From the NCBI GenBank assembly GCA_016934605.1, contig JAFGSO010000172.1, forward strand, positions 1 to 35,285: a DNA stretch of 35,285 bases, in the 5' to 3' direction. Each line of letters opens with the position of its first letter. The stretch's first letter is position 1. A model generated the notes under the pieces. That model saw only the letters and a list, made by a program, of their open reading frames with translations. It ran no database searches and was not told where the DNA came from. This stretch comes from Calditrichota bacterium (lineage in GTDB: Bacteria > Calditrichota > Calditrichia > RBG-13-44-9). Shown here one piece after another: positions 1 through 35,285 of the stretch. The position numbers and the translations under genes are program-made.

Positions 1-2468
1 TAAATTCTTTCCCAGTTACTCTTTTCACCGGTATAACCACTACTGAGAATTACCGACAGGTGTGGATCTTTGCGAAGTAGTTCTTCAATGAGTTCCAAAC
101 CATTGCGATCTGGAAGCACAACATCAGAAAAAACCAGCCTTATATCTTCTTTCTGCTGATCGTATACTCTAAGCGCCTCGCTATAATTCGAAACAGCATA
201 TACCCTATATCCGTTATTGTTCAAAGCCTGTACAATAAAATCCCTGATCTCGGAATCATCTTCCACAAGAAGAATGACTTCCCCGTTGCCCTGAAAATCC
301 TGCAGTGATAATTTTTCGGCGGTAGCCTCCCCGGCCTCCTTAAAAGTTGCCGGAAAATAGATAGTGAAGGTAGTGCCTTCTTTTAGTTTGCTGTCCACAT
401 TTATCCAACCCTCATGCTGCGAAATAATTCCGTATATTACAGATAACCCCAGTCCGGTTCCCTTGCCAACTTCTTTGGTGGTAAAAAATGGCTCAAAAAT
501 ATGATTTACGATCTCTTCACTCATTCCTTCACCGGTATCCGAAAATCTAAATATTACAAATTTCCCCGGCCTGGATTTCGGAATATTTCGAACATCCGAC
601 TCCGTCAATATTATATTATGAGTATTCAGAGTTATTAAACCGCCCTTCGGCATGGCATCACGGGCATTCACTGCAAGATTCATAATCACCTGCTCGATGT
701 TGCCTTCATCTGCCCAGATTTTCCATAACTTGTTGTTCAAATCAGTTTTTATCTCAATATCCTCCCCGATTACCCTCTCCAGCATCATCAGCATATTTCT
801 GATTATCTCATTAATATTTATCGATGAGGGAGACATCATCTGTTTACGGCTGAAGAGAAGCAACTGATTGGTTAAATTACCGGCCCGCTGAACCGATTTT
901 TGAATCTGTTTCATATTACGTTCCAGCATATCCAGATCCCGGATATTCATCAGGGAAAGATCGGTATATCCTTTGATACTGGTTAACAGATTGTTGAAAT
1001 CATGAGCCATACCGCCCGCCAGAGTTCCGATGGCCTCCATTTTCTGCGCCTGAAGCAGCTGAGCTCTCATATTTTCCTGTTCGTTTTCCAGCTCTTTATG
1101 ACGACTAATGTCGGAAGTCGTCCCGATCATCCTGTAAGGCTCTCCTTCTTTATCCGTCAGAAAAGTTCCACTTACCTGAAACCACTTGATCCGTCCCTCA
1201 CGGTGTAACATCCGATAGGACACCTCCAGATGATTAGTCCTGCCCTTAATGTAATCTTCTACTCTCTGTCGCACCAGGGTCAAATCATCCGGATGAACAT
1301 GTTTTATCCAGCTTTCAATATTATTTTCAATTTCATAATCATCATAACCGAGCAATGCCTTCAGGATAGGATCTATAAAAATCTCACCGGTTTTCATGTC
1401 CCAGTCCCATACTCCAACACTACCGGCTGTTGTGGCCATTTTATATCTTCGTTCACTCTCCCATAAGGCCTCTTCTGCATTTTTCTTTTCGGTAATATCT
1501 TCATAGCTACCAAACAAACCTATGACCTCCCCATTTTCATTTATCAGGGGGATTTTGGTTGTTCTCAGCCACAGTTGTTTCCCGTTCTCCCTTACCTGCG
1601 GCTCCTCATAGTTGATCTTAGAAATGTTTTTTGCTATAATTTCTTGGTCATCCGACCGATATAGCGGAGCAGTTTCCTTCCAGGAAAGTTCAAAATCATT
1701 TTTCCCGATAATTTCCTCTGGTGAGTTCAAACCTGCATCGGTTGCGAAAGCTTTGTTACATCCGAGATAACGAAATTTTTTATCCTTCCAGAAGAGTCTC
1801 ACCGGAATCGTATCCATAACCAGCTGTAACATCTGCCGGGATTCCTGAAGATCTTCCCGGATCTTTTTCAGGTTCCGCTTTGTTCGCAAGGAACTTATTG
1901 CATAAGTCAGATTTCCGGCAATATTTTGAAATAATTTGATCTCGATATCATGAAATAATTCCGGTTCTTCAGAATAAATAGCAATTAATCCCAGTAATTT
2001 GAAATTTTCTCTAAGTGGAATGATTATAAAAGACTTAAAATTATATTTTTGGGCAAGCCTAGTCAATTTTTTATCCGGGACTCCGGAATTAATTTTCCAG
2101 TTAATAACTGAAATTTCATCCTTGAAAACATCTTTGATTCTACTCAGATCCCCCAGTAACGAACCCTTCTCCTGTATGAATTCATTGAATTGTTTCTCTG
2201 AGATTCCAGATGAAATTTGACGAATATCTTCTTCAGAACCTTCACTTTTAATTATTGCTATACAGCAGAATTTATAAATCTCGGATCCGGCCACTTTTTG
2301 ACAAACTTCAACTAGTACTTTATCTTCATCTTCAATGGCTGGAAGTACCATCGGGCTTTCCAGGAAAAGTCTGAGAACCCTGAACCAGCGAATGTTGTAT
2401 TCGCCGGGAAAGATATTTTCCTGAAATCCAATAAGCTGTTCTTTATTTATTTTTTGGTTACTCATCAT
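1..2468 (-). CDS. Cytoplasmic hybrid sensor histidine kinase (GAF-like, PAS-PAC, PAS-PAC, HisKA, HATPase, REC); 3' end runs off the window
   Basis: Not in the ORF track because it has no stop inside the window. Starts ATG ATG at 2468/2465 (MMSNQKINKEQ...). Frame spot-checked at several points: PAS 'GCNKAFA...GKNDFEL...WLRTTKIPL', PAS 'VGVWDWDMKTGE', H-box 'QKMEAIGTLAGGMAHDFNN' (~990-1045), 'MNLAVNARDAMPKGG', 'FEPFFTTKEVGKGTGLGLS', and receiver 'VILSSGYTGE' at the window edge. Confidence 0.93.
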   Translation of the reverse strand, partial: MMSNQKINKEQLIGFQENIFPGEYNIRWFRVLRLFLESPMVLPAIEDEDKVLVEVCQKVAGSEIYKFCCIAIIKSEGSEEDIRQISSGISEKQFNEFIQEKGSLLGDLSRIKDVFKDEISVINWKINSGVPDKKLTRLAQKYNFKSFIIIPLRENFKLLGLIAIYSEEPELFHDIEIKLFQNIAGNLTYAISSLRTKRNLKKIREDLQESRQMLQLVMDTIPVRLFWKDKKFRYLGCNKAFATDAGLNSPEEIIGKNDFELSWKETAPLYRSDDQEIIAKNISKINYEEPQVRENGKQLWLRTTKIPLINENGEVIGLFGSYEDITEKKNAEEALWESERRYKMATTAGSVGVWDWDMKTGEIFIDPILKALLGYDDYEIENNIESWIKHVHPDDLTLVRQRVEDYIKGRTNHLEVSYRMLHREGRIKWFQVSGTFLTDKEGEPYRMIGTTSDISRHKELENEQENMRAQLLQAQKMEAIGTLAGGMAHDFNNLLTSIKGYTDLSLMNIRDLDMLERNMKQIQKSVQRAGNLTNQLLLFSRKQMMSPSSININEIIRNMLMMLERVIGEDIEIKTDLNNKLWKIWADEGNIEQVIMNLAVNARDAMPKGGLITLNTHNIILTESDVRNIPKSRPGKFVIFRFSDTGEGMSEEIVNHIFEPFFTTKEVGKGTGLGLSVIYGIISQHEGWINVDSKLKEGTTFTIYFPATFKEAGEATAEKLSLQDFQGNGEVILLVEDDSEIRDFIVQALNNNGYRVYAVSNYSEALRVYDQQKEDIRLVFSDVVLPDRNGLELIEELLRKDPHLSVILSSGYTGEKSNWERI

Positions 2469-2821
2469 AATCCATTAATAAAAAACCGTCTTGATATTCA
2501 CTGACAAAACCCCTTATCAGAATGTTATATGGTTATATAATATACATATTTATCTGAGTTTTGCAACCTCAAGTTTGCCTGCTTTAAAATCTTTGGATCT
2601 TATAAAATGTTTTTAAAACATCTGGTTTTGCAAATTTGAAAAAAGATGATAACTACTAGCTGATTTAGGAATTTGGTACAAGGTCTATCCAGAAATTTCA
2701 CCGATCCAAATATCTGTTTATGATAATTTTTATTGTATATCTTCCCCGGAAAGCTCCTCCCGCTGGAACAATGATTTCGGAAAAATCCAACCAGAAATTT
2801 TTGCTTTAGCACAATTGATCA

Positions 2822-3766
2822 TCACGCTGTTATGCTCAACCGGACATCATCAATATAAATTTCTACAGGCTTTTTCAGTTCAACAGAGAATAAGCCAAAA
2901 CCAAAAATGTCGTCTAATTGCATCCGACGGTTCAGGGGTGCCTCCCGTACTTCATCTAGCGAGATACTGATATGGTTCCAGCCGGGAATCAGTTTAAACC
3001 TTTTATTGAATCGGTCCTCATATTTCTCTCCTGTCATTACATGTAAGCGGTCATGAATACGGCAGGTAATCTGGATATGCTCGTTTTCAGTGTTATAAAT
3101 ACTGAACTTTAAGTAATTATACTCACTCCAATCCTTTGGAAAATACTTGAGAAAAATCCCGGAATACTTTTCTGTTGTTAGAAGAACTCTGCAAGAAAAA
3201 TCCCCTTTACAGACTGGATTATTCGAAATAGACATCCGGTTATCTGATTCCCAGCGTTTCAGTTCGGACTTTCTCTCAAAATCCGAAAAAATGGGGAATT
3301 CCTGATATGCTCGGTATTCATCCCTCAACGAGCTTACGGGGGCCATTATTTCCAAAAAGATGAGAAATATCAGGAGAATCCTTGCTGCTAATAAATTTTT
3401 CTGTGAAAATTTGCTTAACCTCTGTGAAAAAAACAGCCAGCCGGCCAGAGCGCCTAACGTATTTCTCCAAAGATCACCAAATTCAGCAATTCTGGAAAAA
3501 TGAACCTGAATCCATTCAATACCCAGACCTGAAAAAAAACTTATGAGAAAGACCAGTACAAGTTGAAAAAAAGGATCTTTTTTCTTCAAGTATCCCCATT
3601 TATGCAACAAAACGGCAGTCAAAAAAGTATAGAATATTATGTGTCCCAGATTCCAGGCACTTTTGAAGGATCTGCTCGAATGATAATCAGGACCACCGAA
3701 AAAGAGAAGAACGGCAAATACGATAATTATCAGATATATAAGAGCATCGAAATAACGATTTTTCAT
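2822..3766 (-). CDS. VanZ-like membrane protein with a C-terminal soluble beta-rich (carbohydrate-binding-module-like) domain
   Basis: About 4-5 hydrophobic helices with the VanZ pattern 'NLGHIIFY...GLGIEWIQ...R..EFGDLWRNTLG'. The C-terminal ~160 aa ('SDFE...DWSEYNYLKFSIYN...PGWNHISISL...IYIDDVRL') resemble galactose-binding-like CBM folds. Confidence 0.75.
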   Translation of the reverse strand: MKNRYFDALIYLIIIVFAVLLFFGGPDYHSSRSFKSAWNLGHIIFYTFLTAVLLHKWGYLKKKDPFFQLVLVFLISFFSGLGIEWIQVHFSRIAEFGDLWRNTLGALAGWLFFSQRLSKFSQKNLLAARILLIFLIFLEIMAPVSSLRDEYRAYQEFPIFSDFERKSELKRWESDNRMSISNNPVCKGDFSCRVLLTTEKYSGIFLKYFPKDWSEYNYLKFSIYNTENEHIQITCRIHDRLHVMTGEKYEDRFNKRFKLIPGWNHISISLDEVREAPLNRRMQLDDIFGFGLFSVELKKPVEIYIDDVRLSITA

Positions 3767-4010
3767 GCCAGATTACCGGGTTTATCAAATAAATATGTTA
3801 AACGCAATCGGTTTATAATAAACTGCACCCATGGGCCAATATAAGTTCCTCCGGAAGTCTTTGAAAAATAATTTTCAATATCCATTGTACTTTACAACAG
3901 CCTATAGTCTGACTTATATTCTGAAATGCAAAATTATTTTTGAACTTTTAATCTGAAATTCGGTAATAAAAATATTAATTATTTCACAACTTCTATTAGT
4001 AGTCAAAAAA

Positions 4011-6851
4011 ATGAAGCAATTTTCACTGATTATTTTTCTGATTTTATCCCTTTCCATTTTCTTGCCGGAAAAATCTGAGTCACAATGGTATTATTACGGA
4101 CGGAATAAAGTTCAATACACAGATTTCGAATGGCATGTTCTTAAAACAGATCATTTTGATATTTACTATTACCCTGAGATGGCAGAGCTCGCGGAAAAAG
4201 GAGCCGCATTCGCAGAGGAGAGTTATCGCTATCTGGAAAACAAATTTAATTTCACAATTAACAGGCGGATCCCGCTCATCTTCTACAGTTCCCATCTCCA
4301 TTTTCAGCAAACCAATATAACCCCTTACTTTGTGCCGGAAGGAGTCGGCGGATTTTTTGAATTTCTAAAGGGTCGGGTTGTTATACCGAGCGATGGAAAC
4401 ATCAACCAGTTCCGTAAAGTCATTTTCCATGAACTGGTGCACGTTTTCATGCATAGTAAGATTTATTTCGAAAACAAAGAACATTCTCGATTTGAGGGTA
4501 CTTATCCCCCGCTCTGGTATGTGGAGGGACTTGCAGAATACTGGTCCTCTGAATGGGATGCCCAGGCGGAAATGGTGATAAGGGATGCTGTTTTGAACAA
4601 TTATATTGTTCCGCTTTCCAATATGTATCAGATAAACGGAACCTTTATGATGTACAAGGAAGGTCAGGCTATTCTCACCTACATAGCCAACACCTACGGC
4701 GAAGAAAAAATTCTTCAATTGATGGAAGAGATCTGGAAATATGGAAAATTCTCAGATGTTTTTCAGGAGGTTGTTGGAAAAACCTATGAACAGTTCGATC
4801 AGGAATGGCTGTATTATCTGAAAAAAAAGTACTATCCCCTTATGGAAGACAATGATTTTTCAAAAATGATAACGTATTCGGTTGTCACACGGGGATATAA
4901 CTTTAAACCGGCTTATTATAAAGATGTCAACGATGAGGAATATGTTGTGTTTTTCGGAAACCGGGGCGGTTACTCAAATATCTATATTAAAGATCTACGT
5001 CCTTTCCGGCTGGAACAGAAAGAGAAAGCGGAAATTCTGGTTAAGGGAGAAAGAACTCCGGATTTTGAATCACTCCATCTTTTTTCCAGCAAAATTGATG
5101 TTGATAAAGCAGGGAATCTTACATTTTCCTCCAAGAGTGGTGAGAATGACGCCCTCTACATTTACAGCATACCGGAGCGTCGGGTGCTAAAAAAACATCA
5201 ATGGTCGCAGATTGTCGCAATTTCCTCTCCATCATTCTCTCCGGACGGACATAAAGTCGTCTTTGCAGGAGTGGATTTCAGCGGAAAACAGGATCTTTAT
5301 ATTCTGGATCGGAATGAAAATTATTTAATCCGTTTAACCGATGATTTTTATGAAGATAAAGCTCCTTCTTTCTCTCCGGACGGACGAAAAATCGTTTTTT
5401 CTTCCGATAGAACCATGCATGGGAAAGACTGGTGTTACAACCTCTTTATCTACGATCTGGATACAGACCTGATACATTATGTAACATACGGCCGATTTCA
5501 GGACGAGACACCGGTCTGGAGTCCTGATGGTCAATATATCGCATTCACATCCAACAGGGATACTTCTTTGAATTTGTGGATAGCAGATTTATCTGACATA
5601 CAGGACTGGGAAATCGGATTTTATGATCGGGTAAAGCTAAAACAGATTTCCCGGTTTATTAATGCTGCTTTCGATCCGGAATGGACAGACGATAACCGTT
5701 TACTTTTTACTGTTTATGAGAACAATCGTTTTGAGATCCGAATGATGGACAAAATTAAAGAAAAAAGTGACTCCACTCAGTCCATTGTCAAGAATGAAAA
5801 AATGTTCGGACATCGCCAGTGGAAATATAATCGTGTTCCCGGAAGCAAAATACAATCGAAACTACGCTATCAGAAAAAATATGATCTTGATATTGCTCAG
5901 GCCCAGGTCAGCCAGGATCCGTTCTGGGGGACCACCGGTGGAGCGGTTTTTGCATTCACGGATATCCTGGGAAATGATCAATATTATTTCATGCTGTACA
6001 ACAATGCTCAGAGTCGAGGTGATTTTTTCAAGAGTTTTAACGGAGCAGTTACCAAAGTTTCTCTGGAAAACCGCCTTAATCACGCCTATGGCCTTTTCCG
6101 CTTTTCAGGAAGATATTTTAATTATAAAGACGGCTATTTCTATGAAGATAGGGTTGGAGGATTCTTTACCCTCAGCTATCCATTCTCACAATATAACCGA
6201 ATGGAATTTAATACCAACCTGAGTTATTCGGATAAGGATGTTATTGGACTGGACAGACGACATGCCATTATCACTTCCAATTCAATATCTTTTGTATCGG
6301 ATAATTCCATATGGTGGTATACCGGTCCCATGGAAGGTCATCGATATAATATTTCTGTGGGCAATACCTACGATTTGAGATGGTCGAATGTCAACTATTA
6401 CACATTCAGAGCGGATCTCAGACAGTATACCCGTCTCGCACCCCGGCTGAGTCATGCCATCCGTGTACTCCTGCTATATAATGAAGGGAAAGATTCCCGC
6501 TGGTACTATCTTGGGGGAAGCTGGGATCTGCGGGGATACCGGCAATGGTCTATCCGCGGGGAAAAAATCTTTTTTTTATCCAATGAACTAAGATTCCCAT
6601 TTATCGATTACATCGGTATTAAATTTCCATTCCTGGGTCTTGGTTTTCGGGCCATTCATGGAGCACTTTTCCTCGATGCAGGGAATGCATGGAATGACGA
6701 GTGGAATGGTTTGCTGGGAAGTACCGGTTTTGGTTTTCGCATGAATTTCGGAGGATTTCTGGTACTCAGACTGGACATTGGTAAAAAAACTGATTTCAGA
6801 GAATTTACTTCCGATTGGTTTACTCAATTCTTTTTTGGATGGGATTTCTGA
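4011..6851 (+). CDS. Omp85-superfamily outer-membrane protein with N-terminal peptidase-MA-like (HExxH) domain and PD40/TolB-like beta-propeller
   Basis: Signal peptide; HELVH (aa140-144, nt 4428-4442) followed by 'PLWYVEGLAEY'; PD40 repeats 'PSFSPDGHKVVF', 'PSFSPDGRKIVFSSDR', 'PVWSPDGQYIAFTSNR'; Omp85 barrel motifs 'LGGSWDLRGY' (VRGF/Y equivalent, aa840-843) and 'FLDAGNAW'; C-terminal beta-signal ending 'FFFGWDF'. Confidence 0.88.
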   Translation: MKQFSLIIFLILSLSIFLPEKSESQWYYYGRNKVQYTDFEWHVLKTDHFDIYYYPEMAELAEKGAAFAEESYRYLENKFNFTINRRIPLIFYSSHLHFQQTNITPYFVPEGVGGFFEFLKGRVVIPSDGNINQFRKVIFHELVHVFMHSKIYFENKEHSRFEGTYPPLWYVEGLAEYWSSEWDAQAEMVIRDAVLNNYIVPLSNMYQINGTFMMYKEGQAILTYIANTYGEEKILQLMEEIWKYGKFSDVFQEVVGKTYEQFDQEWLYYLKKKYYPLMEDNDFSKMITYSVVTRGYNFKPAYYKDVNDEEYVVFFGNRGGYSNIYIKDLRPFRLEQKEKAEILVKGERTPDFESLHLFSSKIDVDKAGNLTFSSKSGENDALYIYSIPERRVLKKHQWSQIVAISSPSFSPDGHKVVFAGVDFSGKQDLYILDRNENYLIRLTDDFYEDKAPSFSPDGRKIVFSSDRTMHGKDWCYNLFIYDLDTDLIHYVTYGRFQDETPVWSPDGQYIAFTSNRDTSLNLWIADLSDIQDWEIGFYDRVKLKQISRFINAAFDPEWTDDNRLLFTVYENNRFEIRMMDKIKEKSDSTQSIVKNEKMFGHRQWKYNRVPGSKIQSKLRYQKKYDLDIAQAQVSQDPFWGTTGGAVFAFTDILGNDQYYFMLYNNAQSRGDFFKSFNGAVTKVSLENRLNHAYGLFRFSGRYFNYKDGYFYEDRVGGFFTLSYPFSQYNRMEFNTNLSYSDKDVIGLDRRHAIITSNSISFVSDNSIWWYTGPMEGHRYNISVGNTYDLRWSNVNYYTFRADLRQYTRLAPRLSHAIRVLLLYNEGKDSRWYYLGGSWDLRGYRQWSIRGEKIFFLSNELRFPFIDYIGIKFPFLGLGFRAIHGALFLDAGNAWNDEWNGLLGSTGFGFRMNFGGFLVLRLDIGKKTDFREFTSDWFTQFFFGWDF

Positions 6852-8017
6852 TGAAACTGGCAATTCGGATGAATAAATACAAAATATTTCTACTGGTTTT
6901 ATCATTATCGACGGGATGTATTTTGTCCTGCAGCGGACTTATCAAATTAAAGGTCTCTGAAGAGGAACTGAGCTCAGACCAGGAAAAATGGACAACTGTA
7001 TTCTCATCCAATAACCGGCATAATTCGGTGGATTCAGACCTCATTCCCCCGTACCGGATCGCCTGGAGGAAAGGATACAAGTCTGTTATAACAGATCAAC
7101 CCCTGGCTGTGGCAGACCATCTGATATTTACCACCCGGAATGGAAACCTGGCTTTCCTGAATATATCCAAAGGTCAGATGCTTGGCGATGGACGGATTGC
7201 CCCTGGATTCGACCATGCCCCCGTCATTGAAAATTCCACTTTATTCTACGGCGCCAGTCTGGGAGAAAAAACTCTGGTAGCTTTGAATATGTTGAACCTG
7301 AAAAAAATCTGGGAAACCAAACTGGGACATGTTTATACCTCTCCTGTGATATGGAAGGAAAATATATACGTCGGGACCAATAATAATAAAATAGCAGCAG
7401 TGAATAAGAACAATGGTGAAAAAATCTGGCAATTCGATGCTGGCGCTTCTCCGGTTGGAATACCTGCAGAAAATGAGGGAAGATTATTTTTTTCTGATAT
7501 TCAGGGAAATCTGTATTGTCTGGATGCGGAAAGTGGAAAGGAAATCTGGAGAAAAACTCTTGAAACGAATGTATACAGCGGACCTGTAATTGCTGACGGG
7601 CGCTTATTCATCGGAACAACTGCCGGAACATTCTTCGCATTTTCTGCTGACTCTGGTAAGTTTTTATGGAGGACGCAAACTGAGGGTGCCATCTTTGGAC
7701 ATGCCTCTTACAGAGACGGTGTGGTTTACTTTGGAAATAATGCTCATGCAGTTCATGCCCTAAGGGCAGAAGATGGTAGTAAATTATGGAGTTTCAAAAC
7801 AGGCGGTATTGTAAATACAACACCTCTGGCCGGCAGAGAATATATATATGTTCTCTCCTGGGATAAAAAACTGTATATAATTTCCAGATTGGATGGTGAG
7901 GAGGTTTATCATATGGAATTTAATAAACCATTCAAGTCATCGCCGTTGATATATCGGAATAAATTGATTATACACACCGCAAATGATGATATCATTTGTT
8001 TGGAAAGCAGGGAATAG
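6851..8017 (+). CDS. PQQ-like beta-propeller repeat protein (BamB-like), probable lipoprotein
   Basis: Start reassigned to ATG 6851, which overlaps the upstream stop (TGATG); ATG 6869 is an alternative. Lipobox-like 'ILSC'. About 8 PQQ/BamB repeats ('AVNKNNGEKIWQF', 'CLDAESGKEIWRK', 'FSADSGKFLWRT', 'ALRAEDGSKLWSF'). Confidence 0.85.
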   Translation: MKLAIRMNKYKIFLLVLSLSTGCILSCSGLIKLKVSEEELSSDQEKWTTVFSSNNRHNSVDSDLIPPYRIAWRKGYKSVITDQPLAVADHLIFTTRNGNLAFLNISKGQMLGDGRIAPGFDHAPVIENSTLFYGASLGEKTLVALNMLNLKKIWETKLGHVYTSPVIWKENIYVGTNNNKIAAVNKNNGEKIWQFDAGASPVGIPAENEGRLFFSDIQGNLYCLDAESGKEIWRKTLETNVYSGPVIADGRLFIGTTAGTFFAFSADSGKFLWRTQTEGAIFGHASYRDGVVYFGNNAHAVHALRAEDGSKLWSFKTGGIVNTTPLAGREYIYVLSWDKKLYIISRLDGEEVYHMEFNKPFKSSPLIYRNKLIIHTANDDIICLESRE

Positions 8018-8030
8018 CAGAGGAATGAAA

Positions 8031-8795
8031 ATGAATAAATTAATCCTCATAATTTTGTTATTATCCTCTCTGGCCTGGGCCGGGGGACAAAAAATTGCCC
8101 ATTTGACCATATACTCTTCATCCGACGATATTGAAATCAGATTGAATTCGGCATTGCTTGGAAAAACGCCCATCCAAAAGCTCAGTCTGCAGGAAGGTCA
8201 TTATATCATAGAAGCTGTCAACAAAAATTCTGGTGTCTGGAGTGCTGAAAATGTTACCCGTGATATATTTCTTCAGAAAGGACAGGATACTACCATATAT
8301 ATTCATTTTCCTAAAATGGTGAAAATAAATTCCGTGCCCTATCACGCCAAACTGACACTGGATGACCAGTTCATCGGTCTCACACCGGCAACACTTGAAT
8401 ATGAAACCTACCGGGGGAAAAAATTCCTGCTCGAGAAATCCGGATATAAACCGGCAACTTTTGTTTTGGAGAATGACAAACCGCAGTTTTATACACTTGA
8501 ACCACTGGTTTTGAACAGGAATGAGGAAGAGAAACATTCATTCAGTCATTCACTTTTCCAATCGAATCTCAAAACAAAATTTTTATTCCTGACAGGAACC
8601 GTGGTAACGCACTGGCTTGCTTTTTATCTGAAAAATGAAGCGGATGATAATTTTGAGAAGTACTCTGTTACCGGCAATCCTGTTTTGATGAAAAAATACT
8701 GGGATAATACGCAAAAATATGATAGATGGTCCGATATTTCTCTGGGTGTATCTTATGCCTTGCTCGGTGGGTTAATATATACTGTAATCAAATAA
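8031..8795 (+). CDS. PEGA domain-containing exported protein
   Basis: GAGGA RBS at 8020-8024 supports ATG 8031 (the track starts at 7983). Signal peptide 'MNKLILIILLLSSLAWA'; two PEGA-like modules ('LNSALLGKTP...LQEGHY', 'INSVPYHAKLTLDDQFIGLTP...LEKSGY'); two hydrophobic segments at the C-terminus. Confidence 0.75.
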   Translation: MNKLILIILLLSSLAWAGGQKIAHLTIYSSSDDIEIRLNSALLGKTPIQKLSLQEGHYIIEAVNKNSGVWSAENVTRDIFLQKGQDTTIYIHFPKMVKINSVPYHAKLTLDDQFIGLTPATLEYETYRGKKFLLEKSGYKPATFVLENDKPQFYTLEPLVLNRNEEEKHSFSHSLFQSNLKTKFLFLTGTVVTHWLAFYLKNEADDNFEKYSVTGNPVLMKKYWDNTQKYDRWSDISLGVSYALLGGLIYTVIK

Positions 8796-9074
8796 AGTTT
8801 TGTAGTATAAATAAACAAATTCTGAAAATGATATTTATAACTTCCGATTTACACCAAAAATTTCATCCCGTAGGTGATCCACCAAGAAGTAATCCCATCA
8901 GGAGAATCCATTTTTACTATCAGTTAATCATTCCTATTTAAATATGTATGGCCTGTGCTTGGCATGATTAAAGGAATGATATCATATAATCTCTGAATTT
9001 ATAAGGTAAGTATTAACATTTTAATAATTTTTCAGAAGTTTTTCATATAAAGAAAAAACTCTTCAAAAAAAGAC

Positions 9075-9103
9075 TTGACAAGGTTAGGATTTTTATGTAT
9101 TTT
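9075..9103 (+). promoter_or_regulatory. Sigma70-type promoter
   Basis: Perfect -35 TTGACA (9075-9080), 17-nt spacer, -10 TATTTT (9098-9103), A-rich UP-like tract upstream; predicted start about 9110. Confidence 0.7.
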
Positions 9104-9109
9104 TTGATC

Positions 9110-9177
9110 GACCTGAAAAGGTCAAAAACCTCCCTCCCAACTCCGCAGGGGACACGCACCGTGTCCCCTGTTTTTTT
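9110..9177 (+). ncRNA. Putative ~68-nt small RNA (or attenuated leader) with a C-rich single-stranded segment
   Basis: Starts at the predicted TSS. GACCT-GAAA-AGGTC hairpin with GNRA loop (9110-9123), unpaired AAAAACCTCCCTCCCAACTCCG (9124-9145), then an intrinsic terminator. No ATG within the element. Confidence 0.6.
9146..9177 (+). terminator. Rho-independent terminator
   Basis: CAGGGGACACG-CAC-CGTGTCCCCTG (11-bp perfect stem, 9146-9170) followed by T7 (9171-9177). Confidence 0.88.
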
Positions 9178-9260
9178 ATTAAAGATGAATTAATGATCAA
9201 CTATTATTATTTTAGGGCGTTAGATTATGTAATATTGAATATTGATTTGGAGAATATTTT

Positions 9261-10667
9261 ATGAAACACTTACATCCGGTTATCTTATTCATATTAGTGA
9301 GCATAACCACCAATCAAGCACAAACAGGATTTATCCCTTTATCAATCGATCATGCGATTTTCAAAGCTGAAAAAAATAAAGTGTATCTGGAGATCTATCT
9401 CTCCTTCAACGAATCTCACTTGCAATATATTGATCAGGACCAACAGTATATGGCTGAGTACATGGCAACGGCACAGATACTACAGGGAGACAGCTTGCTC
9501 TTTCAGGATGTCGATAAACGGAAAAGTCAGCTGGATTCAATGAACGAAATTTCCGCCTACAGGAAATTTTTAAATATATTTGGATTCATTATTGATGACG
9601 GTAGCTATTCGGCAAAAATTACCGTTCAGGATCTGCATTCTCCCCGGAAAGGCGAGTATATATTCGATTTTGAAGCCCGACCATTTCCAGAACAGGAACT
9701 GATGATTAGTGATATTGAATTGTGCAGCCATATCAGCGCCGATACCGCAAAAGGTGATTTTCAGAAAAATTCTTTTCTGGTCATTCCCAACCCGGGAAGT
9801 ATTTTTAGTGTAAATATACCCGTGGTCTATTACTATGCAGAGCTTTATAATCTGAAAATGACAACCGGAGATCCCGGCCAATATAAATTAAGGACATCCA
9901 TCAGAGATTTAGAGGGTAATTCTGTTAAAGAATATCCCGAAAAAATCATAAAGAAACCCGGAGAAACCGCGGTTCTTGTTGGTGGTCATAATATTGTGAC
10001 CTTACTGTCTTCCACTTATTTTTTCAATATCGAAATTGAAGATTTGGACTCCCGGGAAATTACACGAACCTCAAAACGCTTCACTTTTTTTAAGCCGGAA
10101 ACTGAAGAAGGTCGTCCTGGTGATTCACTTTATGCAGCCGATAAAGAAACGGTTTCTATCGCGGAATATCTGCAGTACGGTGAAGAAGAACTTCTCACCC
10201 AATTTGAGAAGACCAGATATATCTCCACAAAAAAAGAACGGGATATTTTTAAGAATCTAAACCTTGACGGAAAAAGAGTATTTTTAGCCAGATTCTGGAA
10301 AAAATTTGATCCAACCCCCGCAACCGAGGTCAATGAATTTAAACAAAATTATACCGAGTTGATTAACTTCGCCGAAACCAATTTCTCCTCGATGAATAAA
10401 AAAGGCTGGGAAACAGACCGGGGACGGGTACTTCTTTCTTATGGCAGTCCTGATGAAATTGAACGGTTCTATATGGCTATTGATATGAAACCACATGAAA
10501 TATGGCATTATCATGAGTTGGAAGGCGGAGTGCTATTTGTTTTTGCCGATTTATCCGGATTTGGAGACTTTGAGCTGCTTCATTCAACCTACAGCAAAGA
10601 GCTATACCAGCCTGATTGGGAAAGATTGGTTAGAAGAACGCAGGGTGGATTTGATTATGAGCGATAA
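9261..10667 (+). CDS. GWxTD domain-containing exported protein
   Basis: GGAG RBS at 9249-9252; signal peptide; C-terminal 'FWKKFDPTPATEVNEFK...GWETDRGRVLLSYGSPD...WHY' is the GWxTD domain signature; beta-rich N-terminal region. Confidence 0.88.
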   Translation: MKHLHPVILFILVSITTNQAQTGFIPLSIDHAIFKAEKNKVYLEIYLSFNESHLQYIDQDQQYMAEYMATAQILQGDSLLFQDVDKRKSQLDSMNEISAYRKFLNIFGFIIDDGSYSAKITVQDLHSPRKGEYIFDFEARPFPEQELMISDIELCSHISADTAKGDFQKNSFLVIPNPGSIFSVNIPVVYYYAELYNLKMTTGDPGQYKLRTSIRDLEGNSVKEYPEKIIKKPGETAVLVGGHNIVTLLSSTYFFNIEIEDLDSREITRTSKRFTFFKPETEEGRPGDSLYAADKETVSIAEYLQYGEEELLTQFEKTRYISTKKERDIFKNLNLDGKRVFLARFWKKFDPTPATEVNEFKQNYTELINFAETNFSSMNKKGWETDRGRVLLSYGSPDEIERFYMAIDMKPHEIWHYHELEGGVLFVFADLSGFGDFELLHSTYSKELYQPDWERLVRRTQGGFDYER

Positions 10668-10701
10668 GATTACTCCTTCAAAATTACCCTAGACAGAATT
10701 A

Positions 10702-11610
10702 TCAGGGAACAATAATTTTTCTTCTCTGTTCACAGGTTGGTCCTGGTGAAGCGTCCGCCTCATGATCCAGACCACAATACTCTGCACGGACATAACAGTC
10801 CCGGTAATCTGAAATTCCCTTTAGACAGAATAATTTACGTCTTGCTGAGGTATGATGATCCTTCTGGTAATCTACATCCACCAGAGCGCCAAATTCACAC
10901 TGAACGCATTTTTCGGGGTGCTCGGAAAATTCTGTGGCCGTTTCACGTGCCATCTGAATGGATTGATCATTCCATGCCGGCTCACCTCCGCATGAGAGCA
11001 CCTCGATCCCGCGGCTCCGATAAAGAATAATTCGTCCATGATCTGCTTTAATGTGGGCAAAACCTTCTATCCTGGCCCCGGCACCAATTCTTAAATCCTG
11101 GTAATAACGCTGCGATAAAAGCATATACAGTGGATCCTCAAAGTGTTCACGGTCTGTGAACGCATTGTCCAGAACTACGATATAACCACGGAACGATAAA
11201 AAACTGGTCTTTGGAAATACTTTCTGAACAAAATGGGGTTTTACTGCCCTCACAGTTCCTGCAAATTCTATTTGTTTATATTCTTTCTCTGCCAACCAGT
11301 CCTCAAATTCCTCAAACTCTTTCAAAAATGCCGCATATTCCTCCTCAGATATCTGAAGCTCCGGATAATTATGTATCTTTTCTTCATAAAAATCCCGACA
11401 GCCATAGCATTTCCGTCCCACATGAGAATAACCGCGATGACAGCTGTTCTTTTTATTCAGTTGCCTGCATTTCCATCGAAAATAAATGCAACCCTCCGGG
11501 AAACAGGATTTTTCTTTCAAAATATGATATACAGAAATAGAATTTTTGAACCCCCGGTGGGACTCATGAACACAACGAAATATGTCTGTTCTTTTATATA
11601 AATTTTTCAT
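10702..11610 (-). CDS. Cysteine-rich hypothetical protein (putative metal-binding, possible central OB fold)
   Basis: GAGAGG RBS precedes ATG 11610 (the track starts at 11646). 14 Cys, mostly in N- and C-terminal clusters (CxHxxH, CxxxxC, CxxC twice). No signal peptide. Ends TGA TAA. Confidence 0.8.
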   Translation of the reverse strand: MKNLYKRTDIFRCVHESHRGFKNSISVYHILKEKSCFPEGCIYFRWKCRQLNKKNSCHRGYSHVGRKCYGCRDFYEEKIHNYPELQISEEEYAAFLKEFEEFEDWLAEKEYKQIEFAGTVRAVKPHFVQKVFPKTSFLSFRGYIVVLDNAFTDREHFEDPLYMLLSQRYYQDLRIGAGARIEGFAHIKADHGRIILYRSRGIEVLSCGGEPAWNDQSIQMARETATEFSEHPEKCVQCEFGALVDVDYQKDHHTSARRKLFCLKGISDYRDCYVRAEYCGLDHEADASPGPTCEQRRKIIVP

Positions 11611-11840
11611 GACCAGCCTCTCTGAAAAATAGAGAATAAATTTCATGACATCAAATACAAAATAGAAAGCCCGGTCAGGCTAAATTCCGGAAACAATCCA
11701 AACCCACCCACATTATTATTACTTTGCGTAAAGTGCTACATCATATTATTTTTTATCTGTGCAGACAGATGAAACACTTGTGAGTAATTTTATACTAATT
11801 TAAAAATTGATGTGGTGAGGTTTACTCAAGGATATCCCCT

Positions 11841-12500
11841 GTGAACAAAGTTGATGGTTTAATTATTTCAGCTGGCTATTCAAGCCGTATGAGAGAATTC
11901 AAGCCCTTGAAATCATTTCAGGGTGTACCGTTTATTCTTTCCATAATTCTTAAACTGTCGACTGTCTGCCAGGATATAAAAATAATAACAGGTCATAAAG
12001 TAGAAGAGCTTAAGGATTCACTTTTATTATGGATTAAACATCCCGATGCGGAATGGCATCAAAAATTCAATTTACCAGAAACTGGCCGGAATTCGCTCTC
12101 CGAGCGTCTCACATTTATTCACAACGTCAATTTTAACGAAGGCATGTTTACTTCATTGCAGCTGGGATTAGCTCATTCAGCTTTATCGGAATGGATATTG
12201 TATCATTTTGTAGATCAACCCCACATTCCGCTATCATTTTATCGGGAATTCATTAATGAGATAAATCCGTTATATCAATGGATCCAGCCTGCTTACGGGA
12301 GAAAGAATGCTCATCCTATTCTATTGAAAAATGATATTTTTACTTCAATCATAAATGCGCCAGAGAATTCGAATCTGAAATTGATATCGCAGCAGAATTA
12401 TATCAGAAAGAAATTCTGGAATTGTCCCTATCCTGAAATATTACAGGATTTTGACAGCGAGAAAGATATACCCGAAGGAGAATACCGTGATACTAGCTGA
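11841..12500 (+). CDS. Molybdenum cofactor nucleotidyltransferase family protein (MocA/YgfJ-like)
   Basis: 'GLIISAGYSSRM...KPL', 'N.NFNEGMFTSLQLGL', 'VDQPHI', 'HPIL' and 'DFDSEKD' match the MobA-like NTP transferase pattern. Adjacency to an xdhC-like gene favours the cytidylyltransferase. Confidence 0.82.
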   Translation: MNKVDGLIISAGYSSRMREFKPLKSFQGVPFILSIILKLSTVCQDIKIITGHKVEELKDSLLLWIKHPDAEWHQKFNLPETGRNSLSERLTFIHNVNFNEGMFTSLQLGLAHSALSEWILYHFVDQPHIPLSFYREFINEINPLYQWIQPAYGRKNAHPILLKNDIFTSIINAPENSNLKLISQQNYIRKKFWNCPYPEILQDFDSEKDIPEGEYRDTS

Positions 12501-13314
12501 AAAGATACTTGAACTGACCAGGCAGAACAGGGGCTTCGCTGTGGCCACTATTGTTAAGACCGGGGGATCAGTTCCCGGCAAAGTTGGATTCAAAATTTTG
12601 GTGGAAGCGGATGGAGGAACAACCGGAACAGTAGGGGGCGGAGAACTGGAGAAAGAAGTGATTCAGGAATGTCACCGCCGGATGAGCGAACGAAAATCAA
12701 GCCTGCAGGAATATATTCTGACTGAAAAAGAGGAAAATGTTCAAAGCAGGAAAGGTACAAAAATAATACCCATGATGTGCAATGGTCGCGCTACAGTTTT
12801 TTATGAGATTCATCACGCAGCCACCACGGTGTATGTAATGGGCGGTGGCCATGTCGGTCAGGCACTCACATATTTTTTACACCGCCTGGGATACTATATT
12901 ATTTTAATTGATAACCGAAAAGAATTTGCGAATAGTCAAATGAATCCCAAAACTCACCAGATTATTTGCCAGGATTACCTGACTTATGCAAGAGAAGTGG
13001 AAGTGATCCCTGATTCATTTTTTGTGGTACTGACTCACGGACATCAGTATGATTATGATATTGCACGAATCATACTTGAACGAAAATTACCTTTACACTA
13101 TCTGGGTATCATTGCTTCAAAATCGAAGGCGCATCAGATTAAATCAAAGTTGATTGAGGATCTTGGAGAAAAAGTTGATTTATCTGTTCTGTATACCCCA
13201 ATCGGACTTGATATAGGTGGAGATTCTGATATAGAAATTGCACTCAGCATTGCCGCTGAGATCCAGGCGGTTTCACATGAGAAAAAAGTGCCCCATATGT
13301 CCAGAAAAACATAG
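12487..13314 (+). CDS. xdhC: XdhC/CoxI family molybdo-hydroxylase maturation factor
   Basis: AAGGAG RBS (12475-12480) then GTG 12487, overlapping the upstream gene. Motifs 'ATIVKTGGSVPGKVGFK', 'GTVGGGELE', 'MCNG', 'GGGHVG', 'THGHQYD', 'YLGIIASK', 'PIGLDIGG...EIALSIAAEI'. Confidence 0.9.
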   Translation: MILAEKILELTRQNRGFAVATIVKTGGSVPGKVGFKILVEADGGTTGTVGGGELEKEVIQECHRRMSERKSSLQEYILTEKEENVQSRKGTKIIPMMCNGRATVFYEIHHAATTVYVMGGGHVGQALTYFLHRLGYYIILIDNRKEFANSQMNPKTHQIICQDYLTYAREVEVIPDSFFVVLTHGHQYDYDIARIILERKLPLHYLGIIASKSKAHQIKSKLIEDLGEKVDLSVLYTPIGLDIGGDSDIEIALSIAAEIQAVSHEKKVPHMSRKT

Positions 13315-13354
13315 TAAATACAGTAAATAAAGTCGGAAAATTTTGTTTATCAAT

Positions 13355-16300
13355 TTATCGCAACAGGACTAACTTTCTGGATTTGACAAAATCCCCGGCT
13401 GTGAGCCGAATAATATAAATACCGCTGGCCACAGGCACACCGTCATCGTTGCGTCCATGCCACTCTACCCGTTGCCCTCCGGGATCGGCATACCTATCGA
13501 CCAGTGTCCGGACCTTCTGCCCCAGAATATTATATATTTCCAGCTTTACAAGTCCTCCTGCGGATAAACGATATGGGATTGTCGTTATCATATTAAATGG
13601 ATTCGGAAAATTGGGATAAAGCTCATATGTCAGCCCATCAAAAAAAACCGGACCCGTTGATTCAATCAGCAGGATATCTCCTGCATAATTTGGTTTGGTT
13701 GTAATAATCCGGAAGACTGTGCCTTCTTCCGGCATCACAGCATTCAGGTTTGCCGGGAAATCTATGCTATAAACATTGCCGCCATCCCAGTTAACCAGCA
13801 CCGTCCTTGCCAGAACTTCCGGACTATCATAATCGTATGCTCCAGATCTTGCATCTGTAACATACTGATCATAACCGGCTGTCCCTGGTTCGGTATTTTG
13901 GGGATTCATCCAGTAAACCCAGTCCATATAAGGATCGTCCTCACCGTCAGAAACAATATGATCAGCAGGATTAATATTATACAATGTATCACCCGATTGT
14001 GCATTTCCAATATCATTGAAAATCCATGGTATCATCTTAAAATCATCTCCAGGATCTTCCGGGGTATTGATACCGATATTCCATATTTCAAATGGAACAT
14101 GTGCAAACAGATCACTATCAAAAACCCAGGCGGCAAGACTACCGGTGGAATTAAACCTCATTTCAAAATCATATGGAATAATTCTGTCAGAATTATCATT
14201 CCGCACTACCCGTTCTTTGAAATAGGAATATGTCCCATCATTGAAAAAGGTCATCCCGGTATGAAATCCCCAGACAGCATTTGAGTTAACCTGCTGTACG
14301 CCTGGAGTCGGATGGTCAGTCCCATCCGGATAACGTTCGTTATACAAGAGAGGAAATCCATTCCGATTAAATGCAAAGCAACCAATATCCGGGGGAACAA
14401 TCGGTCCGGCGGCGTTTGCTGTCACCAGAAACTGTTTAAAATCTTTTTGGAGTCCTTTTACGATAAATTCTATCCCATCAATCACCGGATGAGGATAATG
14501 GAGTTCATTGCTGGGAACTCCATCAACATATTTGTCTGTCCCGGTTGTGACATCAAAAAGACGCCATAGTAATTCTCCACTCTCCGAATTTTCATAAAAA
14601 TGAAGCTGGTAAATATGACGATTCAGCAATGAGGGATCGGCAACCACCGGAAAAATATTTTCTGCTGTTCCAGTTACCGACTGCACCTGCAATGTGTCTC
14701 TCCAGATGGAGGGGGATGCCCATTTGATGAGAGGATGCACATAAGATTGGATTATTGTATGGCTATCAAAAGCGAGGAAAATATAAAATGTAAGAAAATC
14801 TCCGGATTCCGGACCATAGAGTATAAGAAAGAGTGAATCGTTTCCAACCTTGCTTCCGGGAGAAATTATTTGGTGACTGCTACCACCATAATTCTCATTC
14901 GAAAAGAATATTGATGAAATAGAATTCAGCATGTCTGTGTTTTTTACCGAAAATCCGAGATACACTTTCTCATGATAATTGATCCCCCTGTCCTGCCGGC
15001 CGTTTTCCCAGATTACCTGCCAATCTGTCAATTCCGGGGTAGGCCGCAAAGTAAGATATTTTTCAATTGCGGGAATAGTATCTACTCCTGACATGGTTGT
15101 AACAAAAACATCTGCCTGATAGGGATATTTTCGGTTATTAACTGTTGTGCTGTTTCCCCAGATCCCGTCTCCGGCCAGACTGTCCTGATGCTGACCGTCA
15201 TCGTAAAGCTCTACATTAAAGGACGGTTCATTTCCCTCGGAGGGATAAAAAGTCAATCGACATCGGCTGGCTGGTAGAAAATCCTGCAGGTCAATCCGGG
15301 AATTTATTTTAGTTTCAGTATTAGACGGTTGCACTATGGATAAAGAGGTTTGTGGACTAATCAGTTTTCCCGTTTTAAACTTACGGCGGACATCACGCAC
15401 ATGATTTTGCATTTGTTCCACAGAGCGCAGACGGTTGTCTCCCAGCCCACCAACCGTGGCAATAATCACCTCCTGGGTATCTCCCGGTGCCATATCAAAT
15501 GGGCCACTGCAAAATGCGAATCTACGGGCACCGGTCCAAAAATTAGCACCCTGACCATCAATATCACCTGTCCCGGTTACAGGATCTCCGTTCAGGGGAA
15601 ATTTAGTAATCTGCCCGGTATTTCGATGGGTAAACGGTACCTGTTTCATACTGTCGGGAATGGGAAGGAATACATTCAGTGCATTATACCACTGGAGTGT
15701 TCCTGTGTATTCCTGTAAAACCGGGTCGCGCCATTCAGAATTACCGACAGCACCATACCAGAACGAAGTCATCGGACGGTTCGCGTAGTCCGGCACCGGC
15801 TTAAAATTAAAAAGTGCGGTATCTCCTGGCGACGGGTAGCGTGGACCCTGCAGTAAAACATAAGCGAACGCCGGAGGGGCGATTCCGAAGGGATCGAACT
15901 TTTCGTCAGAAGCGGTTCCATTATATACATATCCCATGTTCAGAACGGAGTCACAGCCACACAAGTCGTTGCTAAAATCTCCCAGATCACAATCACTCCA
16001 CTGACTCACAAACATGGAATCGATAGAGAAACCGGATTTATTGATCAGACGGTAGCGGCGAAAAACGGTTTCGCCCAGAGCTCCTTCCACATCGTAGGCC
16101 GATATGGTCACCTGTAATTCCAGTCCGATGGGATTAGATCCGTATAGAAAAGCTACTCTGGCCGGATCCAGATCATTACAGACGAACCAGATCACCTGGT
16201 CAGCTCCCTGGAGTCCCGGCTCCTCTCCCAGATGAGGTTCATACATTCCATTCATATTGTCATCATAAAACGGGGCACCGTATTCAACCGGCCACTCCTC

Positions 16301-16849
16301 CCAGTCCCTGGCATAGTTGGCCCGGATGCTGTCAATATGTGCCACACTTACGGTCGACAGCTCGATCCCGAAAAATTCGGCGGCATCCTGAAGCAGTACA
16401 CTTGCAGAAACCGTCCTGTAATCCCGTCTGATCCGGTAAATCCGAACATCCGGATCCTGCGGACTCTGGGCATTGCCGGGACTGATGATTCGTCCGGAAA
16501 CGGTACCGGTATTATAAGTCTGTCCCCCGACGCGGAGTGTCGGGTATGACCCGTCATGAATGTATCCTCCCCAGATCAGTCCATCCTGAAACACAACATT
16601 CCCGGTACCACGGGGATACCTGATTCCCGCATTTCCAGTGAGCGGATTTATGCCTGAGGTACCATCCCAGCAAATCCAGCCTCCTATTTTATTGGCATTG
16701 TAAAGCGTATACTTAATCTTGACCGGAGAAAATTCTTCACCATTGGAAATCTTTTCTGTCAGCTCTGGCGGGATCTCTGCACGGATGAAACTGATTAAGA
16801 ATAAAAAAACTAAAACGAGAAAAGCTAAATGGAATCTCATCCTTTTCAT
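13355..16849 (-). CDS. Large secreted multidomain protein with choice-of-anchor-X-like motif and T9SS type A/FlgD-Ig C-terminal sorting domain
   Basis: Signal peptide; N-terminal domain 'NANKIGGW...YPRGTG.VVFQDGLIWGG'; internal 'LYDDGQHQDSLAGDGIW'; C-terminus 'LYPNFPNPFN..TTIPY...LEIYNILGQKVRTLV...WHGRND.G..VASGIYIIRL...RKLVLLR'. Confidence 0.8.
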   Translation of the reverse strand: MKRMRFHLAFLVLVFLFLISFIRAEIPPELTEKISNGEEFSPVKIKYTLYNANKIGGWICWDGTSGINPLTGNAGIRYPRGTGNVVFQDGLIWGGYIHDGSYPTLRVGGQTYNTGTVSGRIISPGNAQSPQDPDVRIYRIRRDYRTVSASVLLQDAAEFFGIELSTVSVAHIDSIRANYARDWEEWPVEYGAPFYDDNMNGMYEPHLGEEPGLQGADQVIWFVCNDLDPARVAFLYGSNPIGLELQVTISAYDVEGALGETVFRRYRLINKSGFSIDSMFVSQWSDCDLGDFSNDLCGCDSVLNMGYVYNGTASDEKFDPFGIAPPAFAYVLLQGPRYPSPGDTALFNFKPVPDYANRPMTSFWYGAVGNSEWRDPVLQEYTGTLQWYNALNVFLPIPDSMKQVPFTHRNTGQITKFPLNGDPVTGTGDIDGQGANFWTGARRFAFCSGPFDMAPGDTQEVIIATVGGLGDNRLRSVEQMQNHVRDVRRKFKTGKLISPQTSLSIVQPSNTETKINSRIDLQDFLPASRCRLTFYPSEGNEPSFNVELYDDGQHQDSLAGDGIWGNSTTVNNRKYPYQADVFVTTMSGVDTIPAIEKYLTLRPTPELTDWQVIWENGRQDRGINYHEKVYLGFSVKNTDMLNSISSIFFSNENYGGSSHQIISPGSKVGNDSLFLILYGPESGDFLTFYIFLAFDSHTIIQSYVHPLIKWASPSIWRDTLQVQSVTGTAENIFPVVADPSLLNRHIYQLHFYENSESGELLWRLFDVTTGTDKYVDGVPSNELHYPHPVIDGIEFIVKGLQKDFKQFLVTANAAGPIVPPDIGCFAFNRNGFPLLYNERYPDGTDHPTPGVQQVNSNAVWGFHTGMTFFNDGTYSYFKERVVRNDNSDRIIPYDFEMRFNSTGSLAAWVFDSDLFAHVPFEIWNIGINTPEDPGDDFKMIPWIFNDIGNAQSGDTLYNINPADHIVSDGEDDPYMDWVYWMNPQNTEPGTAGYDQYVTDARSGAYDYDSPEVLARTVLVNWDGGNVYSIDFPANLNAVMPEEGTVFRIITTKPNYAGDILLIESTGPVFFDGLTYELYPNFPNPFNMITTIPYRLSAGGLVKLEIYNILGQKVRTLVDRYADPGGQRVEWHGRNDDGVPVASGIYIIRLTAGDFVKSRKLVLLR

Positions 16850-17477
16850 CGTTTTACACCTTTATAGAAAAGACATACTTCGAAAATTGGTTTTCTCTGG
16901 TGCTATCTAATAAAAATAACCCCATCTCTCTTATCAGATTCGAGAAAAAAAAGGTAAATTACCATTATCTTATTTAAAATGTATAATCTTACCAATATTT
17001 TGCTGATCAGCTGGAAGGCAGTAATCTTTTCAGAATCAATAAATACGTCTTACTATTCTCTTTTATTAATCATCATTGGAATAATTTGGTCCTAAGTATT
17101 TATCAATATAAATCATCATATTAAAACCAATTATTCATATAAAATATACATTTTGACCAAACTAACTCCCCCCCACAGAGAAGAATTCATCAGAATATAC
17201 AGATTTATAAACGAAATCACAAATAATACACTACATATTTTCTGCATGAATGATTCATTGTGAATACTCCCAAACATGAAAAAAGACGCAAAAATTTTGC
17301 CATAGTAAACACTTGAATTCCTAATCGCATGATATAAAATAACTTATAAAATTTTTGTCTTTTAAATCAGGTTTAAGGGGGAAGAAATTTCCCGGTGAAA
17401 TGGGAAAAAATTTTCCTAACAGTAAAAAGAGCCTGAAATATCAAACAAGAATTATAGCGAAAATCAGAATCAATAAT

Positions 17478-19508
17478 TCATCGAACCAGCAGCATCTTCC
17501 TGGACAACTTTCGATTCTCAAAATGAATTTGATATATGTAAATTCCTGAAGAAACCTGCTTGTCGTGATCATCACACCCATCCCAGCGAATTTCCTCGCC
17601 CCTGGTAAAGTATCCGTCTATGAGTGTCCTGATCCTACTTCCGGTAATATCAAAAATTTCAAGCTTTACTTTGCCGCTGGTATCAATCGTAAACGGAATC
17701 ATAGTGGTTCCATTGAAAGGATTCGGATAATTCTGAGCCAGAGTGAAATCCCGGATTACCTCATTACCTGGCTCCAAAGTGGCTATCGGAACCTCCCTGC
17801 TCATCTTTAATATTCTCAAATCCGGATCAAACTGGACAACCAGTGGAGAACCGCTGATCGGGATATGAAAATCCTGAACTTCCAGTGAGTCCCAGATCAT
17901 CAGTGTATCCCGGTTAATATGTGTGTCTATCACCCTCACTTCTATAGGCATTTTATAGAGATGACTGTAACCATCGAGTTTCTGCTTCTGTGCAATCCAA
18001 AAATGCAGGTAATCCTGTCCATTCTGCTGATAATGTGTATAGCCCCAATCATAAACCGGATAATAAGGTTCATAAATCCACTGCTGAAAAAACCAGTCAA
18101 GATCCATTTCACTTTTCATTTCACAAAAATCTCGAAACTCTTCAGTGGTTGCATCATCGTAAGCAAATGAGGGATCATTCGGATAATCATGCATGATTTC
18201 AAAGAAAACGGAATCTCCGACAACGTAACGCAACATATGCAGTACCCACATGCCTTTGGTATAAATAGTTCTTGAGAAAAGGTTATTCGGATTACTGGTA
18301 TCATAACGGTAAACAGCCGATCTGAAAATTGTTGAAAAATTATAGGGTTCCAGTGTACTGTTAACATATGTCCGGAATGAACTTTTATCATAATATGCTT
18401 CAATCCATAAAGCCTCACTGTAAGTCGCAAATCCCTCATTCAGCCAGATGTGATGCCAGTCCCGGCAGGTGACCAGATCCCCAAACCACTGATGAGCCAG
18501 CTCATGTGCATAAATAGTTTCCCAGCTGTCAGACACTGTTCCAATACTTGTACAGGTCTGATGCTCCATACCACCGCCCCATCCGAAAAGAGCATGACCA
18601 TATTTTTCTTCAATAAAAGGATATAAACCATACAATCGACTGAATACTTCCAGCATATCCGGTAATTTTTCAAATGCAGATCGGGCAGCTGTTAGCTGAT
18701 ACGGGTAAACATAATACTCAATCGGCATGAATTCACCCGGGGCAAATTGGAAAGAATCCGAAAAAGTTGTATAATTGGCTATGGCCAGAGATACCAGATA
18801 AGTGGTAATCGGATATTTTTCTTTCCAGATAAAAGTTGTGGTATTATTCGGATTGGGAATCTGGCCCTGAAGCAATCCGTTGGATGCGACGGTATATCCC
18901 GTTGGCACCGTTACTGCAATTTTCACGGAATCCATCTTGTCCGACGGATCATCTTTGCATGGCCACCAGGTCTGTGCCGCATACGGCTCACTCAGAGTAT
19001 ACACACCGTTACCAAACCAGAATCCCGCAAGTCCTTCCGGACGCGGAATACCGGAATAATTAACTGTTACGGTAAATGTTTCCCCTGCATCATAAACAGT
19101 GTCCAGAACAACTGCCAGCACCCAGTTGGAATGAGTGTAACTATTTATATTCCCCGACACCCACATATCCGACCAGTAAGGGGGATAATCTTCCCGTGAA
19201 TCAAAATTCAGATTTATGCGATCCAAGCCGTTTACATTGCTTCGGAACAGTCCCGTGACGGTACCTTCAAGGTTCTGTGGATCCATGCTGATTCGAAAAT
19301 CAAGATCATAATAAAGTTGATCATAGTCAGCAGAATCCGGCATACTGATTTTTGAGAATACTTTCTTATACAAAGTGAAATTGTTCTTTTTAATATCGGG
19401 TAATTTTTTACTGGCTTCTATCAATTCCTCCAGCCGATCTGGAGTAATCTGCTGTGAAAGTCCATTTGACACCATCAGCATTAGAATTAGAAATTTCCAC
19501 AATCTCAT
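17478..19508 (-). CDS. Secreted M1-family zinc aminopeptidase with T9SS-type/FlgD-Ig C-terminal domain
   Basis: Exopeptidase motif 'GGMEH'; 'HELAHQWFG...WLNEGFATY' (HExxH-x18-E); catalytic Tyr in 'YTKG'; C-terminal 'AQNYPNPFN...SSGIYIY...RKMLLVR'; GGAG RBS. Confidence 0.93.
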   Translation of the reverse strand: MRLWKFLILMLMVSNGLSQQITPDRLEELIEASKKLPDIKKNNFTLYKKVFSKISMPDSADYDQLYYDLDFRISMDPQNLEGTVTGLFRSNVNGLDRINLNFDSREDYPPYWSDMWVSGNINSYTHSNWVLAVVLDTVYDAGETFTVTVNYSGIPRPEGLAGFWFGNGVYTLSEPYAAQTWWPCKDDPSDKMDSVKIAVTVPTGYTVASNGLLQGQIPNPNNTTTFIWKEKYPITTYLVSLAIANYTTFSDSFQFAPGEFMPIEYYVYPYQLTAARSAFEKLPDMLEVFSRLYGLYPFIEEKYGHALFGWGGGMEHQTCTSIGTVSDSWETIYAHELAHQWFGDLVTCRDWHHIWLNEGFATYSEALWIEAYYDKSSFRTYVNSTLEPYNFSTIFRSAVYRYDTSNPNNLFSRTIYTKGMWVLHMLRYVVGDSVFFEIMHDYPNDPSFAYDDATTEEFRDFCEMKSEMDLDWFFQQWIYEPYYPVYDWGYTHYQQNGQDYLHFWIAQKQKLDGYSHLYKMPIEVRVIDTHINRDTLMIWDSLEVQDFHIPISGSPLVVQFDPDLRILKMSREVPIATLEPGNEVIRDFTLAQNYPNPFNGTTMIPFTIDTSGKVKLEIFDITGSRIRTLIDGYFTRGEEIRWDGCDDHDKQVSSGIYIYQIHFENRKLSRKMLLVR

Positions 19509-19526
19509 TATATCTCCATTTTCATT

Positions 19527-20363
19527 TCAAAAAAAATCATCCAGATAAATATCCTCATATTCCCTTAAAAAGGTTTGAACATTTGACTGGTGAGAATGTA
19601 AAGCAGCTATTTTAGGAAATTTTTGATTTAACTTCAGCTTGATTTCCTCCTCGGAATCGGCAGCATGTACTATTTCCATTCCTTCTACTGCCAGTTTTTG
19701 TACGTACGACTGTTCATTTTCAATGCGCCTGATAATATCCTCCTGGGATTTTGCAGGCTTACCATGACCGGGAATCAGGCAGCCAATATCATATAGAACA
19801 ACTACATCTTTCAATCGGCCCAGACTCTTCCAGTATTGCCTTATACTGTGTAAAATAAAGGGAGTTTGAGTCTGTATCAGCATATCTCCCGAAAAAAGCA
19901 TTTTTTCTTCGGGAATAACAATTGCAGTCATATCTGTGGAATGACCGGGAGTATGAAAAAATGCAAATGAATATGGCGGAATTTCCATGAACTCGCCATC
20001 CTTGATGAGGTTTACATCGTCCGGAAATCTGAGATCATCCAGATTTTCATACCCCTGCTTGCGATACATTCCTCTCAGGTATCTTACATCGTTGTTACGA
20101 ACATCCTCGGATTTACTTTTTAGACATTCATGGGCATACACCGGTAAATCATGAAAGGCGTGCCATCCTGAAATATGATCTCCATGAGTATGTGTGAGAA
20201 GAAGTATGGATTCAATCAGTTTCTGATCAATCATAAATTTTCTGATTCTTTGAAGTTCCGGAGGGAAAACACCAGGATCAATCAGGTAGGCCTCGGAATT
20301 ATCATAAACCAGTGTTGAATTCATTCCCAAAAATTGACTGCTGAAACGTCTGAGCATATTCAT
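19527..20363 (-). CDS. MBL-fold metallo-hydrolase (glyoxalase II-like)
   Basis: 'LIDPG', 'THTHGDH', 'TPGHS', 'FSGDML', 'IPGHG'. Start is probably ATG 20363 or 20357 rather than TTG 20426. Lies 18 bp upstream of the M1 peptidase gene. Confidence 0.88.
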   Translation of the reverse strand: MNMLRRFSSQFLGMNSTLVYDNSEAYLIDPGVFPPELQRIRKFMIDQKLIESILLLTHTHGDHISGWHAFHDLPVYAHECLKSKSEDVRNNDVRYLRGMYRKQGYENLDDLRFPDDVNLIKDGEFMEIPPYSFAFFHTPGHSTDMTAIVIPEEKMLFSGDMLIQTQTPFILHSIRQYWKSLGRLKDVVVLYDIGCLIPGHGKPAKSQEDIIRRIENEQSYVQKLAVEGMEIVHAADSEEEIKLKLNQKFPKIAALHSHQSNVQTFLREYEDIYLDDFF

Positions 20364-20473
20364 AAATTCCGGTTTGAAAGTTATAAGATCAGAAAAAATT
20401 TCTTTAATAGAAATGGTTATTTGCAATTGTTGCTTGAGGTTCGTAATATTTAATTTTCAAGGGAATATTTATC

Positions 20474-21052
20474 ATGTTTACGGATTTATTCGAGAACTTA
20501 CATTTCACCTATATATTTTGCACCGCTGTTCTGTTCATCGCAGGCATTTATTTTGCACCGACTATCGTTGATAAAAATATCCGCTGGATGCTGCGATACC
20601 CAAGATGGGTAGCCTCACTGATGGAGCGGTATTTCTCAGTCCGATGGGGATTTTTTTTCTTATTCCTTATCATTTTTATTCTCAACAATATGTCCCTTTT
20701 CCTTGGATTCCTGTCAGGTTTCCTGATAGTTCTTCCCCTGTTTTTTGCCTTTTTTACCGGGTTCAATGTAGCCGTTATCAGTTACGACCTGATGGGCTGG
20801 AAGGGAATCTGGCATATGTTGATGAATCCCATAGCCTGGCTTGAATTTCCGGCAGCATGGTTAAGTTTCGGGATGGGCATGAAAATCGGGGTAACAATCC
20901 TCACGTCAGGTAATTTTACACAAGCTGTCAGCCTTTTCAATACATTACTTCCTATCTATGGTAAATATGTTCTGGTATTATTATTGATTGCAGCGCTACT
21001 GGAATCGGGCCTCATTGTTCTGGCAGAGAAACACAAGGACGATATTTCCTGA
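20474..21052 (+). CDS. SpoIIM-like (stage II sporulation protein M family) integral membrane protein
   Basis: About 5 TM helices with 'FILNN', 'GFNVAV', 'P.AWLEFPA' and terminal 'LLLIAALLES', typical of the SpoIIM/DUF95 family. No sporulation role is implied. Confidence 0.7.
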   Translation: MFTDLFENLHFTYIFCTAVLFIAGIYFAPTIVDKNIRWMLRYPRWVASLMERYFSVRWGFFFLFLIIFILNNMSLFLGFLSGFLIVLPLFFAFFTGFNVAVISYDLMGWKGIWHMLMNPIAWLEFPAAWLSFGMGMKIGVTILTSGNFTQAVSLFNTLLPIYGKYVLVLLLIAALLESGLIVLAEKHKDDIS

Positions 21053-21097
21053 AAACAGTCTGAAATTTTCCATTCTCAAGACTGCCGTCGCTAATCA

Positions 21098-21637
21098 TTA
21101 GTGATCCAGGGTCCAACCTTCCTGTTTCAGGTACCAGTTATCCGGATCTTTGAGATATTGATAGGTATTATCCAGAACATCTTCATGGTCCTGTTCCATA
21201 TCTCTCAGAAAAGCGTAAAAACGTCTTGCTTTTTCATCGGCTGTTTCGTTATACAATTTAGTATACATTTTGACGCCATTCCGCTCGAACTCAATCGCTT
21301 TCTGGTAGACTTCCATATCATTATCAGAGATAGTTTCCTTTCCCTGCTTAACTGCCTCCAGTGAATTACTGAAGATAGTCTGCATTTCGCCTTTAAGACC
21401 TTTGTAATCCTTTTCCTCTTTTGAAAGCTGGGCCCAGTTTCCTGATTCATTCAATCGGGCATAAAAACGCTTGATTAGATCGGTATGCATTAATTCATCT
21501 TTAAACAGTTGCCTAAAAATATTCTTTACAAATTCATTTTGGGTTTGTTCAGCTCCCTTTTTATATAGTTGATATCCCTCCTCTTCTGTTTGAAGGGCCA
21601 GTTTCAATGCTTCCAGACTGTTCTGAATGTCCGCCAT
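21098..21637 (-). CDS. Ferritin-like/rubrerythrin-family di-iron protein (no rubredoxin domain)
   Basis: Two E...ExxH helix pairs ('ALQTEEEGYQLY...DELMH', 'AIEFERNGVKMY...MEQDH'); AAGGAG RBS. Confidence 0.88.
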   Translation of the reverse strand: MADIQNSLEALKLALQTEEEGYQLYKKGAEQTQNEFVKNIFRQLFKDELMHTDLIKRFYARLNESGNWAQLSKEEKDYKGLKGEMQTIFSNSLEAVKQGKETISDNDMEVYQKAIEFERNGVKMYTKLYNETADEKARRFYAFLRDMEQDHEDVLDNTYQYLKDPDNWYLKQEGWTLDH

Positions 21638-21725
21638 ATTTAGATCTCCTTTTTGTTATGAATATCTAATAACTGTTAAAAATTTTCAATTAAGTAAAAT
21701 CTATATTTTTGAAAAGAAATTTAAA

Positions 21726-22652
21726 TCAATCAAACACCTGAAAACGGGCTCCCACCGGCCGGTGGTCTGAAACCTCATAAACATAAGAAGAAAAATACTG
21801 ATCCAGCTTGATAACTGCGGTAGTTCCATTTCCATATTCCTGCCGGGCATCGGCGGATATTAGAATATGGTCAATAATGCTTCTGGTGTTTCCTATATAC
21901 GTTGCATTTTCAAATGGATTTTCCAGAAGTATTGAGCTCAGAAATGTATAATCCTGGGAATCGTTGATGAACACCTGAAAAACATTATCCTCAGGGGGAT
22001 CATCCAGTTCATCATTCCAGTCACCGACTACAATATAATCTTTGTCACTGGAGCCAACTATTTCTGTGTCCAGATAATACTTAAGTTTTTCACATGCTTT
22101 GCGTCTCCTGTCTTCATTCTGCTCACCACCCAGAGCTTTCAGATGCAGGACGATAAGGGTAAAGTCGAAGGTTTTCAAATTGCTTGAAGCACTCATGTAG
22201 ATCTGAAGCGGTGGTCTCGGGAAACGATAAGAATCACCAGTAAAAATCAGCTTAACATCCGAAATAGAAATAATATTCTGTTTATAAATAACACCCGTTT
22301 TCTGGTATGAACCATCAGAATATATATCGAGAGAATAAATTCCGGAGTAATCGGGCAGTCTGTTCAACACCTCTCTGAAACTGATGGTATCTTCAATTTC
22401 CTGCATGCCAAAGATATCTGCATTCAAATCAATGATAATTTCAACAACATCCGAAATTGTTTCAGTTCCGAGTTTGGGAAAATTTTGAATATTCCAACTG
22501 ACAATATCTAGAGTTTCTTCTGCACCAAACTCAGGAACATCGATCCTGAGCGAATCCGGTATCCGACCATCTTCTGTTGATGTTATTCGTTTGTTACAGC
22601 TAAGTAAAAAAATAGTTAACCATACAAAACCGATGAATATAAACAGACGCAC
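21726..22652 (-). CDS. Endonuclease/exonuclease/phosphatase (DNase I-like) family lipoprotein
   Basis: Lipobox 'LLSC'; 'SWNIQNF', 'GMQEI', 'HLKA', 'GDWN', 'IDHI', 'SDHRPV'. GTG 22652 has a GGAG RBS (the track starts at TTG 22667). Confidence 0.88.
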   Translation of the reverse strand: MRLFIFIGFVWLTIFLLSCNKRITSTEDGRIPDSLRIDVPEFGAEETLDIVSWNIQNFPKLGTETISDVVEIIIDLNADIFGMQEIEDTISFREVLNRLPDYSGIYSLDIYSDGSYQKTGVIYKQNIISISDVKLIFTGDSYRFPRPPLQIYMSASSNLKTFDFTLIVLHLKALGGEQNEDRRRKACEKLKYYLDTEIVGSSDKDYIVVGDWNDELDDPPEDNVFQVFINDSQDYTFLSSILLENPFENATYIGNTRSIIDHILISADARQEYGNGTTAVIKLDQYFSSYVYEVSDHRPVGARFQVFD

Positions 22653-22781
22653 GAAATCTCCACTCAATTTGATACTGATTATAATTAGATGAAACCCTTA
22701 ACCAAAAGCAAGCAGTTCAAAAAGTTCTCTACTGACTAACACAAAAATATTTATATGTCATTCTGGGGGAACTCAGTAATG

Positions 22782-22810
22782 TTGCAAATTTTAGCAAAAA
22801 ATGTTATATT
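22782..22810 (+). promoter_or_regulatory. Sigma70-type promoter for the lapA-like gene
   Basis: TTGCAA (22782-22787), 17-nt spacer, extended -10 TGt-TATATT (22805-22810); GGGGAG RBS at 22823-22828. Confidence 0.55.
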
Positions 22811-22834
22811 ACTCAATAAAACGGGGAGTAACTG

Positions 22835-23071
22835 ATGACATTTAAGAGAATTTTAATCTGGTTAATTGTATTTTTTGTTTTGATTCTTATCGTTCAAAAT
22901 CTGGATGTCATTCAACTGGACGTTTTTTTCTGGTCAATCCAGGCATCCCTTCTTCTGGTCATTTTGCTTCCTTTTCTCTTGGGTATCCTGGTCGGTTGGT
23001 TATTTACCTCTATTTATCTGAGACAACGCCGGCAGTTGAAAGAATCAAAACAAAAATCATCTGAAAGCTGA
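22835..23071 (+). CDS. LapA (DUF1049) family small membrane protein
   Basis: 78 aa; TM1 followed by 'VQNLDVIQLDVFFW', TM2 'LLVILLPFLLGILVGWLF', basic tail; strong RBS. Confidence 0.82.
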   Translation: MTFKRILIWLIVFFVLILIVQNLDVIQLDVFFWSIQASLLLVILLPFLLGILVGWLFTSIYLRQRRQLKESKQKSSES

Positions 23072-23417
23072 AAAATATGTTTTATATTTCAACATAGTGA
23101 TGATTTTTATAACATCAATATATAATTGGCTGTTTAAATATTCGCCAAAAGTTATTCCCGGAATATCTCACCGAATTTAACAATTTCGCAAAATTATAAA
23201 ACTTTGTTGTTCTTCAAGTTTGAACACTATTTATATCAATATTTTACAGTTACTTATAAGAAAACATATTTTGTCCGAATCTTATTGCATCGTGCTCTTA
23301 CTCTACTGTAAATTTATCATAATTTTATCAAAGTTTTTTAAATTAGTGTCGATATTTAATATATTGTCTAAATTATAGACAAGCGAAGTACTAGATAGCA
23401 ACAGGAAGAAAATTTAA

Positions 23418-24872
23418 ATGCCCACTAAGGTTATCACACGATTCGCACCCAGTCCGACTGGATTCCTTCATGTCGGGGGCGCAAGGACTGCACTGTTTAA
23501 CTTTCTCTATGCCCGGAAAAACGGGGGCTCGTTCAGACTTCGCGTAGAAGATACGGATCAGAGAAGATCCAGCGATCTGATGACTAGGGTAATTTTAAAC
23601 GGTCTGGAATGGCTGGGAATACAATGGAATTGTGATGTTATTTTTCAGGGTAAACGTCTGAATCAACACCAGAATACAGCATTTTCTCTGCTGGAAAAAG
23701 GGGCTGCATATCTCTGTTTTTGCACACCTGAAGAACTTAAGGAACACCGGAAAAATTTCCGTTACAATGGACATTGCCGAAACCTCTCCTCTAAAAGCAT
23801 CGAAATTAAGAAATCAGAAGGGATTCCCTATTCTGTCCGATTTAAAGTTCCAGATGGAGTAACAATCTGGAAAGATAAGATTCATGGTTCTATTTCTTTT
23901 CAGAATAAAGAAGTTGAGGATTTTGTAATCCTCCGTTCAGACCGAACACCAACCTACAATCTGGCCGTTGTGGCAGATGACCATGATATGGGAATTACCA
24001 TGGTAATGCGCGGTGATGATCATATTTCGAATACTCCCAAACAATTAATGCTCTATCAGGCTCTTGGATGGACGGCTCCGGATTTTGCTCATATCCCGCT
24101 TATCATGGGTTCCGATGGAAAACGCCTTAGTAAACGACATGGTGCAACCTCAGTAGAAGACTATCAAAAAAAGGGTGTACTTAGTGATGCACTCTTTAAT
24201 TTCCTGGCTATCCTCGGTTGGTCTCCCCCTGATAACCGGGAAATCCTTTCGCGCAAGGAAATTACAGAGCTGTTCTCTCTGGATGGTATATCAAAAAAAA
24301 GTGCTGTTTTCGATGAAAAAAAGTTGGCCTGGATGAATCAACAGCATATTATCCGAAAAAGTGCATCTGATTTATATGAACCTATAATGCAAATCTGGCT
24401 CGAAAATGGTTTTATTTCAGAAGTTGAGATAAAATCTAAAAAAAACTGGATGCTAAAAATAATCGACCTCTTAAAACCCCGGGCTACCTTTCTTGCCGAT
24501 TTTATTGATCTTGGTGAATACTTCTTTAAAAAGCCTGGGCAATTCGATGAAAAAGGGATACAAAAACATCTGAAATCAGCAGAAGTCTGGGACTATCTGA
24601 GGGAAACCACTGCTGAATTAAAAGATTTGACAACATTTTCTGAAGAAAATATCGAACTTGGCATAAGAAATTTTGCTCAAAAGTATGGAGTGGGTGCCGG
24701 AAAAATCATTCATCCTCTACGACTGGCCTTAACGGGACGCACAGCCACACCCGGACTATTTGAAGTCATGGTTTTATTAGGAAAAGAAATAGTTCTGAAT
24801 AGACTAAATAGTTTTTTAAAAATGGAAGAATCCATAAAAAAACAGTTTCACACTCAACGGAGTGCCCAATGA
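23418..24872 (+). CDS. gltX: Glutamate--tRNA ligase
   Basis: 'TRFAPSPTGFLHVGGARTALFN' (HIGH), 'RVEDTD', 'PTYN..VVADD', 'RGDDHISNT', 'RLSKRHG' (KMSKS), and anticodon-binding domain 'PLRLALTG'. Confidence 0.97.
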   Translation: MPTKVITRFAPSPTGFLHVGGARTALFNFLYARKNGGSFRLRVEDTDQRRSSDLMTRVILNGLEWLGIQWNCDVIFQGKRLNQHQNTAFSLLEKGAAYLCFCTPEELKEHRKNFRYNGHCRNLSSKSIEIKKSEGIPYSVRFKVPDGVTIWKDKIHGSISFQNKEVEDFVILRSDRTPTYNLAVVADDHDMGITMVMRGDDHISNTPKQLMLYQALGWTAPDFAHIPLIMGSDGKRLSKRHGATSVEDYQKKGVLSDALFNFLAILGWSPPDNREILSRKEITELFSLDGISKKSAVFDEKKLAWMNQQHIIRKSASDLYEPIMQIWLENGFISEVEIKSKKNWMLKIIDLLKPRATFLADFIDLGEYFFKKPGQFDEKGIQKHLKSAEVWDYLRETTAELKDLTTFSEENIELGIRNFAQKYGVGAGKIIHPLRLALTGRTATPGLFEVMVLLGKEIVLNRLNSFLKMEESIKKQFHTQRSAQ

Positions 24873-26401
24873 ACGGTTGGAAAACTCTGGTTGTTGATGA
24901 CGAACCTGAAGTTGCTTCTCATCTGAATAACCAGCTTGCACAGCGGGGACTGAAGGTAGAGGTGGCCCATACTACAAATGAGGCCCAATTTCTGATCGAA
25001 AAAAACGAATATGATCTCGCCATTCTCGATATAATGCTTCCCGATGGTAATGGAATTGATCTATTCCGAATCCTTCAGGAAGAAAATCCCGATATTTATA
25101 CGATAATGATAACCGGACATGCATCGGTTGAAAATGCGATTTTCGCTCTGAACGAAGGTATAAATGGTTACCTGATCAAGCCGTTCTCAGATTCACAACT
25201 CTCGGCCGTCTTGAATAAAGCCGAGAAAACACTTCGGCTCAAAGCTGAAAATAAAGCTCTATTCCAGCAAATTGAACTTAATAAACAGTTTTATGAAGAT
25301 GTTCTAAATTCCACTAGTGAAGCCATATTAGTTGTCGATTTAGATTATAAAATTCAGTATTCCAACCGGGCTGCAGCAGAATTACTGAATCTGGAGGAGA
25401 TTCCTCCTGCAAAACCCCCTTTAGAAACATATATATTAGACGGTTATAAAATTTTGTCACATATATATCAGCAACTCCTTCAGGGAAAGTCAGTCGCCGG
25501 ATATCGGGTCAGTATTTCACCTGACGGCTCCAGCTCTTTTGATGCCCATCTGACTGCCGATTTCCTTTATGGAAAGAACGAGCATGTTGAAGGTTTGATC
25601 ATTAATCTTTCGAATCCATTGATTCATAATGAAGTTCTGAACAGAATCCTCCGCAAAGAAAAATTGAATACAATTAATCGTCTCGCTCACGTATTGAATC
25701 ACGAAATCCGCAATCCAATAAATATTCTATTTGGCCGGTTGCAGCTTTTAAAAGATGAATTTAAAAACGCAAAATTCGACCAGGCTTTCCCTGGTATACA
25801 GAAACAGATCGACAGGATTGTTACGGTTACAGATCTTTTATCCAAGTTCAATCTCAGTCGCGAAGATACTATTCCTGAACAATGCGCTATTTCTGAAATA
25901 TTCGATGATATTCTCTCCGAAAAAAAACCAGAATTTGCTGCCAAAAACATACAACTGAATTATTCCCTGGAACGAAACGGATTTTACGTTGAAGGAAACC
26001 TTATTCAGTTTTCAGATGCTTTTCGATATCTCCTGGATACTATCATCGAAATATCTTCAGAAAACGCTGTATTGGATGTTCAGGGAAAAGAGACAGGACA
26101 TTATTCTTCATCAAGATGGTACGAATTCCAGTTTATTTTACCAACAGAACAAAGCGATATTCATCAATTTTTTGAACCCTATAAATCAATTGATATGGAA
26201 ATTGATGGACTCATCGGATTGGGCATGGCCATAATGCATACAATATTTAATAATTACGGTGCCAAAATCGAAACCAGTTTTCAAAATACTTCTAAAACAC
26301 TGTTAAAAATCCGTTTTCCACTTTTCGATCAGGACCAAAAAAGACCCTTTAAACCATCACGGGAAATAAAATCAAAAAAAAGAAAGCGGAGGAGTGCTTA
26401 A
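24869..26401 (+). CDS. REC-PAS-HisKA protein with a degenerate HATPase domain
   Basis: ATGA overlap with gltX. Receiver 'LVVDDE...ILDIMLPDGNG...ITGH...YLIKP'; PAS 'AILVVD...YSNRAA'; H-box 'NHEIRNP'; the ATP-binding N and G1 boxes are not conserved. Confidence 0.85.
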   Translation: MNGWKTLVVDDEPEVASHLNNQLAQRGLKVEVAHTTNEAQFLIEKNEYDLAILDIMLPDGNGIDLFRILQEENPDIYTIMITGHASVENAIFALNEGINGYLIKPFSDSQLSAVLNKAEKTLRLKAENKALFQQIELNKQFYEDVLNSTSEAILVVDLDYKIQYSNRAAAELLNLEEIPPAKPPLETYILDGYKILSHIYQQLLQGKSVAGYRVSISPDGSSSFDAHLTADFLYGKNEHVEGLIINLSNPLIHNEVLNRILRKEKLNTINRLAHVLNHEIRNPINILFGRLQLLKDEFKNAKFDQAFPGIQKQIDRIVTVTDLLSKFNLSREDTIPEQCAISEIFDDILSEKKPEFAAKNIQLNYSLERNGFYVEGNLIQFSDAFRYLLDTIIEISSENAVLDVQGKETGHYSSSRWYEFQFILPTEQSDIHQFFEPYKSIDMEIDGLIGLGMAIMHTIFNNYGAKIETSFQNTSKTLLKIRFPLFDQDQKRPFKPSREIKSKKRKRRSA

Positions 26402-27761
26402 GGTGAAAATCCGGATTCTTATAGTTGATGATGAAACAGATGCCCTAGATCTTATGGAAGAGGTATTTACCAAGCAGGGGTATGAAACGTATACTGCCCG
26501 GGATGGGCTTGAAGCATTAAATATTATTCGGGAAACTGAACCTGATATTCTGATATCCGATATGATGATGCCTGAGATGAATGGAATCGAACTTCTGGAT
26601 ACGGTATCGAAAAACTATCGCGATATATCTGTTATAATGATCACTGCATATGGAACCATTGAGACGGCCGTTGAAGCCATGAAGAAAGGAGCCAAGGATT
26701 ATTTTCTGAAACCCTTCCGTCTGGAGGAAATTATAGCCAAGGTGGGAACACTGGCCCAGCTGAAATCTTTGAAAGTAGAAAATCAATACCTGAGGGAAAA
26801 ATTATCTCAGCAATATAATTTCCATAATATCATCGGCAAAAATAGCAACATGCTCGAGCTATTTAATTTAGTTAAAGATATTGCCAAAACAACTTCTACT
26901 ATCCTGATAACAGGTGAAAGCGGAACTGGCAAAGAACTTATTGCAAACGCCATCCATTTTAACAGTGAGCGGATAAAAATGCCTTTTGTTAAAGTCAATT
27001 GCGGTGTACTTGCCGAGAATCTACTGGAGAGTGAACTTTTTGGTCATATAAAAGGATCGTTTACTGGTGCGATTCGTGACAAACTGGGACGATTCGAAAT
27101 TGCCGACGGGGGTACAATCTTTCTTGATGAAATAGGTGATATTTCACCAAATATGCAGCTAAAACTGCTACGCGTCCTCCAGGAGGGTGAATTCGAAAGG
27201 GTTGGAAGTACGGAAACCTTGAAAGTGGATGTTCGGATTATTGCTGCAACAAACAAAGACCTCACAGATTTAATGATGAAAGGAGAATTTCGACAGGATC
27301 TCTATTATAGGTTGAATGTTATTCCAATCGAAGTTCCGCCCCTGAGGGAACGTAAAGATGATATTCCCCTGCTCATTTCTCATTTTCTTGATAAATTTAA
27401 TAAGCAATTCAACAAAAATATTGATATTATTGATGATGACGCCATGAAATATTTGCAAAACTATTCCTGGCCTGGAAACATAAGGGAACTTGAGAATCTG
27501 GTAGAGCGGGCAGTGGTCCTGAACAAAACCGGTCGGCTTACTGCAAAAGATTTTCCCACTTATGTCAGCAAGCAGGAAGATGAAATAGATCTAAATTTGA
27601 TAAGTGATGGTTCCCTGATAGACATTGTTGATTCATATGAAAAACAAATTATTTTAAGAGCATTACGGGAAAACAATTTCAACAAGTTAAGAACCGCAGA
27701 AAAACTGGGTATTCATCGCAGTACTTTTATGTCAAAACTTAAAAAATACGAGATAAGCTAA
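26394..27761 (+). CDS. Sigma54-dependent NtrC-family response regulator
   Basis: Receiver 'ISDMMMPEMNG'; Walker A 'GESGTGKE'; 'ESELFGH.KGSFTGA'; Walker B 'FLDEIGD'; 'FRQDLYYRLNV'; 'WPGNIRELEN'; C-terminal Fis-type HTH. GTG start overlaps the upstream gene. Confidence 0.96.
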   Translation: MLKVKIRILIVDDETDALDLMEEVFTKQGYETYTARDGLEALNIIRETEPDILISDMMMPEMNGIELLDTVSKNYRDISVIMITAYGTIETAVEAMKKGAKDYFLKPFRLEEIIAKVGTLAQLKSLKVENQYLREKLSQQYNFHNIIGKNSNMLELFNLVKDIAKTTSTILITGESGTGKELIANAIHFNSERIKMPFVKVNCGVLAENLLESELFGHIKGSFTGAIRDKLGRFEIADGGTIFLDEIGDISPNMQLKLLRVLQEGEFERVGSTETLKVDVRIIAATNKDLTDLMMKGEFRQDLYYRLNVIPIEVPPLRERKDDIPLLISHFLDKFNKQFNKNIDIIDDDAMKYLQNYSWPGNIRELENLVERAVVLNKTGRLTAKDFPTYVSKQEDEIDLNLISDGSLIDIVDSYEKQIILRALRENNFNKLRTAEKLGIHRSTFMSKLKKYEIS

Positions 27762-27786
27762 ATAAAAATTCAAAAATGCCGAAACG

Positions 27787-29166
27787 TCACTCTTCAAGTT
27801 TCTTTTGATCCAGCCAGTCCGTTACCCAGCGGTAAATGAGTGATAAAATTAAGGCAAAAAGACCAATTGCAGCAAAGTAATACCAGATATAATGTGCCTG
27901 CCCGAAATGCATCGCAAATTGCTCTGGAGTCAACAAAGTTTTTGGATCAATTCCAAACTGATCAATTTTGATAATTTGTTGTGGTGTTAGAAATTTCCGG
28001 GGATCCGGGGCATAGGTGTCCAGTAAATATCCACTGATAGCGAATCCCACAAGCCAGGCAATAAATGTATGAATATGGGCATATCCCAGGTATAAACCTT
28101 CCTGACCTTTGGGAGCCTGTTTCGAAGCAAATTCATAATACCGTGGAGATAGGAAACATTCCGCCAGACCCTGAAGCGCAATTCCGATAATCATCATCAC
28201 TGTTATCGGGTGAAGGCTAAAAAGCCCAAAAAATTCAACGGATGTCCCAGTCCAGCTTTCCAAAACAGGACTCAGAGAAATTGACAGCGCAGAAAGCGGG
28301 ATGATAGCAAGTGAAATACTGATAGAACCGATTGGTCTCATATGTCTCACAAGATGAGTTATTGGTATTACGAAAAGTACCACCATCAGTGGATTCACAT
28401 TAGCGTACCACTCTGGAGCTGCATGGGCACCTACCAGGCGAAGAGTGTATTTCGGCATCGTTGCGTACAACTGCCCCTGTATCAGCCAGAATCCCGCAAC
28501 AATAAATATGAGCATCATAAAACGGAAATTCGTAAGAACAACTTTAAACTCCCCGAAAATTTCTTTAAATTTTTTGCCCTTCGCCTGAATTTCTACACTT
28601 TTGAAGAAAAACAGCACTACGAAAAACGCAATCAGTGAAATAAAAGCTGCATAATAATTGAGATACTCAAGTCCCAGTTCTGTGCGTAGAGGCTTTGCGA
28701 TTGTTTTTCCACTGAATGAGCCGATGTTCACCATCTGGTAAAAAATAGAATAAGCTCTGGCACGATTCACATCATCAGTAATTTTGGCCACAGTACCTGA
28801 TATAACTGGCTTTATGAAAGAGCCACCAAATACAATTAAAGCCAGAGATATAACAGAAAAAAGTTTGGTTGGAAAAGCTCCTAGCGCTGCATAACCCGCG
28901 GTTAAAACTAAAAATGCCAGCAGAAGGGCATTTCGAAAACCCAGTCTATCTGCAAGAGCACCATTAAAAATCGGGCCAAGGTAAAGCAATGCTGCAAAAG
29001 CCCCGCCTATCCAGCCTGCTTCGATGTCTGAGAAACCCACCACACTTGTCAGAAAAACAACCAGTGCGATAAACATCCCATAGTATGCTGCCCGCTCAAA
29101 TAGTTCGATTACATTTGCAATCCAGAATACTTTTGGAAATTTCCAGGTAAGTCGTTTATCCTTCAT
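27787..29166 (-). CDS. MFS transporter, POT/PTR (proton-dependent oligopeptide transporter)-like
   Basis: ExxERxxYY motif 'ELFERAAYYG'; 'GALADRLG'; 'GGSFIKP'; 'AYSIFYQMVNIG'; 'AECFLSP'; about 12 TM helices. Confidence 0.88.
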   Translation of the reverse strand: MKDKRLTWKFPKVFWIANVIELFERAAYYGMFIALVVFLTSVVGFSDIEAGWIGGAFAALLYLGPIFNGALADRLGFRNALLLAFLVLTAGYAALGAFPTKLFSVISLALIVFGGSFIKPVISGTVAKITDDVNRARAYSIFYQMVNIGSFSGKTIAKPLRTELGLEYLNYYAAFISLIAFFVVLFFFKSVEIQAKGKKFKEIFGEFKVVLTNFRFMMLIFIVAGFWLIQGQLYATMPKYTLRLVGAHAAPEWYANVNPLMVVLFVIPITHLVRHMRPIGSISISLAIIPLSALSISLSPVLESWTGTSVEFFGLFSLHPITVMMIIGIALQGLAECFLSPRYYEFASKQAPKGQEGLYLGYAHIHTFIAWLVGFAISGYLLDTYAPDPRKFLTPQQIIKIDQFGIDPKTLLTPEQFAMHFGQAHYIWYYFAAIGLFALILSLIYRWVTDWLDQKKLEE

Positions 29167-29243
29167 GGTGAGCTCCGGTAGTAGAAAAATGTAAAGATTA
29201 AGAAAATCAGATAGGAGATATAATCAATCAGATGATCGATGAA

Positions 29244-31877
29244 TTATTTCTCTCTTTTATTCAAAATCTTTTCCAGATGTTGAATCGCTGCATCCAGTTT
29301 ATCTGGATTTTTACCTCCTGCAGTCGCCAGATGAGCTCTACCTCCACCACCACCACCGGTGATTTTAGCAATATCCCTTAACATTTTCCCGGCGTGATAA
29401 CCTTCTTTCACCAAATCATCAGTAATAGTGTAAACAAAATTCAATTTGTCATCTGTCTGATTAACGAGCAGCAGTACTCCCAAATGTGTCTTTTGTCTGA
29501 AACGATCTGCAACCTGTTTCAGTAAATCCATGTCAATATCATGAAAAATGTGGAATCCCAGAGATATTTTACCAATTTTTTTTGACTTAGCTATTATTTC
29601 ATCTACGCGGCTGAGTATCTCTTCTGTTTGTATTTTTTGAAGGCGTTTTTCCTGATCCCTGATTTGTTCACTTAATATTTTCAGTTTATCGGTAATATTT
29701 TCATATGATGTATTTAAAATTTGGCTTACGTTTGATAAAATATTCCTTGTCTTCTGCATAAATTCAATCGCAGCTGGGCCAGTCAGCGCCTCAATTCTAC
29801 GGACACCACTAGCAATACCGCTTTCCTCAACAATAATGAAGGAACCGATCTGGCCGGTATGATTTACATGAGTTCCCCCACAAAGTTCCCGGCTGAAATC
29901 ACCGATTGTAATAACACGAACCTGTTCCTCGTATTTCTCATCGAAAAGAGCAATTACACCCATTTCCCGTGCTTTTTTAATATCCGTATAAAATATATCC
30001 AGTGAGATGTCTTTTCTGATCTGTTCATTAACAATTCGTTCTATTTCCTCCAGTTCTTCCCTTTCGATTTTTTTATAATGTGTAAAATCAAAACGCAACC
30101 TTTCAGGACTTACTAGCGAACCAGCTTGTTGTACATGTTTACCCAGTACCCGACGTAGAGCTTCATGGAGGAGATGCGTTGTGGTATGATTATACATGGT
30201 TGGGAACCGATGACCGGAATCCACCTCCGCCTTAGCTCGAGCATGGATGATATTCAAATCTTCTGGTCCTTCACAAATGTGGATAATTTCCGATCCTTCA
30301 CGCTTGACGTCAACAACTTTTAGATCAACATTTTCAACTGTTATCCTTCCTTTATCTGCAACCTGACCCCCTCCCTCTGGATAAAAAGGTGTTTCAGCCA
30401 GGACAAAATGAAATTTTCCACCCTTAAAGGCGAATTTACAAATCTCGGATTCCAGCGAAAGATTTTCATATCCCACAAAAACAGAGTTTGAGGCGCAGTG
30501 ATGGAGAACATTCCATTGATCTACCTGATCAAGATGTACTGAAAATTTTCCGGCCTGACGAGCTCTTTCACGTTGTTTTTCCATCTCTGAATCAAAACCC
30601 TCTTCATCAACAGTCATATTTTTCTCTTCAGCCATTACACGTGTTAAATCCAGGGGGAAACCGTAGGTATCATACAGACGAAATGCCTCCTCTCCAGGAA
30701 TAATTCTCTGTCCATTTTTCAGAATATTATTCGCAAGATTGTCAAAAATCTCAATACCGCGATCGAGAGTTTTATTAAAGTTTTCTTCTTCAGATCTAAT
30801 AACATCCATTACATGTTTCTTTTTCTGCAATATTTCAGGAAATGCTTCGGCCATTATCTCGACGACAATCGGTACCAATTCATAAATAATTGGTTCATGC
30901 AAATCTAATTTTCTAGCAAATCGGGATGCTCTGCGCAATATTCTCCGTAGCACATATCCACGTCCTTCATTCGATGGTATTGCACCATCGGTTATTGAAA
31001 AAGTAAGCATCCTTATATGATCAGCTAAAACCCGGAACGCTATCCTCCTGGATTCATCAGTTTCATTATATCGAAAACTACTTATTTCTTCAACTTTATT
31101 TATGATAGGTAGAAATAAGTCGGTATTATAATTTGAATTTACTCCCTGCAGAATTGCAACAATCCTCTCGAATCCCATCCCGGTATCGACATGTTTTTGA
31201 GGTAAAGAATGCAGTTTACCGTTCTCGTCTCTGTTATACTGAATAAAAACAAGATTCCAAAGTTCGATGTACCGACCACAATCTCCATTTACATGACAGT
31301 TGTGATTTTTTAAATACTTTTTATCACAATATTCTTCTCCCAGGTCAATATGAATCTCTGATGATGGTCCACATGGACCCGTCTCTCCCATTTCCCAGAA
31401 ATTGTCAGCTTCATCAAAGCGAAGGATTTGGGAATGCTCTATGTTAGTCTCACTTTTCCAGAATTCTTCGGCTTCATCATCATCCTTGAATACTGTTGCC
31501 CACAATTTACGCGGATTCAAATTCCAGACTTCCGTAAGTAGCTCCCAGGCCCATTGAATTGCTTCTCGCTTATAATAGTCTCCAAACGACCAATTACCGA
31601 GCATTTCGAAAAAAGTATGGTGGTATGTATCTGATCCCACTTCCTCCAGGTCATTGTGTTTTCCGCTAACCCGGATGCATTTTTGTGAATTTACTGCCCG
31701 TTTATATGGTCTGTTTCCGATACCAAGAAATACATCTTTAAATTGATTCATTCCAGCGTTTGTGAATAAAAGAGTTGGATCATCTTTTGGAATCACCGGC
31801 GAACTGGGAACAACTTTATGGGATTTATTTTTAAAAAAATCTAAAAATTCATGACGGATTGTCTTCGAATTTTTCAT
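29244..31877 (-). CDS. alaS: Alanine--tRNA ligase
   Basis: 'LLFTNAGMNQFK', 'HHTFFEMLGNWSFGDY', 'GPCGPSSEI', 'DTGMGFER', 'LYDTYGFP'; editing motifs 'HTTTH' and 'ELCGGTH'; C-terminal 'GGGGG'; GAGGGGG RBS. Confidence 0.98.
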   Translation of the reverse strand: MKNSKTIRHEFLDFFKNKSHKVVPSSPVIPKDDPTLLFTNAGMNQFKDVFLGIGNRPYKRAVNSQKCIRVSGKHNDLEEVGSDTYHHTFFEMLGNWSFGDYYKREAIQWAWELLTEVWNLNPRKLWATVFKDDDEAEEFWKSETNIEHSQILRFDEADNFWEMGETGPCGPSSEIHIDLGEEYCDKKYLKNHNCHVNGDCGRYIELWNLVFIQYNRDENGKLHSLPQKHVDTGMGFERIVAILQGVNSNYNTDLFLPIINKVEEISSFRYNETDESRRIAFRVLADHIRMLTFSITDGAIPSNEGRGYVLRRILRRASRFARKLDLHEPIIYELVPIVVEIMAEAFPEILQKKKHVMDVIRSEEENFNKTLDRGIEIFDNLANNILKNGQRIIPGEEAFRLYDTYGFPLDLTRVMAEEKNMTVDEEGFDSEMEKQRERARQAGKFSVHLDQVDQWNVLHHCASNSVFVGYENLSLESEICKFAFKGGKFHFVLAETPFYPEGGGQVADKGRITVENVDLKVVDVKREGSEIIHICEGPEDLNIIHARAKAEVDSGHRFPTMYNHTTTHLLHEALRRVLGKHVQQAGSLVSPERLRFDFTHYKKIEREELEEIERIVNEQIRKDISLDIFYTDIKKAREMGVIALFDEKYEEQVRVITIGDFSRELCGGTHVNHTGQIGSFIIVEESGIASGVRRIEALTGPAAIEFMQKTRNILSNVSQILNTSYENITDKLKILSEQIRDQEKRLQKIQTEEILSRVDEIIAKSKKIGKISLGFHIFHDIDMDLLKQVADRFRQKTHLGVLLLVNQTDDKLNFVYTITDDLVKEGYHAGKMLRDIAKITGGGGGGRAHLATAGGKNPDKLDAAIQHLEKILNKREK

Positions 31878-32061
31878 CCTTCCCCCTCAGAATTTGTTCA
31901 TGTTCCTGTTAATAAGGAAAATAAAATTATCTATAAATTAGTTATTCAATAATTAGCTATAAAGAAAAAATATAGAGATGAGTAGTAGTTAAGGCAAGTG
32001 AATAAAAAGAGGCAAAATTTATAGTATATTGAAGTAAGATTAAGATTTTATCGACACAGTG

Positions 32062-34908
32062 CTAACTTAAAATCTGTCTGATTTTATAAGCTAATTCATT
32101 CAACCTGTATGGTTTTGATAAAACTCCTTCTAATTGAAGATCACTCGGAATCATTTTTTCTTCTTCAATATGTCCACTGGAAAGAAGAATTTTTATACTT
32201 CTATCAATATTCTGAATTTGTCTGATCGTTTCGATACCATTCATTTTAGGCATAGACATATCTACAATAGCAACATCGATATTTGCTTTTTTATCCTGAA
32301 CAATCTTCTCAGCTTCCATACCTGAAGATGCTTGTAGAACGATATACCCCAGTGACTCCAGAATATCTTTCACTGAGTTTCGTAGCATCATTTCATCATC
32401 AACTATCAGAATGGTTTCAGTTCCTTTCAGTAGTTCCTTATCAGGGAATTCTGTGTCAACTATTGATTTAGATCGTGCTGGGGGGAAAAAGAGTTTGAAA
32501 GTAGATCCTTCATTGAGTGTACTCTCCACCTCAACAAAACCACGGTGGCTCTGCATAATTCCATAGACAACAGATAATCCCAATCCTGTACCTTTACCAA
32601 CTGATTTTGTGGTAAAGAAAGGATCAAAGATTTTATCGATATCCGAGGCTTTTATGCCACTTCCGCGATCAGACATGCTTATGCACAGGTATTCTGAAAA
32701 TTGAGATTTACTGGTGTTTTTATTTTTATATTTACTCATCTGCGTACTTATAGTTATTTCTCCCCCTTCTGGCATCGAATCACGAGCATTTAAGGCAAGA
32801 TTTATTAAAACTTGGGTTAATCGATTTTCATCTCCTTCAATATCCGTCACATCAGGATTCAGATTCAATATGATATCATATTCTTTCCCTAGCGTCCGTT
32901 GAAACATATCTGACAACCGAGTTATTAGTTGATTCGGCGAGATGATTTGCAAATGAATATCCTGATTTCTCGAAAACATTAATAACTGTCGTGTAAGATC
33001 AGCTGCCCTTTGTGTTGCTTCGGCGATGGTATCAATCCGTCTTAAAATAGCTGGACTCCCATTAATCTCATTTCTAATCAAATCTGTATTGGGTAAAATT
33101 ATACCTAAAATATTATTAAAATCATGCGCAATGCCACCAACTAATGTACCAAGGCTTTCCATCTTTTGAAGCTGAATTACTTGCTGTTGTGATCTTTGCA
33201 ATTCACTATAGGCGTTTTCAAGACTTTGTGCTTTTTCTTTCAGTACTTTCAGAAGATTTCTATTATCTAATAATATGGCTGTTTGTGTCGCGAGTGTACT
33301 AATAAGATGAATTTCCTCGACTCGAAATGGATTTTCCCCTTCCCTCAGCAAAGCCATAACTCCAAAGCGGTAGTCTTTTTCACTTACTGGCAAAATCGCA
33401 ACCGATAGAGAATTTTGTCTGTTTAAGCCTAAATATTTCAGATCCGTTTCCAGCAATTGATTTGAATCAAGGATGATGGAATCGTTTTCAGCAAAGATTC
33501 TCCAGAGAATATTATTAGTTTTGGGAATTTCATCTGGTAAAAAACTTAATGTGTTTTGTGGTATTGATATTAATGGAACCAGTACTTCTACATTAGCATC
33601 AAAATTGTAGATTAGACATCCTGAAGTTTCTAAGAGCCCACCACTGTTATCTGCAAAACTTTTAATAATTTCAAATGAATCTGAAGATCTCATCATGTTT
33701 TGACTTATATCTATCAATCTCGCAAGATGGTTGGCATTTTTTCTATTCAGTTCACTTAATTTTTCTAATTCTTTTGTTTTTTTTGTTAATTCTGAATTTA
33801 TTTGTTGAAGTTTTGTCTGATTATGTAATATTTCTCTTTGAATTTGAATTTTCTCAGTAATATCTATGGCTGCCAGTATAATATTTCTAATCAGTTCATT
33901 CTCATCGACATAGGAAGTAACATTCAATTCCACAACTTTATTTGTTTCATCTGGCATTTTCATGGTGGTGACAAAATTTCGGATATTTTCTCTTTCTTCA
34001 ATAATTTTATTCAAAATTGAATGTAAGTCCTCTGACTGAATAAAATCTTTTAAGTTCATTTGAATCAGAAGATCATGATCTATACCAAAAAAATCGCAGG
34101 AATTTTCATTCACTTCTTCAATTTCACCTAGCGTATTTGCGATGATAATTGGAATTGGGTTCAGTTGAAACAATGTTTCAAGATATTTTTTAGAGCGGTT
34201 CAATTCAAGAATATTTTTATCGAGATTATCTGCGAGATGGTTGAATGCATTTCCTAGTTGTGCAATTTCATCGCTACCTTTTACAGGGAGTCTCAAATCC
34301 AACAATCCATTTTTATCCGAATATTTCTTGATAATATCAGCAGCTTTTTTCAATGGATTAGAGATAGTATATGCAAGAGCTGTAACAATTACAAAAAGTA
34401 GCAAACCGAGGAAACAGCTTAATAGCATAAGATTTTTTTTCTGATGATTCATCTTTTCTTTAATCCATGCCAGTCGAAAACCAACAAAAATATCACCTTG
34501 ATAATCGTCCCTGAAAAATATGCTCTGTTTAACCAAAAGGTTTTCTTCGGCATACTCATATACATTTCCAGAGCCTGCAAATTGATTCAGAGAAAATGAT
34601 TCTGGTGTAAATCCTGATTGATATTTTGTTTGTTTGTTTTCATCTTTGATTAACACAAATGACACATCTGGATCATTTTCCAAACCTTTGAGCAGATTAT
34701 GAACATAGTCCAAATCATTAGAATACAAGCCGTGTCCAAGGTTATAAGCTGCGGTTTGAACGAGGCTGATGCCTTTTCTCAGAAAACCCTCTCTGAACTG
34801 TTTCTCTACAGTTAAATTAAAATAAAAATAGAAGGTGACAACAAAAATCATAACGATAGTTGCAGTCATCAACCATAATTTTTTTGAAATGCTTAATTTG
34901 GAAAACAC
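32062..34908 (-). CDS. Membrane-bound hybrid sensor histidine kinase (TM, periplasmic sensor, TM, HAMP, PAS, GAF, HisKA, HATPase, REC)
   Basis: Two TM helices; HAMP 'ISNPL...DEIAQLGNAFN'; PAS 'PIPIIIAN..GEIEEVN'; GAF 'GVMALLR...F...EIHLISTLA'; 'AHDFNN'; 'INLALNARD'; 'DRGSGI'; 'GKGTGLGLS'; receiver 'IVDDE...VDMSMPKMNG...KP'. Confidence 0.95.
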   Translation of the reverse strand: MFSKLSISKKLWLMTATIVMIFVVTFYFYFNLTVEKQFREGFLRKGISLVQTAAYNLGHGLYSNDLDYVHNLLKGLENDPDVSFVLIKDENKQTKYQSGFTPESFSLNQFAGSGNVYEYAEENLLVKQSIFFRDDYQGDIFVGFRLAWIKEKMNHQKKNLMLLSCFLGLLLFVIVTALAYTISNPLKKAADIIKKYSDKNGLLDLRLPVKGSDEIAQLGNAFNHLADNLDKNILELNRSKKYLETLFQLNPIPIIIANTLGEIEEVNENSCDFFGIDHDLLIQMNLKDFIQSEDLHSILNKIIEERENIRNFVTTMKMPDETNKVVELNVTSYVDENELIRNIILAAIDITEKIQIQREILHNQTKLQQINSELTKKTKELEKLSELNRKNANHLARLIDISQNMMRSSDSFEIIKSFADNSGGLLETSGCLIYNFDANVEVLVPLISIPQNTLSFLPDEIPKTNNILWRIFAENDSIILDSNQLLETDLKYLGLNRQNSLSVAILPVSEKDYRFGVMALLREGENPFRVEEIHLISTLATQTAILLDNRNLLKVLKEKAQSLENAYSELQRSQQQVIQLQKMESLGTLVGGIAHDFNNILGIILPNTDLIRNEINGSPAILRRIDTIAEATQRAADLTRQLLMFSRNQDIHLQIISPNQLITRLSDMFQRTLGKEYDIILNLNPDVTDIEGDENRLTQVLINLALNARDSMPEGGEITISTQMSKYKNKNTSKSQFSEYLCISMSDRGSGIKASDIDKIFDPFFTTKSVGKGTGLGLSVVYGIMQSHRGFVEVESTLNEGSTFKLFFPPARSKSIVDTEFPDKELLKGTETILIVDDEMMLRNSVKDILESLGYIVLQASSGMEAEKIVQDKKANIDVAIVDMSMPKMNGIETIRQIQNIDRSIKILLSSGHIEEEKMIPSDLQLEGVLSKPYRLNELAYKIRQILS

Positions 34909-35285
34909 AGTTATGTAATTCCCGAAATAATATTAATTTTATAAAGATTTTTATTCAATTGAACTTTTTAATTGAGATGTACAGCACTCATATAAAAATC
35001 AAATATTTTCTTAGTGATATTTTTCAAATTGAATTACATATTTTATTTTTGACTTTCAACAGAATTTATTATTGATATCACAGAAAGATTTCAATAATTC
35101 GAGTAAAATTTAAGGGATTAAATATTAAAATTTATGATTATTGCCTTAGCTCCGAAATTTTTTGATATAAGTCAATAACGAACAATTCACTAATGTTTCT
35201 TGATTTGAAGCTGGTTCTGTACACTTGTTTTTGCAGTTTAGAATTGATGAAATCATGGTGTATGTTTTCATTGTTTTATGAGCCA

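Follow-up and report, generated by a model that had tools for sequence, protein, structure and literature searches.

A conserved three-gene module encoding a predicted protease-propeller-Omp85 protein, a BamB-like lipoprotein and a PEGA-hairpin protein

Introduction

The closest described counterpart of the system reported here is the "WD40-like Omp85" subfamily of the Omp85/TpsB superfamily, whose protease/WD40-Omp85 architecture was catalogued in 2014 (Heinz and Lithgow, PMC4104836). Members have divergent WD40 and peptidase domains (PMC11358297), and the architecture was still termed uncharacterised in 2024. The available portions of these two papers give neither a function nor partner genes for the subfamily.

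Other Omp85 systems offer partial parallels. In BAM, BamB binds BamA at POTRA 3, and BepA, together with other M48 zinc proteases, clears stalled substrates from the machine (PMC13067283). PlpD, a patatin-Omp85 protein, carries a lipase domain on an Omp85 barrel and so reuses the scaffold for a function other than insertion; this N-terminal enzyme domain stays in the periplasm (PMC11116518). PlpD has one POTRA domain and forms homodimers, and no partner genes are reported for it in the accessible part of that paper.

The window analysed here, a stretch of 35,285 nucleotides from a Calditrichota bacterium, encodes a protein of the WD40-like Omp85 type followed by two further exported proteins. 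A first-pass annotation had proposed the three as a candidate undescribed system. The system is not wholly undescribed, the architecture of the first protein having been catalogued in 2014, as far as the available text of PMC4104836 describes it. The partners, the gene coupling and the co-occurrence are documented below.

The three-gene locus

The locus consists of three genes on one strand:

ORF1, 4011-6851, + strand: 946 aa; signal peptide, zinc peptidase, propeller and Omp85 barrel (type-1 protease-propeller Omp85)
ORF2, 6851-8017, + strand: 388 aa from the ATG of TGATG; BamB-like PQQ-propeller lipoprotein
ORF3, 8031-8795 (alternative start 8025), + strand: signal peptide, two PEGA beta-sandwich domains and a C-terminal long helical hairpin

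ORF1 and ORF2 overlap in the sequence TGATG at 6849-6853, where the ORF1 stop (TGA, 6849-6851) shares a nucleotide with the ORF2 start (ATG, 6851-6853), and ORF2 closes with TAG at 8015-8017. ORF3 may begin at the ATG at 8031, leaving a 13-nt gap to ORF2, or at the ATG at 8025, leaving 7 nt. A GAGGA at 8020-8024 lies upstream of the 8031 ATG, and the ESM Atlas record of the ORF3 protein begins at the Met of 8031. The ORF list and the junction letters therefore agree with the arrangement first described, three co-directional ORFs with TGATG coupling and a 13-nt gap, the last figure belonging to the 8031 start.

Domains of the ORF1 protein

The AF2 model of ORF1 (pLDDT 89.7, pTM 0.89) shows peptidase and propeller domains that a 36-residue linker joins to a barrel of 16 strands:

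ORF1 aa 28-287, 4092..4871, + strand: mostly helical MA-clan zinc peptidase; HELVH (H140, E141, H144) and E172
ORF1 aa 289-588, 4875..5774, + strand: 6-bladed PD40/TolB-like beta-propeller
ORF1 aa 589-624, 5775..5882, + strand: variable 36-residue linker, too short for a POTRA domain
ORF1 aa 625-946, 5883..6848, + strand: 16-stranded Omp85 barrel; loop-6 LRGY, FLDAG and C-terminal G-W-D-F

The N-terminal domain has the marks of an MA-clan zinc metallopeptidase, namely HExxH, a downstream Glu and a Peptidase_MA_2 (PF13485) score above the cut-off (35.4 bits against 32.4 in the Pfam scan, and 38.1 bits when the domain is scanned alone). H140, E141, H144 and E172 do not vary across 59 sequences whose identity to ORF1 is 29-55%, and the pattern HExxH...EGxAE occurs in 73 of 74 ORF1-type sequences. 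E172 may serve as the third zinc ligand, to judge from its 28-residue spacing and from a weak match of M9 collagenase to the W-x-EG-AEY stretch (E 0.05). The peptidase is also the best-conserved domain of the protein, with a mean p-distance of 0.42 (barrel 0.47, propeller 0.59).

The second domain matches PD40 at E 1.8e-21, and DPPIV_N is also among the Pfam matches. Its nearest solved relative is TolB, as seen by sequence (TolB chains at E 1e-14 to 1e-15), by Foldseek (1.3e-10) and by structural comparison of the predicted model, in which 2ojh scores Z 26.0 (rmsd 2.5, 247 aligned) and 1c5k, a TolB, Z 24.8. Tricorn (1k32) is among the structural matches as well, at E 1.7e-8. In the tricorn, S9 prolyl oligopeptidase and DPP IV families the propeller gates the peptidase. 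These families resemble ORF1 in joining a peptidase to a PD40-type propeller, but they are serine peptidases of the cytoplasm or periplasm that have no membrane barrel, whereas the peptidase of ORF1 is of the zinc type and is fused to one. A TolB-like propeller (Z 24.8-26.0) that stands ahead of an Omp85 barrel in place of POTRA domains is what defines the WD40-like Omp85 proteins, as outlined in the parts of the literature available, and ORF1 has this arrangement. The present locus differs from those outlines in that the fusion protein has two partners that are coupled to it and co-occur with it, one a BamB-like lipoprotein and the other a PEGA-hairpin protein.

The likeness to TolB raises the possibility of a tether resembling Tol-Pal, with the propeller binding a peptidoglycan-associated lipoprotein or the cell wall, the module linking outer membrane, wall and, via ORF3, inner membrane, and the peptidase acting on cell-wall peptides or lipoprotein links. 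The genome, 84% complete, yields no TolB above the family cut-off (best match 93 bits against 343), and ORF3 may be membrane-anchored, both of which suit such a tether. ORF1 itself, however, scores 102.9 bits against the same cut-off of the TolB equivalog (TIGR02800), and the alignment is confined to the propeller (1c5k residues 191-431), leaving the N-terminal, TolA-binding domain of TolB unaligned. The genome also has 29 PD40 matches, one of which may be a true, divergent TolB, and genes resembling pal or tolQRA are not among the conserved neighbours of the module at ORF1 loci. A tethering function is consequently very unlikely.

The linker is a low-confidence part of the model and is poorly conserved apart from W604 and Y620. 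The ORF1 model contains no POTRA fold, and no POTRA family appears among the Pfam matches of the whole protein or of its sub-scans. With 36 residues and no POTRA between propeller and barrel, ORF1 departs from the classical definition of the Omp85 superfamily.

The barrel itself is of Omp85 type. The AF2 model, a predicted and not a solved structure, places 16 long strands in aa 625-944. It matches two BamA structures, from D. radiodurans (8xnb, Z 23.4, 306 aligned over aa 625-946) and F. johnsoniae (9n2d, Z 21.7), as well as Sam50 (7btw, Z 22.6) and TamA (8us4, Z 20.5), the BamA, Sam50 and TamA barrels aligning over 279-306 residues. All 45 of the PDB matches to a profile of the barrel are Omp85-type chains. 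The superfamily model PF01103 is absent from the Pfam list of the whole-length scan at E <= 0.01, and scores 37.8 bits (cut-off 24, E 2e-9) against aa 601-946 alone and 36.5 bits in the genome scan. The loop-6 LRGY, FxDxG and terminal Phe noted in the first annotation are all present in the translation, as LRGY (R841, G842), FLDAG and the C-terminal ...FFFGWDF. Across the 59 sequences conservation is 90% or higher at R841/G842 and F887/D889, G943 is 98% conserved, and [LIVM]RG[YFW] occurs in 65 of 74 ORF1-type sequences. The strand count, the loop-6 and FxDxG motifs and the score above the gathering cut-off place ORF1 in the superfamily in its PF01103 sense, and the earlier suggestion of a 16-stranded Omp85 barrel is upheld by the model and its matches. 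With loop-6, FxDxG and C-terminal Gly motifs retained as in functioning insertases, the barrel may have a role beyond anchoring.

These features are shared with BAM, which also has a 16-strand barrel with loop-6 RGY and a PQQ-propeller lipoprotein, the counterpart of which is here encoded alongside and coupled to ORF1. They could mean, in line with the first-pass annotation, that ORF1 is a dedicated insertase or translocase working alongside BAM and TAM on private substrates, in which ORF2 plays the role of BamB, ORF3 a TamB-like role at the inner membrane, and the peptidase merely matures or proof-reads cargo. To our knowledge, every Omp85 insertase or translocase studied so far handles its substrates through POTRA domains, and ORF1 has none. 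The strongest conservation, moreover, falls on the peptidase, with its invariant catalytic residues, and not on the barrel. An invariant HExxH in a protein without POTRA points instead to proteolysis as the core activity.

The ORF2 and ORF3 proteins

ORF2 matches PQQ_2 at E 2.4e-40 and its lipobox Cys, C27, is invariant in 59 sequences, in keeping with its first description as a PQQ-propeller lipoprotein. From the spacing of its repeats, the propeller would comprise about eight repeats of 40 residues. It falls short of the BamB equivalog (TIGR03300), at 136 bits against a cut-off of 285.2. The Cys is followed by a conserved basic, strand-like motif, with a mean of 0.03 D/E and 0.97 K/R residues at positions +2 to +6 in the 59 sequences, which is to say virtually no acidic residues.

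ORF3 scores 38.5 bits against PEGA (PF08308, cut-off 20.8) in two stretches, and is a PEGA protein as annotated. Its AF2 model (pLDDT 91.6) consists of two small beta-sandwiches and a helical hairpin; numbered from 8025, the PEGA domains span aa 24-93 and 98-157 and the helices 182-215 and 219-255. A C-terminal motif is conserved. The hairpin is probably embedded in a membrane, although its helices are only borderline hydrophobic: the highest Kyte-Doolittle mean over 17 residues has a median of 1.63 in helix one and 1.75 in helix two, with values of at least 1.6 in 18 and 27 of 35 sequences, respectively.

A partner that may be anchored in the inner membrane recalls TAM, in which an Omp85 protein is encoded with such a partner and the pair spans the envelope (PMC11014939, in the part available), and this favours the insertase reading. 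The resemblance ends with the domains, as TamA has three POTRA domains and ORF3 two PEGA domains and a hairpin. TamB consists of an inner-membrane anchor and a long beta-taco (DUF490) domain. No TamB/DUF490-type domain was found in ORF3, for which Pfam gives PEGA only and the model only sandwiches and hairpin.

The same features bear on where the enzyme faces. An N-terminal enzyme followed by an Omp85 barrel is the arrangement of PlpD as first interpreted (PMC4104836, as far as its available text goes), and by analogy the barrel could export peptidase and propeller as autotransporter or type Vd systems do, so that proteins outside the cell are digested as food. Exported peptidases abound in the genome, one example in the same window being an M1 peptidase that carries a type IX secretion tail. 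Against surface display stands the periplasmic location of the PlpD enzyme domain as now reported in the accessible part of PMC11116518. In addition, a folded peptidase-propeller unit of 560 residues, confidently packed in the model, would have to cross the barrel. An acidic signal after the lipid-anchor Cys marks surface lipoproteins in Bacteroidota, and ORF2 does not carry it. ORF3 has a helical hairpin, and the module is near-universal and set among housekeeping genes. A surface or secreted protease is accordingly an improbable reading, and the residues after the ORF2 Cys, the ORF3 hairpin and the PlpD precedent are leads to a periplasmic topology.

Conservation of the module

Linkage of ORF1 and ORF2 was counted in 72 informative loci (at least 1200 bp downstream) and that of all three genes in 64 (at least 2100 bp), drawn from at least six phylum-level groups by the labels of the records (Calditrichota, Ignavibacteria-like, KSB1, Kryptoniota, Rhodothermales and Marinisomatota). 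The gene directly downstream of ORF1 is ORF2 in 61/72 loci, and both ORF2 and ORF3 follow in 45/64. The ORF1/ORF2 start/stop overlap recurs across loci, and between ORF2 and ORF3 the gap does not exceed 30 nt in 44 of 48, its mode being -4. The loci without ORF2 are one clade of 8 plus a single further locus (L063); a full-length ORF2 is found elsewhere in 5/5 genomes of ORF1 loci without an adjacent one, and ORF3 follows the unlinked ORF2 in 4/4 regions fetched. About a quarter of ORF1-ORF2 loci have no detectable ORF3, the third place being taken in some by a Crp-family gene.

Among Calditrichota genomes, ORF1 is matched in 85/86 and ORF2 in 71/86, and by comparison of coordinates ORF2 is directly 3' of ORF1 in 67 of those 71. 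A sample of 101 genomes contains 25 with both genes, two with ORF1-type alone, one with ORF2 alone (a partial match) and 73 with neither; ORF3 is present in 19, all inside the 25, and adjoins ORF2 in every one. The order, coupling and co-occurrence of the genes are therefore conserved across several phyla, and the recurrence of order, overlaps and motifs is more than chance. The three genes very probably form a real, dedicated module.

The proposed association with GWxTD genes was not borne out, such a gene being adjacent in 1/64 loci and in the single same-genus locus retrieved (L100). No substrate or cargo gene is conserved beside the module in the neighbourhoods of ORF1 loci, and its flanks are housekeeping genes. 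Taken with the missing POTRA domains, the pattern of conservation and the domains of ORF3, this makes a dedicated insertase unlikely.

Linkage could also reflect co-regulation only, with ORF2 acting as the BamB of the lineage in the service of canonical BamA and ORF3 unrelated. ORF2 is indeed the sole strong BamB-like gene in the source genome, and a separate canonical bamA, as anticipated in the first-pass annotation, is present on contig C90, where TIGR03303 scores 466 bits (cut-off 297). The genome has five TIGR03303 matches, none of them ORF1, which lacks both the equivalog score and the five POTRA domains of BamA. ORF2, however, tracks ORF1-type genes and not BamA, occurring in 25/27 genomes with ORF1-type genes, 0/26 with the type-2 paralogue only and 1/48 with neither (the partial match). 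The conserved overlap and the exclusive placement of ORF3 beside ORF2 (19/19) also argue against simple neighbours, as do ORF2 distances, which correlate best with the ORF1 propeller (r 0.87, partial 0.64, 39 taxa), a weak lead because shared ancestry inflates such figures. That the products work apart is hence most doubtful.

Proposed function

The products of ORF1, ORF2 and ORF3 probably form a periplasm-facing complex, a view that draws its topology from family precedent and sequence features and presumes contacts among the three. Our preferred explanation, held tentatively and just short of evenly balanced, is that this is an outer-membrane-anchored putative protease complex for envelope-protein quality control or processing; the assignment of that role to the module, taken alone, is somewhat more doubtful. 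The POTRA-less 16-strand barrel would hold the predicted zinc metallopeptidase and the TolB-like propeller at the outer membrane, facing the periplasm, with ORF2 and ORF3 as dedicated partners and not general BAM subunits. The two propellers might bind unfolded or beta-strand-exposing envelope polypeptides and hand them to the HExxH site, where mis-assembled outer-membrane or periplasmic proteins would be degraded or trimmed at the membrane. ORF3 could serve as a tether or regulator of the complex, perhaps acting from the inner membrane.

The model for such a role is BepA, likewise a periplasmic HExxH zinc protease at an Omp85 machine. BepA is a separate, soluble M48 enzyme, whereas the ORF1 protease is of Peptidase_MA_2 type, fused to the barrel, and its activity is a prediction. 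The module would in effect be a single-operon counterpart of BamA, BamB and a BepA-type protease acting together. The same genome has three M48 peptidase matches, so a quality-control role of the module could be redundant.

A bolder reading, which we consider unlikely, would add to BAM and TAM a third envelope machine built on Omp85, an extractor-degrader and not an inserter. Beta-barrel proteins that are mis-assembled or in surplus would be caught within the membrane by the lateral seam of the POTRA-less barrel and delivered to the fused, propeller-gated zinc protease with the help of the BamB-like lipoprotein, and a PEGA-hairpin protein in the inner membrane would connect the complex across the periplasm.

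For the family, the analysis separates two paralogous types of protease-propeller Omp85 protein, type 1, which has partners, and type 2, which lacks them. The type-2 paralogue shares the peptidase-propeller-barrel fusion and has ORF2/ORF3-like neighbours in 0/12 loci, so the protease-barrel is evidently able to work alone.

Gene order and its conservation

The three co-directional ORFs and the TGATG coupling described in the first-pass annotation were correct in the ORF list and at the junctions. The genes of the module (4011–8795) are:

4011–6851, plus strand: ORF1, 946 aa, peptidase-propeller-Omp85 barrel protein; stop codon TGA at 6849–6851
ATG 6851–6853 (in TGATG) to TAG 8015–8017, plus strand: ORF2, BamB-like lipoprotein; start overlapping the ORF1 stop
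from ATG 8031, or possibly ATG 8025, plus strand: ORF3, PEGA protein; 13-nt gap from ORF2 with the 8031 start

A GAGGA lies seven bases 5′ of ATG 8031, and the ESM Atlas record of the ORF3 protein begins with the 8031 methionine.

A pattern scan, run on a single genome for each species, yielded 562 confirmed relatives, and the best 80 loci were kept; their titles name Calditrichota, Ignavibacteria, Ignavibacteriales, unclassified ‘Bacteroidota’ MAGs, KSB1, Kryptoniota, Rhodothermales, and Neomarinimicrobiota. Neighbours were detected by profile searches of all six-frame ORFs. Conservation of gene order was borne out within these best 80 of 562: ORF2 is the direct 3′ neighbour of ORF1, in the same orientation, at 61 of the 72 loci with 1200 bp or more downstream, and 45 of the 64 loci with 2100 bp or more have both ORF2 and ORF3. 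One further ORF1-ORF2 locus, L072, falls outside the 61/72 count through a coordinate filter. The ORF1/ORF2 overlap recurs as ‘...MGFLM...’ reading across the end of ORF1 in most loci, and the first possible ORF3 start is at most 30 nt from the ORF2 stop in 44/48 loci, most commonly as a 4-base overlap.

In a tree of 74 ORF1-type sequences, from which seven loci with an ORF1 fragment below 850 aa were excluded, the ORF2-less loci form one clade of eight plus the single locus L063. A full-length ORF2 was found elsewhere in all five of five genomes from such loci, followed by ORF3 in each of the four regions fetched. The ORF2-ORF3 pair is relocated rather than lost.

Some loci (L027:4092–4871, L031:13890–14804, L039:8800–9579) encode a Crp/Fnr-family regulator (cNMP_binding and HTH_Crp_2) directly after the ORF2 homologue, in the usual place of ORF3. 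In the window, a GWxTD-domain protein (9261–10667, plus strand; TIGR04514, 101 bits) adjoins the module, as it does at the same-genus locus L100. GWxTD genes had been named for the earlier proposed neighbourhood check; as a fourth member the gene was rejected, since it adjoins in 1/64 loci (best 80 of 562 relatives). The conserved flanks of Ignavibacteria-like loci were likewise set aside as housekeeping genes (PGI, PEP-utilising enzyme, polyprenyl synthase, PHP, lumazine synthase).

Domain structure of ORF1

Pfam searches of ORF1 identify PD40 repeats (E 1.8e-21) and Peptidase_MA_2 (35.4 bits, cut-off 32.4). The Omp85 domain exceeds its cut-off (37.8 vs 24 bits) only in a separate scan of the C-terminal third; in the genome scan its score is 36.5 bits. 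An alignment of 59 full-length relatives with 29–55% identity to ORF1 was used for an AlphaFold2 model (pLDDT 89.7, pTM 0.89), which predicts four parts:

aa 28–287: helical peptidase
aa 289–588: propeller
aa 589–624: linker of 36 residues
aa 625–944: 16 long barrel strands

The LRGY, FLDAG, and terminal Phe motifs reported earlier can be read in the translation. Within the alignment, R841/G842 (loop-6 RGY) and F887/D889 are at least 90% conserved. Whole-model searches against solved chains are informative for the propeller and barrel and barely so for the peptidase fold; they group the propeller with TolB (2ojh, Z 26.0; 1c5k, Z 24.8) and the barrel with Deinococcus radiodurans BamA (Z 23.4, 306 residues aligned), in both cases in agreement with Foldseek. 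Sam50 (Z 22.6), F. johnsoniae BamA (Z 21.7), and TamA (Z 20.5) also match the barrel, and all 45 PDB matches of the barrel profile at E ≤1 are Omp85-type chains. The 16 long strands of the model and the BamA, Sam50, and TamA matches support the earlier assignment of an Omp85 barrel. The linker is poorly conserved except for W604 and Y620 and is shorter than a POTRA domain needs, which marks ORF1, as modelled, as a POTRA-less Omp85.

The peptidase is the best-conserved domain of ORF1 (mean p-distance: peptidase 0.42, barrel 0.47, propeller 0.59). Residues H140, E141, H144, and E172 are invariant among the 59 aligned sequences, and 73 of the 74 ORF1-type sequences retain HExxH with EGxAE after it; judged from these motifs, the peptidase is apparently active. 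Its profile gave two weak matches in the PDB, both M9 collagenases (E 0.05 and 0.29).

The partner proteins ORF2 and ORF3

That ORF2 is a PQQ-propeller lipoprotein, as first annotated, is upheld by the Pfam match to PQQ_2 (E 2.4e-40) and by a lipobox Cys that is invariant in 59 homologues. In the same homologues the motif C-[SAG]-[GS]-[LI]-[RK]-[IL]-x-[RK]-P is conserved after the Cys and acidic residues are nearly absent. The export signals of Bacteroidota surface lipoproteins provide the basis for reading this segment, and its near-absence of acidic residues argues for a periplasmic face. ORF2 scores 136 bits against the BamB equivalog, under the cut-off of 285, and is the sole strong BamB-like gene in its genome. 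Because it tracks ORF1-type genes across genomes, not BamA, it is not read as the general BamB of this genome.

ORF3 contains two PEGA domains (Pfam). Its model (pLDDT 91.6) ends in a C-terminal hairpin of two helices of about 35 residues each, whose ends are moderately hydrophobic (best 17-residue mean, median 1.63 and 1.75). The modelled hairpin is probably a membrane anchor, most simply placed in the inner membrane. A fold search with ORF3 returned nothing beyond generic beta-sandwich matches, and an Atlas look-up gave PEGA clusters. As for contacts within the module, distance correlations (‘mirror tree’) offer a weak lead to the ORF1 propeller as a possible site of ORF2 contact, and the conserved strand behind the ORF2 lipid anchor may be another.

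Distribution and the type-2 paralogue

An ORF1 match occurs in 85 of 86 Calditrichota genomes and an ORF2 match at E ≤1e-60 in 71/86. Comparison of coordinate lists places ORF2 directly 3′ of ORF1 in 67 of these 71; contig ends intervene in the remaining four. The module is close to universal in Calditrichota, including a homologue (P0097) in the cultured Caldithrix abyssi, and common in Ignavibacteria-like, Rhodothermales, and related lineages.

Co-occurrence was tabulated for 101 genomes drawn evenly from the phylum that contains locus L055. Full-length ORF1-type genes are found in 27 and ORF2 in 26: 25 genomes have both, two ORF1-type alone, one ORF2 alone (a partial match), and 73 neither, a table that is descriptive and not a test, as the genomes are related. 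ORF2 directly adjoins ORF1 in 22 of the 25 carrying both, and ORF3 is present in 19 genomes, all among these 25 and always directly after ORF2.

A paralogue of the same peptidase-PD40-barrel design, type-2, is about 1050–1120 aa long with a longer loop 6, and shares 28% identity with the ORF1 barrel over its C-terminal part (E 7e-29). It is represented by:

L099:838–3993, plus strand: type-2 paralogue, also on contigs C500, C214, and C270 of the module’s own genome

In the 101-genome sample type-2 is more widespread than the ORF1-type; it is the only type in 26 genomes, none of which has ORF2. ORF2- or ORF3-like neighbours of type-2 were sought in 12 Calditrichota loci and found in none.

Other elements in the window

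Further features in the window are:

9075–9181, plus strand: sigma-70-like promoter (TTGACA at 9075), then an element of about 80 nt
10702–11646, minus strand: 314-aa ORF with no Pfam or NCBIfam match, conserved in the same-genus L100 genome (467 bits)
13358–16849, minus strand: 1164-aa protein whose sole Pfam match is a C-terminal FlgD_ig-like domain
17481–19508, minus strand: M1-family peptidase with a type IX secretion C-terminal sorting domain (Por_Secre_tail)

The ~80-nt element contains two hairpins, a small one and a 12-bp GC hairpin with a U-run (9145–9171), as well as a C-rich stretch that is single-stranded (CCUCCCUCCCAACUCC), and folds at −30 kcal/mol (z −5.3). It is kept at 87–97% identity in five of five other genomes of the genus and sits just 3′ of the module in those with coordinates compared. 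An Rfam scan of the window found no family at gathering score and left the element unmatched. The element could be a small RNA whose seed resembles an anti-Shine-Dalgarno sequence, or merely the operon terminator. The organism evidently uses type IX secretion for protein export.

Relation to known Omp85 systems

Omp85 proteins are central to the building of the outer membrane, and to our knowledge the studied types are only BAM, TAM, two-partner secretion, and PlpD. The earlier proposal of a second Omp85 machine parallel to BAM and TAM involved a separate canonical bamA, and this gene is indeed present on contig C90 (TIGR03303, 466 bits). The genome has seven PF01103 matches in total. In this assembly, which is 84% complete, no TolB match above the family cut-off was found (best 93 bits against 343), and three M48 matches were.

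The idea of an undescribed system stands in part. The architecture was catalogued in 2014 as a ‘WD40-Omp85’ cluster and likened to a BamA-BamB fusion, with no function assigned in the portions of the text available (Heinz and Lithgow, 2014; PMC4104836). Excerpts of later papers mention subfamilies with ‘divergent WD40 and peptidase domains’ (PMC11358297) and call WD40/peptidase Omp85 subfamilies not well characterised (PMC11116518), and the available part of an account of Bacteroidota BAM describes other subunits and none of the ORF1–ORF3 proteins (PMC12611786). No functional study of the module and no description of its partner genes was found in the literature covered. The module is genuine and conserved, and belongs to an Omp85 subfamily that has been catalogued but not studied. 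Beyond the descriptions in the papers covered, the analysis adds the set of partners with their three-way co-occurrence, the test for relocation in the clade with unlinked ORF1, the distinction between a partnered and an unpartnered type, and the predicted ORF3 helical hairpin.

Proposed function and significance

Omp85 barrels have their N-terminus on the periplasmic side. Among the Omp85 proteins that have been studied, only PlpD is known to carry an N-terminal enzyme, which is reported to stay periplasmic (PMC11116518). Together with the basic post-Cys segment of ORF2 and the ORF3 hairpin, these points suggest, as the simplest picture, a periplasm-facing complex at the outer membrane. What we infer of its contacts, topology, and substrates is as follows. 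ORF1 would be a protease docked at the membrane that degrades unfolded envelope proteins or trims them, a role for which BepA at BAM offers an analogue (PMC13067283, as far as the excerpt goes). By the same analogy the ORF1 and ORF2 propellers would serve as substrate-binding or gating platforms. ORF3 would be a tether or regulator of the complex. Conservation of the loop-6, FxDxG, and C-terminal Gly motifs leaves room for a more active part of the barrel, which might, on the boldest reading, capture substrates at its lateral seam.

In the module an apparently active protease is fused to an Omp85 barrel, and two private partners accompany it. With the co-occurrence data, its role can be put to a direct test in cultured relatives, for example Caldithrix abyssi. 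Should the module prove to be a machine for quality control or extraction, it would represent a route to the removal of faulty OMPs in bacteria without the proteobacterial set of BAM accessory proteins. It would also offer structural work a naturally occurring protein in which barrel, propeller, and protease are covalently joined.
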